Positions 1 through 64,000 of a stretch of 64,000 bases of DNA are shown one piece after another. Numbering within the stretch: position 1 is the stretch's first letter; the number at the start of each line of letters is the position of its first letter. Source of the DNA: an uncultured Alphaproteobacteria bacterium (GTDB taxonomy: Bacteria; Pseudomonadota; Alphaproteobacteria; Methylaequorales; Methylaequoraceae). Below the pieces are notes generated by a model that saw only the letters and a program-made list of their open reading frames with translations, searched no databases and was not told the origin of the DNA. Location of the stretch: positions 273 through 64,272 of the forward strand of contig CAZAFN010000005.1 of NCBI GenBank assembly GCA_964484795.1. The letters are read 5' to 3'. Position numbers and translations under genes: made by a program.

Positions 1-642
1 AATGCTGCATTCATCGCAGATTTTAATAAACATAAGTTTAAAAAAAAATATGATTTAATTTTTTGTTCTCACGTTATAGAACACCAAAGAAATCCAGGAC
101 TCTTTCTTGATAAAATTTTTGATTCTCTCAAAGATGAAGGGGATTTAATTATTTCAGCTCCAAAACATCCTGCGGAAAGATTTGTTGAAGGACATATATT
201 GTCCACTATTTTACCTGTTTTTTTACAGATGTTAATATATGCTGGATTTGATTGTAAAAAAGGTAAAATGATTTCACTTTTGGGTATTGAAAATTCATTT
301 ATTGTAAAAAAGTCTAAAAATTTCTCATTAGAGGAAAGAGATGCGACTGGATATAAATGGACAAAAAATCACCAAGATCGTTCGCCAATAGAATTAAGAG
401 CAGGCTATGAGATTCCAGCTACTACTTTGCATTTAAACAACTGTGAAATATTCAAGATATATGAAAAAGAATATGAAGAAAAAACAAATTCTGCCACTGG
501 ATTAATTTTCGATCCTCCTAAAAATTATAAAAAGAGAAACGTGAGTTTTTTGCTAAATACCTTTAAACAATTTTGTTTATACGATTCAGATAAAAATCTT
601 TTAGCTAATTTCAGTAATGATTATGTGCGTTTTAATATTTAA
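1..642 (+). CDS. Class I SAM-dependent methyltransferase, 5'-truncated by the window edge
   Basis: Frame 1 is open from nt 1 and continuous with the tracked ORF 199..642. The upstream translation reads ...KYDLIFCSHVIEHQRNPGLFLDKIFDSLKDEGDLIISAP, which is the typical post-motif-II/III region of Rossmann-fold methyltransferases. Confidence 0.6.
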   Translation, partial: NAAFIADFNKHKFKKKYDLIFCSHVIEHQRNPGLFLDKIFDSLKDEGDLIISAPKHPAERFVEGHILSTILPVFLQMLIYAGFDCKKGKMISLLGIENSFIVKKSKNFSLEERDATGYKWTKNHQDRSPIELRAGYEIPATTLHLNNCEIFKIYEKEYEEKTNSATGLIFDPPKNYKKRNVSFLLNTFKQFCLYDSDKNLLANFSNDYVRFNI

Positions 643-787
643 AAAAAGTAGTTATTAATCCAGACAACTTAATTAACTTTACTTAAAAACCTAATCCTAC
701 CCACCCCCATTGATTTCTAGGATGATTGCTTTAACATTCATAGGGATAATCTTAGAGATTTTGAAAAAAGAAATTGATACAAATTAA

Positions 788-883
788 AAAACTCAATGTA
801 GTCAAGGGTTCTAGACCTAACGCAACTGATTCAAAATCCGTCGAACTTCGGGACATGTCCATTTGAGTCGGACTAGGGGTGCC
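788..883. repeat. Copy A of a ~96-nt direct repeat; copy B is at 2117..2213, about 85% identical with one 3-nt indel
   Basis: Copy A reads aaactcaatgtagtcaagggttctagacctaacgcaactgattcaaaatccgtcgaacttcgggacatgtccatttgagtcggactaggggtgcc. I aligned the two copies by eye. They share the blocks ACTCAAT...TTGAGT and TAGTC...GACTA, a GATTcaaAATC hairpin, and a uCCG-loop-CGGg hairpin. The only indel falls in the loop of that last hairpin. Confidence 0.8.
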
Positions 884-893
884 ATAAAACTTT

Positions 894-2063
894 TTAGAAT
901 TTAAGATTTAATAATTTTGAAAGTAAATTGTCGTCAGGAATTTTTTTGAGAAAATTAATTATTATATGAATTTTTTCTCTAGAACTTTGAATTTGTTTTA
1001 CAGCCGCAGACAGTACTTCAACAAAATTATTAATACTTAATTTTTTATTTTCCTCGAATAATTGGCATACAAGAAGAAAATTAGTTAATTCTATAAAAAA
1101 TATTACTTCTCTTACAGAATCATAAAATGAATTTTCTGAAATTATAAAATTTTGAATATTTTTAATAAATTCATTTACAAAAAAGTTTTTAAAAATAAAT
1201 TCATTTTCTTTCTTAAAACTGTAAAATTTCGTTCTGTAGATAATGTCAAATTTCTTTTTGAATTCTTTTTCAGACAAATCAAAGTATTTACTTGTAGCTG
1301 CAGACTTTTTACAAATTTCTTGATATCTTGTATTATCTGGGAAATTTGAAAAACAAAGTTTTGCTAAAAAGTTTGTTTGAATTAAAGGAGAATTCTCTTT
1401 AATTTTTTTAACTTCATTTTTTGAGTAAGGTTGAGATGATTTTTTATTTTGAATCATTTTATTATATGAAATTATTATCTGTTTAAGAGCACCATAGAAA
1501 GTAATATTGCTACTTAATAGAAGGAATATGCCTTCAATGTATTTTAAAAATTTCTCTGGTAGATTTTTAGAAATTTCATATGAGTGAATATTATTTGAAT
1601 TAAATACATTAGGTAATTTATTTTTCTTCAATGTATTAATTTTTAAATTTGATTTATTTAAACACAATTTTGCCATTTCAGGACATGACAACTCACCCGC
1701 AATAAAACCAGTTTTATTAAATTTTCTTATTATTCTTGGATAGGTTGAACAACCTACTGATAAATTCTCTTGTCCCAATAAATTGTAAACATTACAAAGC
1801 TTTTTCTCATTTAAAAAGGGACAACAATTGTTATGATTAATTAATCTTCCGTAGGCTATATTTGAATTTAAATTCCTTTTAACTAGATGATTTCGAGAAA
1901 TGGATCTAATTTTTTTGTTAGTGGAATGTTCATATTTTTGATAAGTTTTTTTATCAATTTCTACATTCCAACCTATGCAACAAGAATCAATGCAATCTTC
2001 TCCAACACATTTAAAATCCAGCATATACTCTGGGACAAAAAAACTTGAACTTTCGAGATCCAT
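894..2063 (-). CDS. Cys-rich FliB/YkgJ-family protein (flagellin lysine-N-methylase-like, putative Fe/Zn-chelating domain)
   Basis: The N-terminus carries FKCVGEDCIDSCCIGW, which fits the C-x-G-x2-C-x-D-x-CC-x-GW pattern of the FliB/PF03692-type Cys cluster as I recall it. NCCPFL and GCSTYP motifs lie further in. The ORF is 389 aa and is bracketed by the two direct repeats. Confidence 0.5.
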   Translation of the reverse strand: MDLESSSFFVPEYMLDFKCVGEDCIDSCCIGWNVEIDKKTYQKYEHSTNKKIRSISRNHLVKRNLNSNIAYGRLINHNNCCPFLNEKKLCNVYNLLGQENLSVGCSTYPRIIRKFNKTGFIAGELSCPEMAKLCLNKSNLKINTLKKNKLPNVFNSNNIHSYEISKNLPEKFLKYIEGIFLLLSSNITFYGALKQIIISYNKMIQNKKSSQPYSKNEVKKIKENSPLIQTNFLAKLCFSNFPDNTRYQEICKKSAATSKYFDLSEKEFKKKFDIIYRTKFYSFKKENEFIFKNFFVNEFIKNIQNFIISENSFYDSVREVIFFIELTNFLLVCQLFEENKKLSINNFVEVLSAAVKQIQSSREKIHIIINFLKKIPDDNLLSKLLNLKF

Positions 2064-2116
2064 TTAATATTTTCGCAATATTAATGCCAAAATTTAAATT
2101 AAAAAACACCATTTTA

Positions 2117-2213
2117 GAAACTCAATTTAGTCAAGGGTTTTAGACCAGGCGCAACTGATTCAAAATCCGCCGTTGTCTTTCGGGATATGTCGATTTGAGT
2201 CGGACTAGGGGTA
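2117..2213. repeat. Copy B of the ~96-nt direct repeat, in the same orientation as copy A
   Basis: Copy B reads aaactcaatttagtcaagggttttagaccaggcgcaactgattcaaaatccgccgttgtctttcgggatatgtcgatttgagtcggactaggggtaac. It lies about 50 nt upstream of the minus-strand start of 894..2063 and about 100 nt upstream of the plus-strand start at 2317. Confidence 0.8.
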
Positions 2214-2316
2214 ACACTTTAAAGAAATTTAGAAATTATTTTTTTTGTCACTATTGTCACTGTTAATTACTTAAAATTCATATTAAAATTTATTAAGTAA
2301 TAACTGATTTAATAAT

Positions 2317-4044
2317 ATGTTGGAAAAAGTTAAAAAGTACTATCAATTAAAGAAGTACAATAAGGCAGAGATAATTGCTCGAAGAGAACTTAAAAAATCG
2401 CCAGGAATATTAGAATATTATTATTTACTTGGGCTCATTTACTATTCACTAAATAAATTAAATAATTCTCTTAAATATTTAGATATGTTTCTAGAACATA
2501 ATCCAAATCAAATTGATGCTTTAATTGCCAAGACACATTGCCTTAGGGCAATGAACAAAAATGATGAAGCCATAAACATTCTAAACAAACTATTGAATTT
2601 TGATTTTAAAAAATCTGATATTTTTCTTTTCCTTGGTGAGTGCCACCTTAAAATCTCTCAAGTGGAAAAAGCAAACTCATTTTTCCAAAAAAGTTTAGAA
2701 TTAAATTCTTCTAAGATTAACTTATTAAATGTTTATAAAATTTATAATGAATGTAATTTTCCAGAAAAGGCGTCAAAATTATTAAAAGAATCGTCTTTCT
2801 TTAAAAATGATGACGAAATAACTTTGAAATATTGTAACGATCAAGTAATTCATAATCTCCTTAATTATGAAGAAACTTACACCATTTTATCTAAATTCGT
2901 TCAAGATAAAGTAGTAAGTTCACAAATTTATAATCTTTTAGGTATGTGTTCTTTATTCCTAGGAAAAATTGAAGAAGCAAAAAAAAACTTTTTAGCATCC
3001 GTAGATTTTGATTATACCGATGCAAACCTTTCTTCTTTGTCAACATACATTTCCTCTTCATATTATCAACTTGCTCAAATGAATTATAAATTTGATGAAA
3101 ACACTCTAGACAAAATTAAAAATTTGCTTGGTAAGAATATTAATATCAATAATAAATCTTTATTAGGATATGCATTAAGCAAAATTTATTACAACAATGA
3201 GAACTTTTCAGAAAGTGCGAAGTTTCTTAAAATTTCTAACAAAAACATTTATAAAAACATAATTCTTCCTCGAGGTTGGACATTTGAAGATGAACTAAAG
3301 TTATTTCAAAATTTAAAAAAAATTTATCATTCTATTAAAAAATCAAAAATAATCTCAAATTTTGAAATCACCCCCATATTTATTCTGGGAATGCCTAGGT
3401 CAGGAACAACGTTAGTTGAGAATATTTTAAGTCAATCTGATTGTGTTCAACCGACAGGTGAAAATGGTTTTATTTTAAACCAAATTTCTGAGGAAATTCC
3501 TAACATAAAGAAAAGTAGCATTGAAGATTCCACCTTAATTTCCAAAATAAATAGCGACTTGATTTTTAAATATTTTGATTTTTTATCTCCTAAGAAAAAG
3601 TACTTTACAGATAAAACGCCTTTAAACTTTTTAGCCATAGGCATAATTAAAATACTTATTCCTAACTCCAAAATTATTTATTGCAAAAGAAATATGAATG
3701 ACAATCTCCTATCAATGTTCCAGCAATTTTTTCATTCCTATAGCTTTGATTTTTCGTATGATTTTAAAAGTCTTAAAAAATATTATGACTTACATACTGA
3801 AATTATTAAATTTTGGGACTCTGAAAATATAAGTTTCTTTAAATTAAAATATGAAGATCTAATTACCAATAAACAACAATACATTAACGACTTATGCTCT
3901 TTCATTGGAATAAATTATTCTGATGAAATGTTAGAACCTCATTTGAATAAAAGATATGTCAACACAGCTAGTTCATTTCAGGTAAGACAACCAATTAACT
4001 CTAACTCGGTAAATAAGTGGGACAAATTTAAAGAATTTTTTTGA
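2317..4044 (+). CDS. TPR-repeat protein with a C-terminal sulfotransferase domain
   Basis: The N-terminal ~300 aa are TPR-like (YYLLGLIYY, NPNQIDALIAKTHCL). The C-terminal half carries the PAPS 5'-phosphosulfate-binding motif ILGMPRSGTTLVENIL followed by sulfotransferase-like blocks. Confidence 0.75.
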   Translation: MLEKVKKYYQLKKYNKAEIIARRELKKSPGILEYYYLLGLIYYSLNKLNNSLKYLDMFLEHNPNQIDALIAKTHCLRAMNKNDEAINILNKLLNFDFKKSDIFLFLGECHLKISQVEKANSFFQKSLELNSSKINLLNVYKIYNECNFPEKASKLLKESSFFKNDDEITLKYCNDQVIHNLLNYEETYTILSKFVQDKVVSSQIYNLLGMCSLFLGKIEEAKKNFLASVDFDYTDANLSSLSTYISSSYYQLAQMNYKFDENTLDKIKNLLGKNININNKSLLGYALSKIYYNNENFSESAKFLKISNKNIYKNIILPRGWTFEDELKLFQNLKKIYHSIKKSKIISNFEITPIFILGMPRSGTTLVENILSQSDCVQPTGENGFILNQISEEIPNIKKSSIEDSTLISKINSDLIFKYFDFLSPKKKYFTDKTPLNFLAIGIIKILIPNSKIIYCKRNMNDNLLSMFQQFFHSYSFDFSYDFKSLKKYYDLHTEIIKFWDSENISFFKLKYEDLITNKQQYINDLCSFIGINYSDEMLEPHLNKRYVNTASSFQVRQPINSNSVNKWDKFKEFF

Positions 4045-4126
4045 CAACAATCTAATTGGCAATTCATAATTTTATTCTAAGATCGCAAAAGTACAGACCA
4101 GAAAATCAAAGTTACAAGCAAATTTA

Positions 4127-4978
4127 TTATTTTTTCAATAACGTTGAATTTTTCTTTCTAAGTGCGTCTATCAATGGATCTATTTCTCCATTTTTTATGA
4201 ATCCACTAAATTCTGATTTCCTAGTTGCCACCTCACTTATTGAACCATTTAGCAGTACATCAAAAACCTTCCACTTTCCGTCTTTAACAGTTAACAGGTA
4301 ATCGATTGAAACTTTCTCATTTTCTTTAAGAACTAAATTCGTTTTAACCTTCATATAGTTTTTTCCAAATTTTTTACTTTCTCCGCTTTCAAAGTCTGGT
4401 TGTTTGATCTTAATAAATCTTTTGATGTAACTTTTCGCAATGAACTCCTCAAAAACGAGTAACATTTCTTTTTGTTTTTCTATTCTGATGTTTTCCCAAA
4501 CATTTCCAATGATCATTGTAGTCATTTTTTCAACGTCTAAGGTACTTCTAATTAACTGCACAATTTCTTTGTAATTGCTAAAGTTTTGCAGACTTATTTT
4601 TTTCAACCCGGCATGTAGTTCCAAGATTGTATTAATTGCATCTTCCTTAATGACTTGAGCCTTTGGATTCAAATCACTAGGTTTCTTTGCAACCGGTTTG
4701 ATGGTAGGTAAATCCAGTTTAGGTTCTATTTTGGAAATTTCTTTAGAAGCAGGATCTACAATTTCTGGTTTTACATAATTTGTTGATTTGTCTGCATGAA
4801 TTATCGAATCAGTGTGTTCTTCAACCGAGGAGGTTTCTTCTGGGCCTTCATTCTCCTCTTTGTTAATTACGTTGTAGCAAGTTTTAATAGCAACTAACAT
4901 CAGTATGAATAAAAAGACTATTAGATAATAATTTCTTTTTTTAAATTGTGAAAAAAAACTAAATACTAATTTCTTCAT
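4127..4978 (-). CDS. MlaC/Ttg2D-family phospholipid-binding periplasmic protein with a ~120-aa Pro/Lys-rich N-terminal extension and a membrane anchor
   Basis: The C-terminal ~170 aa (LQNFSNYKEIVQLIRSTLDVEKMTTMIIGNVWENI...SIDYLLTVKDGKWKVFDVLLNGSISEVATRKSEF) matches the MlaC toluene-tolerance family signature. There is an N-terminal TM helix and a PKLDLPTIKPVAKKPSDLNPK linker. Confidence 0.65.
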   Translation of the reverse strand: MKKLVFSFFSQFKKRNYYLIVFLFILMLVAIKTCYNVINKEENEGPEETSSVEEHTDSIIHADKSTNYVKPEIVDPASKEISKIEPKLDLPTIKPVAKKPSDLNPKAQVIKEDAINTILELHAGLKKISLQNFSNYKEIVQLIRSTLDVEKMTTMIIGNVWENIRIEKQKEMLLVFEEFIAKSYIKRFIKIKQPDFESGESKKFGKNYMKVKTNLVLKENEKVSIDYLLTVKDGKWKVFDVLLNGSISEVATRKSEFSGFIKNGEIDPLIDALRKKNSTLLKK

Positions 4979-5001
4979 GATTGATCTTTATAATTCGAAA
5001 T

Positions 5002-6540
5002 TCATTCTTCATAAATTACTAGCAAATTAATTGAAAGTAAGATTAAAAAATATGCCACTGGCGTTAGATATCTGAAGATTTTGTCTAAACTTTCCACTAG
5101 CCTTCTCTTTTTAGAAATCAATGCACCTACAGCAACTGTCTGAATTACGGGAATACCTGAAAAAAAATATGACACTAGAATGGTTATATCCATTAATGTC
5201 AAATAAGATAATCGAGGCAAGTCTTTATCAACAACAAAATTATAAGCTATCAAAGACAGCAAACAAACTATACTAACTGTTATTCGACTCTCAATTTCCC
5301 TTGGGTTGATCCAAAACGTTGACCAGGAAATTATTAAAATCAGTAGAATCGGAAGAAAAATTTTTGTTAGATAATAAGTTGATTCTCTCTTAATCGCTAT
5401 AGCTACATATTTATCAAAAATATATACGTAGTTTATTAATTCTACATTTCTTTGATCCATCGAAGTAACTCTTACATATTTCCATTCTGGATTAGGTGGA
5501 AGGTCCTTAACACTTTCAAAAAACCTTTTATATGCAAAATCAGGAAAAATTATATCTTCAAAAACTAATCCTTCTTCTCCTGGAATGGGTTCAAATCCAG
5601 ATTCAAGAATAAATTCTATATACTGCTCATCAAAAGGAAACTTTTTGAATCTGAAATCATTCTTTAAAATTCCTCTTGAACTTTGAATGTTTTGAATGAA
5701 AGAAGAACCAAATATTTTTTCAAATTTATTTTCGTCTTCATAACTTCCAGGTTGAGAATAATCGAGTCTAACATCATTAGAATAAACCTCTGTAGAAGAA
5801 AAATTTCTAATTCCTACCCGTGGGTGGTATAGATTGTTTTCTTTAAAAAAAGAAAGAGGTATTTCACAATAATAATTGTAATTTGTGGCATCTTCATAAT
5901 TTATTTCTTTATATTCAGTCCAAACTTCATGCATTATTTTTGTAATTCTGTCATCGATCCAATTTTGGTGCATGTTAATTGCAAGGTCTACCTGGGATTC
6001 TCTTGATTTGATTTGATTAATTGTCTTAACTATGATTTCAACATTAACCGGATTATCGGAGTACCTTTTTTTTTTTAAATATATGTGTTCATCCCCTATG
6101 ACTAATTTTACGTCTTCCTTCTCTGATAATTCATAAAATATTTCTTCATCTGACATTTCAGCAGTATGTTTTGAATTTATGGACTTTATTGGTTCTAGCA
6201 ATACATCAGCACTTATGTCTTTTTCAAGTAATTCTTCGTAGAGATCTGGATGTATTTTTCCTAAAATTGCTTCATTGTTTTCTGAACGTTCAAGAGATGA
6301 AACTTCAAACTCAAGGTCATCAATATCATCAAATTTTCTTTCATCTTTTACTTTGAAAGGTGTGTAATATTCTAATTCGATTCCATGATATTCCCAAAAA
6401 CTGTCATTAGGACTGTCTAAGTCAGAATTCTGTTTCAATTTTTCTTCAAGAATTTCACATTCATCAAAACCATCATAAGCTAGAAGATTAAGCTTAAAAA
6501 AAACAATTAGAAGAAGTAATAAACTTTTTTTAATCATCAA
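5002..6540 (-). CDS. Prokaryotic pentameric ligand-gated ion channel (Cys-loop receptor family, GLIC/ELIC-like) with an extra ~150-aa N-terminal periplasmic domain
   Basis: After a signal peptide comes the start of the extracellular domain, PVNVEIIVKTINQIKSRESQVDLAINMHQNWIDDRI. The Cys-less Cys-loop KKFPFDEQYIEFILES aligns with GLIC RRYPFDSQTLHIYLIVRS. M1 reads YYLTKIFLPILLILIISWSTFW, against GLIC YFSYIPNIILPMLFILFISWTAFW. M2 (RITVSIVCLLSLIAYNFVVDKDLP), M3 and a C-terminal M4 are also present. Confidence 0.85.
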   Translation of the reverse strand: MMIKKSLLLLLIVFFKLNLLAYDGFDECEILEEKLKQNSDLDSPNDSFWEYHGIELEYYTPFKVKDERKFDDIDDLEFEVSSLERSENNEAILGKIHPDLYEELLEKDISADVLLEPIKSINSKHTAEMSDEEIFYELSEKEDVKLVIGDEHIYLKKKRYSDNPVNVEIIVKTINQIKSRESQVDLAINMHQNWIDDRITKIMHEVWTEYKEINYEDATNYNYYCEIPLSFFKENNLYHPRVGIRNFSSTEVYSNDVRLDYSQPGSYEDENKFEKIFGSSFIQNIQSSRGILKNDFRFKKFPFDEQYIEFILESGFEPIPGEEGLVFEDIIFPDFAYKRFFESVKDLPPNPEWKYVRVTSMDQRNVELINYVYIFDKYVAIAIKRESTYYLTKIFLPILLILIISWSTFWINPREIESRITVSIVCLLSLIAYNFVVDKDLPRLSYLTLMDITILVSYFFSGIPVIQTVAVGALISKKRRLVESLDKIFRYLTPVAYFLILLSINLLVIYEE

Positions 6541-7195
6541 CTTCTGATTGTAAAAGTTTATATTTCTTTAATAAATTCATAGAAAATATTATCAAATAAG
6601 CTAGAAGGATTAAATATAAAATACTCTGTATAGATACTAAAAAATTATAGAGCGAGTGAAATGCGATTGGGATTAGTAAGCTTAAAAACAAACTCTTTTT
6701 ATTGTTGTTAAATTTATAATCACTAAAATAAAAACCCATAATAACCCCACAAAAACAATGCAAAGGTATTGCTGAAAATGATCTTAATGCAGCCGTTATA
6801 TAGGAATCATAAACATTCTGTGTATTAAAAAAAACATACTCAAAATTTTCCAATGTAGCAAATCCAAGTGATAGGCATACTCCGTAGACTATTCCATCCA
6901 TCGGCTCATCGTAGTGTTTGTGATTATTTATATAAAATATAAAAAATAAAAACTTAAGAGTTTCTTCTGTGAAACCTGCCAAATATGCCTGCTCTTCAAA
7001 ATCTTGAATAACAAAAATATTTAAGTATCCAGCTGGAAAGCAAATCAAGATTCCCAAAAGAAAAATCTTTAAGATTGATGAAGCTGGTTCTCTAAACTTG
7101 TCTGATTTAACAAAAAAAATTAATAGGAAACATGACGGTAAAATGGTCATTAGAAGCAAATCAAAGTTTTCAGTCATAAATTTAATGTTTAACAA
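6530..7195 (-). CDS. PrsW-family intramembrane glutamic-type protease (M82-like)
   Basis: The protein is polytopic. It carries the PrsW motifs EETLK (EExxK), DGIVYGVCLSLGFATLENFEY and AIPLHCFCGVIMG (HxxxxxxG). Confidence 0.6.
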   Translation of the reverse strand: MLNIKFMTENFDLLLMTILPSCFLLIFFVKSDKFREPASSILKIFLLGILICFPAGYLNIFVIQDFEEQAYLAGFTEETLKFLFFIFYINNHKHYDEPMDGIVYGVCLSLGFATLENFEYVFFNTQNVYDSYITAALRSFSAIPLHCFCGVIMGFYFSDYKFNNNKKSLFLSLLIPIAFHSLYNFLVSIQSILYLILLAYLIIFSMNLLKKYKLLQSEVDD

Positions 7196-7224
7196 AAAGG
7201 TTATACAAAACTATACTATATCCT

Positions 7225-7812
7225 GTGAAATTTATTAATTCCATTAAGTATAGTTTTCAAAATGCATTTTCTTTGGATGGAAGAGCAAACAGATATGAAC
7301 TTTGGGTTTTTTACTTATTTTGTTTTAGTTTAGCATTTATAGGTGTCCTTCTTGATATCATCTTATTTGGGGAGGAGGAATTTGGACCTTTTTATGTCAT
7401 AGCTTTAGTTTTGACCATAATACCATCAATATGTCTCCAGGTAAGAAGAATTCATGACATCGGTTTTCACGGAGCAGCTTGGTTTCTTTTATTTATTCCT
7501 TTTGTAAACATTGTAGCTTTTTTCATATTCAATTTAAAGCAAGGCGATAAGTCAAACAACAAATTTGGCCCCCCACCGGTAGACCTTTATAAGAGTAATT
7601 CTATTGCACTTGAAAAATCGATTGGGAAAATGTCAAGCAAAGTTGGTAAAAATGTAACCCAGATTTATAAAGACCTAAAAGGAAAAAAACTGAACCCAGA
7701 AGATATAGAGAATGAACTTAAAAAAGTAGAAGAAATGTTCAAAAGAAATGTTATCTCTAAAAATGAAAGAGAAGATTTAAGAAAGAAAATCCTTGGGATT
7801 TTGAAAAAATAG
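7225..7812 (+). CDS. DUF805-family inner membrane protein
   Basis: It has the motifs GRANRYELWVFYLF...RRIHDIGFHGAAWFLLFIPFVNIVAFFIF...NKFGPPP, which are diagnostic of DUF805 (YhaH-like). Confidence 0.7.
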   Translation: MKFINSIKYSFQNAFSLDGRANRYELWVFYLFCFSLAFIGVLLDIILFGEEEFGPFYVIALVLTIIPSICLQVRRIHDIGFHGAAWFLLFIPFVNIVAFFIFNLKQGDKSNNKFGPPPVDLYKSNSIALEKSIGKMSSKVGKNVTQIYKDLKGKKLNPEDIENELKKVEEMFKRNVISKNEREDLRKKILGILKK

Positions 7813-7857
7813 ATTTTGGCAACTCATTAAAACAGCTAATTTCAAATTACCTTATAA

Positions 7858-7887
7858 TTGACAATTTTAATTTTAAATATCTATAAT
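7858..7887 (+). promoter_or_regulatory. Sigma70-type promoter with perfect consensus boxes, predicted to give a leaderless transcript of 7893..8525
   Basis: TTGACA is at 7858-7863, followed by an 18-nt spacer and TATAAT at 7882-7887. The ATG at 7893 is only 5 nt after the -10 box, so the TSS is expected at or within about 1 nt of the A of the ATG. There is no SD. Confidence 0.5.
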
Positions 7888-7892
7888 TTTGT

Positions 7893-8525
7893 ATGTCTAA
7901 TTGGGAAGTTGTTGATGCACGAAAATGGCAAGACAAATACAAGTCTGACGATTACAAACCTGAATTAATCTTTAAGGATTCTAATTCCAAGGAAAGCGCT
8001 TTGTTTTCTCTTAGTTTCTTCTTAATGATTATGGCATCTGAAATATTATTCAATCAACCATTTAGTAAAAAGATTGGAATGGTCCACAACCATTTTTACA
8101 AAAAATTGTTCAAAAAAAAATATGAAAAAATTGAAAGAGTTGAAACCAATTCATTTGCATTCAGCTTGTTTTTAATTTTGCACAAACTTTTAAAAGAAGA
8201 AAATACTCTTACTGATCGCATTAAAGACATTATCATCTATGCGACTTGTCATTGGTCCAACATACTGAAGTTGAATGAAAGTGAGCATCAGAAAAAATTG
8301 GCGATTTTATTTGCAATGTGGAATGAGAACAAGGATTTGGTTTTATCTTATAGGAATGATTCAATCATTGATCTAATTTTTTCTTTGTATAAAAGTTTTG
8401 AAGTAGGAATAAGCAATAAGAAGATAATTGAGAAAAATATTGCCGCACTTGATTTCTCAGTTAGCAAAGCTAACAAAGAATTTAGATTTGATGTGTTGAA
8501 TGAATTTAGGAAGAAAAGGTTTTAA
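7893..8525 (+). CDS. Hypothetical protein
   Basis: 210-aa ORF with no motif I recognise. Reasonable coding look; it follows the consensus promoter. Confidence 0.5.
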   Translation: MSNWEVVDARKWQDKYKSDDYKPELIFKDSNSKESALFSLSFFLMIMASEILFNQPFSKKIGMVHNHFYKKLFKKKYEKIERVETNSFAFSLFLILHKLLKEENTLTDRIKDIIIYATCHWSNILKLNESEHQKKLAILFAMWNENKDLVLSYRNDSIIDLIFSLYKSFEVGISNKKIIEKNIAALDFSVSKANKEFRFDVLNEFRKKRF

Positions 8526-8553
8526 AACATTTTTTTTTCTAAAATCATAGAAA

Positions 8554-9480
8554 CTAATTGACTTTTTTCCATTCCATTTTATTTGAGAAATTTATTTGAT
8601 TGTGCAAGAATTCTGCTTGACAGGTAGTGTCAATTCCATCGACAAAAGAAAACACGATACCGTTTGAAAAACTTTTAGCAACTGCTTTAACTTTTTCATT
8701 TGAATCATATACCAATGCCGAATCAAATGGATATTTTTTAATTTCATATCCATTTTTGTATTTGCCTGCTATCTGTTCAATATTGTTTTTCTCACTTTCT
8801 CGGTTAAAAAATAATTGAGCTATAGTTCCGTGGTTTTTCAATGACAATGTTCCAACAAAATATGGCGTTACATTCTCTAATTTGCTTGAATTAACTATTT
8901 CCATGTATTCTTCTACATCTCTTAATAAAAGTACAAACCTGTAATTAGTTGCTCCTAGATTATCAAGACATTCTTTTAAATTATTAATGTAACTAGTGCT
9001 TATTCCGAATCTTTTTGAAAAATCTTCTTTAGATGGTGCAAATTTCACAAGATTCTCCTGAGAGTTTGAAATTACAAACGTCTTTTGGATAAAATCATCC
9101 CTTATAAAATCTAAAAAACGTTTCCATAAATATGCATACTTATCTTTGAAATTTTGGTAGGTAGATTGATCAATCAATAATTCTTCGCCACTCTTCTCAA
9201 AATCATGAAAAAGCCATATTCCATTAATGCAAACAGCGTCTTTTTGTGAAATAGATTTCTTTAATAGACTCAATTCATTAACAGATGGTTGAAAAGCCTT
9301 TCCATCGTCATTTTTAAGTGACCTTAGTACAAATTCTTTCGTCACAACATTCCAATCATATGGCATGGAAACATCATTGGTATTTTCAAGAATCTCAATG
9401 GTAAACTTAGACTGGCATGAAAAACCAAGCGAAATGTAATTGTGTGGCAAATTATTCTTTATCATATAAATATATACCAA
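8554..9480 (-). CDS. DUF1796-like protein (putative papain-like fold), hypothetical
   Basis: The N-terminus HNYISLGFSCQSKFTIE...SMPYDWNVV resembles the ISLGxxC...PFDW opening of DUF1796 proteins, which are often found in surface-glycan loci. Similarity judged from memory only. Confidence 0.4.
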   Translation of the reverse strand: MVYIYMIKNNLPHNYISLGFSCQSKFTIEILENTNDVSMPYDWNVVTKEFVLRSLKNDDGKAFQPSVNELSLLKKSISQKDAVCINGIWLFHDFEKSGEELLIDQSTYQNFKDKYAYLWKRFLDFIRDDFIQKTFVISNSQENLVKFAPSKEDFSKRFGISTSYINNLKECLDNLGATNYRFVLLLRDVEEYMEIVNSSKLENVTPYFVGTLSLKNHGTIAQLFFNRESEKNNIEQIAGKYKNGYEIKKYPFDSALVYDSNEKVKAVAKSFSNGIVFSFVDGIDTTCQAEFLHNQINFSNKMEWKKVN

Positions 9481-9660
9481 AAGTATGATTTAAATATTCT
9501 TATTATACTTTTAAGTGCAATATTCGTGACAAATGTAGAGTTTTTAAAGTCTAATGCCTTACAACAATTTTTTTTATTAATCGAATGTTAGGCATACCAT
9601 TTATTTTATTTTTTGATAGTATTAACTCTCGTAATTAATTAACAGTGGAGGGTTGATTTA

Positions 9661-9792
9661 ATGAATGAAGATAATGAATGCGGATGTGGCCGATCTCCTA
9701 CAGGAAAGTGCATTGGATGGCATCTTTTGAGTGAGGAAGAATATAAAACAAAATTGGCTAATTACGAAAACAAAAAAGATTCAGAAAAATAG
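9661..9792 (+). CDS. Small Cys-containing protein, 43 aa (MNEDNECGCGRSPTGKCIGWHLLSEEEYKTKLANYENKKDSEK)
   Basis: The ATG is preceded by a strong SD (agtGGAGGgttgatttaATG), which is unusual in this genome. It lies in a 460-bp spacer and is below the ORF-track size cutoff. Confidence 0.35.
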   Translation: MNEDNECGCGRSPTGKCIGWHLLSEEEYKTKLANYENKKDSEK

Positions 9793-9944
9793 TTTTGAAT
9801 TTTATTGTTTAAACATCATTTAAAAAAACAAGAAAAATTACCCCAAAGACGATCAAAAACTGAATGATATTAAAAATCATTATCATTGACAAATCTAATT
9901 TAATAACTACATTTTTTATATAGTTAATTACAAGGAAAGTGTTT

Positions 9945-10370
9945 ATGAAAAGTTTTTTTTATTGTTTGTTTGTTTTATTCTTTGTGACCAGTGTAAACTC
10001 CGCTGACTTACAGATTGAAATGTTGAATAAGAGGGATGATGGTGCTCGAATGGTGTATAGTCAAGAAATAGCTAAAATTGATGCTGGGCAGACCATTGAA
10101 TGGGTCGCCAAAGACAAGGGGCATAATGTTGAAATGATAGTTGGTCCTGATGGTGCTGACTTGCCAAAAAAAAGTAAGTTAAGCAAAAATTTCTCCATGA
10201 AATTTGATGCTCCCGGAATTTATTTGTACAAGTGTACCCCTCATGTAGGACTAGGAATGATAGGTATTGTAGTCGTTGGAGGAGATAGTTCAAATAAAGA
10301 ATCCGTTGCCAAAGCAAAGTTATCTGGAAAATCAAAAAAAAAGAGAAACAAACTACTAGAAGGAATTTAG
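9945..10370 (+). CDS. Pseudoazurin / plastocyanin-like type-1 copper protein (cupredoxin)
   Basis: Signal peptide, then GHNVE...YLYKCTPHVGLGMIGIVVVG with the Cys-Thr-Pro-His...Met copper ligands. The true start is probably ATG 9945 with an AAGGAAAG SD; the track's 9939 is a GTG. Confidence 0.8.
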   Translation: MKSFFYCLFVLFFVTSVNSADLQIEMLNKRDDGARMVYSQEIAKIDAGQTIEWVAKDKGHNVEMIVGPDGADLPKKSKLSKNFSMKFDAPGIYLYKCTPHVGLGMIGIVVVGGDSSNKESVAKAKLSGKSKKKRNKLLEGI

Positions 10371-10397
10371 TTTTTAAAAATTAAATTCTGCTTTTTT

Positions 10398-11846
10398 CTA
10401 ATACGGCAACTTGCTGGCACCCATTAGGAATTTATCTACGCAATGTGCAACCTGTCTTCCCTCTCTAATGGCCCAAACTACTAGAGATTGTCCTCTTCTC
10501 ATATCACCAGAGACAAAGACTTTGCTTAGATTTGTTTTATAGTCTGAGTCATTAGCATGAACATTACCCCTATCATCCAGTACCAATCCTGAATTTTCAA
10601 TCAACTTATCTTTTATTGGATGCAAAAAACCCATGGCAAGCAACACTAGGTCTGCCTGAAGTGAAATTTCTGAATCTTTTCCGCGCATCTCACTCATTTC
10701 CATCTTACCATCACCGTTTTCATCCCACTGAATTTTCTTAAGTTTTAATCCCTTAACTTTCGTCCCATCACCTTCAAATGACTTTGTGGCCACACTCCAG
10801 TTTCTCTCAACCCCTTCTTCATGAGAAGATGAAGTTCTTAACTTTAATGGCCAATTAGGCCATGTCAGAAGCTTGTTTTCCTTGACTGGAGGTTTTTCAA
10901 GTATCTCTAACTGCGTAACTGATCTGGCTCCTTGTCTATTGGATGTTCCAATGCAATCAGAACCAGTATCACCTCCGCCTATTACCACAACATTCTTGTT
11001 TTTTGCAGAAAGTCTTTCATCAGCAGGTAATTTGTCACCCTCACATATTTTATTCTGACGAGTTAGGAAATCCATAGCAAAATGAACACCTTCTAGTTCT
11101 CTGCCGGGAATTTTTAAGTCTCTAGGTTCTTCAGAACCACACGCAAGAACAATGGCATCAAAATCTTTTTCTAATTCTTGGATTGATAGATTTTCTCCAA
11201 CTCGAACATTACATTCAAAAACTACTCCCTCTTTCTCCATTTGAATGATTCTTTTATCAATATAATGTTTTTCCATCTTGAAATTAGGAATCCCATATCT
11301 TAACAAACCTCCAATCCTATCATTTTTTTCAAAAACGACGACCTTATGTCCGGCTCTAGCAAGTTGTTGGGAACAAGCCAAGCCTGCCGGACCAGAACCA
11401 ACAACAGCTATTTTCTTATTAGTCTTTTCTATATTGGACTCAGGAACAACCCATCCTTCTTTATAACCTTTGTCTATAATAGATTTTTCAATGCTTTTTA
11501 TATTAACTGGACTATCTTCTATGTTTAACGTACAGGCAGCTTCACAAGGAGCCGGACATATTCGACCAGTAAATTCTGGGAAATTATTAGTGGAATGCAA
11601 AACCTCTAGAGCAATCTTCCAGTCTTTTTCATAGACCAATCCATTCCAGTCAGGAATAATGTTATTTATCGGACATGAGTTGTGACAATAGGGTATTCCA
11701 CAATCCATACATCTTGCCGCTTGCTGGTTTAGAGCATCATCAGACAAAGGTAGGACAAACTCATCAAAGTTGTTTATCCTTTTTGTAGGGGAGATTAAAT
11801 TGTTCTCAACTCTATCATATTCCAAAAAACCGGTTACTTTTGCCAT
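10398..11846 (-). CDS. gltD: Glutamate synthase (NADPH) small subunit
   Basis: N-terminal 4Fe-4S Cys cluster ([14 protein letters not shown]), FAD/NAD Rossmann motif [28 protein letters not shown], 482 aa, immediately downstream of gltB. Confidence 0.9.
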
Positions 11847-14800
11847 AATTTTTCATCCTCTGAACTAGTCTCTGAATGTTTTGACTTTTGTAATGCATTC
11901 TTAAAATCAATTGGCAGAACTTTTACAAACTTTTTTATATTCTCGTCAAACTTATCCAGAATCAATTTTGCCTTAAATGAATTTGTATAATTAACATGTC
12001 TATTTAACATTTCCTTGATTCTTAATTCATCATTTTCCAAAAGTGAGTATTTGTCAAAAATTTTCTCAGGATGATTAATTATTGATTTTTTAATTTTCAA
12101 AACCTCAACCATAGAAAAATTGCACTTTGATTTAAATTCTTCTTGCTCATCATATACATAGGCAATTCCACCACTCATTCCTGCCCCAAAATTCACACCT
12201 GTTTTGCCTAAGACCATTACAATGCCACCGGTCATATATTCACAACAATGATCACCTGTTCCTTCAACTATTGCAACGGCACCGGAATTTCTAACGGCAA
12301 ATCTTTCTCCTGCAATACCAGAAAAATAACATTCTCCTGATATTGCCCCATAAAGAACTGTGTTGCCTAAAATAATATTTTGGTGAGCTTCATATCCTGT
12401 CTTTTTAAAAGGTTTTATGGTTATTCTTCCACCTGACAAACCCTTGCCTACATAATCATTTGCCTCTCCTAAAAGATTAATGGTAATACCCCTTGATAAG
12501 AAAGTACCTAAACTCTGTCCTGCCGTTCCCTCAAGATTAATAACTATAGAATCCTCATTTAATCCCTTGAAACCGTATTTTTTTGCAATCTCTCCTGACA
12601 AAATAGCCCCAAAACTTCTATCAGTATTTCTTATTTTATGATTAATTTGTATGCTTTTTATCTTACCACCTATCACGCCTTGAGCCTCTTTAATGATTTT
12701 ATGGTCAATCGCTTTATGAACGTCATGCTCTTGGAATGATGAATTGAAATTTTCTTCTTGAGAATCAGTAGGAGGCTTCCAAAGGATTTTGGACAAGTCT
12801 ATATCTTTAGCTTTCCAATGGTCTATTACATCTTGCTTACACAATAGATCTGACTTTCCTATTAAATTTTTAAATTTTGCAATTCCTAATTCAGCCATAA
12901 TTTCTCTAACCTCTTCCGCCACAAGGAAAAAATAGTTTATGACATTCTCTGGTGTTCCTTTAAATTTTTTTCTTAATACTTTATTCTGAGTAGCTATTCC
13001 AACTGGACATGTGTTTAAATGACATTTTCTCATCATTATACAGCCTACCGAAACCAAAGGTGCGGTTGAGAAGCCAAATTCATCTGCACCAAGAATTGCA
13101 CCCACAATAACATCCCTCCCTGTTTTCAGACCACCATCAACTTGCAGTGAAATCCTATTCCTTAGTTTGTTGAGAACTAAAGTTTGGTGCGTTTCTGCCA
13201 GGCCTAATTCCCAAGGACTTCCAGCATTTTTTATTGATGTTAAAGGCGATGCTCCCGTTCCTCCGTCATAGCCTGAAATCGTTATGTGATCGGCTTTGCA
13301 TTTAGTTACACCCGCAGCAACAACTCCAACTCCAAACTCAGAAACAAGTTTTACACTTATTCTAGCATTACTGTTAACACTCTTTAAATCAAATATTAAC
13401 TGGGCAAGATCTTCAATAGAATAGATGTCATGATGTGGTGGGGGTGAAATCAGACCTACGCCAGGCGTTGAGTGCCTGACTTCTGCAATTTTTTCATCTA
13501 CCTTATGCCCTGGAAGTTGTCCACCTTCACCAGGTTTTGCTCCTTGACATATCTTAATTTGAATATCATTTGCATTTACTAGGTACTCTGTCGTAACTCC
13601 AAACCTACCTGATGCCACTTGTTTAATGGCACTCCTCATTGAATCACCATTTTTTAATGGTAAAAACCTCTCGCGTTCCTCACCACCTTCTCCTGTATTG
13701 GACTTTCCACCGATTCTATTCATAGCTAGTGCTAGAGTAGTATGAGCTTCTTTTGAAATGGATCCAAACGACATTGCACCTGTTGAAAATCTTTTAACTA
13801 TTTCCTGTGCACTTTCCACTTTTTCTAAGGGTATGCTCTGTTTTGAATCTTTAAATTTGAACAAACTTCTAATGGTAAATAATGATTTATTGTGGTCATT
13901 AATTTCTTTTGAGAATTCCTGAAATGATTCTTTAGAGTTAATCCTGACTGCTTTTTGAAGATTTGTTATTGTTGATGGTGACCATGCATGTTTTTCTCCG
14001 CTTATTCTAAAAGCATATTCGCCTCCCTCATCTAAATTTATTTCCCTTAAATTACTACTAATGTTCTTTCTATATCTTTCTACCGTTTCTTGTTGAATCT
14101 GTCCTAAATTCATCCCTCCAATTAGTGATGCTGTACCACAAAAATATCTGTCTATCACTTCTTCAGAAATGCCTATGGCGTCAAATATTTGTGCGCCACA
14201 GTAAGATTTAAGTGTAGAAATTCCCATTTTAGACATAATCTTGAGAATCGCCTTGCCTGATGCCTTTATAAAATTCTCCTGTGCTTTCTTATAACCTGCT
14301 TCTCCTACCAAATTACTGATTGTATTAAAAACTAAGTAAGGATTTATTGCCTCTACACCATATCCAGCTAGAACCGCAAAATGATGTAATTCTCTAGCCT
14401 CTCCCGTTTCAACCACTAGACTTATTTTCATTCTAAGTCCCTCCTTGATCAAAAAATGATGGACCGCTGATGCAGCAAGAAGCGTTGGGATAGGAACATA
14501 ATCATTGGAGATGTTTTTATCAGACAAAATCAGAATGTTTTTACCATTAATAATTTGTGATTTGGCTTCATTGCAAATTTTTTCTATTGCACTTTCTAGT
14601 TCATTCGAATCATCAGAATTTTTGAACAAAACATCTATGACTGCAGATTTTAATTTACCATTTGTCGATTTATCAATATTGATTATTGAGTTGATATCTT
14701 CATTTGTAAGTATTGGTTGATCAAGTTCTAACCTAAAACAATTGTTATTTTCTGGGTGGGAAAAAATATTAGGTTTAGGGCCCAGCGAAATATTTAAAGA

Positions 14801-16396
14801 CATAACCAATTCTTCTCTTATTGGATCTATTGGAGGATTTGTTACTTGGGCAAAACATTGCTTAAAATATGAGTATAAAAGTTTTGGTCTTTCGCACAAA
14901 AGTGAAATAGGGGTATCAGTACCCATAGAACCAATTGGTTCTGTGCCAGAACTGGAAATTGGGTCTATGAAGAATGAAATATCTTCCTTGGTATAGCCAA
15001 AGGCTAGTTGATATTTCTTTAGATTATTTTCAGATAAAAACTCATTTTTTTCCGAATTTGTCATTTCAGTAAGAAAAACCTGATTTTTCTTTAAGTATGA
15101 CTCATACTTGTATTTACTAGCATATTTTTTCTTCAATTCATCATTTTGCACTATTTTCTTTTTTTCTAGATCTATAAGAAACAGTTTTCCTGGCTCAAGC
15201 CTCCACCTCTTTTTAACTTTCTTTGGTGGCACGTCTAAAACTCCCATCTCTGATGAAAGTAGTACTAATCCATCATCTGTAATTAAGTATCTTGAGGGTC
15301 GAAGACCGTTCCTATCAAGCACACCACCAATCTTTTTCCCATCAGTAAAACACATTGCAGCAGGACCATCCCATGGCTCTATAAAATTAGAGTGATAGTC
15401 AAAATACGAGTTAAGTTCTTTGGTTTGATGTTTATTTTTTTCCCATGCCTCAGGTATTAGCAACATCATAGCCTCTTCTATATCATATCCGCCTATAATT
15501 AGGTACTCTAGTGCATTGTCAAAAGCGGCAGAATCAGACACATCGTCAAAAATAAGTGGATTAATATTCTTTAATTCCTCTGTAAAATGCTCTGAACTTG
15601 ATATTCTTGCTCTCGCGTTCATCCAATTGACATTACCTCTTAAAGTATTTATTTCTCCATTATGACATAAATATCTAAATGGTTGGGCTAGTTCCCAACT
15701 TGGAAATGTGTTGGTAGAGAATCTTTGATGAACTATTGCTAGAGATGATACGAATAATTCATCTTTCAGGTCAGTAAAGTAATCTTTCAAACTGTCTGAC
15801 ATAATCATACCTTTGTAATTGAGAACTCTACTAGATAGAGAAGCTACATAGAAATCGTATGATTTCAATGCAATTTCCATATTTCTTCTTGCAAGAAATA
15901 ACTTGAATTCAAATTCCTTGGTAGTTTTCAATTTTTTTGATGGTTTGACAAAAAACTGCAGAATCCTTGGTTCATTTCCAACTATTGAGAATCCTAGCAC
16001 TGCTTTCTCTGTGGGAACAGGCCTAATGAATATGGTTTCCATTCCAAACTGTTTGAAATATTTATTAATTATATTGTTACAATGTTTGCTTTCGTCTTTA
16101 TTAATAGGCAGAAAAAACATTCCTACAGCATAATCTTCATTCCTTGGAAGGATAACATTATGATTTGACAATTCCCTCTGAAAGAATTCATGGGGTATTT
16201 GCGTTAAAATCCCTACACCATCTCCAGCTTTAGGATCAGCACTGACAGCCCCTCTATGAGTAAGATTACATAAAATATTCAAAGCATTATCAATGATATT
16301 TCTAGATGGAATATCATATATGTTAGCAACAAAGCCAATTCCACATGAATCTTTCTCATTGGATGAACTATATAAACCTGTATTTTTTTTCAACAT
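11834..16396 (-). CDS. gltB: Glutamate synthase large subunit
   Basis: 1520 aa with N-terminal amidotransferase Cys ([10 protein letters not shown]), FMN and GXGXG domains. It overlaps the gltD start by 13 nt. Confidence 0.95.
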
Positions 16397-16447
16397 TCTC
16401 TAGTATTATCTAATTAGATTTAGATGATTAATCAATATAATTCAATT

Positions 16448-16467
16448 ATTATGTCAGATTATGTCAG
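16448..16467. repeat. Perfect 10-bp tandem duplication (attatgtcag x2) about 55-75 nt upstream of the gltB start codon on the minus strand
   Basis: 16448-16457 and 16458-16467 are identical. The repeat overlaps the stop codon of ORF 16464..17174. Confidence 0.6.
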
Positions 16468-17174
16468 TCATCCACTACCATGGTTTTTTCATAAAAAATC
16501 CTTCCCATTGTTTCAGAATTAGATTTTTCTTCCCTAGTAAGTTTTATTAGACCATAATCTCTTGAAAACCAAGCATTTGAAGTTATTTCAATGTTTATAT
16601 TACCTAAAGGGGGGCCAGCGTTGTAGCTTGTGGTTCCCTTCCCAACAACTTTGACACAATTCCTGAACTTTCTTCCTTCAAGATTAACCGTTACGTTAGT
16701 TTCAACTATTTTATTTTGCAATTCAAAATTGAGTAACGTTTCAAATATTCTATCAAATCCAAACTTCATTATTATCGTTGTTTGATCACGTGTTTTCCAA
16801 CTTGCACCATTTTTTATGGGAAATTTTAATAATAAATTTCCTTTCTCAAAAGCCATCTTGTTTTTTGGTTTTTTAGCTAATTCACTCTGAATATATTCTA
16901 TTTCTTCAATCTTTATTCCCTGCTTAATAAACTTGTAATAAATTACTTTTCCATCATTTCTCAAATGTGGAAAAAATTCACCATTTTTCTTTGGCAAAAA
17001 AACATAATTCTGTCTAAAATTTTGTGTTTTTTTTTCTTTATTTTCGTAATTTACTTTGTAGAAAATTTTTCGCCCTTCTTCAGTAGGGAAAAAATCACTC
17101 TCATCACCACATGAATGCAAAAGAAAAATCGCAAACAAAAAAAATAGTTCTTTACAATTAATGTGTGTATACAC
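16464..17174 (-). CDS. Hypothetical lipoprotein
   Basis: Signal peptide with a lipobox-like LLHSCG; no recognisable domain. Confidence 0.5.
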   Translation of the reverse strand: MYTHINCKELFFLFAIFLLHSCGDESDFFPTEEGRKIFYKVNYENKEKKTQNFRQNYVFLPKKNGEFFPHLRNDGKVIYYKFIKQGIKIEEIEYIQSELAKKPKNKMAFEKGNLLLKFPIKNGASWKTRDQTTIIMKFGFDRIFETLLNFELQNKIVETNVTVNLEGRKFRNCVKVVGKGTTSYNAGPPLGNINIEITSNAWFSRDYGLIKLTREEKSNSETMGRIFYEKTMVVDD

Positions 17175-17261
17175 TATTTTAGCAAAATCCTCTATTTATA
17201 GCGTTTTTTATTGCGTTTTCGTGGGTTTCAATATTTTGATGTATATGCACTTATATTTTAT

Positions 17262-17867
17262 TTAATCTTCTTCTTTGACTAGTCTAGTAAGCCCCAACTT
17301 GTATTCTATTGCATTGCAGAGCATCTGACCAATCATAATATGCATCTCTTGAATCCTTGAAGTATTCGTAGCTGGAACAGAAATTATTTCATCTGAATGT
17401 TTTTTTAAAGCTTCTATATTCCTACCAGTAAAAGCTATGCATTTTAATCCCATTTTTTTTGCTTCTTTAAAACCATTGATGATGTTTCTACTTTTTCCAG
17501 ATGTGGAAATGCCAATTGCAACGTCTCCTGAACAACCCAATGCTTGAACTTGTCTCGAAAAAATAAATTCGAATCCAAAATCATTCCCTATTGCTGTTAA
17601 TGCAGATGTATCCGTAGCTAGTGAAATTGCAGCTATCGGGTTTCTGTTTTTAGAAAATCGTACTGTAAGTTCTGTAGATAAGTGTTGAGCATCTGCGGCA
17701 CTACCGCCATTCCCGAATATTAATAATTTTCCACTTTTTTTTAAGCATTCAATGCAAATTTTAACAGAATTTACAAATGGCTTACATAGTATGTCATTAG
17801 ATCTGTTTGCTACCCTAATGTGCTCTTCTATTTGCAGATTAAAAAATTTTTCTAAGTTGTCATCCAT
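17262..17867 (-). CDS. gmhA: SIS-domain phosphoheptose isomerase (GmhA/DiaA family)
   Basis: LLIFGNGGSAADAQHLSTELTVRF plus ...GISTSGKSRNII. The tracked start at 17894 overlaps tRNA-Arg by 12 nt. The internal Met (M10, ATG at 17867) has GAGGA 7 nt upstream and puts ~50 aa before GNGGS, as in E. coli GmhA. Confidence 0.7.
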   Translation of the reverse strand: MDDNLEKFFNLQIEEHIRVANRSNDILCKPFVNSVKICIECLKKSGKLLIFGNGGSAADAQHLSTELTVRFSKNRNPIAAISLATDTSALTAIGNDFGFEFIFSRQVQALGCSGDVAIGISTSGKSRNIINGFKEAKKMGLKCIAFTGRNIEALKKHSDEIISVPATNTSRIQEMHIMIGQMLCNAIEYKLGLTRLVKEED

Positions 17868-17882
17868 TCTCATTTCCTCAAA

Positions 17883-17958
17883 TGGCGATCTCATCTGGAC
17901 TCGAACCAGAAACTAATCCTTAGGAGGGATTTGTTATATCCAGTTTAACTATGAGACC
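17883..17958 (-). tRNA. tRNA-Arg (anticodon CCU), 76 nt with encoded CCA
   Basis: The minus-strand sequence is GGTCTCA-TA-GTTA-AACTGGATA-TAAC-A-AATCC-CTCCTAA-GGATT-AGTT-TCTGG-TTCGAGT-CCAGA-TGAGATC-G-CCA. I folded it by hand into a cloverleaf with a 7-bp acceptor stem (one G-U pair), a 4-bp D stem, a 5-bp anticodon stem with U33 and the CCU anticodon, and a T-loop TTCGAGT. Confidence 0.9.
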
Positions 17959-17970
17959 GTCATTTATCCA

Positions 17971-18480
17971 TTATCTTAAAGGTATTTGGTACTTTAAAAC
18001 CAAAGTCTCTGAACCAGGGTTTCTGTAACCACTGTCAGCATTAGAAATATGAAAAATACCAACACCTAACCTAGTATTATTCTTAAATCTGTGAAACATA
18101 TCAATTCCAATGTAAAATTCTAGAGGGTTTCCTGCCTTAATTTCATGTCCATCCTTATAATATCCACAAGCAACACTTGGGGTTACAACAAAATTTTTTT
18201 TTTTGCCATAATATCCATCTATTCCAAACCCACCATAGGCATAATAAGTGTTTTCACTAGTTCCAAGGAAACCTGCAAATGGCTTAATCACATTAAACAA
18301 TTTCTCTCCGCTATGGATTTCTAAATTAATCATCTGAGATTGATCATTATGTGGTGGAGTACCATCCTCCATAAAGTTAAATTGACCCACGCCTACTGAA
18401 AGTCTGCGAGAATCTTTTGCAAAAGAAATGCTTGAACTCAACATTACTAATAAAAAAAAAATATTTCTTATAAAACTCAT
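17971..18480 (-). CDS. PagL-like outer-membrane lipid A deacylase-family beta-barrel protein (paralog 1)
   Basis: Signal peptide. The C-terminus GVGIFHISNADSGYRNPGSETLVLKYQIP carries the His/Ser (HxSN) catalytic-type block of PagL-family 8-strand barrels. It sits in tandem with a 45%-like paralog. Confidence 0.5.
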   Translation of the reverse strand: MSFIRNIFFLLVMLSSSISFAKDSRRLSVGVGQFNFMEDGTPPHNDQSQMINLEIHSGEKLFNVIKPFAGFLGTSENTYYAYGGFGIDGYYGKKKNFVVTPSVACGYYKDGHEIKAGNPLEFYIGIDMFHRFKNNTRLGVGIFHISNADSGYRNPGSETLVLKYQIPLR

Positions 18481-18491
18481 AACATTTAAAA

Positions 18492-19007
18492 CTAAAATGG
18501 AATTTGATATTTAAAGATAACTTGCTCTGACCCAGGGTTTCTATATCCTAACCCAGCATTTGAAATGTGAAAGACACCCACCCCAACTCTAACATTATTC
18601 CTAAACCTATACATAAAGTCACCTCCACTTCGAAATTCTATTGTATTCCCCAATCTAATTTGATCACCATCTTCATAAGCACCTACCGCTAAACTAGGAG
18701 TTAACACAAAACATTTACATCTAGCAAAGTAAAGATCCGTTGAAAGACCAAAATATGCATAGTATGCAGACTCATCTGTCCCAAGAAATCCAACCAGGGG
18801 TCTAATAAAGCCTAAAGCTTTTTTTCCTGAAAACAACTCAACATTATAAGCTATAGAGTCCTGGTTGTAACCTTGACTTCCGTGCTTCATAAAATTATAT
18901 TTGCCTGCTCCTAAAGACAATCTACTCTTGTTATCTTTTGCCAACAATGCAAATGTTGGAAATAGAAATATTATCAAGAAAAATTTAAGCTTTAATAAAA
19001 TATTCAT
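18492..19007 (-). CDS. PagL-like outer-membrane protein (paralog 2)
   Basis: The C-terminus GVGVFHISNAGLGYRNPGSEQVIFKYQIPF is clearly homologous to 17971..18480. Confidence 0.5.
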   Translation of the reverse strand: MNILLKLKFFLIIFLFPTFALLAKDNKSRLSLGAGKYNFMKHGSQGYNQDSIAYNVELFSGKKALGFIRPLVGFLGTDESAYYAYFGLSTDLYFARCKCFVLTPSLAVGAYEDGDQIRLGNTIEFRSGGDFMYRFRNNVRVGVGVFHISNAGLGYRNPGSEQVIFKYQIPF

Positions 19008-19051
19008 AAACCCCTATTATATTAAAAAAAATAAAAAATTAATATTTAATA

Positions 19052-20491
19052 ATGAAAAATACAATTAATTATTTTTTAGCTATATTTTCCTCATTTTTCC
19101 TGCTTTTGGGGTGTCAGTACAATCCTGCAACAGGTGAAAAAGAAGTAAACTTGATGTCTGAAAATGAAGAAACCTCAATTGGAAGAAGTGAACACCCAAA
19201 AATCGTTAAGGAATTTGGCGGAATTTATGAGGATAAGAAACTTCAAAACTACATTGAAAGTCTGGGAAATTTTCTTGTAAATACATCTGAAATGCCGGAC
19301 AGAAAGTTTACTTTTACCATTCTAAATACGCCAATTATCAATGCTTTTGCACTTCCTGGTGGGTATATCTACATAACCAGAGGTTTAATCTATTTATGCC
19401 AAAATGAAGCACAGCTTGCTGGGGTTATAGCTCACGAAATTGGCCACATTACAGCCAAACACACGGCTAGAAGATATACTCAGAGCATTGGGACCAACAT
19501 ACTAGTCAATGTTCTTGGAACTTTAGCCAACAATAATCTCATAACTAATTTAATAGGACAATCCGCTTCATTATACCTTTTATCTTATTCCAGAGGCCAG
19601 GAGTATGAGGCAGATGAGTTGGCCACAAGATATATGATTAGAGCTGGTTTTGACCCTAGAGAAATGGCAAATTTCCTAAAGATAATGGAAAAATTCTCAA
19701 ATCTTCAAAAAAAAATAATGAAAAAAGAAGGTGTCACAAATTCAGAATTACTCCAAACTCATCCAACGTCATCAAAACGAGTGCTTGAAATAGTTAACAA
19801 ACATAGTAATAAAATTCCTATCAACCCAATCATTGGAAGAGATATTTTTTTAAAAAAAATTGATGGTATTTTATTTGGTGAAAAAGTGAATGAAGGATTT
19901 TTCATTAAAAATTCATTTTTTCATAAATCTCTAGAAATTGTATTTGAATTTGATAAAGATTTTTTCTTCCTTAACTACCCTAAAAAACTGATAGGTTTAA
20001 GCAGAAAAGATACTAGAATTATCTTTGATGTTGACGATAGTGACATAGAAAATGATATTTCATATCTGGAAACTTGGTCAAAACAACCCAAAAAACAAAT
20101 AAAAAATTTCCAATCCTTCAATTCAAATGGTTTGGTCGTTTCAATGGGCTTAATTGAGAATGCTAAGAAAAAATTTCTATTTACCGCCATAAAAGACAAA
20201 GAATTTATTTTTAGGTTTGTACTTATAACAAACGAAAGTGAATTTGGTAATTACCATCAAAAATTTTTAAATATTATTTCATCATTTAAAAAAATCAATC
20301 CAATTGATCTGGAACACATTAATCCGCCAAAAATAAGGATATTAACCTTTTCTAACGAAGGTCCTTCCTTAAATCAGATTATCCAAAATTTGAATGTTCA
20401 AAGTCAATTCTCCGATGAACTTTTCTTCATTTTAAATGGCAAATCAGCAGATAAAATCTCTTTTGGTGAGAAGATTAAAAGCATTTATTGA
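19052..20491 (+). CDS. M48-family zinc metalloprotease lipoprotein (BepA/YfgC-like)
   Basis: Lipobox LLLGCQ, HExxH in AGVIAHEIGHITAKH, and a downstream GQEYEADELATRYM block typical of M48. Confidence 0.75.
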   Translation: MKNTINYFLAIFSSFFLLLGCQYNPATGEKEVNLMSENEETSIGRSEHPKIVKEFGGIYEDKKLQNYIESLGNFLVNTSEMPDRKFTFTILNTPIINAFALPGGYIYITRGLIYLCQNEAQLAGVIAHEIGHITAKHTARRYTQSIGTNILVNVLGTLANNNLITNLIGQSASLYLLSYSRGQEYEADELATRYMIRAGFDPREMANFLKIMEKFSNLQKKIMKKEGVTNSELLQTHPTSSKRVLEIVNKHSNKIPINPIIGRDIFLKKIDGILFGEKVNEGFFIKNSFFHKSLEIVFEFDKDFFFLNYPKKLIGLSRKDTRIIFDVDDSDIENDISYLETWSKQPKKQIKNFQSFNSNGLVVSMGLIENAKKKFLFTAIKDKEFIFRFVLITNESEFGNYHQKFLNIISSFKKINPIDLEHINPPKIRILTFSNEGPSLNQIIQNLNVQSQFSDELFFILNGKSADKISFGEKIKSIY

Positions 20492-20988
20492 TTTAATAAA
20501 TCTTCTAACTTTGTCTTTGCAGTCCTTTTTTCAAGATTTTGAACTGCTGCATACTCATTACTCAGTCTATTAAGAGCTGTCAAATAAATTTGTCTCTCTG
20601 AATATGATTGCTGTTCCATTGAATCTTCTTTCTTGTGAAGATCTCTAACTACTTCTGCAATTAAAACTGGGTCACCACTATTAATACTTTTTTCATATTC
20701 TTTAGCTCTTTTTATCCACATATCTTTTTTTATGGCAGGCTGTTCACTCAAAACATCAAGTGCTTTTGACAATCTGTTTTTATTACTTAATTTTCTCAAT
20801 CCTGAATTCGAGGCTTTATCAACAGGAATTCTAAGTTTCATTTTATCCTGCTTGAAATTAATCAAAATAAAATTGCTGTCTATACCGTCAATGTTGTGTT
20901 TCTCAAACTTCTCAATTTCTCCAACACCATAGATAGGATAAACAACCAAATCTCCAATCTCTATATTTAGATCTTTACTTTTTTTCAA
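20485..20988 (-). CDS. cdnL: CarD/CdnL-family RNA polymerase-binding transcription factor
   Basis: Tudor-like N-terminal domain GDLVVYPIYGVGEIEKFEKHNIDGIDSNFILINFKQDKMKLRIPVD; about 165 aa, as for alphaproteobacterial CdnL. Confidence 0.75.
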   Translation of the reverse strand: MKKSKDLNIEIGDLVVYPIYGVGEIEKFEKHNIDGIDSNFILINFKQDKMKLRIPVDKASNSGLRKLSNKNRLSKALDVLSEQPAIKKDMWIKRAKEYEKSINSGDPVLIAEVVRDLHKKEDSMEQQSYSERQIYLTALNRLSNEYAAVQNLEKRTAKTKLEDLLNQ

Positions 20989-21059
20989 AATTTACTCCTA
21001 ATCTGAAATACCAAAGTCGCAAAGTGTATCACAAAAACATCAATTTTTAAAGAATAAAC

Positions 21060-21434
21060 TTAAGTACCTTTTCCTGGTTTTGGACTAAAATGCTCCTCAA
21101 ACTTTTTTTTCTTGTCTTTCCACTCATCACTATCATCAGGCCGAGTGCCAACCTTATTAATGTTTGGCCACAACTCAGCATACTTTCTGTTAACATCAAT
21201 CCATTTTTTGCTTGATTCATCTGAATCATCACTTATGGCTTCTACAGGACATTCTGGTTCGCAAACACCACAATCAATACATTCGTCTGGATGAATAACA
21301 AGCATATTTTCACCTTCATAGAAGCAATCAACAGGACACACCTCCACACAATCCATATATTTACATCGGACGCACGCATCCTTAACTACATATGTCATAT
21401 TTTGCTGTATAGAACAGAAAATAAAATTGTTCAA
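21060..21434 (-). CDS. fdxA: 7Fe ferredoxin ([3Fe-4S][4Fe-4S])
   Basis: [51 protein letters not shown] is a classic FdxA. Confidence 0.9.
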
Positions 21435-21449
21435 GAATTTTCGCTAATT

Positions 21450-23798
21450 CTAATAGTCAGTCACTAACTTTACTTTCGTATGATTGTTCAAAATCATCTT
21501 TTCAAACTCATTCTTTACTTTGTAGGTAAGGTTTTCATTTTTCTTGAAATAATAAATCTTTCTTATAAATTTTTCATAATATTCATAATGGACCAAAAAC
21601 TTTTCTTTGTATTTGATTTCAAATAGATAAAAACCCATTTTTTCAAAAATTTTTAGTTTAGACTTTGAAATTTTTTTCTTTTTCAATTTAAATACCTCTC
21701 GAGATAAGAAAGATTTAAATTCATTTGCAAAAAAAATATTAATCAGCATTTGTTTGAAAAAACATAATCCTTTCTTTTCAAAATAAAAGAACAGGTTACC
21801 TATCTTAAAACCTAATTTCTTCAAGTGACTTATCTCCGATCTATTCAATTTCTTATAATGCTCAAACATATCATTTCTCATACAATGTCCCAAATTTTCA
21901 TATAGAGAAAATTTAATAGCACGAAAAGATTGTGAAGTTTTTTTAATTTCTTTTTCATCACTGATAAAGGACAACTCCTTCTTAGAAAGATATGAAAAAA
22001 AAACATCTATTTTTTTTCTTATTTTTTCTTCATACTTCATAAAATAATGGTCAGCAAAAATCTTTACCCTAGGGTTTGTTAAATTTTCACTTTTACCAAA
22101 CTTTCCTACCAATTTTCCATCCCAAAAAACCCCCCCATCAACCTCAAAATGAAATCTGTCAAGATCACTCATTAAAAAAACCTCAATTTCCTTTTTACAA
22201 ATTTCATTTAGATTATGTTTAAGCAATCTATTGTTAAATTTGTTGTGACTTTTTTGAAATAAAGAAAAAATTTTAAACCTAAGACCATCCACCTCTCCTA
22301 TTGTTTCACTTCCAAATTTTATAGAATTGTCATTTGATTTCACTACCAACTGATTTTTAGAATGATTTCGATCATTGATTAGTTCTAAATTTTTAAATTC
22401 ACCAATAAATTGAGAAATTAACTCCTTATGAAGTTTGGCTGAAAGTTCGTATTCAATCTTTCTAACTTGATGCTGATATAAATGATTTTTTTCTAACCAA
22501 TTAATCTTAAATGATATGAATGACCAAGTCCTTATTTGTGAAATTTTATAATTTAATTCACTTATTTTATTTGAATCTTTATTAATTTTTTTCAATTCAT
22601 TGTCAATCCAATGATTTGGAATTTTATTTTTTTTCTCAATCAAGAAAAGAAATATCTTTTTCAAAAAACTTGAATGAAATTCATCAAGTTTTCCAGAGTA
22701 ATCTGGAATTCCACAGATTTCCCAAAGTTTTCTTATTCTTTTTTCAGAATGCACTTTCAGATTTTTATCATTCAACAAAATTTTTAAATAATTATGATCT
22801 TTTGCATTTTTTTTAAGAAAGAAAAAATTTTTTCTAGGTCTAATCGCTAGACTCTTCAAAAGAGCCGTTGAAGTGCTAAAATCTAAATTTGAGTTTCTCC
22901 AAAAGATTTTTTTAATCTCTGAAAATTTGCAATTCTCAATATATTTTACTAAATCCTCATTAAAATTCTTTAAATTACCAGTAGTACCAAAAAATCCATT
23001 ATTTAGGAATCTTCCAGCTCTACCAGCTATTTGCGAAATTTCATCATAGGTTAAAATTCTCTCCCTAATTCCATCAAATTTAGCTAAATTTGAGAAAAAA
23101 ATATTCTTAATATTTAGATTTAGCCCTAGACCGATTGCATCCGTTGCAACCATATGATCTACTTTTCCATCTTCAAATAATTTTACTTGTGCATTTCTCA
23201 CATCAGGTGATAGCGCCCCCATAATTATAGAAACTCCACCGTGAGCTTGTTTTATCTTGTTTGCAATCTCATAAACATCTATCTGTGAGAACGCTATCAC
23301 TGCGGATCTTTTAGGTAATCTAGCAAGATTCTTATATCCACAGTAGGATAGTTTTGATAATCTTGGCTTTTTTAAAACTTTGATTTCAGGATGAATTTTT
23401 TTCAAAATTTTTTCTATGCCATTTGATCCTAAGAAAACTGTTTCAAACCTTCCAAACTTTCCAATGATTTTGTCTGTAAAAAGGTGTCCTCTTTCATAAT
23501 CTGAAGCAAGTTGAACCTCATCTATTGCTACAAAATCAAAAACAATATCATCTGGCATTGACTCAACCGTACAAAAAAAATATTTTGCATTCCCTGGAAT
23601 TTTCTTTTCTTCACCTGTAATTAATGCAACCTTCTCTTCACCCACCTTTTTTTTTGCAAATTCATAATTTTCTCTTGCTAATAATCTCAAGGGGAAACCA
23701 ATCACACCATTTCTATGTGAAAAAAGCCTCTCCATTGCAGAAAAAGTCTTACCAGTATTCGTGGGACCTAGAATTGCTAAAATTTTGTTTTTTAACAT
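21450..23798 (-). CDS. Suv3-like ATP-dependent helicase (superfamily 2) with a Lys-rich C-terminal tail
   Basis: Walker A ILGPTNTGKTFSAMERL, a DEVQ box (VAIDEVQLASD) and a SAT-like motif. 782 aa. Confidence 0.65.
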   Translation of the reverse strand: MLKNKILAILGPTNTGKTFSAMERLFSHRNGVIGFPLRLLARENYEFAKKKVGEEKVALITGEEKKIPGNAKYFFCTVESMPDDIVFDFVAIDEVQLASDYERGHLFTDKIIGKFGRFETVFLGSNGIEKILKKIHPEIKVLKKPRLSKLSYCGYKNLARLPKRSAVIAFSQIDVYEIANKIKQAHGGVSIIMGALSPDVRNAQVKLFEDGKVDHMVATDAIGLGLNLNIKNIFFSNLAKFDGIRERILTYDEISQIAGRAGRFLNNGFFGTTGNLKNFNEDLVKYIENCKFSEIKKIFWRNSNLDFSTSTALLKSLAIRPRKNFFFLKKNAKDHNYLKILLNDKNLKVHSEKRIRKLWEICGIPDYSGKLDEFHSSFLKKIFLFLIEKKNKIPNHWIDNELKKINKDSNKISELNYKISQIRTWSFISFKINWLEKNHLYQHQVRKIEYELSAKLHKELISQFIGEFKNLELINDRNHSKNQLVVKSNDNSIKFGSETIGEVDGLRFKIFSLFQKSHNKFNNRLLKHNLNEICKKEIEVFLMSDLDRFHFEVDGGVFWDGKLVGKFGKSENLTNPRVKIFADHYFMKYEEKIRKKIDVFFSYLSKKELSFISDEKEIKKTSQSFRAIKFSLYENLGHCMRNDMFEHYKKLNRSEISHLKKLGFKIGNLFFYFEKKGLCFFKQMLINIFFANEFKSFLSREVFKLKKKKISKSKLKIFEKMGFYLFEIKYKEKFLVHYEYYEKFIRKIYYFKKNENLTYKVKNEFEKMILNNHTKVKLVTDY

Positions 23799-23822
23799 TA
23801 TCGTAAATATTTTGGTTATTAA

Positions 23823-26450
23823 TTAAGAATTTACCTTATCTAAAACAAAAGGAAGAATGCCATCTTTTTTGAAATATTTGAGTTCTTTAAAAGTATCAAT
23901 CCTTGATTCCACTCTAACTTCAGTGGTTGAACCATCCTCAAATTTTATTTTTATTTTCATTTTGATATTTGGTTTACTCATAAATATCTCTAAATTACCA
24001 ATATCAAACAACTCATTCCCCTTCAAATTCAGCTCTTTCACTCTGGCGTTTGAGAACTGCAAAGGAAGAACTCCCATTCCAACTAAATTTGATCGATGAA
24101 TTCGTTCAAAGCTTTCTGCAATCACAACTCTAATTCCCAACAATTTTGTTCCTTTAGCTGCCCAGTCTCTTGATGAACCAGTACCATATTCTTTTCCTGC
24201 AACAACTATCAAAGGTATATCTTTGCTTTCATACATTTTAGCAATCTTATGAATTTCTCCGATATTCCCGGTCGGATAATGTTTAGTATAACCTCCAAAA
24301 TCATCAACCATATGGTTCTTAATTCTAATATTAGCAAAAGTCCCTCTGACCATTATTTCGTGGTTACCCCTCCTGGCACCGTATGAATTAAAGTCGTCTA
24401 CATTTACTTGTCTTTCCATTAAATATTTTCCAGCTTGGCTGTTTTCCTTAATGGCCCCAGCAGGTGATATATGATCTGTTGTAATAGAATCACCAAGAAT
24501 GAGGAGTGGTCTAGCATTAATTATTTTTTCAGATTTTTTTTCATGATTGTCTAAAAATGGTGGTTTTTTTATATACGTAGATGACAATGACCACTCATAC
24601 GTAGATGAATTCTTAACTCTCAAGTTTCTCCAATTTTCATCCCCTTTAAAAATTCCTTTATAGTTTTTTTCATATAAATCCTTTGTCAAAACCTTTTCCA
24701 TAATCTCATTGACCTCTTCATTAGAAGGCCAAAGATCTTCAAAAAATATTTCTTTTCCCCCAACTTGAGCAATTTTTTCATTTTTTATATTTATGTTTAC
24801 CCTACCGGCAATCGCAAACATCACTACAAGTGGCGGGGAGGTTAAAAAATTTGATTTTACGAGCGGATGAATCCTTCCCTCAAAATTCCTATTGCCTGAT
24901 ATCACACTACACACATTGAGATCTTTATCTTCAATCAAATCACTTACTTTTTGATCTAAAGGGCCTGAGTTTCCAATGCAGGTGGTGCATCCATAACCAA
25001 CAATATTAAAACCTACTCCATTCAAGGGCTCAATAAGGTTTGCTCGATCTAAGTATTTCTCAACTACTTTGCTTCCTGGTGCAAATGATGTTTTTACCCA
25101 CCAGGGCACTTTTATTCCAAAATCCAAGGCCTTTTTTGCTATTAGACCAGCCATTAGCAACACTGATGGATTAGAGGTGTTTGTACAACTGGTTATTGCA
25201 GCTATGCATACCTTACCATGGTTTAGTTGGTCTTCTTTATTAAATTTTTGGAGTTCTTTTTTTTCATTATCATTGAGCGATTCAAAATATTTATTTGTAA
25301 TTTTACCTAATTTTATTCTATCTTGAGGTCGCTTTGGTCCAGACAAACTTGATTCAATCGAACCTAATTTTATTTCAACAATTTCTGTATAATTAATATT
25401 TTCATAGTTTTCTTCATGCCAAAGGTTTTGTTTTTTAGCATAAATTTCAACAATTTCTATTTTACTTTTTTTTCTTCCAGTTATTTCTAAATACTTAAGC
25501 GTTTCGTTATCAATCGGAAACAGTCCACATGTAGCCCCATATTCTGGAGCCATATTCGAAATGGTAGATCTTTCAGAGAGAGTTAAAGACTTGATTCCTG
25601 GTCCAAAAAATTCAACAAATTTGCCAACAACATTTAATTTTCTTAATGTTTCTGTAATTGTCAAAACAACGTCCGTTGCAGTGACGCCAGGTTTTAAAAC
25701 ACCAGAGATTCTTACACCAACAATCTCAGGAATTTGCATTGAAATGGGCTGGCCTAGCATTACTGCCTCAGCCTCTATTCCTCCAACTCCCCAACCAAGA
25801 ACAGAAAGAGCATTTACCATCGTAGTATGGCTATCTGTTCCAACTACTGAATCTAAAAATAAAATATCTTTTGTTTGAGATACTATGTCAGCTAGATATT
25901 CAATATTTATTTGATGACAGATTCCAGAACCGGGAGGAAACAACGTAAAATTTTCTAGAGATTTCTGTGCCCACTTAAGCAACATATATCTCTCTTTATT
26001 TCTTGAATATTCTTTTTTAACATTTATTTCTAGCGAACTTTGTTTTGAATAACTATCAACAGATACTGAATGATCAATAACCAAGCTAACTGGAACCTTT
26101 GGGTTTATAATTTTAGGATCCCTACCTTTTTCCTTTATTTTATCTCTCATTGCCGCTAGGTCAGCAATGGCTGGCACTCCAGTATAATCTTGCATCAAAA
26201 CTCTGCTTGGTGAAAAGAAAATTTCCTTACCATAATCAAAATTTATTAGATTTTTAAGGTCCTTCTTGGTAACGTTTTTTCCATCAATTTTCCTGATTAA
26301 ATTTTCAAGCAATATTCTGTAACAGAACGGTAATTTTTTAATGTCAAAATTCAATATTTTTTCAGCTTTATTTAAACTTACATATTGAAATTTCCTATCA
26401 AGAATATTTAAATTTTCCAAAAAATTTGAAGTTGTTGAATGCATTTTCAT
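23823..26450 (-). CDS. acnA: Aconitate hydratase A
   Basis: 875 aa. It has aconitase family blocks and the Fe-S ligating Cys regions (CTNTSNP, GCTTCIGNSGP, NRNFEGR). Confidence 0.95.
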   Translation of the reverse strand: MKMHSTTSNFLENLNILDRKFQYVSLNKAEKILNFDIKKLPFCYRILLENLIRKIDGKNVTKKDLKNLINFDYGKEIFFSPSRVLMQDYTGVPAIADLAAMRDKIKEKGRDPKIINPKVPVSLVIDHSVSVDSYSKQSSLEINVKKEYSRNKERYMLLKWAQKSLENFTLFPPGSGICHQINIEYLADIVSQTKDILFLDSVVGTDSHTTMVNALSVLGWGVGGIEAEAVMLGQPISMQIPEIVGVRISGVLKPGVTATDVVLTITETLRKLNVVGKFVEFFGPGIKSLTLSERSTISNMAPEYGATCGLFPIDNETLKYLEITGRKKSKIEIVEIYAKKQNLWHEENYENINYTEIVEIKLGSIESSLSGPKRPQDRIKLGKITNKYFESLNDNEKKELQKFNKEDQLNHGKVCIAAITSCTNTSNPSVLLMAGLIAKKALDFGIKVPWWVKTSFAPGSKVVEKYLDRANLIEPLNGVGFNIVGYGCTTCIGNSGPLDQKVSDLIEDKDLNVCSVISGNRNFEGRIHPLVKSNFLTSPPLVVMFAIAGRVNINIKNEKIAQVGGKEIFFEDLWPSNEEVNEIMEKVLTKDLYEKNYKGIFKGDENWRNLRVKNSSTYEWSLSSTYIKKPPFLDNHEKKSEKIINARPLLILGDSITTDHISPAGAIKENSQAGKYLMERQVNVDDFNSYGARRGNHEIMVRGTFANIRIKNHMVDDFGGYTKHYPTGNIGEIHKIAKMYESKDIPLIVVAGKEYGTGSSRDWAAKGTKLLGIRVVIAESFERIHRSNLVGMGVLPLQFSNARVKELNLKGNELFDIGNLEIFMSKPNIKMKIKIKFEDGSTTEVRVESRIDTFKELKYFKKDGILPFVLDKVNS

Positions 26451-26486
26451 AACAAATGTTTATTATAATAAAAAAAGTCACCTTTC

Positions 26487-27149
26487 ATGATTCTAGAAAT
26501 AAAATCAATATATCTAACAAGAAACCGAAGGTTGATCTTCGATAACTTTAATTTAAAATTAAAAAAATCTCAAATAATGATTTTACTTGGAAAAAATGGC
26601 TCAGGAAAAACTAGTTTACTTGATTTGATAGTAGGGTTGATAAAACCTCAAAAAGGTCGAATAAAAATTAACGGCATTGCTCTTGAAGAATTAGGAGAAT
26701 TAAAGAAAGATCTTTTCACCTACTTACCTCATAAAGACTCTTTAAAAGAAAATCTTACGATTAAAGAGAATTTGTACATCTGGTTGGATTTATCAAACTT
26801 AAAATACGTGAATCTTCATAAAAATCTTAATTTTTTTGATCTTTTAGATCTTAAAAATGAACAAATTAGAAATCTTTCACAAGGTCAGAGAAAAAAAGTA
26901 TCTTTAACTAAATTGTTATTTGCCAAAACAAAATTATGGTTACTTGATGAACCTTTAAATGGGTTGGATATAGAAACAATTCAAAAATTAAAAAAATTAA
27001 TTAATCTTCATACAAAAAATGGAGGTTCAACTTTGATGTCCAGTCATATCAATTTAGGAATGAAAAAGTGTACAAAAATTATTCTGGACAAAAAAAACAA
27101 ATTAAAAGAAACCAGAAATGGAATATTTAATGACTGGGGAATACTTTAA
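26487..27149 (+). CDS. ccmA: Heme exporter ATP-binding protein CcmA
   Basis: Walker A LGKNGSGKTSLL, ABC signature LSQGQRKK, Walker B LLDEP. First gene of the ccm operon. Confidence 0.9.
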   Translation: MILEIKSIYLTRNRRLIFDNFNLKLKKSQIMILLGKNGSGKTSLLDLIVGLIKPQKGRIKINGIALEELGELKKDLFTYLPHKDSLKENLTIKENLYIWLDLSNLKYVNLHKNLNFFDLLDLKNEQIRNLSQGQRKKVSLTKLLFAKTKLWLLDEPLNGLDIETIQKLKKLINLHTKNGGSTLMSSHINLGMKKCTKIILDKKNKLKETRNGIFNDWGIL

Positions 27150-27818
27150 ATGTGCTTTGAATTTTACAAATTGTTAAGAAGAGAGATGCGCATAAGTTTA
27201 TCAAGTTTTATTGGCCTGCTAACTTATTCAACCTTTTTTTTTCTTGCAATACTAATCTTTGTTTTTTCTGTAGGATCAAACCTTGAGAGATTAAATGATT
27301 TTTATCTTCCCATTATTTGGGTAGTTTCATTATTTTCCCTAATATTAATATCGGAAAGTTTCGTTTTACATGATCATCTAGATGGGGGTTTAAAAGAACT
27401 CCAATTTTTAGGATTTAGTGAGGAATTAATTTTAATGAGTAAAGCATTAACAATGTGGATTATATTGATGATTCCCAATCTAATTTTTTTGCCTATTTGT
27501 TCAATATTATTCTCGATTAATTTAGAAAATTTAATCAAACTAATTCTAAATATTCTAATTGCCAGTCCCACGCTAATATTGATATCACTACTGTCAGCTT
27601 TTTTCTCAATTCAAGTAAAAAGAAACAAATTACTTCAGTTTGTCATTGCCATGCCTTTTTACATACCAGTTATAATATTTGCCACATCGACAAACAAAAT
27701 TAGCATAATGGGTGGTATGCAAAATAATAATTTTTTTATTTTAACTGGGATATTTTTTATTACATTACCATTGAGTTTATTAGTAGGTAAATTGATAATT
27801 AAGGAAACCAATAATTAA
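27150..27818 (+). CDS. ccmB: Heme exporter permease CcmB
   Basis: 222 aa, 6-TM, immediately after ccmA. Confidence 0.85.
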   Translation: MCFEFYKLLRREMRISLSSFIGLLTYSTFFFLAILIFVFSVGSNLERLNDFYLPIIWVVSLFSLILISESFVLHDHLDGGLKELQFLGFSEELILMSKALTMWIILMIPNLIFLPICSILFSINLENLIKLILNILIASPTLILISLLSAFFSIQVKRNKLLQFVIAMPFYIPVIIFATSTNKISIMGGMQNNNFFILTGIFFITLPLSLLVGKLIIKETNN

Positions 27819-27819
27819 A

Positions 27820-28533
27820 ATGTTTTCACTTGCCAATCCATATAAATTCCAAAAAAAATCAGAAATGATCCTCCCTTTATGCATAACCTTTATGTTTGTT
27901 CTTTTTTTTTTAGGATTATTTTTTTGTTTTTTTAGAAGTCCACCAGATTATCTTCAAGGTGAAACAGTTCGGATTATGTATATTCATGTTCCCTGCGCTT
28001 GGTTATCTCTTATGATATATGGTTTAATGGCCGTTTGTAGTTTCGTTTCCATAATTTTTAGACATACTCTCGCAGATATAATATCTAGATCTTGCGCGCC
28101 TGTGGGCGCATGTTTCACACTTTCAGCTCTAATAACTGGATCCATTTGGGGTAAACCAACCTGGGGTACTTGGTGGGTATGGGATGCAAGGTTAACTTCA
28201 GAATTAGTACTATTTTTCATTTACATAGGTCATATTTTAATTTCCAATGCTTTCGATGACAGAAGAAAAGGGGATAGAAATGCATCTATATTAACACTAA
28301 TAGGCATTGTAAATTTGCCAATAATTAAATGGTCCGTTGACTGGTGGAATACACTACACCAACCTGCTAGCATTTCAAAGTTTAGCTCTCCATCTATTGA
28401 TTCTTCTATGTTAATACCACTTCTCATAATGACAGTTTCATTTTTTTTGTTCTTCATTTCAGTAGTATTGCTAAGAATCAGAAGTGAAATTATTATAAGA
28501 AAAATAGAGGTTTTTAAATTTAACAAAAGCTAG
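27820..28533 (+). CDS. ccmC: Heme exporter protein CcmC
   Basis: WGTWWVWDARL tryptophan-rich (WWD) motif; polytopic. Confidence 0.9.
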   Translation: MFSLANPYKFQKKSEMILPLCITFMFVLFFLGLFFCFFRSPPDYLQGETVRIMYIHVPCAWLSLMIYGLMAVCSFVSIIFRHTLADIISRSCAPVGACFTLSALITGSIWGKPTWGTWWVWDARLTSELVLFFIYIGHILISNAFDDRRKGDRNASILTLIGIVNLPIIKWSVDWWNTLHQPASISKFSSPSIDSSMLIPLLIMTVSFFLFFISVVLLRIRSEIIIRKIEVFKFNKS

Positions 28534-28536
28534 AAA

Positions 28537-28695
28537 ATGGAATATTTCATAAAATTCATAGAGTCAAAAGACCATCTTCCCTTCGTACTTTTTTCATATC
28601 TAATTGTTTTTTTAATTATGGGAATTATCTTTTTATTAAGTTTAAAAAAACTAAAAAAATTTGAAAAAATTCTTAATGAATTAGAAAAGAAATGA
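28537..28695 (+). CDS. ccmD: Heme exporter protein CcmD, 52 aa (MEYFIKFIESKDHLPFVLFSYLIVFLIMGIIFLLSLKKLKKFEKILNELEKK)
   Basis: Single TM helix with a basic tail. ATG is at 28537, 3 nt after the ccmC stop, and the TGA overlaps the ccmE ATG (ATGA). Below the ORF-track cutoff. Confidence 0.7.
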   Translation: MEYFIKFIESKDHLPFVLFSYLIVFLIMGIIFLLSLKKLKKFEKILNELEKK

Positions 28696-29141
28696 AACCT
28701 AAATATAAGCGTCTATTAAATTTAATTTCTTTATTAGGAATTTTCTTGTTTGGCTGTTCAATCCTTTTCTATAACTTAAAAGATAATCTTGTTTTCTTTT
28801 ATTCTCCAACGGAAGCAATTGAAAAAAAGATTACAAATAATAAAAAAATTAGAATTGGTGGAATGGTTAAAAATAAAAGTTTAAAAAAAAATGTAACAAT
28901 CGTTAATGATAAAAAGGTTGAGAAAATTAGTTTTATTATTACAGATTTAAATAAGGAAATTTTAGTTTCTTATATAGGCATATTACCAGACCTATTTAGA
29001 GAAGGTCAGGGAATTATTGCTGAAGGTAAACTTCATAGCCAAAAATCTTTTATTGCAGAAAAAGTTTTAGCAAAACATGATGAAAATTATATGCCTCCAG
29101 AAATTAGAGACATTAAAACTTCAAGGGAGATTACTAAATGA
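28692..29141 (+). CDS. ccmE: Cytochrome c-type biogenesis heme chaperone CcmE
   Basis: N-terminal TM, OB-fold blocks FRLGGMV-like (IRIGGMVKNKS), and the heme-binding His in VLAKHDENYMPPE. Confidence 0.9.
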   Translation: MKPKYKRLLNLISLLGIFLFGCSILFYNLKDNLVFFYSPTEAIEKKITNNKKIRIGGMVKNKSLKKNVTIVNDKKVEKISFIITDLNKEILVSYIGILPDLFREGQGIIAEGKLHSQKSFIAEKVLAKHDENYMPPEIRDIKTSREITK

Positions 29142-31054
29142 TCTCCGAGGTTGGACTTTTCTTTATCATTTTGTCAATGATTACATCAAGTTTAAGTTTT
29201 CTAATTCCTATACTTGGGTATAGTGAAAAATTATCGGAAAAACTTAAATTTCAAGAAAAGATTTCAGAATGCATTTTTCTTTTTACATTATTGTCCTTTA
29301 TTTGTTTGTCATATTCATTTTTAATATCAGATTTTTCATTAATTGTAATTTCAAGTAATTCTAATAGCCAGTTACCTTTAATTTATAAATTTACTGGCGT
29401 TTGGGGAAATCATGAAGGTTCAATCCTTTTATGGTTGTTGGTAATGACTTTTTTTGGATTTTTTTTCTCAAAGCATAAGATGATGGATTTGAAATTTAAG
29501 AAAGACGTACTAAAAATCCAAAGTTCACTTTGCTTTCTAGTTAGTTTGTTTGTTGTTCTAACTTCTAACCCCTTTGAAAAAAATTTTCCACCAGCAATTG
29601 AAGGTGCAGATCTTAACCCACTACTTCAAGACCCTGGTTTAGCTATTCATCCTCCTTTTTTATATTTAGGTTACGTAGGTTTTTCGATAGTTTATTCAAT
29701 CGCTCTCGGTGCTTTGTTATCCAAAAACAGAAATCTGCAATTCATTGAAATTTTAAAACCTTGGGTTTTCATTTCGTGGGTTTCATTAAATTGTGGTATT
29801 GGGCGTCGTAGTTTGGGGGGCTTCTTAGTGTTTCGCGGGGGAGGGTTTTGGTTTTGGGATCCAGTTGAAAATGCATCTCTACTTCCTTGGTTAACTTCAT
29901 CAGCGTTATTACATACAATAGTGATGGCAGAGAAGAAAAAAAAATTTCTCAATTGGACATTGATACTATCTATCATCACTTTTTTGTTAAGCCTGCTTGG
30001 AACATTTTTAGTAAGATCAGGAGTCTTGGTTTCAGTACATGCATTCGCTAATGATCCCACACGAGGGGTATTTATTCTTATTTTATTATCATTAATATCA
30101 GGGTTTGGGCTGTACTTGTTTTTAAAAAAACATCATATTTTTTCTTTAAATAATGAAATAAATTTGATCTCTAGAGAAGGGGCAATTTCTTTAAATAATA
30201 TTTTTATGCTTTCAATAAGTTTCACAATTTTGCTAGGCACTATTTATCCGTTATTTGCAAATGTGTTTTTTAATACTAAGATTTCTGTTGGAGCACCATT
30301 TTTCAATTCGGTTTTAAGTCCAATTCTAATCCCGATGGTTTTAGGCATGATATTTGGACCGTATCTCAAATGGGGGAAAGATGATATTAAAAAATTATTA
30401 AACAGACTGAAAACATTACTATTAATTTTTTTGATTCTTTCCATATTTGTGTGGTACTTAAATTATAAAGGACCGGTCATATCATTGGTTTTTTTTATTC
30501 TGGCTGTCTGGATAATTGCTAGCTCATTTTTTGAATTTTTTAATGTTTTAAATTCCAACATTAAAAAAAAAATTCCTCTTAAGGTTCTAGCTCAAATAAC
30601 AGCCCATATAGGAGTCGGTTTGCTAATGATTGGAGCAACCGGAAGCTCGATTTTGAAAGAAGAAAGAATTCAATTTCAAAATCTTGGAGAAATTGTAAAT
30701 ATAAAAAAATTTCAAGTTAAATTCCTAGGAATTAAAGATACAGAAGGCCCAAATTATCTTAGTCAAATGGGATTCTTCGAAATATCAAAAGATAATGTGA
30801 AGTTAAAAATACTTAAGCCTGAAAAAAGGTTCTATAATGCGAACAAACAAGTGACAACAGAAGCAGCTATACATTCGACAATTTTAGGGGATCTTTATAT
30901 AGCTATTGGTGACAAAAGTTCATCTACTGATTCGGATGCTTGGACCACTAGAATCTGGTTCAATCCTTTTACTATTTGGATTTGGATTGGAGTCGGTTTT
31001 TTAGTTTTTGGTGGAGGAATTTCACTAATAAATAGCTTGAAATTTAGAAAATGA
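29138..31054 (+). CDS. ccmF: Cytochrome c-type biogenesis protein CcmF (heme lyase component)
   Basis: 638 aa, polytopic. WWD-type block FRGGGFWFWDPVENASLLPWL. Confidence 0.9.
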   Translation: MISEVGLFFIILSMITSSLSFLIPILGYSEKLSEKLKFQEKISECIFLFTLLSFICLSYSFLISDFSLIVISSNSNSQLPLIYKFTGVWGNHEGSILLWLLVMTFFGFFFSKHKMMDLKFKKDVLKIQSSLCFLVSLFVVLTSNPFEKNFPPAIEGADLNPLLQDPGLAIHPPFLYLGYVGFSIVYSIALGALLSKNRNLQFIEILKPWVFISWVSLNCGIGRRSLGGFLVFRGGGFWFWDPVENASLLPWLTSSALLHTIVMAEKKKKFLNWTLILSIITFLLSLLGTFLVRSGVLVSVHAFANDPTRGVFILILLSLISGFGLYLFLKKHHIFSLNNEINLISREGAISLNNIFMLSISFTILLGTIYPLFANVFFNTKISVGAPFFNSVLSPILIPMVLGMIFGPYLKWGKDDIKKLLNRLKTLLLIFLILSIFVWYLNYKGPVISLVFFILAVWIIASSFFEFFNVLNSNIKKKIPLKVLAQITAHIGVGLLMIGATGSSILKEERIQFQNLGEIVNIKKFQVKFLGIKDTEGPNYLSQMGFFEISKDNVKLKILKPEKRFYNANKQVTTEAAIHSTILGDLYIAIGDKSSSTDSDAWTTRIWFNPFTIWIWIGVGFLVFGGGISLINSLKFRK

Positions 31055-31566
31055 AATACTCCATACTGATAACATCCTTATTATTAATCTTTTTTATTTT
31101 TTTTGTTGGGTTGAAAAAAGATCCTTCAATCATTCCGTCTAATTTAATTTCTCAAAAAGTTACTAAATTTCATTTGGAGCCTATGCAGGATTTTCCTCTA
31201 TTTTCATTTGGTGATTTGTTAGAAAAAAAGGAAAAAATTAAGATAGTAAACTTTTTTGCTTCTTGGTGTCCACCCTGCAAGATAGAGCATCCTCAGTTGA
31301 TTAAACTTGGTGAAGAACATAATGTTTATGGAATTGCAAAAAAAGATAATGAAAAAAATCTTGCCGGATGGTTGGATAAACTAGGGAATCCTTTCAAAAA
31401 AATTGGGTTAGATAAGGATGGTCTAGTTAGCATAGAATGGGGCGTTTATGGTTTGCCAGAAACCTTCATAATAGATAAAGATGGAATAATTCGATACAAG
31501 CATATTGGTCCAATTCTTAAAAATGATATTAAGAATTTGCAGCTAATGATAGAAGGTTTAGAATGA
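31051..31566 (+). CDS. ccmG: Thiol:disulfide interchange protein CcmG/DsbE
   Basis: Thioredoxin fold with WCPPCK. Confidence 0.9.
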   Translation: MKYSILITSLLLIFFIFFVGLKKDPSIIPSNLISQKVTKFHLEPMQDFPLFSFGDLLEKKEKIKIVNFFASWCPPCKIEHPQLIKLGEEHNVYGIAKKDNEKNLAGWLDKLGNPFKKIGLDKDGLVSIEWGVYGLPETFIIDKDGIIRYKHIGPILKNDIKNLQLMIEGLE

Positions 31567-31949
31567 GATTATTTTCTTTTTTTATGTTTTTTTTTATTTC
31601 CATTTCAACCATAATTCCTGCCATAGAACCAGACGAGAAACTAAACGATCCAGAGCTTGAAAAAACTGCCAGGCATATAAGCAAACAACTAAGATGCCTT
31701 GTTTGTCAGAATGAAGATATTGATAGTTCAAATGCAGATATTGCAAAAGATTTGAGGCTGCTAATTAGAAACAAATTACTTGAGGGAAAATCAAAAAAAG
31801 AAATCATTGACTATGTCCATTCAAGATATGGCGACTTTATCCTTTTTTCACCTCCATTTAGGCGTGATACAATTGGACTTTGGGTTTTACCAATAAGTTT
31901 CCTTATCCTATTATCTTATTTATTCTTCAGAAAAAAAAATAAAAAATGA
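31563..31949 (+). CDS. ccmH: Cytochrome c-type biogenesis protein CcmH/CycL
   Basis: LRCLVCQNEDIDSSNA (LRCxxC) and a C-terminal TM. Confidence 0.85.
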   Translation: MRLFSFFMFFFISISTIIPAIEPDEKLNDPELEKTARHISKQLRCLVCQNEDIDSSNADIAKDLRLLIRNKLLEGKSKKEIIDYVHSRYGDFILFSPPFRRDTIGLWVLPISFLILLSYLFFRKKNKK

Positions 31950-32575
31950 TTTTTTTCATAATAATAACAATACTGACTGTATCATCTTGTGCTTATTATT
32001 TCTTTAGTCCTAGGAAAGAAGTAAAAAAATTTTTTATAATTTTTCTTTTTCTTTCTTCATCAAGCTTCCTCTTATATTTTTTTAAGGGAAATAAAGAATC
32101 ATTTTTTTTTGCTGAGAATCTTAAAAAAGAAATTGATACACTAATTACAAACTCAGATAGTTTGGATAATTTTGATCCAACAAAAATAGTACTTTTTTTA
32201 GAAAATAAATTAAAAGAAGAGCCCAATGATCTTGAAGGATGGATGATTTTAGCAAGAACCTGCTTAATGACAGGGCATACTCAGAAAGCAGATTTCCATT
32301 ACAAAAATGGACTTAAATATTTTCCAAATGACGAAGACCTTCTTTATGAATATGCAATGTTGAAAAAAAATACCAATCAATTCTCTAGTGCTATAAAATA
32401 TCTTGAAAAAATAAAAAAAATTAATCCGCAAAATATTAACTCAAGAAAAGCATTAGTAGAGATTCTAATTCAAACCAAACAAAGTGAAAGAGCAAATAAT
32501 GAATTTTTAGAAATTAAAGAATTAGAAGATATCAGTTCAATTTGGTTAAAAAAAAAATTGGAAGATCTAGACTAA
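31946..32575 (+). CDS. ccmI: Cytochrome c-type biogenesis protein CcmI/CycH-like (TPR)
   Basis: Two N-terminal TM segments, then a TPR-like region. Position at the end of the ccm operon. Confidence 0.55.
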   Translation: MIFFIIITILTVSSCAYYFFSPRKEVKKFFIIFLFLSSSSFLLYFFKGNKESFFFAENLKKEIDTLITNSDSLDNFDPTKIVLFLENKLKEEPNDLEGWMILARTCLMTGHTQKADFHYKNGLKYFPNDEDLLYEYAMLKKNTNQFSSAIKYLEKIKKINPQNINSRKALVEILIQTKQSERANNEFLEIKELEDISSIWLKKKLEDLD

Positions 32576-33462
32576 AAAAACTCTAATCTATTATCTTTTT
32601 CAATTTTATTTTCAATGTGAAAAAAATCAATTAACTCTTTCGTTTGATCTGAAATATTAAATTTTTTCTTACCTAACCTTTTAACAGGCATTATTTTGAT
32701 GACAGAATTGGTGAGAAACATTTCATCATATTTTTCCAAATTTTTCTTATTCACATTTGTAATTTTTATATCATCAAAGAAAAGTCTTGCTTTCTCAATT
32801 ACAACCTTTCTCATAATACCATCAATTCCAGAACCCTTTATTGGTGGAGTATGCAAAGTTTTATTCTTTACAAAGAAAATGTTTGTCATAGTTCCTTCTA
32901 TCAAATTTGATTTGTAATCAAGAAAAACACCTTCAAAGAAACCTTCATTCCACTCTGCCCTTGCCATTACAGAATCAAGCCTATTTAAATGTTTTAAACC
33001 AAAAAGCTCTCTATTTTGAGACAATGAACTCTTACAGTATCTTACTGTAGCACCTCTTTCATAAAGTCTTTCATCTATTACAGGTTTTGGAAACACTAGA
33101 AAAATAACTGTGGACATCATTTTCTTCTCAAATTTGTATCCTCTACCACCTACTCCTCTGGTAACAATTATTTTTAATATCCCCTCACTTAAACCTTCTA
33201 AGTGGGCTTTAAATAATATTTTTTTTCTATACCTTGCTAACAATTTTGAATTTGGAAGATTTATCTTAGTCAATTTACAACTAGTTTTAATTCTTCTTAA
33301 ATGTCTCTTCCAGAATTCCACGCCGAACAAATGTTTATCTTTTTTGTTTCCAAATTGCCAAATCATAGTCTCAAAAAAGCCATCACCATACGATAAACCT
33401 CTATCCAAAACTGAAATTGAGTCTTTAAACTCTCCATTTATTAAAGATATACATTTATTCAT
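32572..33462 (-). CDS. pabC: Class IV aminotransferase-fold protein, probably aminodeoxychorismate lyase
   Basis: Class IV PLP fold blocks (FETMxW..., RG..GG...). It overlaps pabB by 4 nt. Confidence 0.55.
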   Translation of the reverse strand: MNKCISLINGEFKDSISVLDRGLSYGDGFFETMIWQFGNKKDKHLFGVEFWKRHLRRIKTSCKLTKINLPNSKLLARYRKKILFKAHLEGLSEGILKIIVTRGVGGRGYKFEKKMMSTVIFLVFPKPVIDERLYERGATVRYCKSSLSQNRELFGLKHLNRLDSVMARAEWNEGFFEGVFLDYKSNLIEGTMTNIFFVKNKTLHTPPIKGSGIDGIMRKVVIEKARLFFDDIKITNVNKKNLEKYDEMFLTNSVIKIMPVKRLGKKKFNISDQTKELIDFFHIENKIEKDNRLEFF

Positions 33463-34880
33463 TTTTTAAACGACCCAATTGCCTTAAGCATACCATTAGC
33501 TTTTGCCTCCGTTTCAAGCGTTTCATTTTCAGGAATTGAATCGGCTACAATTCCTCCGCCAGCTCTAAAAAAAAGATTATTGTCCTCTTTTAAAATTGAC
33601 CTAATTAAAATATTTATGTCCATATTTCCAGAATGAGTTACATATCCCATAGAGCCAGTATAAGGGCCTCTACCAACTTTTTCTAAATCACCCAAAATTT
33701 CCATACATCTCACTTTTGGACAACCAGTAATTGTACCACCTGGAAAAACAGCTGAAATTATTTTTCCTGGTGTTGACTTTTTCATCTTTTCTCCTCGAAT
33801 ATTTGACACAATATGGTGAACATGGGCATAAGATTCAATTATCATCATTTCATCTACTTCTACTGTACCTGGTTTACACACCCTTGAAATGTCATTCCTT
33901 TCCAAATCAACTAACATAAGGTGTTCTGCCTTCTCTTTATCAGAATTAATTAATTCCTTGGAAAGTTCTATATCTAATAACCCAGAGCCTCCTCGAGGCC
34001 TGGTGCCAGCAATTGGTCTTGTCTGAAGTAAATTACCCTCAACTGAAACCAACCTTTCTGGTGATGAACTAATAATACTACTATTTTCATAAATCACTAA
34101 ACCTGAAAAAGGTGAAGGGTTTTTCTTTCTTAATTGTCTATAAATATCAAAATCACTTAGATTATCATTAGCTCTAAATTTCCACAATCTTGACAAATTA
34201 GCCTGGAAAATCTCTCCTTGATAAATATAATCAATGCATGCCCTAACCTGTTCTTGATGTTCTTCAGATGTATCTTTAAATAATATCTCGACTGAACCTG
34301 AAGAATTATTTGATTTTTTTGAATCATAAATTTTAAACAAATCATTTTGCATGTCATCAAAATCATCTGCAAAAGAATCAAATTTGTCAGAAGTAAAGTA
34401 GATTTCTCTATCTATGTGATCATAAATTATTGATGAGTTAATTCTAGCAGCAAATGCAGTTGGCAAATAAAAAGGAGATTCTGGAATTTTAAGTTTTTCC
34501 TCAATTTCCTTCGCAATTTCGTAACCTAAATAAACAAACCATCCGCCACAAAATGGAATTTTCTTTTCACCTAAAAAAGTTTTATCTTGAAATATTTTTT
34601 CTTTTTCCCACAACTTATCGAACTTCTCTAAAAAATTAATTTCTTCAAAACTGTTTTTTTTTAGTAGTATTTTTGGTTTATAAAAAAGTATGGAATATCT
34701 ATTTTTGGTATTTCCTCTAGATGAACTTTCAAGTAGAAATGGATATTTCTCTCTATTTGATTCTTGAAGTTCTAAAATATCAAAATTCTGGTTTTTCTTT
34801 AATTTGAGAAATCTTGCTCTCCAACCTTTCCCATTAATATCTTTAAATAAAAAATTCATATAAACCTTGAAGTTAGACAA
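33459..34880 (-). CDS. pabB: Aminodeoxychorismate synthase component I (chorismate-binding enzyme)
   Basis: Chorismate-binding C-terminal domain ...[15 protein letters not shown]...[20 protein letters not shown]. Coupled to a class IV aminotransferase. Confidence 0.7.
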
Positions 34881-34894
34881 GGGAAGAATTCACT

Positions 34895-35299
34895 TTAATC
34901 TTTTTTTTCCGACAAAGAAGTCATAACATTCAGATTTCTCCAGAAATCCTCACTTTTGGCATTTATGTCACTTAAACGAATTAACAGGCTCCTCAAAATC
35001 GCTCTAATTACCGGATCTGCAGCTTGAATCTTTTGCTTTAATGTTTTTTCACTAATTGGATATACAATACAATTAGTTGCGGCTTCAGCAGTAACCGACC
35101 TTGATTCTTCCAAAGAAGGGCCCCGTTCACCAAAGATCTCTCCTTCACCTATTTGACCCAACAACAAACCACCTGGACTAAAAATATTCACTTTTCCAGT
35201 ATGAACATAATAAGCAAAATGAGCTGAATCACCTCTAGAATAAATTTCTTTACCTTTATTGAATTTTAGTTGGTTAAGACCAAATTTTGAAGTCTGCAT
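34895..35299 (-). CDS. Stand-alone cyclic-nucleotide-binding domain protein
   Basis: cNMP-binding beta-roll GEGEIFGE...R..T.A.A. 134 aa with no DNA-binding or effector domain. Confidence 0.6.
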   Translation of the reverse strand: MQTSKFGLNQLKFNKGKEIYSRGDSAHFAYYVHTGKVNIFSPGGLLLGQIGEGEIFGERGPSLEESRSVTAEAATNCIVYPISEKTLKQKIQAADPVIRAILRSLLIRLSDINAKSEDFWRNLNVMTSLSEKKD

Positions 35300-35306
35300 A
35301 ATAACC

Positions 35307-36677
35307 CTAAATACTGTTAAAAGATTGTCTTCTTTTTAAATATCTAGCTGAAAATTTATTCTTCGATAAAATCAATCTTCCAAAAAAACTCTTATCACCA
35401 AAATCGTAAGCGTAACAGGGTTGAGATTGAATGTTTATTTTTTTTAAATTTAAAGCCTTCTCCAGTATAACGTTTATTTTATCTAATACAATTTTCTCCA
35501 TAATTGATTGGTAAAATATTTTTTCCTTAATTAAATATACTGGTATTTTGGCACTCGCGAGCTGCTTGATAAGTTCAAAAAAAACATTGGAGACAAATTT
35601 CGACCAATCAACAAAATAGCCTTTAAAAAAAAATTTTGAAATTGAATAGTTTGTTTTAATGAAACGATCAATGAAATCCTTTGAATTAGATCCTAAAATT
35701 TCAAAATCCATCCCAATTTTTCTTTTGTCATTATTAATGGATCTATAAAAACTATCTGCCTTGCTTGAATGCAAACCCTTTAGAATTAAATGAATCTTTT
35801 GGTCCACATTTAATCCCTTATAATTAGGATTTAAATCTAAATTAATCTTTGTCTCAAATTTTTGTGATAAAAATATAGAAAAGAAATCAAGCAGGTCTAT
35901 ATGATTCGTTTTTTCGTGGTTAATTATAAAATGTCTTTTAAAATTGTTAATGGAATGAATGTCTAATTTGTTCCACCAGGAACCCTTAAATTCTCCAGAA
36001 GAATTTATGGCCTCAGTAAAAATATAATCTGTTGTTGAGTTTGTATCCGCAATTGCCACCCTTCTATTATCCCCTCTTATAATGAATTTTTTTTCAATAC
36101 TTGGGATGTCAAAGAAAGTTTTTAAAATCAAATCGTTATAACAAACTATAATATCCCTAATTTCATGGGTTTTAAAATTATCGGAATATTCAATTAATTC
36201 TTTGTTTTTGTTAGATATCAGTAAATACTCTCTTTTCAAATGATTGACTTTCCATCCTGGTATTTTTCTAATTTTATTAAAATGTTCTCTAAGAACTTCT
36301 GAAGCTCTTATTCTTGTTAGTCTGCTTATCCTTCTTTTAGAATCATAAAACCCAGGAAAAAAATCTATCAGACCTTCCGCATGCAAATGTCTTACGGCTC
36401 TTATAGTATATGACGAGATTTTATTAGGATTATATCTGGAATTTGCTCTATAACCCCTCTTCGACATAGAAACCTTTAGAAATTGGTCTTCACTCTCGTT
36501 CCAACAATAATACAACTCAATTAATAGTAACTTCAAATGCCGCAACAATAAAACGTCGTTTTTGCACTTACCTATTAAAATATTAAAAGTATCTGAGAAA
36601 TTATTAAGATTCAGGTCTTTTTGAAAATCTAATGAACGACTAAAATTAAAATCTAATTTATCACTATCATTTTTCAT
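35307..36677 (-). CDS. Hypothetical protein, 456 aa
   Basis: No motif recognised; Lys/Asn-rich. It sits 8 nt upstream of the cNMP-binding ORF on the same strand. Confidence 0.45.
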   Translation of the reverse strand: MKNDSDKLDFNFSRSLDFQKDLNLNNFSDTFNILIGKCKNDVLLLRHLKLLLIELYYCWNESEDQFLKVSMSKRGYRANSRYNPNKISSYTIRAVRHLHAEGLIDFFPGFYDSKRRISRLTRIRASEVLREHFNKIRKIPGWKVNHLKREYLLISNKNKELIEYSDNFKTHEIRDIIVCYNDLILKTFFDIPSIEKKFIIRGDNRRVAIADTNSTTDYIFTEAINSSGEFKGSWWNKLDIHSINNFKRHFIINHEKTNHIDLLDFFSIFLSQKFETKINLDLNPNYKGLNVDQKIHLILKGLHSSKADSFYRSINNDKRKIGMDFEILGSNSKDFIDRFIKTNYSISKFFFKGYFVDWSKFVSNVFFELIKQLASAKIPVYLIKEKIFYQSIMEKIVLDKINVILEKALNLKKINIQSQPCYAYDFGDKSFFGRLILSKNKFSARYLKRRQSFNSI

Positions 36678-36702
36678 ACTATAAAATTATAGTTCTACCA
36701 TT

Positions 36703-36990
36703 ATGTATTTTTTATATTTTCTTGCTAGTATTATCACTCAAATTTTATCAATATACAAATGGACTGTTATATTTTATGTCATATTAAATATGTTAATATC
36801 TTTTGGGGTAATTAATGATAGTAACAAGTTCATCTCTGTGATTATGGATTTTTTTTTTAAACTGGTAGAACCTGCTCTAAACTTCATCCGAAGGTTCATA
36901 CCTAACTTTGGAGCCATAGATATTTCACCTGTAATATTGATAATAATTATTGTAGCCATTCAAGAAGTAATGGGAAGGTATGGGTTTTAA
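36703..36990 (+). CDS. YggT-family membrane protein
   Basis: [26 protein letters not shown], characteristic of YggT/Ycf19. Confidence 0.7.
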
Positions 36991-36992
36991 AT

Positions 36993-37892
36993 ATGAATGA
37001 AAAAAAAATTATCGACGGCAAGTCTATTGCAGCTGAAATTAGATCAAAAATTAAAACTCACGGTGGAAAATTAATAAAAAGATCAGAACGAATTCCTGGT
37101 CTTGCTGTTGTCTTGGTTGGAGAAAATCCAGCTAGTAAGGTATATGTTAGAAATAAAATTGAACAGACTAAGGAAGTTGGGTTTAATTCAATCGAACACA
37201 AGTTAGATGAAAATGTAACTGAACAAGAACTTCTTAATTTGGTAAATAAATTAAATGGGGACAATGATGTTCAAGGAATTTTAGTTCAATTACCACTTCC
37301 AAAACACATCAATGCTGACAAAGTTCTTGACACAATTACCCCAATCAAAGATGTTGATGGTTTTCATGCACAAAATGTTGGAAAACTTTGGTCGGGATTA
37401 AATTCTTTGGTTCCATGCACACCTCTTGGGTGTAGCATTCTTTTAAAAAGAATTACACCAGATTTATCTGGGAAAAACGCACTTATAGTTGGTAGATCTA
37501 ATATCGTTGGAAAACCGATGGCAGCCTTGCTTTTGGGAATGAATGCGACTGTAACCATAGCTCACTCAAGAACTAAGGAAATTGAAAAATTAGCCAAAAA
37601 TGCTGACGTTTTAATCGCTGCTGTTGGAATACCAGAGATGGTAAAAGGAAATTGGGTAAAAAAGAATGCCGTTGTAATAGATGTAGGAATCAACAGAATT
37701 GAAAGGAATGGGAAGAAAATTCTTGTTGGTGATGTTGACTTTGCAACAGCCTCTCAACAAGCAGGAAGAATCACGCCTGTTCCAGGAGGAGTGGGACCAA
37801 TGACAATTGCTTGTCTATTATTAAATACCCTTTTTACCTCATATCAACAGTTTGGGGAAAGTCCTGTAGATCTAACTTCTATCCTTGAGTAA
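36993..37892 (+). CDS. folD: Bifunctional methylenetetrahydrofolate dehydrogenase/cyclohydrolase
   Basis: [12 protein letters not shown]..., [51 protein letters not shown]. Confidence 0.95.
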
Positions 37893-39080
37893 TTTTAGTC
37901 TGAGAGCATTGAGTTTTATAAACCCATCAGCATCATTTTGATCGTAAACCTGATCTTTTTCAAAAGTTGCCATCTGACTTGAATATAAACTATTACTAGA
38001 TTTTCTACCTAGAACTATTACATTTCCTTTGTAGATTCTTAGCTTAACCTCTCCATTAACTTCTTTTTGACTATCATCGATTAACGACTGTAACATTTTT
38101 CTTTCGGGAGAAAACCAAAGACCGTTATATATCAATTCTGAATATTTTGGCATAATTTCGTCTTTTAAATGGGCGGCACCTTTATCTAAGGTTAAACTCT
38201 CAATTGCTCTTCTTGCAATCAGTAATATATGGCCTCCTGGCGTTTCATAAACACATCTTGATTTCATTCCTATAAATCTGTTTTCAACAATGTCTATTCT
38301 ACCCACACCATTTTTGCCGCCTATTTCATTTAATTTTCTAAGTAGATTCGATGGAGAAAGTTTCTTATTATTAATTGACAATGGATCTCCTCCTTGAAAT
38401 TTAATAATTATCTCCACAGCCCTATTAGGAGCCTTTTCACAAGAAACAGTCTTAGTAAACATCGACTCATCAGGAATCTTCCATGGATCTTCAAGAACCT
38501 TGCCCTCATATGAAGTATGCAGTAGATTAGAATCCATCGAATATGGTGGTTCATTTAATTTGCTTTGAGGAATTGGAATTTGATTTTTTTTCGCATAATC
38601 AAGCAGGTCTTTTCTTGACTTAATTTTCCATTCTCTCCAAGGTGCTATAACATTTATATTTGGATCATTGGCATAATACCCTAATTCAAATCTAACCTGG
38701 TCATTTCCCTTTCCTGTTGCTCCGTGTGAAACATATTTGGCACCTACTAAATGGGCTATTTCAATTTGTCTTTTAGCTATTAACGGTCTAGCTATTGCCG
38801 TACCAAGTAAATAGTAACCCTCGTACACTGCATTGGCTCTAAACATAGGAAAGACATAATCCTTGGCAAACTCATCACACAAATTGTCAATGAAAATTTT
38901 CTTAACACCAAGTAATTTAGCTTTCTTTTTTGCATCTCCAACTTCAACACCTTGTCCAATATCTGCAGTAAAGGTCACAACCTCAAAATCATATTCCTGT
39001 TGCAACCATTTAAGAATAATTGATGTATCTAAACCGCCTGAAAAGGCAAGAACTACTTTATTTTTTTTTGCAGACTTCAT
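37872..39080 (-). CDS. argG: Argininosuccinate synthase
   Basis: [18 protein letters not shown]-loop and ArgG blocks throughout. The tracked ATG at 39161 adds 27 non-homologous residues. ATG 39080 ([16 protein letters not shown]) fits ArgG N-termini but still overlaps the upstream ORF by 23 nt. Confidence 0.85.
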
Positions 39081-39594
39081 TAATTTTCTGATAAGCCTTG
39101 CTAAAGCCCATAAGTGAATAGGTATCTGTTGTAATTGTTCCTCTGGCTGAAGTTCCAACAATTCTCATTTTCATTGATGATTTAAGTGATTTAATTATTT
39201 TTTCATCATCACTAGGACTAAAGCTCCAAGCGCGTGAACCAGATGTAAATAACTGAAATTTAACATCTCCAATCGTTGCATTTGGATTGCTATCAGCTTT
39301 ATAATTATAGCCAGCAACTATACTAAACTCATTCCACTTATCTTGCCCTGGAAAATGCGTAACAGTAGCAAAAACATCTCCACGTTTCTTATAGTTTCCT
39401 TCAGCTTTTTTTGGTTTGGATATTGCCATACACGCTAGGTTCTTTCCTTCACCTTCGGCATAAGCACTCCAATCATTATATTTAGCTAGTTCTTTAGAAA
39501 ATGAGTATCCGGAGGTTAAAATTATACTTAGAATAAAAATTAACAAAAAAAATAATTTCAGTGAAAATCGTAAAAGCATTATTTTTATTGACAT
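39058..39594 (-). CDS. Invasion-associated locus B (IalB)-family periplasmic protein
   Basis: Signal peptide, then ...[23 protein letters not shown]... and the size of the IalB family. Confidence 0.6.
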
Positions 39595-39607
39595 AATTAA
39601 AAGTAAA

Positions 39608-40504
39608 TTGCAAGAAACTAAAAATCAAAAAATAAAAATGTCCCCATTAGTACTTATAACTCTCTCATGTTTTTTCTTTTCAATTTTAGCTGCGTTAATA
39701 AAATTCAATTCAACATTCATTCATCCAATAGAACAGGCTTTTTTTAGGAATATCTTGAGCATCTTTATTCTACTGCCGTTTTTCGTAAGAAAAAAAATAG
39801 TCATTAATAAAAAAGGAAATATAAAATATCTGATTTTAAGAGGGTTGTTAGGGGGAATAACAATGATTTTGTTGTTTTGGTCATATGCTCTGATACCCTT
39901 GTCTCAAGCAATGTCAATTAGTTTTAGCACTCCATTATTTATGTATTTTGGTAGTATCATCTTCTTTCGAGAAAAAGTTGATAAACAAAATACTCTTCTT
40001 ACTTGCGTAGGTTTTCTACTCACACTAGTGATCATTAGGCCTGATCTTAGCCTGCAATTGGGGACCTTTCTTGCTATTTTAGCAGCCATTACTCATGCCA
40101 CAGCTGGCCTTTTGGTAAAAAAACTCTCTGAAACTGAAACAGTACTTACTTTAATGCTTAGTATGGTAATTCTGATGACTCCAATTACTTTCATTCCCTC
40201 AATATATGTTTGGAAAACGCCTAATTCAGTAAATATTCAAATACTTCTCTTCTCTATTGCACTAGTAGCTACTTTAGGAAATTATTTTTGGACAAAGTCA
40301 ATAAGTATGGAAAAGTTAACCAATCTAATGCCCTTCGACTTTACAAAATTAATATTCGCTACTCTTTTAGGTTTTATCTTTTTTGATGAAAAGATTGACC
40401 TAGTAACATTAATTTGTGGGTCAGGTCTAATATTGTGCAACACATTAATTGCAACCAAAATAAACAAAAATGAAAAAATTAAAACCATACTACCAAATAA
40501 TTAG
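39608..40504 (+). CDS. EamA/DMT-superfamily transporter
   Basis: 10-TM duplicated EamA architecture. Confidence 0.65.
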   Translation: MQETKNQKIKMSPLVLITLSCFFFSILAALIKFNSTFIHPIEQAFFRNILSIFILLPFFVRKKIVINKKGNIKYLILRGLLGGITMILLFWSYALIPLSQAMSISFSTPLFMYFGSIIFFREKVDKQNTLLTCVGFLLTLVIIRPDLSLQLGTFLAILAAITHATAGLLVKKLSETETVLTLMLSMVILMTPITFIPSIYVWKTPNSVNIQILLFSIALVATLGNYFWTKSISMEKLTNLMPFDFTKLIFATLLGFIFFDEKIDLVTLICGSGLILCNTLIATKINKNEKIKTILPNN

Positions 40505-41321
40505 TTGTCTTTTTTTTGCATTTCTTGGACTACAGATAAAAATTATCACCTTGACAGTAAACATCGAAACAATAGTTTTTTTTAGATCCATAATAGGCAC
40601 AATAATTGTTTTTTTTTTAATAATTTTGTCAAAGAAAAATTTTTCAGTTGAACTGATTTATACTTCAAATTTTAAGATTCACCTTCTCAGAACAATCTTT
40701 GGAACATTAGCAATGTATTCTGGTTACAAAGCGCTAGGATTAATCTCTCTATCACAGGCAACTACAATTGGTTTTACAAAAGTTTTTTTTACAACTCTAA
40801 TTGCATCGATTTTATTTAAAGAAAAATTAAAGTCTTTAAATTTATTCTTCATTTTCTTTGGTTTTCTTGGAGTCTATTTAATTACCAATCCTGATGAAAT
40901 AAGCAATCATAATGGTTTTTATCTCAGTTTGTTTTCTGCACTCTGCGTTTCAGGAGGAATACTCTCAATTACCTATCTAGGTAAAAAGGATGAAACGTTT
41001 AAGATTCTTTTTTATCATTCATTAATGTCATCATTAATCTTTTTAGGAATTTTCCATTCAAATATCAATTTTTCCATAAACGATAATTTTTTCAATTTCT
41101 TACTTTTAACACTCACTGCACTTACAGGGCAATATTTCAATGCCGAGTCATACAAAAATGAAGAAACTGGGAAAGTTATTACTTTAAGTTATTCAAGAAT
41201 AATCTTTGCTTGTATTTTGGGATTCTTGTTTCTTGGCGAAAAGATCAGTTTTTTAACAATTTGTGGAATTTTAATTATTATTTTTACAACCTTTTTAATG
41301 CAGAAGAAAAAAAAAAATTAA
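40470..41321 (+). CDS. EamA/DMT-superfamily transporter (second, tandem)
   Basis: 10-TM EamA-like, adjacent to 39608..40504. Confidence 0.6.
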   Translation: MKKLKPYYQIISCLFFAFLGLQIKIITLTVNIETIVFFRSIIGTIIVFFLIILSKKNFSVELIYTSNFKIHLLRTIFGTLAMYSGYKALGLISLSQATTIGFTKVFFTTLIASILFKEKLKSLNLFFIFFGFLGVYLITNPDEISNHNGFYLSLFSALCVSGGILSITYLGKKDETFKILFYHSLMSSLIFLGIFHSNINFSINDNFFNFLLLTLTALTGQYFNAESYKNEETGKVITLSYSRIIFACILGFLFLGEKISFLTICGILIIIFTTFLMQKKKKN

Positions 41322-42358
41322 GGGCATGGATAAGGATTTTCATTATGAATCTTTTCTATTTCCTCTAAAATATCAGATGAAAGTTTTATTTTATGACTAG
41401 AAACATTTTCTTTCAGTTGATCCAAATTAGTTGCTCCAATTATGTTGCTAGTAAGAAATTTTCTTGAGTTAACAAAAGCTAACGCCATTTTTGTAGGAGT
41501 TAGATTTTGATTTATAGCCAAATCATTAAATTTCTCTGAATATTTTAAACCTTTGTCTTTCGTATACCTCGTGAACATATCACCAAATAATGTTAGACGA
41601 GCACCATCAGGTTTGGCACCGTTATCGTATTTGCCAGTCAACATTCCAAATGCCAAAGGAGAATATGCCAAAAGGCCACACTTTTCCCTAACGGAAATCT
41701 CAGCCATACCTACTTCGTAGCTTCTATTAAGCAAAGAATAGGGGTTTTGAACGGACACAACTCTAGGTAAATCATATTGACTAGCAATTGACAAAAATTT
41801 CATCAACCCCCATGGTGTTTCGTTAGATAGTCCAATATATCTAATTTTTCCTGATTTGATATGATCAGACAAGGATTCAAGTTGTGTTCTAACTTCAATG
41901 AAATCTTCTTCTTCTTCATGCTCATAACCAAGCTTTCCAAAAAAGTTGGCCTTTCTATCAGGCCAGTGTAATTGATAAAGGTCTATATAGTCGGTTTTTA
42001 GCCTTTTCAAACTTCCTTCCAAAGCCTGTGTAATTTGTTCCTTATTTAGTCTCGTCTCTTTATTTCTGAACCACTTCATTCCGGATCTTCCAGTAACCTT
42101 AGTAGCAAGAATAATTTTATCCCTGCATTTTTTTATCTCTAACCAATTGCCTATTATTACTTCCGTAGAACCCCAAGTTTCTTTTTTTGGTGGAACGGAA
42201 TAAAGTTCTGCTGTGTCAAAAAAATTTATTCCCTGGTCAAATGAGTAATCCATTTGAGCAAAACCATCTTCTTGGGTATTCTGCTCTCCCCACGTCATTG
42301 TACCTAAGCAAATCAAACTTACTTTAATGTCAGTATTTCCTAAGTTTCTGTATTCCAT
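41318..42358 (-). CDS. NADP(H)-dependent aldo/keto reductase (Tas-like)
   Basis: MEYRNLGNTDIKVSLICLGTMTWGEQNTQEDGFAQMDYSFDQGINFFDTAELY. Confidence 0.85.
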   Translation of the reverse strand: MEYRNLGNTDIKVSLICLGTMTWGEQNTQEDGFAQMDYSFDQGINFFDTAELYSVPPKKETWGSTEVIIGNWLEIKKCRDKIILATKVTGRSGMKWFRNKETRLNKEQITQALEGSLKRLKTDYIDLYQLHWPDRKANFFGKLGYEHEEEEDFIEVRTQLESLSDHIKSGKIRYIGLSNETPWGLMKFLSIASQYDLPRVVSVQNPYSLLNRSYEVGMAEISVREKCGLLAYSPLAFGMLTGKYDNGAKPDGARLTLFGDMFTRYTKDKGLKYSEKFNDLAINQNLTPTKMALAFVNSRKFLTSNIIGATNLDQLKENVSSHKIKLSSDILEEIEKIHNENPYPCP

Positions 42359-42467
42359 AAATTAAATAATTTCCTTGATTTAAAAAAAATGTAACATATT
42401 TTAACTATTAAATAATAGTAGTATAATGTACTACAAGTAAACGTCAAAATTATAGGAGTTACAAATT

Positions 42468-43199
42468 ATGGCTTATGACTATGAAAGAAATGTCAGATCT
42501 AGAGAAACTTCCAGTGAGTTAGATTTAGGCCTTAAGGCCTATATGAGCAAGGTCTACTCTTTTATGGCAGTAGGATTGGTCTTAACTGGCGCAATTGCAC
42601 ACTTAACTGCAGCTTTAGCATTTGATTTTAATACTAATTCATATACATCCGTCGGTAATGCAATCTTCGGTTCACCACTCGGGTTTATTATAATGTTAGC
42701 ACCTTTAGGGTTCATCATTGCTTTAAATGTTGGTGTTGCCAAAATGAGAGAGTCAACTCTCCAGATTTTATTCTGGGCCTTTGCTGGAGTTATGGGTTTG
42801 TCCTTGTCATCAATATTTATTGTATACGAAATGCCCTCCATAGCGAGAGTGTTTTTTATCTCCGCTGGAACATTTGGTGCACTTAGCCTATACGGATATA
42901 CAACCAAAAAAGACCTTACAGGATGGGGATCTTTCTTGTTTATGGGTCTAATAGGTATATTAATTGCTTCAATTGTGAATATGTTTATGGCTAGTTCAGC
43001 CTTACAATTTGCAATATCAGTAATTGGTGTTCTTGTTTTTGCTGGTTTAACAGCTTACGACACGCAAAGAATAAAGGCTATGTACTATGATGGATCAGGT
43101 CAAGAAGGTAAAAAGGCAATAATGGGAGCATTGTCTCTTTATCTTGACTTTATAAATCTTTTCATAATGCTTCTTCAGCTTTTTGGTCAAAGAAGATAA
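42468..43199 (+). CDS. Bax-inhibitor-1/YccA-family membrane protein
   Basis: 7-TM. N-terminal MAYDYERNVRS and a C-terminal basic tail typical of BI-1/YccA. Confidence 0.75.
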   Translation: MAYDYERNVRSRETSSELDLGLKAYMSKVYSFMAVGLVLTGAIAHLTAALAFDFNTNSYTSVGNAIFGSPLGFIIMLAPLGFIIALNVGVAKMRESTLQILFWAFAGVMGLSLSSIFIVYEMPSIARVFFISAGTFGALSLYGYTTKKDLTGWGSFLFMGLIGILIASIVNMFMASSALQFAISVIGVLVFAGLTAYDTQRIKAMYYDGSGQEGKKAIMGALSLYLDFINLFIMLLQLFGQRR

Positions 43200-43211
43200 T
43201 TTTATCTAAGG

Positions 43212-43919
43212 TTGGTTGAATTACATATTCAACCAACCTTCGTTCATGTGAAAAAAATATTTCTTATTTTTTTTCTTACTATATTTTCAGTTAATTCATC
43301 ACCTAAATGCTTTGAGCGTTCAGATATTTTCTTCCACGTCTATAGAAATGGCAGCAAGATTGGTTACCACAAGATTAATTTCTCTAGAAATGAAGATTAC
43401 GTTAAAGCTTCAGTCGAAATAAAATTCGAAGTAACATTTTTGGGATTCGTTGTTTATGATTACTATCACAAAAATGAAGAAAATTGGCTTGATGATAGCC
43501 TAGTGAATTTAAGAACAACGACCGACAAAAATGGGGAATCATTATTTTGCAATCTCAATAAAAAAAATGATGTTTTTGTTGTTGAAGGATCAATTGGAAA
43601 TGAAGAAATTTTCAATAACATAATTCCAACAAGTTATTGGAATCATAAGTTAATAGTTGGTCGGTCTACAAAACACGTTCTAAACACTCAGGATTGTAGT
43701 TTCATTGATTTAAGCATCAAACCATTAGGTGAAAAAGAAATATATGATGTTGCACTCCTAACAAATCATTACAAGCTAACTGGAAAAGAAAGTTCTGGTG
43801 AAGCTCTTGATATTGACATCTGGTATGATCAGAATGAAAACTGGGTAAAAATGATTTTCATTAAGGATGGCAGCAAAATTGAATATTATCTAGATAGGTT
43901 TTATGAAAAAGAACAATAA
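43212..43919 (+). CDS. Hypothetical secreted protein
   Basis: N-terminal hydrophobic segment; no domain recognised. Confidence 0.45.
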   Translation: MVELHIQPTFVHVKKIFLIFFLTIFSVNSSPKCFERSDIFFHVYRNGSKIGYHKINFSRNEDYVKASVEIKFEVTFLGFVVYDYYHKNEENWLDDSLVNLRTTTDKNGESLFCNLNKKNDVFVVEGSIGNEEIFNNIIPTSYWNHKLIVGRSTKHVLNTQDCSFIDLSIKPLGEKEIYDVALLTNHYKLTGKESSGEALDIDIWYDQNENWVKMIFIKDGSKIEYYLDRFYEKEQ

Positions 43920-44664
43920 AAAAGTTGCGTGGATTACAGGAGGTGGCACCGGAATTGGCAAGGAATTAGCAAAAGTTCTTGTTAAAAACAAATGGAATGT
44001 TGTGATAAGTGGAAGAAGAATCGACAAGTTAAATCAAGTTAAAAATTTTGGCAAAAATAATATAACTTCATTAAAGTTGGATATAAGTTCTTCAACACAA
44101 TGCCAAAAAATAGTAAAAAAAATTTTTACAAAATTTGGAAAAATTGATCTAGCAATACTTAATGCTGCTGCTTACAATCCAGGGAATTTAGAATTTGGTG
44201 AGTTAAAAAAAATTAAAAATGTAATTGATGTTAATCTAACTGGTCAAATAAATTGTCTTAGTTATATCGTTCCTTATATGAAGAAAGAAAAATCTGGCCA
44301 GATTGTTTTTATTTCTTCTCCTGCAGGTTTCAGAGGATTGCCAAACGCTGGAATTTATGGAGTAACTAAATCAGCTTTAACTTTTCTAGCCGAAAGCACT
44401 CACATAGAATTGTCAAAATCAAAAATTAAAATTCAGGTCGTACATCCTGGTTTTATTAAAACACCAATGACTGATAAGAATAAATTTCCTATGCCTTTTT
44501 TAATGTCTTCTGAAGAGGCAGCTCAAAAAATATTTAACAAACTGAAATCTCCAGAATTTGAAATCTCTTTCCCTAAAAAGCTAATAATACCAATGAAGAT
44601 TCTTCAAATAATACCTTACAAACTCTATTTTTTTTTAATGAAAAATTTTGTTAAATTAATTTAA
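43903..44664 (+). CDS. Short-chain dehydrogenase/reductase (SDR)
   Basis: VAWITGGGTGIGKELA Rossmann motif and a YGVTK active-site motif (YxxxK). Confidence 0.85.
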   Translation: MKKNNKKVAWITGGGTGIGKELAKVLVKNKWNVVISGRRIDKLNQVKNFGKNNITSLKLDISSSTQCQKIVKKIFTKFGKIDLAILNAAAYNPGNLEFGELKKIKNVIDVNLTGQINCLSYIVPYMKKEKSGQIVFISSPAGFRGLPNAGIYGVTKSALTFLAESTHIELSKSKIKIQVVHPGFIKTPMTDKNKFPMPFLMSSEEAAQKIFNKLKSPEFEISFPKKLIIPMKILQIIPYKLYFFLMKNFVKLI

Positions 44665-44680
44665 TTGAAATAAAAAGTTT

Positions 44681-45208
44681 TCATTGATTAATCTTTAAGA
44701 AAGTTATTGTCACCACACCTATTTTTATTCCCCATTTCTTTACATCTGCTCTATTAATCAAAATATTCCTATCTTGCAAAAACATCCAATCATCAAAATC
44801 TACCGTAACGGTTGAGTTTTTAACTTTTAAATTCAATTTGTAAGTCCAATTCAAAGCATTGCCAACTGCTTTTCCCTTCGCTTCTCCAATCACATCATCA
44901 GCACTGCCAAGATATTTTTTTTCACCCAATATTTTTATTTTCCAAATTCTTTGTTCTTGCTCACCATCATCATATAAAAACTTCTCATTAAGAACTAACG
45001 TGTCTCCATCTTTTTTTCCATCAATATCTACGCTAAATGATCTTTGCAGATTTCCAAATCGGTCATGAAACAACCCCCAAGCCTCAACCTTACCAGAAAA
45101 ATAATCCTCTAATATTAGTTCGGGATTATTATTTTTAAACTTATCTATATCCATATTTGTCGAACATGAAACAACAAAAAACAAAGTAATTACTCTAATT
45201 AGTTGCAT
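44681..45208 (-). CDS. DUF3833-family lipoprotein
   Basis: Lipobox VVSCS and the DUF3833 blocks LEDYFSGKVEAWGLFHDRFGNLQRSF...W.Y.L. Confidence 0.6.
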   Translation of the reverse strand: MQLIRVITLFFVVSCSTNMDIDKFKNNNPELILEDYFSGKVEAWGLFHDRFGNLQRSFSVDIDGKKDGDTLVLNEKFLYDDGEQEQRIWKIKILGEKKYLGSADDVIGEAKGKAVGNALNWTYKLNLKVKNSTVTVDFDDWMFLQDRNILINRADVKKWGIKIGVVTITFLKINQ

Positions 45209-45235
45209 ACTAAATATATGGTACCAGATTCAGAA

Positions 45236-46525
45236 CTATCCATAAATTTTTTTCTGAATTTTTACCTGCTCATTTTGGTTGGATTTAAAATTTATCAGCA
45301 AAAAACCTGAAATTAATTTAAGTAGAACTGGAAGAAAAGCATATGAAAAAAATATAAATCTTTTGCTTTCATTATTTATTGCTTGATTTGTGTCAAAGTC
45401 TAGAATGCCAAGAACTCCAAACACAAATAAACTCATCAAAGCAAAAGAAATTTTATTGATAAAAGTAATAAAAGAAAATAACAACCCAGAAATATCTTCT
45501 TTAAATTTATATTTGTGGATATCCGTTATATCAGCCTGAATGGATGGAGGAATAATTAAATCTGCCCCTAGGCAAAAACCTGTAAGACAAGATATAATTA
45601 TAAAACAAAATAAGTCGCCACTATCTAAAAATAAGACAAACACAAAAAATAATGATGAAAGGGAAAGTGAGACTGCCCAGGTATGGTTTTTGTTTATTTT
45701 TTTACTTAATAAAGTCCAGAATGGTATTCCTAAAATTGCAAAGAGGAAATAAAAAAACAAAACTCTCTGTCTATCAAAATCATTACCCCCGAGAACGTAC
45801 GTGACAAAAAAGGCAAACAAGATCATTGGAAGTACATTTGCCAAACTATTAATTAAAAAAATTGCCATCAATCTGATTAAAGATTTATTTTTCTTTAAGT
45901 TTCTCAATGTTAAAAAAAAATTTTTATTTTCTTTTTTTTGTGTATTTTCAGTTGGCACAAAAAAGCAAATCAATAAAATCCCAATGAACCCAGAAAGAAC
46001 TGCAACATACACCAAATATTCTGCTAATTCTCCACTATTAAATTCAAATATCATTGGCAATCCCAAAGAAAAAAATAGACCCAGTAAAATGAAAAACTCA
46101 CGAGACGCACTAAGCTTCGTTCTTAAAAAATAATTCCTTTCTAGGTCATAACCAATTGAAAGATATGGTATTTGGAACATTGTCCAGCCCAAATACAACA
46201 AACCAACCCAAATCAACAAATAATGCTCATACGGGATGAATTCTAAAACAAAAAGTTTTTTCAACGCAAAGCCAGAAATTAATCCACCAAATATAAGCCA
46301 GTATTTTCTAGAAAAAAATGATTTATCATTTACCCACCCCATTATTGGATCAGAGACTATATCAATAAGTTTTGCTAAAAAAAGGTAGATGCCAATATCA
46401 GAAAGATCATAACCATATTTTTCTGAATAAAGTGCTGGCAAAATAATCATTACAGGAAAAGTGGGGATGGCAAATGCAAATGCTGGAGAAGCATACAGAA
46501 TGTTTCTAAGAGTAATATTAGTCAA
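45236..46525 (-). CDS. MFS transporter (GPH/sugar-cation symporter-like)
   Basis: 12-TM with D-P motifs (LIDIVSDPIMGWVNDK). Confidence 0.65.
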   Translation of the reverse strand: MTNITLRNILYASPAFAFAIPTFPVMIILPALYSEKYGYDLSDIGIYLFLAKLIDIVSDPIMGWVNDKSFFSRKYWLIFGGLISGFALKKLFVLEFIPYEHYLLIWVGLLYLGWTMFQIPYLSIGYDLERNYFLRTKLSASREFFILLGLFFSLGLPMIFEFNSGELAEYLVYVAVLSGFIGILLICFFVPTENTQKKENKNFFLTLRNLKKNKSLIRLMAIFLINSLANVLPMILFAFFVTYVLGGNDFDRQRVLFFYFLFAILGIPFWTLLSKKINKNHTWAVSLSLSSLFFVFVLFLDSGDLFCFIIISCLTGFCLGADLIIPPSIQADITDIHKYKFKEDISGLLFSFITFINKISFALMSLFVFGVLGILDFDTNQAINNESKRFIFFSYAFLPVLLKLISGFLLINFKSNQNEQVKIQKKIYG

Positions 46526-46526
46526 T

Positions 46527-47711
46527 TCAAACTTTCTTTATCAAGAATTGACCAACATTAATATTCCCAGATCTAAAGCCCCCTTCACAATATCCTAAAT
46601 AATATTTCCACATTCGCTTAAATGTATTATCAAATCCCATCTGTTTGATTTTTTCCCATGAACCTTCAAATGAATTCATCCAATGTTTAAGGGTCTTCGC
46701 ATAATGATGCCCAAACATTATTTGTTCCTGAATTGTTAGGCCACTGGAAAAAGCTACTTTCCTCATTTCCTCCACAGAAGGCAACATACCTCCAGGAAAA
46801 ATGTAAGTCTGAATGAAATCTGGAAATCTTCTATAGCTTCTGTAAAAATTGTTTTCAATTGTTATTGTTTGAAGTCCAATGCATCCATTGTGTTTTAAAT
46901 TTTTTTTTAAAGTATTAAAATAAATTGGCCAATACTTCTCACCCACAGCCTCAAACATTTCTATAGAAACTATTTTGTCATAAAAACCTTTTATATCTCT
47001 GTAATCTTTCAATTTAATGTTTATTTTGTCATTTAATTTTTCTTCAAAAACTCTTTTTTTCACTGATTCGTATTGTTTTTTCGAAATAGTAATGGCTGTC
47101 ACTTTGGCTGAAAGATTCTTTGCCAAAAAAATTGAAAAACCGCCCCATCCACAACCAATTTCAAGCACTTCATCATTTTGTTTGATTTGGCACATTCTAA
47201 TTAAATTTTTATATTTATTAATTTGAGCATCATAAAGATCTTCCATACCACTGTTAAACAATGCAGATGAATAGGTCATTGATTTATCCAACCAATATTT
47301 GTAGAAATTATTGCCTAAGTCGTAGTGCATACTTATATTTTTGCGTGACCCAGATTTAGTATTTCTATTAAAGTAATGTTTCAATCTTAGAAACAAAATA
47401 ATGTACCATTTACCACGAATAAATTTTGAGAATTCATGGAAATTTTTGGCACCCCATTCTAAAAAATCACTTAGACTGGATGTATCCCAATTTTCATCAA
47501 TGTAACTTTCTGCCCAACCTAGATCACCTTTTAGAAAAAAATCGTCTAAACATTTCATATTTTTTATTGAAATTTCAGCATTTGGTCCCGGATTATTAGC
47601 TTCAAAAAAAAAAACTTTTTTTTTCTTGTTGTAAACAGAAATCTTTCCGTATTTGCTTTGTGACAAAACACTATAAAAAAGTTCTAATTTTTTTTTTAGC
47701 TCTTTATTCAT
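46527..47711 (-). CDS. Cyclopropane-fatty-acyl-phospholipid synthase-family SAM methyltransferase
   Basis: VLEIGCGWGGFSIFLAKNL SAM motif within CFA-synthase-like blocks. Confidence 0.8.
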   Translation of the reverse strand: MNKELKKKLELFYSVLSQSKYGKISVYNKKKKVFFFEANNPGPNAEISIKNMKCLDDFFLKGDLGWAESYIDENWDTSSLSDFLEWGAKNFHEFSKFIRGKWYIILFLRLKHYFNRNTKSGSRKNISMHYDLGNNFYKYWLDKSMTYSSALFNSGMEDLYDAQINKYKNLIRMCQIKQNDEVLEIGCGWGGFSIFLAKNLSAKVTAITISKKQYESVKKRVFEEKLNDKINIKLKDYRDIKGFYDKIVSIEMFEAVGEKYWPIYFNTLKKNLKHNGCIGLQTITIENNFYRSYRRFPDFIQTYIFPGGMLPSVEEMRKVAFSSGLTIQEQIMFGHHYAKTLKHWMNSFEGSWEKIKQMGFDNTFKRMWKYYLGYCEGGFRSGNINVGQFLIKKV

Positions 47712-47713
47712 GA

Positions 47714-48475
47714 TTATTTAACAGAAGAAAAAAAGTCGTCAGGTTTTTTTGGTTTCTTTATATATATTGCGCCTTTAAAAAACAATTTCAATGCCTGGAT
47801 GTAAATGCCTAAAGTTACCTGAAGATTTTGGAAGATTCTACCAAAAAGAACCTTTAGCAAATTAATTTCGCTCATCTGCCTTGACCTACCAGAAAATGAT
47901 GCTTCAAAAATCTTTTGGTTATTTACTTCATAAAATATAAAAAAGTTTAACAAATTATTGTCAATGCTAAATTTTATCTTATAACTCCCTTTAACTTTAA
48001 AAAATGGTGATACGTAAAATTTTTTTTTAATATTGAAAAATTTTTCATTCCTAACTTTACAAATGTAAGCGTGCCTTTCATTAAATGTGTTGCTCACTTC
48101 GAAAATTATTACCTTTGCATTTTTTTTTTTATCATAACAAACAAAAATTGATATTGGATTAAAAACGTAACCTAAAATTCTTGGCAAGCAAAAAGCTTTA
48201 ATGGATTTAATGTTATAAATTGAATTTTTTTTTAATTTTTTTTGCAAATATTCATAAAGACTCACTTTTTTTTCATTAACTGAACCATGATCATTATCAC
48301 AAAATGTAAAGAAAGAAATTTTATTCCTTCTAAATGTTAAAAAATTTCCAAAATTACAAATGTCAAACCAAAAATAAGTCAACTTGTATTTAAAATTATG
48401 ATTAAATGGTTTAAACCTTGAATGTTTCACTATTCCTTCATACAAGGCATCTTTTGTAAAATTTATTTTAACCAT
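47714..48475 (-). CDS. DUF1365-family protein
   Basis: ALYEGIVKHSRFKPFNHNFKYKLTYFWFDI matches the DUF1365 N-terminus (LY.G.V.H.R..P..H.F.Y...). Confidence 0.7.
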   Translation of the reverse strand: MVKINFTKDALYEGIVKHSRFKPFNHNFKYKLTYFWFDICNFGNFLTFRRNKISFFTFCDNDHGSVNEKKVSLYEYLQKKLKKNSIYNIKSIKAFCLPRILGYVFNPISIFVCYDKKKNAKVIIFEVSNTFNERHAYICKVRNEKFFNIKKKFYVSPFFKVKGSYKIKFSIDNNLLNFFIFYEVNNQKIFEASFSGRSRQMSEINLLKVLFGRIFQNLQVTLGIYIQALKLFFKGAIYIKKPKKPDDFFSSVK

Positions 48476-49710
48476 TCTCTTCTCATTCCTGACATTTTCT
48501 CAGCAACATTTAGTCCTGATTTTATTCCATCTTCGTGAAATCCATACCCTAAATATGCACCGCAGAACCAAGTTTTATTTTCTCCTTGAATTAATTTAAT
48601 ATCTTTTTGTGCCTCAAAAGTTTCACAATTAAAAATAGGGTGCTCATAATGTATAATCTTATAGGTTTTATCTTTTTTAGGTTCTTGACTTGGGTTTAGT
48701 GTTACAAAAATATTTCTACTTGTTTCTAGTTTTTGAAGTTGGTTCATCCAATATGTAACAGAAATTTCATTCTTTCCATTTTCCAAATAATTCCAACTCG
48801 ACCAAACCTTTTTTAATTTTGGCATTAATGATTCATCAAAATGTAAAAAAACTTTATTCTTTTTATATTGTATTTTAGAAAAAATTTTTCTTTCATTCGA
48901 TGCCATATTTTCTAGTATATTTTTAATTTGATCGGCATGAACAGCCAATACCACATAATCATATTTTATTATCTTTTTGTCAATTTTTATCTCCACATAT
49001 TTACCATTTCTTCTTACAACCTTAACATTACAATTTTTTATGGGATTTATATTCTTACATCTAATTATTTTTTCTACGTAATTTCTACTTCCACCAAGAA
49101 CAGTCCTCCATTTTGGTCTGTCAAAAAATTTTAATAAACCATGATTTGAGAAAAAATCCACAAACTCTCTCAATGGATATTTTTTAATATCTTTCAATGA
49201 TGACGACCAGATACTTGAAGCCATTGGATAAATATGGTTGTACTTAAAAAAATCTGAGTAATTTTTCTTGTGCAGATATTCATCAATAGTGGAAAAAGAG
49301 AAATTTTCTTTATCCAACTCGACACTTTTATAAAATCTAACTATTTCAAATAACATCTTAATGAATTTGAGATTTAAAAAATTTGATTTCTGGCCAAAAA
49401 TAGATGACATATTTGATCCTCCATATTCCAGAGCACCTTTATCTTTAGAAAATGCAAATGACATATCACTTTCATAAGATTCTACATTTAGACTTTTAAA
49501 CAAATTACACAGATTTGGATAATTAATTTCATTGAATACTATGAAACCTGTATCAACGGATATATCCATTTCATTAACTTTGATTTTTTCCGTGTTGGAA
49601 TGACCACCAAAGTATGAGTTTTTTTCAAAGAGATCAACTTTGTGACCCTTTGAAAGCAACCATGCACAAGATAATCCTGAAATCCCACTGCCAATAACAG
49701 CTATTCTCAT
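48463..49710 (-). CDS. NAD(P)/FAD-dependent oxidoreductase (amine-oxidase-like)
   Basis: MRIAVIGSGISGLSCAWLL dinucleotide-binding motif. First gene of the operon. Confidence 0.8.
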   Translation of the reverse strand: MRIAVIGSGISGLSCAWLLSKGHKVDLFEKNSYFGGHSNTEKIKVNEMDISVDTGFIVFNEINYPNLCNLFKSLNVESYESDMSFAFSKDKGALEYGGSNMSSIFGQKSNFLNLKFIKMLFEIVRFYKSVELDKENFSFSTIDEYLHKKNYSDFFKYNHIYPMASSIWSSSLKDIKKYPLREFVDFFSNHGLLKFFDRPKWRTVLGGSRNYVEKIIRCKNINPIKNCNVKVVRRNGKYVEIKIDKKIIKYDYVVLAVHADQIKNILENMASNERKIFSKIQYKKNKVFLHFDESLMPKLKKVWSSWNYLENGKNEISVTYWMNQLQKLETSRNIFVTLNPSQEPKKDKTYKIIHYEHPIFNCETFEAQKDIKLIQGENKTWFCGAYLGYGFHEDGIKSGLNVAEKMSGMRREWLK

Positions 49711-49901
49711 TTTTTTAATAAAACATAATATTAGAAATTAAAAAAAAAAAGAAAAAAAAATCAATATATTGTTTGACTTATATAAAAAATCACTATATAT
49801 TGATACTGGGCTAGTATGATTATAACAAAACTTTGTGCAATAACATTCTCCTCAATTTTTTTGTTACTACTAGTTTCAAGTCTATTTTAATTTCCTCCAA
49901 T

Positions 49902-49930
49902 AAAACCCTGGTTCTGCCAGGGTTTTATTG
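49902..49930. terminator. Bidirectional intrinsic terminator (9-bp perfect stem, 5-nt loop, T/A runs on both sides)
   Basis: aaaaCCCTGGttctgCCAGGGtttt: the 49902-49911 stem, ttctg loop, 49917-49926 stem, then tattgtt. It lies downstream of the minus-strand gene(s) 49975..50524. Confidence 0.7.
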
Positions 49931-49974
49931 TTAAATCTAAATTGTAGTCTTATTTTGCTGTTATATTGGGAAGT

Positions 49975-50244
49975 TTATGGTTTTCTGTAGATTGTTAACC
50001 AGTTTGATGAGAGCAATTGATGGTCCAGTGACTCAACATTGTCATAACCGGAAAGCTCAGAAGTATTGTAATTGTTCAAGTTTTTACGAAACGAGTGATC
50101 GTAATTTCTTCTAATTCTATCAAACCTTATGTTATGTATTAGATTCAACATCAAGATACTTAACGACTCATTAGAAATTTGTTTAATTCTATTCTCTGAT
50201 AAAGTGCCTTCTAAACTCACAAACTGCTGAAAAATAAGGATCAC
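49975..50244 (-). CDS. Doubtful small ORF (GTG start) overlapping the 3' end of 50189..50524
   Basis: It has only a GTG start, no SD and no domain, and overlaps the upstream gene by 56 nt. Without it there would be an unusually long (~260 nt) 3' UTR. Confidence 0.2.
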   Translation of the reverse strand: MILIFQQFVSLEGTLSENRIKQISNESLSILMLNLIHNIRFDRIRRNYDHSFRKNLNNYNTSELSGYDNVESLDHQLLSSNWLTIYRKP

Positions 50245-50524
50245 CAGGTCTTGGTTCTGTAATCATAACTTCTCTATTTAAAGCACATGACTCTGCAATC
50301 AAGGTATTGAGCAAATGTCCTGCATTAGCATATGATGTATGAATAGCAAGAAAGAAATTATCAGAATTCCTACACTTCTTTAATTGTTTTTGTAATTCTC
50401 CTGGAGACATTTCTTTATTATATATCACTTTGCACCAATTGGCTGAATAACTGAAATTAAAGGTAAAAACTGTTAAAAAAAATAAAATCAACTTAATATT
50501 TTTCTTCATATGAAAATTCTCCAA
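50189..50524 (-). CDS. Hypothetical secreted protein
   Basis: Signal peptide KKNIKLILFFLTVFTFNFSYSA, several Cys; no domain recognised. Start may be M6 at 50509. Confidence 0.5.
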   Translation of the reverse strand: MENFHMKKNIKLILFFLTVFTFNFSYSANWCKVIYNKEMSPGELQKQLKKCRNSDNFFLAIHTSYANAGHLLNTLIAESCALNREVMITEPRPGDPYFSAVCEFRRHFIRE

Positions 50525-51285
50525 TATATAAGTTTCAAAAAATCACCTGTACTCATTATGTTCTTCTCTTCAAATTCTTCAAATTGCTGTTTAAAAAAAA
50601 ATTTATATATAAGAACTGGAAATATAGATCCAAGGTAAGCTCCAAAGAAAATATCACTAGGAAAATGCATAGACATAAATATTCTCGATATACCCATTAA
50701 TGTGGCAACAATTAAAATTAAAATTATATGTCTATTGAAATACAAAATAAATAGCATTGCAATGGTAAAAGCTGCTTGCGTATGTCCAGAAGGAAAGGAA
50801 TTCACCTTATGTTCAATGTTAAAGGAATTAATTCTTTCATGACTGCCTAAGAAAAAATATTTAGGCCTTGCAACACCAACAACATACTTAAGGAGATTAC
50901 AAGCAACCCCTGCTGTAATTAATGAAAAGACAATGTGTTTACATACTAATGAAGAATAGGAAAATGTATTAGATATTGGAAGAAAATCAAAACCTGTTTT
51001 TGTCTCTAAAATTTTAAGTTTTGATGGATTTTTAAGTATTGAATTGATATTCAAATTTGCAAATAAAATAATTAAGCAGATTATTATAATGTTTAATGGG
51101 TCGAGTATATCTGATATTGGATCTATAAAGTTTTTGAAAAAAGAAAAAAATATTCCGTGAAAAGATCTTGTAAGTTGAAAAATATATACATCAAAAAATT
51201 TGAATAGCACCACTGTAATTGTTAAAACAAAAAATAAAAGACTGTAGGATGTTAAAAAGTTTAATTTTTTAATAGATTCATTCAT
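50506..51285 (-). CDS. PAP2-family membrane phosphatase (LpxE/LpxF / PgpB-like)
   Basis: Tripartite PAP2 signature KYVVGVARPKYF, SFPSGHT and SRIFMSMHFPSD. Confidence 0.85.
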   Translation of the reverse strand: MNESIKKLNFLTSYSLLFFVLTITVVLFKFFDVYIFQLTRSFHGIFFSFFKNFIDPISDILDPLNIIIICLIILFANLNINSILKNPSKLKILETKTGFDFLPISNTFSYSSLVCKHIVFSLITAGVACNLLKYVVGVARPKYFFLGSHERINSFNIEHKVNSFPSGHTQAAFTIAMLFILYFNRHIILILIVATLMGISRIFMSMHFPSDIFFGAYLGSIFPVLIYKFFFKQQFEEFEEKNIMSTGDFLKLIYWRIFI

Positions 51286-51287
51286 AA

Positions 51288-52895
51288 TCAGTTTTTATAA
51301 ATCTCAAATGACATATTTCTTCCTTTTGAATAATTGAAGCCTTGAAATTTCTCAACTAGTTTAAAATCTGAATACTTTGGATTTTTAAAAAAAATCTCGC
51401 TATATTCACTGGACACAATATACATAATTTTTTTTGAAAATATCGTATTTTCTTTCAAAATGTGAGGGTCAATTTTCTTTGATTTGTGAGATGTTAAAAA
51501 AATTAGGCTTGGTTCGTTAAACCCATAATTTAATATTTCATCAACATCATTTTGGTTCCTATCAACAATCTTTGCAATATTCTCTGATATCCAAAGAACA
51601 TTCATTTTTGGAATCAAAAAGTAAATTAATGAAAGATATACGCATAATTGAAATACACCCACAAAAACTAAAAGTTTTTTTAGATTTTTTTTTAGATTAA
51701 TACTTAATAGGTAGAAGGTAAATATCAAAAAAATGAAAATTAACAACCAAAAAAAAGGATCAGGATTTGAATAATTGTAAATTGAAAAAAGCAGCAAACC
51801 AATGAATAAGCATGGAAAAATGATTAGAGGGATTGTTGTATATTTTAATTTTTCGTATTCAAAGTTTATAGAAAATAGATGTTTAGCAATTAATATACTC
51901 AAAGCTGAATATGATGGAAGAATGTAGTGTGGAAGCTTTGTTGGCACAATCTCATAAATTATTAACGGAACCAAAAACCACAAGGACAAAAAACAATCTT
52001 CCTTACTATCCAAAAATAATACTCTCCATTTCTTAATTGAATTAATCAAGACAGATGGGAAAAAAATTGAACCTGGCCAAAAAAATATAAAAATTAAAAT
52101 GAAGTAGTATCCAGGAGGAAATCCATGGGATTCTTGTCCAGATTTTAATTTGTTAAACAAATCAAAAACAACCGACTCATACCAAAAAACACCACTAGAT
52201 TTTATTGTTATTGCTATAAACCATGGGAGAGTAATAACCAAAAAAGAAAGCAAACCTAACCAAGACCAAATTTGCTTAAAATAATTATTTCTCTGAAGAA
52301 GTGAAAAAACGAACAATGGAATTAATGTAAAAATAAAAATTATTGGCCCTTTAATTAGAACCCCAAATGCCAAAATAATCCAAAAAACAATCTTGAGAAA
52401 ATTTTTAACTTTGTTTGTCCTAACCAGTTCAAAAATCAACAAATTTGCTGCATTTACCGTTAAAAACAAGAGTCCATCAGTTTTAGCTTGATGCATTTCA
52501 GAAATGGTTAAAATTGAGCAAATCAAAAAATAAATTGATATAAAAGCAATGTCTTTGTTGTAAATTCTGATCAAATAAAAATATATGAGTAAAAAACTAA
52601 CCAAAATTCCAAAAAGTGATGGTAATCTATATACCCAAATTTTGTCATATGGTTCGTGTCCAAAAATATAATTAGCTAACACTTGACTCCAATAAATACC
52701 AATGGGTTTTTTATATCTGGATTCCTCTAACATTTTAATGTCAACAAAGTCTTTTGTTTCAATCATAGTTTTAGTAGCTGTTGCAAACCTAGCTTCATCT
52801 CTATCCATTACTGGAAGTTTCAAAATGCCTTGAAAAAAAAGAATTGTGCATAGAAGTAAAAAAATTAAAAATTTTTTTTGTTTTAAAAAAGTCAT
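51288..52895 (-). CDS. ArnT/PMT-family (GT39/GT83) glycosyltransferase, polyprenyl-phosphate-sugar dependent
   Basis: Loop motif MDRDEARFATATKTMIE...YKKPIGIYW, about 13 TM. 535 aa. Confidence 0.8.
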   Translation of the reverse strand: MTFLKQKKFLIFLLLCTILFFQGILKLPVMDRDEARFATATKTMIETKDFVDIKMLEESRYKKPIGIYWSQVLANYIFGHEPYDKIWVYRLPSLFGILVSFLLIYFYLIRIYNKDIAFISIYFLICSILTISEMHQAKTDGLLFLTVNAANLLIFELVRTNKVKNFLKIVFWIILAFGVLIKGPIIFIFTLIPLFVFSLLQRNNYFKQIWSWLGLLSFLVITLPWFIAITIKSSGVFWYESVVFDLFNKLKSGQESHGFPPGYYFILIFIFFWPGSIFFPSVLINSIKKWRVLFLDSKEDCFLSLWFLVPLIIYEIVPTKLPHYILPSYSALSILIAKHLFSINFEYEKLKYTTIPLIIFPCLFIGLLLFSIYNYSNPDPFFWLLIFIFLIFTFYLLSINLKKNLKKLLVFVGVFQLCVYLSLIYFLIPKMNVLWISENIAKIVDRNQNDVDEILNYGFNEPSLIFLTSHKSKKIDPHILKENTIFSKKIMYIVSSEYSEIFFKNPKYSDFKLVEKFQGFNYSKGRNMSFEIYKN

Positions 52896-52945
52896 TGTTT
52901 TTCGAATCCACTAGTTTAGATTTAGTGTTATCATAACATTCTAAA

Positions 52946-53644
52946 ATGAATAATTTTACAATTATAATCCCAATATTTAATGAGTCCGAATCAATTTTTA
53001 GACTCCTAGATGAAATTAGTTATGAATTCCAAAAGAAATTACCAGAAATTCTGATAGTTGATGATGGAAGTAATGATGACTTTCAACAAAAAAGTGCAAA
53101 TTTAAAAAAAAGAAAATTTAAAATTTTTACTCATACCAAAAATTTAGGTAAATCTAAAGCAATGGAAACAGGAATAAAAAATGCTGGAAATGATTTAATC
53201 TGTGTTATGGATGGAGATGGGCAAAATCCCCCCTACGAGGTTAAAAAATTAATAAATCATTGGAAAAAAACACCAAAGAATAATTTCACTTTAATCTGTG
53301 GAAACAGAACATCTAGAAAAGATACTTTCATTAAACGGCTAAGTTCTAAATTGGCCAACAAAATAAGGAGGCTAATACTTGATGATGATTGTAATGACAC
53401 CGCTTGTGCACTAAAGGTCTTCTCTAAATCTGATTATCTAAAAATCCCCTATCTTAAAAATATGCATAGATTCTTACCAGCTTTATTTAAAATGAGAAAT
53501 GGGGCTATTTACAATATTGCCATTGATGACAGAGAGCGATTTGCTGGTATTTCAAAATTTAATTTTAATAATAGATTTTGGGTTGGCATACTAGATCTGA
53601 TAAAAGTTTGGATATTAATTAAAAAAAAAAGGAGTTATTTATGA
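52946..53644 (+). CDS. GT2 polyprenyl-phosphate glycosyltransferase (ArnC/DPM1-like)
   Basis: IIIPIFNESESI, VDDGSNDD, DGDGQNPP (DxD). Confidence 0.85.
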   Translation: MNNFTIIIPIFNESESIFRLLDEISYEFQKKLPEILIVDDGSNDDFQQKSANLKKRKFKIFTHTKNLGKSKAMETGIKNAGNDLICVMDGDGQNPPYEVKKLINHWKKTPKNNFTLICGNRTSRKDTFIKRLSSKLANKIRRLILDDDCNDTACALKVFSKSDYLKIPYLKNMHRFLPALFKMRNGAIYNIAIDDRERFAGISKFNFNNRFWVGILDLIKVWILIKKKRSYL

Positions 53645-53943
53645 CTACAGAACAAATCTGGTTGATAATAGGTTTTATAGGGCAAACTATTTTTGCGTCT
53701 AGATTTTTAATACAATGGGTTGTAAGTGAACGTGCATCTAAAAGCATTATACCTAACATCTTTTGGTGGATTAGTTTGGCTGGAAGCATGGTATTATTAA
53801 GTTATGCTATCCACAAAGTAGACCCAGTTTTCATTGTGGGTCAATCATGTGGATTTCTTATCTATTCTAGAAACATCTACCTAATTAAAAAAGAAGGGAA
53901 AAATAGAAAATCTGATCCATCAAAAATTATGAAAGTTAATTAA
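53641..53943 (+). CDS. Lipid-A-biosynthesis N-terminal domain (LAB_N) small membrane protein
   Basis: 100 aa. EQIWLIIGFIGQTIFASRFLIQWVVSE...FWWISLAGSMVLLSYAIH..DPVFIVGQSCGFLIYSRNIYLI. Confidence 0.7.
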   Translation: MTTEQIWLIIGFIGQTIFASRFLIQWVVSERASKSIIPNIFWWISLAGSMVLLSYAIHKVDPVFIVGQSCGFLIYSRNIYLIKKEGKNRKSDPSKIMKVN

Positions 53944-54557
53944 TGTCTTATGATCATAATTTTCTTCATAATATTTTACTAAAGAAAAGTGAACCATTTA
54001 AATTTCTTTCTAGAGAAATTAAAACTAATGGTCTAATTAAATTAAAAAAAACAAGGTTGGATTTTTTTACTTTCTTATTTCAAACAATAATATCACAACA
54101 AATTTCAAATAAGGCAGCTGGCTCTATTTGGAAAAATCTATGTAATTCTCTAGAAGTTAAAAACCCCTCAATTAAAGATTTTTCTAACACATCTTTTTTA
54201 CTAAAAAAACTTGATGAAATCAGAGTTTCCAGGCAAAAAAAAAATTACATTACTTCTATCTACGAAACCATAAATAAAAATAAACTAATTTTGTCTGATC
54301 TCAAAAAATTAAGTGACGAAACAGTCAAACAGAAATTGATCAAAATAAAAGGGGTTGGGAATTGGACATGCGATATGATTCTAATATTTTTTTTTCTAAG
54401 GCCAAATATTTTACCTGAAAATGATTTAATTATAAAAAAAACACTAAATAAAATTTCTAGGATTGAAGGAAAAAAAATAAATTTCAAAAAAAATTTTGAT
54501 CCATATCTCTCAATTTTCTCTCTTCATCTTTGGAAAATGGCTAAAAGGATTCTCTAG
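53943..54557 (+). CDS. HhH-GPD superfamily DNA glycosylase (AlkA-like)
   Basis: Helix-hairpin-helix IKGVGNWTCDMIL, then a catalytic Asp region. Confidence 0.6.
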   Translation: MSYDHNFLHNILLKKSEPFKFLSREIKTNGLIKLKKTRLDFFTFLFQTIISQQISNKAAGSIWKNLCNSLEVKNPSIKDFSNTSFLLKKLDEIRVSRQKKNYITSIYETINKNKLILSDLKKLSDETVKQKLIKIKGVGNWTCDMILIFFFLRPNILPENDLIIKKTLNKISRIEGKKINFKKNFDPYLSIFSLHLWKMAKRIL

Positions 54558-55838
54558 AAAAGACTTAAAAAAAGTATCTTTCTCATCTACAGTAATTTTA
54601 CTTTTTGGCCATTCAATCATATTTACAGCACTACATTTAATGCAAACAAAATCCCATTTCTCAAATTTAGAATTACAGTTATTACAACTCCAAAGTGGTT
54701 CCATCTTAAGATTTTCAGAAATTTCAGGTAATTTAATTTTTGGAGTTTCATCAGAAATCTTCTCATATAGATCAATCACTCTTTTATCCCAGTTCGTTTT
54801 TGGAATTGAATCCAAATATTTCTGTGCTTCTCCCCACATAGAAGATTCGTATGCTGCAAGTGCAAGAGCAATTTTTGATTCATCTGAATCTTTAGCGTTC
54901 TTTTTTAGAGTTTTGGAAATCAAATTAAACCTTTTCAAAGATTCACTTTCATTTTTCTTTTTATAACTCATAAAGATTTCAACAATATCTAAACAAAGTA
55001 AATTCACCCAGTTTTTTTCGAAGACGTTTGCAGCTTTCTTTATGTTAGATTGATCTATGTAGTATTTAATTGTTTCTATTACTACATTGATTGATTGATT
55101 TGAAATTTTTAATGCTTCTGGCGCCTCTTTTCCAGAGAAAATTTTTAAATTTGCCAACATATTTTTAATTTTAGCTGATTTATGAATTTTCAATTTTAAT
55201 AAGATATTGTGTGCTTCTATCCAGTCCTTTTTCATAGAGTAAATCGTTGCTAGTTTTTCTGCAAACCATTGATCATTTGGATAATCTTCGCAAAATTTAT
55301 TTAAATTATCTTTAGCTTCATCAAATTTATTTTCCTTCAAATTAACTAGTACTATAGCCCTTTTAGCTATGTAGTCTGCCTTAGGAATACCTTGCAAAAC
55401 TTTTAAATATTTTTTTGACTCATCAATTTTATTTCCTATTAATGAAGAATTAAACAACATAAAAGTTGAAAACAAATCATTCCTTAGGAATTTTTTTAAC
55501 ATTCTTGAATTTTTCTCAAGCTTGACAGAATCACCTAAAACTAGATTTACTGCCATATCATCAAGCACGTCATTACCCAAAACTAAATATTTTTCCTTTT
55601 TTTTTATTTCATAGTTTTTTGGTATTTCTTTAATTTTTTTTGTAGATATATAAAACACCAAAACAATACCTGTAAAAATTAATAGTATTGAGACCAACCC
55701 TATTAGATTCGTGTGAATCAAATATTCTTTCCAAATTATCTCCACATTTCCAGGATAATTAGATAGCCATACAATGAATACTGATATGATGATTGTTATT
55801 GCAAAAAATTTAAAAATTTTAATCAAAGTTACTTCCAA
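54510..55838 (-). CDS. hemY: HemY-like TPR membrane protein with a C-terminal CxxC...CxxC zinc ribbon
   Basis: Two N-terminal TM segments plus the HemY_N region, TPR repeats, and CNNCNSKFEKWDFVCIKC. Last gene of the hemC-D-X-Y block. Confidence 0.65.
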   Translation of the reverse strand: MEVTLIKIFKFFAITIIISVFIVWLSNYPGNVEIIWKEYLIHTNLIGLVSILLIFTGIVLVFYISTKKIKEIPKNYEIKKKEKYLVLGNDVLDDMAVNLVLGDSVKLEKNSRMLKKFLRNDLFSTFMLFNSSLIGNKIDESKKYLKVLQGIPKADYIAKRAIVLVNLKENKFDEAKDNLNKFCEDYPNDQWFAEKLATIYSMKKDWIEAHNILLKLKIHKSAKIKNMLANLKIFSGKEAPEALKISNQSINVVIETIKYYIDQSNIKKAANVFEKNWVNLLCLDIVEIFMSYKKKNESESLKRFNLISKTLKKNAKDSDESKIALALAAYESSMWGEAQKYLDSIPKTNWDKRVIDLYEKISDETPKIKLPEISENLKMEPLWSCNNCNSKFEKWDFVCIKCSAVNMIEWPKSKITVDEKDTFFKSFLENPFSHFPKMKREN

Positions 55839-56904
55839 TAATAATTAACAATTCACTTTCCAGTTCATCCATTCTTTCATCTGCTTTAAGGATGGCATTT
55901 GCTTCATCCAGCCAATATTTTACATTATCAAGGGAGAAATTTGAGTTTTCTATAGTTTCTATCGATTTTTCCAAATCATTAAGTAGTAAAAATTCCTTCG
56001 CTAATAACAATGATTCTTTTAGAGCTTGATTGTAATTAAATTGTTGACCTTCTCTTATTTCTGAATTTTCTAGTTTAGTTATTTTAAATGTAGAATTAAA
56101 AATACTTCTTAAGTAATTTAAAAAATTTTCTTTAGATTCAAATATTTTTTTTCCCTGAAATCTTTCATCTTTTTCCAATCTTGCAATGAATTGATCAAAA
56201 CTCTCCTCATAAAATTGTAAATTATTGATTAATTCTTTAAGGAGAAAACTTTTTGTTTTTAATGAGTTAACTTCTAATTTTGAGAAAAATTCCAACAAAT
56301 TTTTTAATTTTTCATGATTCTCATAAAAGTCTAATAATCTATCTAGCTCCTCGCCAAAGTTTTTACGGGAAGAATAATTTTTTTTTAGAATGTTGAAATA
56401 GATTAAAGATTTATTTCCATAAGAAATCTCTTCATCTAAATTCCCTTCAATATTTATTAAACTCAATTCATCCATCCTTCTGTTTAAATTTTCTAACAAT
56501 CTTTCTGTTTCTTTGATTTTCTCTAAATTTTTCATAGATCTTGAGTTAGCATTTAAAATTGAATCTTCTAAAACTTTTGTATTTTCCTTAGAATTTTTTT
56601 TCTCTTTCCTTTCATTTTCAGAAATGGTTTCGAGAAAATTCTTCCTTGAATCAATAGGATAATCTAAACTTTCTAACTCTGGTGAAAAATCAATTAACTC
56701 AGAATCTGAGACATTTTCACTTTTATTTAGTCTCTTAAAAAAATCTAAAATGTCATCAAAATAAAACCCTGTAGAAAAAAACAAGGAAAAAAAAATTAAA
56801 AATATATATGCATTTCTTATATAATTTGTTTTTTTCTTGTATTGTGAATTGTCTAAGTCAATGAAATCCTCCTTCTTGGATTGTTTGTTTTTGGAGTCAC
56901 TCAT
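55819..56904 (-). CDS. HemX-like membrane-anchored coiled-coil protein
   Basis: One TM plus long coiled coils, positioned between hemD and hemY. Confidence 0.5.
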   Translation of the reverse strand: MSDSKNKQSKKEDFIDLDNSQYKKKTNYIRNAYIFLIFFSLFFSTGFYFDDILDFFKRLNKSENVSDSELIDFSPELESLDYPIDSRKNFLETISENERKEKKNSKENTKVLEDSILNANSRSMKNLEKIKETERLLENLNRRMDELSLINIEGNLDEEISYGNKSLIYFNILKKNYSSRKNFGEELDRLLDFYENHEKLKNLLEFFSKLEVNSLKTKSFLLKELINNLQFYEESFDQFIARLEKDERFQGKKIFESKENFLNYLRSIFNSTFKITKLENSEIREGQQFNYNQALKESLLLAKEFLLLNDLEKSIETIENSNFSLDNVKYWLDEANAILKADERMDELESELLIIIGSNFD

Positions 56905-57632
56905 TTTTTTTCTCCTGAACCAAAAACAGTCATTAATGTTTTAATCATATTCTTCTCATTTGGTTTGTCAGCAATGAAAATCTTTCCTATATTTAAACCT
57001 CTTAACTCATTTTTTACAGTTTCACTTATGACAACAAATTTCTTTGCAAAACAATATCTGTCCAAATTGAATTTTATAATTTCATTACAAAATGATCTTG
57101 CTGTTCTGCTTGAATAGAGGGTTATTATTCCATTTTTGTTTGTTTTAATAAATTTTTTAAAAATCTCTGGGTATATATTTTTCATATTAGAACGATAACA
57201 TTCTACTGGAAAATAGTCGCAACCATAATTAGAAAAAAAATCCATCAGGCTTTCTTCAACAATATTTGATGTTGGATGTAAAACTTTCATTCCACTTTTT
57301 AAAAATCTTGCAATTTTTTTTTTTAATTCTTTCAGATCACCGTCTGAATCAAAAACATTTGAAACTCCAGTTTCTTCCAATAGTTTTTTTGTTCCAGAAC
57401 CGACGGCAAAAATCCTTAAATTTTTATTGAATAGAATATTCTTATCATCAAAATATCGAATGCCATTCTTACTTGTAAACATAATAACATCCACGCCAAT
57501 GAATTTTTTAAATCTATACGTTTTTTTTTTTACGTCAATAAGAGGTGCAATTTCAAAATCCCACATTTTTTCCCTCAAAATTTTTGAAGTTTCAAGAGAG
57601 TCAATCTTTGATCTAGTTAATAATATCTTCAC
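56901..57632 (-). CDS. hemD: Uroporphyrinogen-III synthase
   Basis: MKILLTRSK...FEIAPLID start and HemD size; 4-nt overlap with hemC. Confidence 0.75.
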   Translation of the reverse strand: MKILLTRSKIDSLETSKILREKMWDFEIAPLIDVKKKTYRFKKFIGVDVIMFTSKNGIRYFDDKNILFNKNLRIFAVGSGTKKLLEETGVSNVFDSDGDLKELKKKIARFLKSGMKVLHPTSNIVEESLMDFFSNYGCDYFPVECYRSNMKNIYPEIFKKFIKTNKNGIITLYSSRTARSFCNEIIKFNLDRYCFAKKFVVISETVKNELRGLNIGKIFIADKPNEKNMIKTLMTVFGSGEKK

Positions 57633-58564
57633 AATTTTCCTAATCCAATTTTTTTTCTTATCTTTTTTCCTAAGTTAAGACTCTCAAATCTAAATTCTGA
57701 CATTTTAAAATATGTCTTATTCTTAACAAAGTTTTTGCCATCTAATGAGGAGGCCATATATCTAAAAAAAAAATGCTTTTTACCTTTTACATTTTTTATC
57801 CTTGCCATCCCTCCAATTGGTGTTTGGCAAGAACCATCTAGGGCTTTTAAATATTCTCTTTCACATTCAGATTCAACAAAAGTATCTTCATCATTTATTT
57901 CTCTTAAAATATTAATAATTTTTTTATTTTTTTTATCAGCTACAATTGCTATTACACCTTGTCCAATTGCTGGTACTATTTTTTTTGTATCTATCTCAAA
58001 GAAATTTTTCTTAATTCCGAGCCGTTTCAAGCCAGCTGCAGCTAGTATTATCGCGTCATATTTGCCATCTTTTATTTTTTTTATTCTAGTCTCAACGTTT
58101 CCTCGAATTTCTTTTACTACTAAATCAGGTCTTAGGTGCTTAAGTTGTATTGCTCTTCTAATTGAAGAAGTCCCAATAATTGCTTTTTTTTTCAGATTAT
58201 TTAGATTTTTATAATTTTTACTATAAATAACATCCCTGCAGTCCCCTCTAGGAAGAACAGCTGCAATAATCAATCCTTCTGGAAGATTGGTTGGCAAATC
58301 TTTCAACGAATGAACTCCTATATCAATTTCAGCCCTTAATTGAGCTTCATCAATTTCTTTAGTAAACAAACCTTTGTTCCCAATCTCAGAAATATTTTTA
58401 TTCAAAAATTTATCACCAGACGTTTTGTAAAACCTAACTTCAATTTTGTTTTCAATTTTTTCTCCAAATTTATCTAAAAGCGCTTTCAAGAATATGTTCA
58501 TTTGTGCTTTTGCAAGAGGACTTGCTCTTGATCCAACTCTAATTTTATCTAATATTTTTTTCAT
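57629..58564 (-). CDS. hemC: Porphobilinogen deaminase (hydroxymethylbilane synthase)
   Basis: IRVGSRASPLAKAQ, the dipyrromethane cofactor Cys region LDGSCQTPIGG. Confidence 0.95.
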   Translation of the reverse strand: MKKILDKIRVGSRASPLAKAQMNIFLKALLDKFGEKIENKIEVRFYKTSGDKFLNKNISEIGNKGLFTKEIDEAQLRAEIDIGVHSLKDLPTNLPEGLIIAAVLPRGDCRDVIYSKNYKNLNNLKKKAIIGTSSIRRAIQLKHLRPDLVVKEIRGNVETRIKKIKDGKYDAIILAAAGLKRLGIKKNFFEIDTKKIVPAIGQGVIAIVADKKNKKIINILREINDEDTFVESECEREYLKALDGSCQTPIGGMARIKNVKGKKHFFFRYMASSLDGKNFVKNKTYFKMSEFRFESLNLGKKIRKKIGLGKL

Positions 58565-58631
58565 AATTATGTTTTATTTTATTTTAGTAGCAAATAATGT
58601 ATTTTTAAATATTCTTAATTTATTAAAAATT

Positions 58632-59666
58632 ATGATAGTACTTGGAATTGAAACAAGTTGTGATGAAACTTCCGTTTCGATAGTAAAAAAAAACAAAAAA
58701 AGGTTATCTGGCAAGGTAATTTGTGAAAGAACTCTTTCACAAATTTCTAAGCATAAAGCTTTTGGAGGAGTGGTGCCTGAATTAGCATCCAGAGAACATA
58801 GTGAAGCTTTGCATATTTTAGTAAAGAAAGTATTAAAAAATTCTGGATTAACGCTTAATCAAATCAATGCCTTCGCCGCTACTACTGGTCCTGGGCTTCT
58901 TGGTGGTTTGTTAATAGGTTCAAACTATGCCAAAACACTTGCATTAGCATCTAAAAAACCTTTTTTTTCAGTGAACCACCTTCAAGGGCATATATTAGTT
59001 TCAAGGATGGAAAAGAAAATTAGTTTCCCATTCTTATGCTTACTAGTATCTGGCGGCCACACACAGATACTAATAGCCAAAAGTTATAAGAAATTTATCT
59101 TGTTGGGGGAAACTTTAGATGATGCATTAGGAGAAGCGTTTGATAAAACGGCTAAGATCCTTGGCCTGGACTACCCAGGAGGACCTTTATTAGAAAAATT
59201 GGCACTAAAAAGTAGTAATGTTCAAGAAAAATTTAACTTACCTAGGCCATTAATAAACGAAAAAAGTTTTAATTTCTCTTTTTCTGGTTTAAAAACGGCC
59301 ATAAGAAGAGTTGTTCAGAATGGAATCAACGAAGATGAAAAAAGTGATTTAGCCAATGAATTTCAATTGTGTATAACAGATTGCTTAATAGCAAAAATTG
59401 AAAAAGCTATTGCATTTTTTAAAAACAAATTTGATAACAACTATTTCGTTCTGGCTGGTGGAGTAGCCTCAAATAATTTTGTCAGAGAAAAGTTGCAAAA
59501 ACTTTGCAAAAAAAAAAAAATGTCATTCTACGTGCCTAAACCAAAATTATGCGTTGATAATGCAACAATGATTGCTTGGACAGGAATAGAGAAATTATTG
59601 AATGGAGAAAAGGGAGATTCATTGCAATTTTCTCCAAGACCTAGATGGGGTTTAGAAAAATTATGA
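58632..59666 (+). CDS. tsaD: tRNA N6-adenosine threonylcarbamoyltransferase TsaD (Kae1/Gcp)
   Basis: MIVLGIETSCDETSVSIV... The tracked start at 58446 would overlap the divergent hemC; ATG 58632 is in frame and homologous. Confidence 0.9.
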   Translation: MIVLGIETSCDETSVSIVKKNKKRLSGKVICERTLSQISKHKAFGGVVPELASREHSEALHILVKKVLKNSGLTLNQINAFAATTGPGLLGGLLIGSNYAKTLALASKKPFFSVNHLQGHILVSRMEKKISFPFLCLLVSGGHTQILIAKSYKKFILLGETLDDALGEAFDKTAKILGLDYPGGPLLEKLALKSSNVQEKFNLPRPLINEKSFNFSFSGLKTAIRRVVQNGINEDEKSDLANEFQLCITDCLIAKIEKAIAFFKNKFDNNYFVLAGGVASNNFVREKLQKLCKKKKMSFYVPKPKLCVDNATMIAWTGIEKLLNGEKGDSLQFSPRPRWGLEKL

Positions 59667-60604
59667 CAAAAATTGGCATAATTGGATCTGGTCAGTGGGC
59701 ATTTGCTCTATCAAAAGTTTTAAATAAAAATCAGATCATTATTAAATGTAGAAATTTAAGAAAAACAAAGAAAAAATTTCTTCAATCACAAAGACAAATT
59801 GTTACAGATGATTTTGGATTGCTTCAAGATTGTGAATATATTTTTCTGTCAATTCCATCACAATCAGTAAGAGAAAATCTAAAAATTCTTAAAAATAAAA
59901 CTAAAAACCTCCGGTCCACTTTCATAATTTGTTGTAAAGGTGTGGAAAAAAATAGCAATAAACTAATTAGCGAAATTTTATTTGAATTTTTTCCCAACAG
60001 TAGTTTTGCAATCTTGTCTGGCCCAAATTTCTCATCAGAGGTAATAAAAGGTCTTCCGACTGCTGCAGTTTTGTCATCACAAAAAAAAGAGGTTCTCATA
60101 AAAACATCAAAAATCATTTCTCAGGAAAGATTTAGAACTTATTTCAATAAGGACATAATAGGAACTCAGATTGGGGGAGCAATGAAAAATATTATAGCTA
60201 TAGCGTCTGGCCTAATCATAGGCAAAAACCTTGGAAACAATGCTAAAGCAGCCATCATAACCAGAGGTCTTTCAGAAACAGTTCAACTGGGACTAAAAAT
60301 GGGTGCCAAAAAAAATACTTTTTATGGTTTGTCAGGAATTGGTGATTTGACACTAACTTGTTCCTCATTAAAATCGAGAAATGCAAAACTTGGTTACTGT
60401 TTAGCAAAAGGAGGAAAAATTTCTATCTTAAAAAAAAATGCTGTCGTAGAAGGTTTGGATTCTTGTGAGAGCATCTGTCAGCTAGGATTAAGGTATGATG
60501 TAGAACTTCCAATTTGTAATTCTGTAAAAAAAATCATTTATGGTGAAAATGTAAAAAAGATAGCAACAAGTCTTCTTTCAAGACCACTTCAATACGAAAA
60601 ATAA
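59663..60604 (+). CDS. gpsA: Glycerol-3-phosphate dehydrogenase [NAD(P)+]
   Basis: MTKIGIIGSGQWAFALS...GEN. ATG 59663 forms an ATGA overlap with the tsaD stop. Confidence 0.9.
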   Translation: MTKIGIIGSGQWAFALSKVLNKNQIIIKCRNLRKTKKKFLQSQRQIVTDDFGLLQDCEYIFLSIPSQSVRENLKILKNKTKNLRSTFIICCKGVEKNSNKLISEILFEFFPNSSFAILSGPNFSSEVIKGLPTAAVLSSQKKEVLIKTSKIISQERFRTYFNKDIIGTQIGGAMKNIIAIASGLIIGKNLGNNAKAAIITRGLSETVQLGLKMGAKKNTFYGLSGIGDLTLTCSSLKSRNAKLGYCLAKGGKISILKKNAVVEGLDSCESICQLGLRYDVELPICNSVKKIIYGENVKKIATSLLSRPLQYEK

Positions 60605-60876
60605 TGGCATACTTATTAATCTGTAAAGATAAAAAAAATTCTCTAAAAAAAAGACTGTCTGTCAGAAATGAACATCTTAATTATATAAAAAAATTTGAAA
60701 AAAAGCTTATTCTCGCAGGACCTATATTAGACAAAACTGAGAAATCCAGAGGAAGCATTATTGTATTAGACTTTGATAATCTTAACGATGTCAACGTGTT
60801 TATAAAAAACGACCCATACTCAAAAATCAAATTATTCGACAAAATTATAATCCATAAATTTAAAAAGGTTTTTTAG
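60604..60876 (+). CDS. YciI-family protein
   Basis: 90 aa. MAYLLICKDKKNSLKKRLSVRNEHLNYI...GPIL has the YciI-like fold signature. Confidence 0.7.
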   Translation: MAYLLICKDKKNSLKKRLSVRNEHLNYIKKFEKKLILAGPILDKTEKSRGSIIVLDFDNLNDVNVFIKNDPYSKIKLFDKIIIHKFKKVF

Positions 60877-60941
60877 TTTTTTTTATTAATTTGATTCATA
60901 AATTGATATATTCTTAAGTTCTTGGCTTAAATGAGGAGAAG

Positions 60942-62864
60942 ATGAAATTTATTGACAATAAATTGAAGAATTCATCATTAACTTTTGAAGAATATAAAAA
61001 AGATTATTTAAAGTCTATTGAAGAGCCTGAAAAATTCTGGGCTGAAAAGGCAAAGACTCTTTTGTGGATTAAAGATTTCTCAAAAGTTAAAGATAGTTCG
61101 TTTGATGACGATGTTAAAATAAAATGGTTTAAAGACGGAACCCTTAACGTTTCACAAAACTGTCTAGATAGACATTTAAAAAAAAATGGAGATAAAGTTG
61201 CAATTATATGGGAATCTGATGATCCAAATTTGAGCAAAAAAATTACATTTAAAGAACTCCACAAAGAAGTTTGTAAACTTTCTAATGGGTTAAGGTCCTT
61301 AGGTCTAAAAAAAGGAGATAGAGTAACCATATACCTACCAATGATACCGGAAGCAGCAATAGCTATGCTTGCATGCGCAAGGATAGGAGCTATACACTCA
61401 GTAGTTTTCGGAGGTTTTGCTCCAGAATCATTAAAAAATAGAATTCTAGACTGCAAGTCATCAATAGTGATAACTGCCAATGAAGGAATAAGAGGGGGGA
61501 AGAAAGTCCCACTTCTATACAATGTTAAAGAAGCAATAAAAGGACTCGATGTCGTTAAAAAATGCATCGTTGTTAAAAGAACTAATTCTGAGGAACATTA
61601 TGATAAAAAAACAGACATATGGTACGAGAATCTCCTCTCAACACAATCTGAAGATTGTGAAATTTCAGAACAGAATGCTGAAGACCCATTGTTCATTTTG
61701 TATACCTCTGGATCAACCGGAAAGCCAAAAGGTGTTTTGCATACCACAGCTGGATATTTACTACATGCCTCACTTAGTCACAAGGTGATTTTTGATGTTA
61801 AGGATGATGATGTCTATTGGTGCACGGCAGATGTTGGTTGGGTTACTGGTCATTCATATATCGTATATGGACCATTATGTAATGGCTTAACTACAGTTAT
61901 GTTTGAAGGTGTGCCAACTTTTCCTACACCCTCTAGATTTTGGGAAATTGTTGATAAATTTAATGTTAACATTTTCTATACAGCTCCTACTGCAATAAGA
62001 GCACTGATGGGGCTAGGCGAGAAATACGTTAAGTCTACCAAGAGATCTTCATTAAAAGTTCTGGGTACTGTTGGAGAACCTATAAATCCTGAAGCATGGA
62101 AATGGTATTTTGAAATTGTTGGAAATAGTAAATGCCCAGTAATTGATACTTGGTGGCAAACTGAAACTGGGGCTGCTTTGATTTCACCAATAGCTGGAAC
62201 AACTCCATTAAAGCCAGGTTCAGCCACTTTACCTTTTTTTGGTATTCAACCAATAATAGTAGATAATAACGGAATTGAGTTAGAGGGAGCTTGTGAAGGA
62301 AACCTTTGTATAACCACTTCCTGGCCTGGAATGATGAGAACCGTTTACAGAGATCACAAGAGATTTGTGGAAACTTATTTTTCTTCATTTAGTGGAAAAT
62401 ATTTTACTGGAGATGGTTGTAAGAGAGACAAGGATGGGTATTACTGGATAACAGGTAGAGTTGATGACGTTATAAATGTGTCCGGTCATAGATTAGGAAC
62501 CGCTGAGGTTGAAAGTGCTCTTGTATTGCACAAAAAAGTTTCTGAAGCTGCTGTAGTTGGTTATCCGCACAATGTTAAAGGGCAAGGGATTTATGCGTAT
62601 GTAACACTTATGACTGGAGAAGAATATAACGAGGAGTTAAGGCAAGAACTCGTTCGGTGGGTTAGATCAGTTATTGGGCCAATTGCAGCACCAGATATTA
62701 TCCAATGGGCACCAAATCTACCTAAAACAAGATCTGGAAAAATTATGCGTCGTATTTTAAGAAAGGTTGCTTGTAATGAAGAAAACTCAATCGGTGACAC
62801 TTCAACTTTAAATGAACCTAATGTTGTAAAAGAATTAATTGAAAATAGATCTCGGATTTCTTAA
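60942..62864 (+). CDS. acs: Acetyl-CoA synthetase
   Basis: 640 aa. [15 protein letters not shown]-binding motif, WWQTETG, and a SD AGGAGA upstream. Confidence 0.95.
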
Positions 62865-62998
62865 AAATCGTAACAAATACCTTTTTTTTCCCAATCACCA
62901 TATCTTGTTGGTTCAGGACCTTTAGGACCACCGATTTCATTTTTTTGATTTATGGGCTTTTTTTTTATTAGCTTTTTTTGTTTCATTCTTTTTTTCAT
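62861..62998 (-). CDS. DUF1674 / SDHAF4-like mini-protein, 45 aa ([45 protein letters not shown])
   Basis: Translated by hand from the minus strand. The C-terminal [20 protein letters not shown] matches the DUF1674 signature ([18 protein letters not shown]). Its stop overlaps the acs stop codon. Below the ORF-track cutoff. Confidence 0.7.
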
Positions 62999-63040
62999 TA
63001 TAATAACTTAAGAAATGTTGAATAGATAAACCATAGATTT

Positions 63041-64000
63041 TTGCTAAACTCAAGAGAAATTTCCACTCAAATTCTTTCAAAAATATATAATGATTGTGAT
63101 TTGGAAGATGCAATTAATTCTAGTCAAAGTTTTTTAAAACTTGGGTCTAGAGACAGAGCATTTACAAGATTAATCCTTTTAAACACACTTAGACGTCATG
63201 GCGAAATTGACAATGTCATAGGAATGTTCTTAAAAAAACCATTAAAAAAAAAAGATTACTTTATACAAAACTTGTTGAGAATTTCAGTGGCACAAATTCT
63301 TTTTCTAGATACACCTGAGTACTCTGCCGTTAATTCAGCAGTGGAAATTTCCAAAAAATCTGGATTTGACAAACTAGTAAATGGGGTGCTAAGGAATATA
63401 TGTAGGAAGAAAAAATCTTTAATTAAAAACCTTAATCCAAACACAAATTTACCCGAATGGATAAAAAGAGATATAAAAAAAAATTTTGGAGAAAAGATTC
63501 TATCTAAAATATCACAAAAAATAGTTGAGGAACCCTACATTGACATAAAAATAAAATCAAGTTCTTATGGCTCTAAAGATTGGGCTAAGATATTAAATGG
63601 AAAAATAATTTTTCCGGAGATTATCAGAACTAAAAGCCAAGGCCCTATTCCATCTCTCCCTTTCTTTAACGATGGGTTGTGGTGGGTTCAAGGATTAGCC
63701 TCAATATTTCCAGTAATAATAATCAATGAAATTTACAAAGATTCTAATAAGAACTCTGTCGCTGTTCTGGATGTTGGAGCTGCACCAGGAGGTAAAACAT
63801 TTCAATTAATAGAAAGCGGCTATGATATAACTTCTTTGGAAATATCCTCTAAAAGAATTAAAAAATTAAATGAAAATCTAAGAAGATTAAACCTAAGAAC
63901 CAAAATAATTTGTGAAGACTTAAAAAAATTAAATTCAACGAATTTGTATGATTGCATCTTAATTGATGCGCCATGTACGGGGTCAGGTTTAATTCAAAAA
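63041..64000 (+). CDS. rsmB: 16S rRNA (cytosine-C5)-methyltransferase RsmB/Sun-family, 3'-truncated by the window edge
   Basis: In frame 2, a NusB-like N-terminal domain ...SRDRAFTRLILLNTLRRHGEIDNVIGMF..., then LDVGAAPGGKT and DCILIDAPCTGSGLIQK. There is no in-frame ATG after the stop at 63023-25; the nearest start is TTG 63041. Confidence 0.8.
   Translation, partial: MLNSREISTQILSKIYNDCDLEDAINSSQSFLKLGSRDRAFTRLILLNTLRRHGEIDNVIGMFLKKPLKKKDYFIQNLLRISVAQILFLDTPEYSAVNSAVEISKKSGFDKLVNGVLRNICRKKKSLIKNLNPNTNLPEWIKRDIKKNFGEKILSKISQKIVEEPYIDIKIKSSSYGSKDWAKILNGKIIFPEIIRTKSQGPIPSLPFFNDGLWWVQGLASIFPVIIINEIYKDSNKNSVAVLDVGAAPGGKTFQLIESGYDITSLEISSKRIKKLNENLRRLNLRTKIICEDLKKLNSTNLYDCILIDAPCTGSGLIQK

Follow-up and report, generated by a model that had tools for sequence, protein, structure and literature searches.

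Structure of the Locus

The window, that is, the whole 64,000-nt stretch of DNA analysed here, contains two neighbouring genes on the minus strand, which are here called X and CNB. The features of this locus are as follows.

35307..36677, minus strand: gene X, 456 aa, ATG start (from the ORF list)
34895..35299, minus strand: gene CNB, 134 aa, ATG start (from the ORF list)
35300..35306, minus strand: 7-nt spacer between the stop codon of X and the start codon of CNB, GGTTATT (TAG-GGTTATT-ATG), read from the sequence
36678..36702, no strand assigned: divergent spacer of 25 nt between X and yggT (from the ORF coordinates)

The initial annotation described two ORFs of 456 and 134 aa on the same strand with a gap of 8 nt. 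Both ORFs are present, and the gap is 7 nt. The start codon of X is confirmed at the length of 456 aa, as residues 1–70 are conserved family-wide. In some public gene calls X appears as a truncated protein of 386 aa, which is due to the choice of the start codon and not to truncation. The ORF of X is intact in independent metagenomes.

The neighbours of the pair in the window are yggT, folD, pabB, and pabC, and a DAO gene is added in relatives. No nucleotide cyclase gene is seen beside X and CNB in the window or among their neighbours in relatives. Genes in the window are generally separated by short gaps or overlap: the gap between X and yggT is 25 nt, and pabB and pabC overlap.

The transcription unit of X and CNB must start within the 25-nt spacer. 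The spacer contains a 16-bp perfect palindrome, ACTATAAAATTATAGT (36678–36693), which was considered as an operator and rejected; the corresponding spacers of related loci are 16–45 nt long and have no common dyad. No conserved operator is found in this spacer across the related loci. A promoter scan yields 21 sites against 14.2±3.7 expected, which is no better than chance, and a terminator scan yields 1 terminator-like hairpin against 1.1 expected.

CNB Is a Stand-Alone Cyclic Nucleotide-Binding Domain

CNB matches the Pfam family cNMP_binding (PF00027) at residues 12–92 with 55 bits, against a cutoff of 27.5 bits. Two parts of the protein are considered separately.

35081..35134, minus strand: phosphate-binding cassette of CNB, FGERGPSLEESRSVTAEA, residues 56–73 (from conservation, coordinates verified)
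34895..35023, minus strand: C-terminal helical segment of CNB, residues 93–134 (beyond the Pfam beta-roll, conserved)

The cassette reads F56-G57-E58...R67-S68-V-T-A71. F56, G57, E58, R67, S68, and A71 are each conserved in at least 98% of 113 orthologues. The motif GEGEIFGE reported in the initial annotation is present and starts at residue 51, while the reported Arg/Ala of the cassette is actually Arg-Ser (R67-S68). Residues 93–134 align with the C-helix region of the CRP model, and this helix could be a dimerisation or partner-contact element.

CNB contains no HTH. Of the 214 positions of the NCBIfam CRP model, only 27–138 are covered, with 31 bits against a cutoff of 266. Neither Pfam nor NCBIfam reveals another output domain in the 134 aa, be it a cyclase, a TIR, a nuclease, or a membrane effector. 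Judged from its sequence, CNB really is a cNMP-binding domain that stands alone, and its phosphate-binding cassette is intact, in agreement with the initial annotation. Its public annotations read "CRP-like" or "Crp/Fnr family transcriptional regulator". Its best sequence match in PDB is the cNMP domain of the EAL enzyme Bd1971, followed by PKG, PKA-R, and CRP. In PADLOC, CNB resembles the sensors of Pycsar effectors at the domain level (E 4e-7).

The homologues of CNB form 157 clusters, nearly all of 129–140 aa and at least 66% identical. The few exceptions in length are truncated or mis-called entries. Two divergent or long entries, P0508 and P0418, looked like exceptions; they are this locus again, in long-read assemblies full of frameshifts. 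With a dN/dS of 0.022, CNB is the most conserved gene of the region.

Relatives of X in Phages and Mobile Elements

X is rich in lysine and asparagine (19.5% in total) and has a net charge of +26. It has no match in Pfam, NCBIfam, or PADLOC, and none against PDB sequences. In PHROG, it matches two families of unknown function weakly (E 0.0076 and 0.12), and a direct comparison with the phrog_4756 model gives no match at E<=1. The homologues of X from SAR11-type bacteria form 116 clusters. An exhaustive profile search extends the family to at least 3,920 representatives (clusters at 50% identity) at E<=1e-3, 476 of them at E<=1e-30. The profile of the SAR11-type X proteins shows full-length homology to the relative P0116 (E 1.4e-99), and distant members of the family match phrog_4756, whose function is unknown, at 1e-40 to 1e-60. 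X belongs to the PHROG 4756-type family, and this membership is seen via profile and structure comparisons only.

The relatives are compact proteins of about 450–520 aa, encoded in phages, integrase-linked or integrative elements, and variable genomic islands. Their neighbours are integrases, IS elements, or phage genes; CNB is never among them. The UniRef name of one family member is "DNA polymerase family A". Ten relatives with intact motifs have no match in PADLOC or NCBIfam. One motif-intact relative is located in an island that also carries genes for an integrase, Mrr, SIR2, and HARE-HTH.

Polymerase-Like Fold of X

The AlphaFold2 model of X (pLDDT 89.4) was compared with PDB by Foldseek, as the initial annotation had suggested. 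The matches are almost exclusively family-A polymerases, with a best E of 2.5e-3. In BFVD, the model matches full-length phage members of the family at 1e-13 to 1e-18, with TM scores up to 0.68. Some of these phage proteins carry the name "DNA polymerase". The model of the motif-intact relative P0116 (pLDDT 91.8) has 31 PDB matches at E<=1e-3, all of them family-A polymerases. The TM scores of the PDB matches are only 0.2–0.35 for the predicted models of both P0116 and X, and the matches to polymerases are weaker for X than for its motif-intact relatives.

Sequence comparisons give less. A profile of 83 diverse relatives of X finds nothing among PDB sequences. A Pfam scan of these 83 relatives gives sub-threshold matches to RNA_pol (PF00940) in 3 of them and no match otherwise; Pfam DNA_pol_A is not detected in X. 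The alignments by hhalign of the X family with T7 DNAP, T7 RNAP, and a six-member PolA profile are not significant. The core-restricted alignment with T7 DNAP is collinear with four motif sets in register, at a non-significant E of 0.11. In these non-significant alignments, motif C of the X family corresponds to VHDE of T7 DNAP and IHDS of T7 RNAP. The parent family has its motifs in the same order as family-A polymerases: GR...IP, the Asp of motif A, RxxxK of motif B, and HD[ES] of motif C. The predicted structures and this motif order assign X to the polymerase-like proteins. The initial description of X as an unrecognisable protein holds for standard HMM families, although a polymerase-like fold and distant relatives in phages and mobile elements can be recognised.

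The N-terminal half of X is common to the two clades.

35928..36677, minus strand: N-terminal half of X, residues 1–250 (conserved in the SAR11 and mobile-element clades)

The conserved columns in both clades are SRYN at 80–83, R122, E150, Y164, Y180-N181, D190, G232, and W234-W235. In the AlphaFold2 model, this half contains helices at 42–61 and 90–100, a strand at 66–69, and beta strands at 104–125. Searching PDB sequences with an N-terminal profile gives no match; in BFVD, this half weakly matches wHTH regulators (E about 0.17). Based on the order of secondary structures and on these weak matches, residues about 42–125 may form a winged-helix-like segment.

Decay of the Polymerase Motifs in the SAR11 Clade

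The motifs were compared between 128 relatives and 104 SAR11 X sequences. In the relatives from mobile elements, the GR, D, RxxxK, and HDS motifs are invariant. Their remnants in the window copy of X are as follows; all come from this census, with the coordinates verified.

35961..35996, minus strand: remnant of the motif "GGRFYGGWWQ", residues 228–239, GEFKGSWWNKLD
35880..35903, minus strand: remnant of motif A, residues 259–266, HIDLLDFF
35766..35807, minus strand: remnant of motif B, residues 291–304, VDQKIHLILKGLHS
35511..35546, minus strand: remnant of motif C, residues 378–389, IPVYLIKEKIFY

The Arg of the GR motif is present in 126 of the 128 relatives and in none of the 104 SAR11 sequences, while G232, W234, and W235 are retained. 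This remnant is in register with GRATHAFPNLAQIP of T7 DNAP in the core-restricted alignment (E 0.11, not significant). The Asp of motif A is found in all 128 relatives; in the SAR11 clade, the position is occupied by D (82), N (15), S (5), or E (2), and by D261 in the window copy. Next to this Asp, the relatives have a Glu (128/128) and a His (121/128), both of which are gone from all SAR11 sequences. The Lys of motif B, which is invariant in the relatives (128/128), is seen in 0/104 SAR11 sequences, and the window copy has I295 instead. No conserved Arg is present upstream of this position in the SAR11 clade. At motif C, His, Asp, and Ser are seen in 119, 125, and 124 of the 128 relatives. 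The corresponding H-D-S is changed to K-E-K in the window copy (E385). The pattern of the SAR11 clade is [KRQ]-[D72/E27/S3/N2]-[K88/R9], with neither His nor Ser at the outer positions in any sequence. Conversely, K300 (101/104), D239, and K386 are invariants specific to the SAR11 clade.

X is thus very probably a domesticated, catalytically degenerate protein similar to family-A polymerases. It is still intact, very basic, and under purifying selection.

Origin and Selection

The SAR11 X clade is monophyletic (104/104) and lies on the longest internal branch of the tree (0.85 against a median of 0.035). The median identity of X is 41%, compared with 56–78% for its neighbours, which makes X the fastest-evolving gene of the neighbourhood. 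Its dN/dS is 0.12 overall, 0.10 (0.097) in the N-terminal half and 0.13 in the C-terminal half. X descends from a family of phages and mobile elements whose members have a family-A (Klenow-fold) polymerase core. It was fixed once between folD-yggT and pabB-pabC and diverged rapidly afterwards. An uncultured SAR11-type (Pelagibacterales-like) lineage carries X and CNB as an operon, which is specific to this lineage and vertically inherited.

Co-occurrence of X and CNB

All 41 related loci have X and CNB side by side, at the same housekeeping position and with no presence/absence variation. Their spacing in relatives ranges mostly from an overlap of 41 nt to a gap of 24 nt, fragmented or ambiguous assemblies aside, and no gene is inserted between them in any of the 41 loci. 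One apparent overlap of 122 nt reflects an uncertain call of the ORF start. An apparent fusion of X and CNB in one ORF (L031) was discarded; ambiguous "n" bases at the junction hide the stop codon. The pairing is far beyond chance. Consistent with the two-gene unit proposed in the initial annotation, X belongs to no housekeeping family and the two families co-occur throughout.

The flanking folD, yggT, pabB, and pabC are as syntenic as the pair itself. As the whole neighbourhood is equally syntenic, adjacency alone is weak support for a functional linkage. X and CNB might therefore be functionally unrelated, with an order and a spacing that result from compact syntenic genomes where short or overlapping gaps are usual, and CNB might signal to another target. 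However, X and CNB show the same narrow distribution, each being found at this locus only. In most loci, a DAO gene has entered next to the pair, but in none has it separated the two genes. Besides, a sensor without output depends on a partner, for which X is the sole co-transcribed candidate without another assigned function. Independence of the two genes is considered unlikely, and their functional coupling is rather probable.

Possible Function of the Pair

A signalling or regulatory role of the pair is plausible. The best overall explanation, for which the chances appear about even, is that the domesticated pseudo-polymerase is the nucleic-acid-binding partner of the cNMP sensor. X would not polymerise; it would be a scaffold that binds nucleic acids through its N-terminal half, maybe by a winged helix, and through its polymerase-like cleft. 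CNB would bind a cyclic nucleotide, associate with X by its C-terminal helix, and switch the binding by X. X and CNB together would then do the job of CRP in two chains, converting a cNMP signal into DNA or RNA binding. The flanking folate and one-carbon genes could be the targets. This split-CRP-like mechanism specifically is tentative and rather unlikely in exactly this form. The complete scenario is more doubtful still: a Klenow-fold polymerase of mobile elements became a non-catalytic, cNMP-gated nucleic-acid-binding "split CRP", which would represent a new class of regulators, and the parent family would add a new, minimal branch to the family-A-like polymerases.

X could alternatively still be an enzyme. 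It might be a palm-domain nucleotidyltransferase, similar to primases or acting as a synthase or cyclase of a nucleotide signal, with CNB as an allosteric regulator or a receptor of the product; a re-tooled palm-domain synthase that makes the nucleotide sensed by CNB is a rarer alternative. Palm domains are common to class III cyclases, GGDEF domains, and Cas10, and no separate cyclase gene accompanies the sensor. Among the SAR11 orthologues, 99/104 still have an acidic residue at motif C, 84/104 at motif A, and 82/104 (79%) at both. Because of these residues and of the purifying selection on the C-terminal half, some residual or altered chemistry is possible in X. The clade-specific invariants K300, K386, and D239 also flank the old active site. 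On the other hand, the motif-B Lys, which binds triphosphate, is lost with no conserved Arg upstream, as are the GR Arg and the Glu and His of motif A. Asn or Ser occupies a catalytic, metal-binding carboxylate position in 22/104 orthologues (21%) although these are subject to the same purifying selection, which would be intolerable for a conserved two-metal mechanism. The weaker fold matches of X than of the motif-intact relatives point in the same direction. An enzymatic X is thus quite improbable.

The defence module suggested in the initial annotation, in which X would be a decoy or blocker against phages or mobile elements, set off or tuned through CNB by a cyclic-nucleotide alarm, fits the phage and mobile-element ancestry of X, its fast evolution (41% against 56–78% median identity), the Pycsar-like sensor domain, and the island of one motif-intact relative, but it is very unlikely given the fixed housekeeping position in 41/41 loci without island features or presence/absence variation, the absence of a cyclase, TIR, nuclease, or membrane effector domain (CNB lacks an effector domain because it is only 134 aa long), the lack of PADLOC matches for X and ten relatives, the X dN/dS of 0.12 without a sign of an arms race, and the conservation of CNB, which is the highest in the region.

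Comparison with Known Systems

The reading of X as the nucleic-acid-binding partner of CNB can be compared with several known systems. CRP/FNR proteins share with CNB the sensor fold, the intact Glu/Arg phosphate-binding cassette, and the C-terminal helix. The proposed logic of X and CNB, in which cNMP controls nucleic-acid binding, is also theirs. In CRP/FNR, however, the sensor, the C-helix, and the winged HTH are in one chain. CNB has no DNA-binding domain, and therefore any output has to come from a separate protein. The output of CRP/FNR is a simple HTH, while the candidate partner of CNB is a protein with a polymerase fold.

The PHROG 4756 relatives are homologous to X over the full length and have all N-terminal invariant motifs in common with it. 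They keep GR/D/RxxxK/HDS and the mobile context, while X has lost these motifs, occupies a fixed locus, and has a cNMP sensor as partner. Family-A polymerases and the T7-like and mitochondrial single-subunit RNA polymerases resemble the predicted X in their core fold. The X family is about half the size of family-A polymerases and has no exonuclease domain. A literature search on miniature single-subunit polymerases found nothing relevant. By a term search of the main texts, the X family is absent from the reclassification of PolA into 19 clusters (PMC10201439) and from the 2026 survey of bacterial polymerases (PMC12926913).

A parallel in layout is CCPol-MP of staphylococcal SCC elements. According to PMC10201439, it consists of a truncated PolA and a small partner protein, derives from mobile elements, is active in priming, and works with the helicase Cch2; the partner MP is a beta-barrel. 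CCPol-MP and X-CNB are alike in combining a shortened A-family polymerase-like protein of mobile-element origin with a small partner. CCPol-MP resides on mobile elements and is active, whereas X is chromosomal and degenerate, has no helicase nearby, and is accompanied by a cNMP sensor. ImuB is an inactive polymerase homologue as well; unlike X, it belongs to polymerase family Y, works in the ImuA-ImuB-DnaE2 mutasome, and is not paired with a ligand sensor.

Pycsar, other cNMP-based defence systems, and Bd1971-type enzymes resemble CNB in that a CNB-type sensor controls another activity. Their sensors are fused to an effector (TIR, TM, or EAL), whereas CNB stands alone. In Pycsar, the sensor is found beside a cyclase in variable islands; X and CNB have no adjacent cyclase and a fixed locus (41/41).

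Implications

SAR11-type bacteria dominate the surface ocean and have very few regulators. Because of this scarcity, any conserved sensor module is informative on how they perceive the environment. A search of the literature on SAR11 or Pelagibacter with cNMP, Crp, or cyclase found nothing relevant. If the preferred reading is true, cyclic-nucleotide signalling exists in the SAR11-type lineage, though with a sensor that has no output domain. It would also mean that a gene of mobile elements was fixed in a streamlined genome and put to a new use, and that a polymerase fold can persist as a pseudo-enzyme whose partner is the sensor of a second messenger.

The parent family could possibly represent element-specific primases or replicases. 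If active, it would extend the minimal architecture of family-A enzymes and might provide compact polymerases or primases. A by-product of the analysis is the family itself: a very large group of half-size family-A-like polymerases in phages and integrative elements, which is unannotated in Pfam, NCBIfam, and PADLOC.

Organization and conservation of the X–CNB gene pair

The unit consists of two ORFs:

35307..36677, minus strand: X, ORF for a 456-aa protein
34895..35299, minus strand: CNB, ORF for a 134-aa protein with a stand-alone cNMP-binding domain

Both ORFs reported in the initial annotation are present on the minus strand; the gap between them, given there as 8 nt, is a 7-nt spacer, GGTTATT. 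The G+C content of the window is ~30%. X is flanked by the divergent yggT-folD upstream and by pabB-pabC homologues downstream.

X is directly followed by CNB on the same strand in 41/41 SAR11-type loci (37 found by scanning GTDB species representatives, the others on metagenome contigs); the co-occurrence of the two families, proposed earlier as a check, is seen at every locus. The gene frame folD-yggT/X-CNB/pabB-pabC is constant, and no gene is inserted between X and CNB in any of the 41 loci. In loci with two intact, unambiguous ORFs, their distance ranges mostly from a 41-nt overlap to +24 nt; the single apparent overlap of 122 nt reflects an uncertain ORF start call. The most divergent CNB members, searched from the CNB side, also map to the X-CNB locus. 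In most related loci, CNB and pabB are separated by a DAO-family gene (FAD oxidoreductase) on the opposite strand; the window and loci L001, L011, and L015 lack this gene. The named sources of the relatives are SAGs and MAGs of Pelagibacteraceae, Rickettsiales, or Alphaproteobacteria, with no cultured strain among them; the window accordingly comes from an uncultured SAR11-type genome.

Adjacency alone is modest evidence for functional linkage because the whole neighbourhood is equally syntenic. Because of this uniform synteny, the reading of X and CNB as unrelated neighbours keeps some weight. It is nevertheless opposed by their identical narrow distribution, by the lack of any insertion between them, and by the requirement of a sensor for a partner. 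Functional coupling of X and CNB is somewhat more probable than not.

The genes around the pair are all tied to folate or one-carbon metabolism, with folD upstream and pabB-pabC downstream (window 32572-37892; loci L003 and L008-L043). The pabB ORF as listed starts with TTG at 34880, 14 nt past CNB. Relatives and public gene calls place the true start at ATG 34859 (466 aa), ~35 nt from CNB; a weak hairpin at 34865-34882 is statistically indistinguishable from chance. X and yggT diverge from a 25-nt spacer, most of which is a perfect 16-bp palindrome, ACTATAAAATTATAGT (36678-36693). It is not conserved in related loci, and is therefore probably a chance occurrence in AT-rich DNA. In several long-read ("pilon") metagenome assemblies (L007, L044, L048, and L049), the whole region is split into short ORFs, which looks like uncorrected indel errors rather than pseudogenization. 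Ambiguous bases account for an apparent X-CNB fusion in L031, and a 223-aa "CNB" entry (P0418) is a spurious product of the fragmented long-read assemblies.

CNB as a predicted cNMP sensor

CNB matches PF00027 at 55 bits (cutoff 27.5 bits), in agreement with its original description as a cNMP-binding domain. Among solved structures, its best match is to the cNMP domain of the EAL enzyme Bd1971, followed by PKG, PKA-R, CRP, and SthK. The CRP model is matched only at positions 27-138 of 214, the sensor part and the C-helix, with 31 bits against a cutoff of 266 bits. The claim that the protein lacks an HTH is thus upheld, and CNB is not a CRP/FNR regulator. Its orthologues form 157 clusters, at least 66% identical and nearly all 129-140 aa long; the few outside this range are truncated or mis-called entries.

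The cassette residues of cNMP domains bind ribose and the cyclic phosphate. Conservation of the CNB phosphate-binding cassette, F56-G57-E58 ... R67-S68 ... A71, is 98% or higher across 113 sequences. CNB is a predicted cNMP sensor from which the output domain is absent. In public records (P0424 and P0515), the 134-aa protein is named "Crp/Fnr family transcriptional regulator" (NCBI MAGs) or "CRP-like cAMP-binding protein" (JGI); these names are misleading because the DNA-binding domain is absent.

X belongs to a polymerase-like family

Searches of Pfam, NCBIfam, PADLOC, and PDB sequences gave no match to X; among PHROGs, just two families without a known function are matched, both weakly (E 0.0076 and 0.12). 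A word-indexed search gave 116 clusters of homologues, nearly all SAR11-type, 450-480 aa long, 36-46% identical, and without any annotation. An exhaustive HMMER search with the SAR11 alignment extended the family: with clustering at 50% identity, 3,920 cluster representatives pass E<=1e-3, of which 2,038 also pass E<=1e-10 and 476 pass E<=1e-30. The PHROG family matched by the non-SAR11 relatives is phrog_4756 ("unknown function"; E 1e-40 to 1e-60); models of single-subunit RNA polymerases are matched as well, weakly. Family members are found in 286 cultured phage genomes (Vibrio, Rheinheimera, Aeromonas, and Shewanella), all as hypothetical proteins. One member carries the UniRef name "DNA polymerase family A".

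The AlphaFold2 model of X (pLDDT 89.4, pTM 0.89) matches family-A DNA polymerases almost exclusively in PDB, weakly (best E 2.5e-3, TM ~0.25). At E 1e-13 to 1e-18 and TM up to 0.68, it aligns over its entire length with ~12 BFVD phage proteins of 400-450 aa, among whose names are "DNA polymerase" and "Putative DNA polymerase I"; genuine PolA enzymes rank after these. For the model of P0116, a motif-intact relative (pLDDT 91.8), 31/31 PDB matches at E<=1e-3 are family-A polymerases; mitochondrial RNA polymerases and T7 DNA polymerase follow (up to 21% identity, ~270-290 columns).

Sequence-profile methods gave no significant match between the family and polymerases. Core-restricted hhalign against T7 DNA polymerase yielded one collinear 191-column alignment, not significant at E 0.11. 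Its register places the family's G-R...IP, D, RxxxK, and HD on GR(429)...IP, D475, R518/K522, and H653-D654, and these residues are invariant columns in both independent alignments. A family-A-like fold is well supported, and is accepted because of predicted structure and motif order, not sequence statistics. The initial description of X as unrecognizable holds for Pfam, NCBIfam, and PADLOC families, and fails for the predicted fold and the phage relatives.

The X-CNB unit also leads to a large unannotated polymerase-like family, whose parent members have invariant GR/D/RxxxK/HDS motifs and no Pfam, NCBIfam, or PADLOC model. These proteins are compact (~450-520 aa), some reaching ~600-700 aa via N-terminal extensions (P0116, P0121-P0371; L005, L045, L046, and L050-L052). 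They may be DNA polymerases, RNA polymerases, or primases.

Catalytic degeneration of X

The roles of motifs A, B, and C are well established in family-A polymerases. The residues at these positions were compared between 104 SAR11 sequences and 128 others.

Table. Residue census (others; SAR11 clade)
Motif A Glu: 128/128; 0
Motif A Asp: 128/128; D82, N15, S5, E2
Motif A His: 121/128; 0
Motif B Lys: 128/128; 0
GR Arg: 126/128; 0
Motif C His: 119/128; 0 (K/R/Q)
Motif C Asp: 125/128; D72, E27, S3, N2 (window copy E385)
Motif C Ser: 124/128; 0 (K88, R9)

Asn or Ser occupies at least one metal-binding position in 22/104 X orthologues (21%). N-terminal motifs are invariant in both clades (SRYN, R122, E150, Y164, Y180-N181, D190, G232, and WW), and K300, D239, P84-N85, and K386 are invariants gained by the SAR11 clade alone. 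To judge from these residues, X is a putative pseudo-enzyme under new constraint, not a product of random decay.

A less probable reading is that X has kept an activity, either primase-like or as a synthase of a nucleotide signal; the mostly kept acidic residues and the purifying selection on its C half agree with this. Against it, the triphosphate-binding Lys and Arg are wholly lost and a carboxylate is missing in 21% of orthologues. The identity of X as a degenerate polymerase-like protein is held with high confidence.

Evolutionary rates

Table. Median identity to the window copy and dN/dS (Nei-Gojobori, 27 unsaturated pairs)
X: 41%; 0.120 (N half 0.097, C half 0.127)
CNB: 78%; 0.022, the lowest in the region
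FolD: 72%; 0.067
PabB: 68%; 0.087
YggT: 62%; 0.139
PabC: 56%

X is the fastest-evolving gene at the locus, yet both halves are clearly under purifying selection. It is a working gene, and its reading as a relic is dismissed. The window genotype is found again, intact, in independent metagenomes. The net charge of X is +26, spread over both halves (PabB 0, FolD +7).

Public gene calls cut X to 386 aa by starting at Met71 (window 36468-36677; P0001). Residues 1-70, however, are conserved throughout the family, and L059 carries the complete, undisrupted ORF. In L060, the frame is disrupted in the 5' part of X.

Probable origin from a mobile element

In the Methylophilaceae chromosome CP159827 (1.36 Mb), a motif-intact relative lies directly 3' of a phage-type integrase (L046:6797-9482). 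This is a streamlined marine methylotroph genome, and small unannotated ORFs follow the gene; together they probably represent a small integrated element. Other motif-intact relatives adjoin IS transposases, lie in phage replication and packaging regions, or, in one case, share an island with integrase, Mrr, SIR2, and HARE-HTH genes. The P0116 gene opens a 5.8-kb AT-rich contig of small unknown genes (L005). Four tandem ATAACTA repeats immediately 5' of it (L005:1-41) look iteron-like, as expected beside the replication gene of a small element. No cNMP-domain gene neighbours these motif-intact relatives.

In the neighbour-joining tree, the SAR11 sequences are monophyletic (104/104), and their branch is the longest internal one (0.85; median 0.035, 95th percentile 0.20). 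The data are most simply explained by a single acquisition from a mobile element, followed by fixation at the locus and a burst of change.

Possible function and comparison with known systems

The polymerase-like architecture is kept overall in the predicted model of X, and the helix-strand order and weak BFVD matches of its N-terminal half suggest a winged-helix-like element. It can be speculated that CNB binds a cyclic nucleotide, associates with X via its C-terminal helix, and modulates DNA or RNA binding by X. The pair would then be a two-polypeptide functional analogue of CRP, and its targets might be the folate/one-carbon genes on either side (folD and pabBC, together with the DAO-family gene where relatives have it), but a comparison of the related loci revealed no operator shared among them. 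This specific CNB-gated mechanism is proposed tentatively and may well be wrong.

The initial annotation also raised a signalling or defence module; its observation is confirmed, and its interpretation of the unit stands only in part. A defence or anti-element role would suit the mobile origin and fast evolution of X, but is improbable: the locus is fixed among housekeeping genes, neither a cyclase nor an effector is present, PADLOC gives no match for X or for ten motif-intact relatives, and dN/dS is low.

The CNB unit shares its sensor and proposed logic with CRP/FNR, to which CNB does not belong because it lacks the HTH. Its likeness to Pycsar-type sensors is at the domain level only. The homologues of X among PHROG 4756-type proteins differ from it in having intact motifs and in being mobile. 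With family-A polymerases X shares the predicted fold and the motif order, but it lacks their defining catalytic features. The X-CNB unit is a new combination of parts of known kinds. The literature search found no paper connecting SAR11 with the pair. Two overviews, the PolA reclassification of 2023 and the survey of bacterial polymerases of 2026, gave no description of the X family when their main text was searched by term. CCPol-MP of staphylococcal elements, described in PMC10201439, combines a truncated PolA with a small partner, and is active and primes. ImuB, as presented in PMC12926913, is a precedent for an inactive polymerase kept as a scaffold.

Follow-up and report, generated by a model that had tools for sequence, protein, structure and literature searches.

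The window, the whole 64-kb stretch of SAR11-like marine bacterial DNA analysed here, carries a minus-strand operon of five genes beginning with a ufaD-like FAD oxidoreductase gene, and a predicted plus-strand mini-gene within the 264-bp spacer upstream of it (49711-49974). The protein-coding genes are listed below with their Pfam matches.

43212-43919, plus strand: DUF6134 ORF, overlapping the SDR gene from upstream (DUF6134, 5.1e-41)
43903-44664, plus strand: SDR, 253 aa (adh_short, 4.8e-47)
44681-45208, minus strand: DUF3833 protein, 175 aa, last gene of the operon (DUF3833, 1.9e-63)
45236-46525, minus strand: MFS_2 (GPH-family) transporter, 429 aa (MFS_2, 5.9e-57)
46527-47711, minus strand: CFA-synthase-like SAM methyltransferase, 394 aa, RSP1089-like (CMAS, 4.6e-84)
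47714-48475, minus strand: DUF1365 protein, 253 aa, UfaO-like (DUF1365, 1.2e-61)
48463-49710, minus strand: ufaD-like FAD oxidoreductase, 415 aa, first gene of the operon (Amino_oxidase, 1.2e-18; NAD_binding_8, 3.1e-15)

These matches bear out the FAD oxidoreductase, DUF1365, CFA-synthase-like, MFS_2 and DUF3833 members of the RSP1091-1087-like cluster named in the original prediction. The SDR, also counted there as a member, lies outside the operon, since its gene is on the plus strand, convergent with the five operon genes and overlapping the DUF6134 ORF. The MFS_2 gene keeps its position in every orthologous locus fetched. The CFA-synthase-like protein, which possibly is the equivalent of UfaM, matched the NCBIfam model for cyclopropane fatty acyl phospholipid synthase at 2.8e-80, under the curated cut-off. 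PAP2 and ArnT-like genes are found on the other side of the mini-gene.

Relation to the Rhodobacter sphaeroides operon

RSP1091-1087 of R. sphaeroides is the ufaD/ufaO furan-fatty-acid operon and part of the sigmaE-ChrR core regulon (PMC7380195; PMC6852236). UfaO (RSP1090) is a DUF1365 protein of 250 aa (PMC7380195), and rpoE-chrR is divergent from RSP1091-1087 (PMC3546557). Likened by domain content, order and size, the two loci have in common the gene order FAD oxidoreductase, DUF1365, CFA-synthase-like, with similar protein sizes (415/253/394 aa in the window against 430/250/402 aa in R. sphaeroides; PMC7380195, PMC3546557). Both also have a protein of about 175-186 aa and an SDR-sized protein nearby, and an upstream control region common to the operon and a divergent unit. 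In contrast to R. sphaeroides, the window operon has an inserted MFS_2 transporter, its SDR gene is on the opposite strand behind the DUF6134 gene, and its divergent partner is the 24-codon mini-gene, rpoE-chrR not being found divergent to ufaD at this locus. An ECF11-type promoter motif is absent from the window spacer, and none is conserved among the 73 orthologous spacers. The proposed likeness to an RpoE-ChrR target operon holds for domain content, order and protein sizes, but any sign of sigmaE-ChrR control is absent. By these features the window operon matches the furan-fatty-acid type (ufaD-ufaO), and the mini-gene and operon may take part in lipid biology or in the biology of photo-oxidative stress.

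A divergent control region with two boxes

An exact 26-mer match in 97 marine contigs yielded 73 distinct elements orthologous to the spacer. The predicted control elements in the spacer are the following.

49762-49771, either strand: Box 1, 10-bp palindrome CAATATATTG
49773-49778, plus strand: -35 hexamer TTGACT of the mini-gene promoter
49793-49802, plus strand: Box 2, CTATATATTG, holding the -10 hexamer TATATT (49796-49801)

A promoter-like site, two palindromes and a hairpin had been noticed in this spacer beforehand. All of them proved real, being present in 73/73 distinct orthologous marine sequences, with the palindromes kept in every orthologous spacer; the second palindrome, a 14-mer previously placed at 49789-49802, is actually at 49790-49803, one base away. 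In the window alone, three promoter-like matches occur in the region against 5.6 expected from shuffles, and CWATATATWG has two matches against 0.43 expected, with at least two in 7/100 shuffles. The significance of these elements therefore comes from their conservation in 73 distinct orthologous sequences, as the window alone is no better than chance.

The TTGACT-N17-TATATT element (49773-49801) matches 10/12 consensus positions, and its spacer is 17 nt long in 70/73 orthologous sequences. TTGAC is invariant, the -35 hexamer being TTGACA in 43/73 and TTGACT in 30/73. The -10 hexamer varies at its position 4 alone (TATATT 60, TATGTT 11, TATCTT 1 and TATTTT 1 of 73). Box 2, found in 73/73, behaves like the -10 element of the mini-gene promoter. 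Box 1, present in 73/73 as C-W-A-T-A-T-R-T-W/G-G, lies 1 bp upstream of the -35 hexamer with its centre at about -41.5 from the predicted start. Read on the minus strand it is TATATT in about 61/73 sequences and a poor -10 in about 12/73; most likely it would act as a weak -10 of a divergent ufaD promoter, as an operator, or as both. About 60 bp are common to the mini-gene and the ufaD operon, and in them lie the two CWATA-TATWG boxes, spaced 31 bp from each other. Occupation of one promoter by RNA polymerase or a repressor would exclude the other, and the two units may thereby compete.

It is conceivable, if on the doubtful side, that both boxes are operators of a dimeric transcription factor for the ufaD operon and the mini-gene, and promoter elements incidentally; this would be compatible with the main interpretation given below. 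CWATA is repeated in inverted orientation within the 10 bp of each box, the perfect forms CAATATATTG and CTATATATAG are both found, and the box motif is absent elsewhere in the 64-kb window. The outer C and G are invariant, and the -10 hexamer alone needs neither; the distance between the box centres is about three helical turns. However, the cluster contains no recognizable regulator gene, the window holds no further box copies to suggest a regulon, and the variation is asymmetric: box position 7 is variable whereas its mirror, position 4, is fixed, which suits a plus-strand -10 hexamer better than a symmetric operator.

Coding signature and conservation of the proposed mini-gene

The mini-gene is tightly linked to ufaD, which adjoins it in 66/66 contigs long enough to test, while its other neighbour is replaced in 4 contigs. 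It occurs in one copy per locus, with no paralogue in the window, and is absent from viral contigs. The lineages carrying it have small AT-rich genomes and UfaD identity down to about 50%, and the orthologous spacers are conserved far better than the flanking genes.

The sequence between promoter and hairpin, taken in the original prediction for about 100 nt of non-coding DNA, holds a 24-codon ORF under purifying selection. Codon-position entropy (0.54/0.34/0.87, p = 0.0007) shows three-base periodicity, pN/pS is 0.35 with stops in 0/52 variants, and replacements have a mean BLOSUM62 score of +0.52 against -0.44 for the antisense frame. Wherever the canonical ATG is lost, an in-frame GTG or ATG three codons upstream takes its place. 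Indels in the aligned ORF come in multiples of three in all copies but L074 and L091, both of which have visibly decayed. The antisense frame, which has wobble positions in common with this one, is also open (pN/pS 0.45), and it is excluded only because its replacements are radical.

The peptide, MIITKLCAITFSSIFLLLLVSSLF, consists of one Lys followed by a 19-residue hydrophobic stretch (GRAVY 2.1) and is 22-28 residues long across orthologues, 24 in the window. It matches no Pfam or NCBIfam model and none of the predicted proteins. The leader is only about 6-12 nt long, and the window has a weak Shine-Dalgarno-like sequence, GGG. Roughly a dozen sequences have their sole start codon 5-7 nt past the -10 hexamer and would need leaderless initiation, sometimes at GUG.

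RNA fold, alternative readings and known systems

The features of the predicted RNA are as follows.

49808-49930, plus strand: predicted transcript of about 123 nt, its start placed 7 nt after the -10 hexamer and its end at the terminator
49809-49816, plus strand: helix 1, 5' arm GGCUAGUA, the G-rich leader and the A of AUG, pairing with 49868-49875
49816-49890, plus strand: 24-codon ORF with stop codon, from the ORF scan of the window
49823-49830, plus strand: inner helix, 5' arm UAACAAAA, pairing with 49859-49866
49859-49866, plus strand: inner helix, 3' arm UUUUGUUA, pairing with 49823-49830
49868-49875, plus strand: helix 1, 3' arm UACUAGUU, within codons 18-20, pairing with 49809-49816
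49876-49897, plus strand: single-stranded tail UCAAGUCUAUUUUAAUUUCCUC, with the last codons, the stop codon and most of CCUCC
49898-49930, both strands: bidirectional intrinsic-terminator hairpin CAATAAAACCCTGG/CCAGGGTTTTATTG, 14-bp stem with A-tract and T-tract arms

The window RNA folds with an MFE of -30.7 kcal/mol (z = -5.3 against shuffles), and RNAalifold on 66 orthologues found helix 1 unprompted. In helix 1, 99.4% of cells are paired, three pairs have compensatory changes (C-G to U-A in 13 sequences, G-C to A-U in 5) and 0/500 shuffles are as good; in the inner helix, 91.5% are paired and four pairs are changed on both sides; these covariation counts are drawn from related sequences, in which one inherited change is counted many times. 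Visual inspection places the G-C to A-U change in about three separate lineages. The helix pair counts exceed those of all 500 shuffles and all slid controls. Because helix 1 joins the leader and the first base of AUG to codons 18-20, translation is probably gated by RNA structure, and the second helix would close the ORF into a hairpin.

The terminator hairpin is 99.2% paired, with compensatory changes in five stem pairs; a simple terminator scan misses it, since its T-run forms part of the paired stem. It had been regarded as a bidirectional terminator, and the hairpin is real. It belongs to the mini-gene as well as to the convergent gene, since it is retained in four contigs in which the right-hand genes are reversed and no longer convergent.

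The tail is unpaired in both the MFE and the consensus fold, and the last C of its anti-Shine-Dalgarno-like CCUCC opens the terminator stem. Its 19-nt stretch AGUCUAUUUUAAUUUCCUC (49879-49897) is 99% identical, against 62% for ufaD DNA, in 10 lineages found via UfaD. The tail hardly varies, synonymous sites included, and a second role for the RNA is therefore most likely, for example pairing with another RNA or protein binding; this would make it a dual-function RNA. No pairing target was found within 64 kb, where a match other than the best one proved not to be conserved.

We therefore favor, with reasonable though not full confidence, an unannotated small membrane-protein mini-gene, possibly a dual-function RNA, with a compact divergent control region common with the ufaD operon. 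Its near-consensus sigma70-type promoter (TTGACW-N17-TATATT) would start transcription at about 49808 and its intrinsic terminator would end the RNA at about 49930. The peptide predicted from this RNA of about 123 nt, with one basic residue and a single hydrophobic helix, would fit a membrane micro-protein.

The proposal of a small RNA gene survives in that the locus is a self-contained plus-strand unit with conserved promoter-to-terminator geometry. That it is purely non-coding, with an incidental ORF and conservation reflecting only RNA structure and a base-pairing seed, is unlikely. The two covarying helices would suit such an RNA, as would the 99% conserved, seed-like CCUCC tail beside the terminator, the frozen synonymous sites of the last three codons, the weak or absent Shine-Dalgarno-like sequence and the very short leader. 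However, outside the helices it is mainly the third codon positions that vary, 52/52 variants keep the frame open, and replacements are conservative (I/V/L/F, S/T, K/R) while other frames are scrambled; the in-frame replacement of every lost ATG and the indels in threes outside L074 and L091 also speak for a peptide. A scan of the putative sRNA against Rfam, a check that had been suggested, matched no family.

A mini-gene with a coding RNA resembles the dual-function sRNAs SgrS/SgrT, RNAIII/delta-hemolysin, SR1/SR1P and AzuCR in combining, in one short terminator-ended transcript, a selected small ORF and a separately conserved single-stranded segment of pairing type. It has no sequence or Rfam relationship to them; in addition, its ORF takes up most of the RNA and its conserved segment overlaps the stop codon.

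In the hok, tisB and aapA1 mRNAs, a long-range helix locks the start codon, with an anti-Shine-Dalgarno-like sequence further downstream. The mini-gene shares this arrangement, and its very hydrophobic peptide of about 24 residues and strong promoter also recall a type I toxin gene, whose membrane-damaging peptide would be silenced by the locked mRNA fold and an antisense or complementary antitoxin RNA. We consider this very improbable, because the mini-gene is single-copy, strictly syntenic and vertically conserved in small AT-rich genomes whose UfaD identity is only about 50%, its ORF is under purifying selection, viral contigs lack it, and no conserved antisense promoter or complementary antitoxin partner was seen by eye in the region.

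Hardly credible is a minus-strand 5' leader of the ufaD mRNA (a long structured UTR or leader peptide) starting just past the hairpin with GGAGG as ribosome-binding site: the GGAGG is followed by an open 26-codon frame (stops in 0/52 variants, pN/pS 0.45) and the RNA folds well (z = -4.8), but the low pN/pS follows from wobble positions common with the plus-strand frame, a structured RNA should have a complement that folds well too, replacements are radical (mean BLOSUM62 -0.44; K/I, R/M, M/T, L/S), and a usable start codon at a proper distance from GGAGG and a conserved minus-strand promoter between hairpin and ORF are both absent.

The small proteins AcrZ, KdpF, MgtS, PmrR and CydX cross the membrane once and modulate larger membrane proteins. 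The mini-gene peptide has no similarity to Pfam or NCBIfam models and is not co-transcribed with a partner, but it is of a similar length class, has a basic residue followed by one hydrophobic helix, and is likewise linked to membrane- or lipid-modifying genes (here MFS_2 and UfaD/UfaO, with PAP2 and ArnT-like genes on the opposite flank). Photo-oxidative stress induces the CcsR ("cuckoo") RNAs of Rhodobacter, which are CCUCCUCCC-motif sRNAs cotranscribed with a small DUF1127 ORF. Whereas CcsR RNAs carry their motif in repeated hairpin loops, the mini-gene has a single CCUCC in an unpaired tail, no Rfam match and a peptide unrelated to DUF1127; both are alphaproteobacterial RNAs with a C/U-rich anti-Shine-Dalgarno-like motif, a small ORF and an association with the singlet-oxygen response.

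The operon and its neighbourhood

The minus-strand operon comprises five tightly packed genes that overlap or almost abut, with an overlap of 13 nt between the UfaD-like and DUF1365 genes. Pfam matched these five ORFs and the SDR ORF to the domains named in the original prediction, and NCBIfam gave only weak N-terminal matches to the UfaD-like protein, an FAD oxidoreductase. The features of the region are as follows.

43903-44664, plus strand: SDR gene (Pfam adh_short)
44681-45208, minus strand: DUF3833 gene (Pfam)
45236-46525, minus strand: MFS_2 gene (Pfam)
46527-47711, minus strand: CMAS gene, CFA-synthase-like methyltransferase (Pfam CMAS, 4.6e-84)
47714-48475, minus strand: DUF1365 gene, UfaO-like (Pfam DUF1365, 1.2e-61)
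48463-49710, minus strand: UfaD-like gene (Pfam Amino_oxidase/NAD_binding_8)
49711-49974: spacer of 264 bp between the UfaD-like gene and the right-hand ORF
49762-49771: box 1, CAATATATTG
49773-49801, plus strand: promoter-like site, TTGACT-N17-TATATT
49793-49802: box 2, CTATATATTG
49816-49890, plus strand: 24-codon ORF between the promoter-like site and the hairpin, MIITKLCAITFSSIFLLLLVSSLF
49898-49930: hairpin with a 14-bp stem

In Rhodobacter sphaeroides, RSP1091 is UfaD and RSP1090 is UfaO, a 250-aa DUF1365 protein that forms the furan ring with O2; 9M5-FuFA synthesis does not require RSP1089, RSP1088, or RSP1087 (PMC7380195). The RSP1091-1087 operon is part of the sigmaE-ChrR core regulon (PMC6852236) and is divergent from rpoE-chrR (PMC3546557). 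Likened to it by Pfam domains, the operon studied here has the same first three genes in order and size, which upholds the predicted RSP1091-1087-type assignment. In contrast to the SDR-type last gene of RSP1091-1087, which is co-transcribed, the SDR gene of the window lies on the opposite strand, in convergent orientation to the operon, and the end of a DUF6134 ORF (43212-43919) overlaps it. Thus, it falls outside the five-gene operon. Judged by gene content, the operon is known biology, the ufaD/ufaO furan-fatty-acid pathway, and it is no surprise to find it in SAR11-like genomes. The host is an uncultured, SAR11-like alphaproteobacterium with 30% G+C; its aconitase shares 61-70% identity with proteins that carry the labels 'Rickettsiales bacterium' and 'Candidatus Pelagibacter sp.'

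Upstream of the SDR gene on the plus strand (42468-43919) are the DUF6134 gene and a gene for a YccA/Bax-inhibitor-like membrane protein. The three probably form one plus-strand operon, and it may be in this context that the SDR gene is really transcribed. In L006, a near-identical population contig of the window's species, an indel breaks the DUF1365 gene into 121-aa and 127-aa pieces (4236-4996), which could be a natural frameshift or else an error of assembly. Two small minus-strand ORFs (49975-50244 and 50189-50524), overlapping in different frames, are located between PAP2 and the hairpin, and neither had a match in Pfam or NCBIfam. Orthologous loci keep them as ORFs of ~103-110 aa, with a signal-peptide-like N-terminus, and 53-89 aa, the latter ending in ...SNWL[TS]IYRK.

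The two palindromes predicted in the spacer were present, although the coordinates of the 14-mer had been one base off (really 49790-49803). Three promoter-like sites were observed in the region against 5.6 expected from shuffles. The box motif matched twice, where 0.43 matches were expected, and at least two matches were also reached in 7 of 100 shuffles. Since such single-sequence matches are not beyond chance at 30% G+C, the case for the spacer must rest on relatives.

Conservation of the mini-gene

Among species-representative genomes, the UfaD-like protein had no close relative, and the distant UfaD loci (Filomicrobium, Nevskia, and Leptospira) were without the mini-gene element. Metagenomic relatives were many, with 50-65% identity, and ten of these proteins led us to orthologous contigs. 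Their conserved synteny runs PMT_2, PAP2, a ~106-aa ORF, a 53-89-aa ORF, the spacer, UfaD-like, DUF1365, CMAS, and MFS_2. The block from box 1 to the hairpin was recognisable in every contig found through UfaD, its flanking genes having diverged, and the palindromes, whose conservation had been made a condition of the prediction, were recognisable in every spacer compared. Of all stretches measured across the ~630 bp compared, the tail had the highest conservation.

Mean pairwise DNA identity among ten lineages located through UfaD alone
ufaD, first 300 nt: 62%
A-rich stretch adjoining ufaD: 57%
Box 1 and -35: 88%
Promoter spacer: 46%
Box 2: 91%
ORF codons 2-17: 73%
Tail, 49879-49897: 99%
Hairpin loop: 43%

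When metagenomes were scanned with the invariant 26-mer AGTCTATTTTAATTTCCTCCAATAAA, which occurs once in the window, 97 marine contigs were retrieved, from which 73 distinct full-length elements were obtained; the 26-mer was not found in any viral contig. Genomes carrying the mini-gene can be searched with AGTCTRTTTTAATTTCCTCCAATAAA. The element was present in every related marine lineage examined, with one copy per locus, and no paralogue was found in the window. The spacers of four contigs from the window's species (L005-L008) are identical and hence uninformative. ufaD was divergently adjacent in all 66 contigs that extend far enough in its direction, and the PAP2-side neighbours were kept in 84 of 88, the four exceptions retaining ufaD and the element. 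Based on these comparisons, the mini-gene is under strong constraint and occurs widely in marine SAR11-like genomes.

In one lineage (L037, L041, L042, and L052), the PAP2/PMT_2 side is replaced, directly after the terminator of the mini-gene, by plus-strand genes that resemble radical-SAM, oxidoreductase, cupin/epimerase-like, and methyltransferase genes, a region like a glycosylation island.

The predicted geometry of a small gene holds, as promoter and terminator were conserved across the 73 orthologous sequences; possession of both within an intergenic region is a feature of sRNA genes. The -35 is TTGACA in 43 and TTGACT in 30 of the 73, and the promoter spacer, free in sequence, is 17 nt long in 70 and 16 nt in three. 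The -10 hexamer (TATATT in 60, TATGTT in 11, and TATCTT and TATTTT in one each) varies only at position 4, which in sigma70 -10 elements is the least constrained one. The hairpin is still present in the four contigs with different right-hand neighbours (sugar-modification-type, plus strand), indicating that it serves the mini-gene and not just a convergent gene.

The predicted peptide and RNA fold

The ~100 nt behind the promoter had been considered non-coding, but they carry a 24-codon ORF with coding constraint. Entropy by codon position was 0.54/0.34/0.87 (permutation p = 0.0007) over codons 2-21, a stretch not covered by the 26-mer with which the sequences were ascertained. In 52 distinct gapless sequences, no stop codon occurred in frame, and pS was 0.40 and pN 0.14 (ratio 0.35). 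Replacements were conservative (mean BLOSUM62 +0.52; I/V/L/F, S/T, and K/R), gaps within the ORF were three bases long, and all four differences between the window and L012, another contig, were synonymous in the plus-strand frame. Where the canonical ATG has been lost, an ATG or GTG in frame lies three codons further upstream (27 aa), and in other lineages the start is shifted by one codon. By these measures, the ORF is coding, against the lack of protein-coding constraint expected of a non-coding sRNA. One antisense frame is open too, with a ratio of 0.45, as expected from its sharing of wobble positions; we rejected its 26-codon ORF as a real gene, since radical replacements prevail in it (mean BLOSUM62 -0.44), with alignment columns such as DEFIKNSTY.

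Two contigs, L074 (2795-2915) and L091 (2316-2436), have ORF deletions of 1 or 2 nt and no ATG, and in L074 the -10 is also weakened. Tail and terminator are intact in both, which look like decayed copies of the mini-gene.

The peptide family follows the pattern M-[IVY]-[IL]-T-[KR]-[FLI]-C-A-[IL]-[TS]-[FL]-S-S-[IT]-F-L-[LMFI]-L-L-[VI]-[SF]-S-L-F. One basic residue is followed by 19 hydrophobic residues (GRAVY 2.1), which fits a single membrane helix, and fewer than 50 codons, one hydrophobic helix, and purifying selection are the marks of small membrane proteins. A search of the peptide against Pfam and NCBIfam gave nothing even at E = 10, and nothing was found for a natural 50-aa read-through variant among 5.8 billion predicted-protein clusters, from which the mini-gene is missing, since gene callers pass over so short an ORF.

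We aligned 66 predicted transcripts, taking the start as 7 nt past the -10. Two helices were predicted by RNAalifold, and a third, the inner helix, was tested from the single-sequence fold. Helix 1 joins 49809-49816 (the G-rich leader and the A of AUG) to 49868-49875 (codons 18-20) and is 99.4% paired. It changes from C-G to U-A in 13 sequences and from G-C to A-U in five, and its outer pair occurs as G-C, G-U, A-U, and U-A; pair-change counts here and below overstate the number of independent events, since the sequences are related. The inner helix (49823-49830 with 49859-49866) is 91.5% paired, with four pairs changed on both sides, and scored above all 500 shuffles and all slid registers. 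In the hairpin stem, five pairs changed on both sides and 99.2% of cells were paired, with the compensatory forms CCCTGG/CCAGGG, CCCTGA/TCAGGG, CCCTAG/CTAGGG, and CCTTGTT/AACAAGG. The whole structure exceeded 500 of 500 column shuffles on every measure and six of six slid registers. The minimum-energy structure of the window RNA is exactly the consensus fold (-30.7 kcal/mol, z = -5.3) and leaves the tail (49876-49897) unpaired. The predicted fold would thus sequester the start region and leave the invariant tail single-stranded, directly 5' to the terminator.

The tail takes in the UAA stop with the three codons before it, followed by UUUCCUCC. The synonymous sites of these three codons are frozen, which suggests an RNA- or DNA-level constraint on top of coding. 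Among 70 translation-initiation regions (window sequence), the best predicted tail duplex (-18.7 kcal/mol; mean -7.9, sd 3.2) was at ~31011-31051 on the plus strand, GUGGAGGAAUUU..., the 3' end of ccmF and start of the next ORF. A perfect 10-nt complement in the CMAS gene was rejected as a target, as it is not conserved in orthologues, and the 64 kb yielded no conserved target for this seed-like tail.

The Rfam scan proposed for a putative sRNA yielded no family at the gathering or E-value threshold; in the window, one tRNA alone reached a gathering score. The best sub-threshold matches in the spacer, mir-338 (25 bits vs 57) and PsrR1 (23 bits vs 42), lay mostly over the hairpin. The match to PsrR1, a cyanobacterial light-stress sRNA (49852-49927, plus strand, E = 0.034), is probably due to the terminator and a U-rich stretch.

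Regulation and comparison with known systems

Both boxes are built as inverted repeats of CWATA; the perfect palindromes CAATATATTG and CTATATATAG both occur, as do hybrids. The box centres are 31 bp apart, and no further copy of the motif was found in the 64 kb. Box 2 includes the -10 of the mini-gene. A single base pair separates box 1 from the -35 downstream of it, and the box has its centre at about -41.5. Its minus-strand sequence is TATATT in about 61 of the 73 orthologues and TATATA or CATATT in the remainder. The 49 bp adjoining ufaD have 57% identity vs 62% for ufaD coding DNA. No other conserved ufaD promoter candidate was found in the spacers compared, and inspection by eye from the hairpin to box 2 found no convincing conserved minus-strand promoter of sigma70, sigma32, or ECF type. 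Since the adjacent 49 bp are no better conserved than the coding DNA and there is no other candidate, we infer that box 1 is a weak, -35-less -10 of ufaD, an operator, or both. Occupation of one promoter would then be expected to exclude the other, because the -10 elements are on opposite strands and only 31 bp apart. Position 7 is variable in both boxes and its mirror position 4 never varies, which argues for -10 elements, while the invariant outer C and G argue for an additional protein contact. Variation at positions 2 and 9 breaks pairing between the boxes, by which we rejected them as arms of one hairpin or cruciform; by inspection, each box stays self-symmetric despite variation.

The mini-gene resembles dual-function sRNAs, small membrane-protein modulators, type I toxin mRNAs, and the CCUCC-motif CcsR RNAs of Rhodobacter in its possible mode of working, but it is a member of none of these groups. 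It is single-copy and always beside ufaD, unlike the patchy, often multi-copy type I toxin-antitoxin systems, and inspection of the alignment showed no conserved minus-strand promoter that could drive an antitoxin RNA. The locus is not mentioned among candidate structured RNAs of Pelagibacter (PMC2704228) or metatranscriptomic start sites (PMC5069720). On the available comparisons, the mini-gene represents a new family of a generally known kind, which is unannotated and has no entry in Rfam, Pfam, or NCBIfam; it bears on how many functional micro-proteins and dual-function RNAs are missed by marine annotation. Since streamlined genomes retain very little regulatory DNA, so constrained an element is likely to be important, and it offers a handle on control of a photo-oxidative-stress lipid pathway without the usual sigma/anti-sigma pair.

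SAR11-like bacteria reportedly have very few sigma factors. It is conceivable, though we think it improbable, that in these bacteria a dual-function gene of ~120 nt has replaced the sigmaE-ChrR module, which guards the furan-fatty-acid operon in other Proteobacteria, through three parts acting jointly. A membrane micro-peptide carrying a conserved cysteine within the membrane would sense or tune lipid (photo-)oxidation, the invariant CCUCC tail would act on other mRNAs, and the mini-gene promoter would compete physically with the operon promoter. If true, peptide, tail, and competing promoter would constitute a minimal stress switch in a highly abundant ocean cell type.

The original observation is confirmed and its interpretation was partly right. 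The analogy with sigmaE-ChrR fails at the regulatory level, because the divergent partner of the operon is the mini-gene in place of rpoE-chrR, and the ECF11-like motif is not conserved in the spacers. That motif (TGATC or NATCC-N14-18-CGTA) occurred in only 3 of 73 spacers. Two Nevskia MAG contigs (L002 and L003) share GCATCCGTAA-N12-CGTAATG ~40 bp upstream of the start codon of the UfaD homologue. This resembles the sigmaE/ECF11 promoter, TGATCC-N16-CGTA, and the distant Nevskia operons may therefore keep sigmaE-ChrR control.
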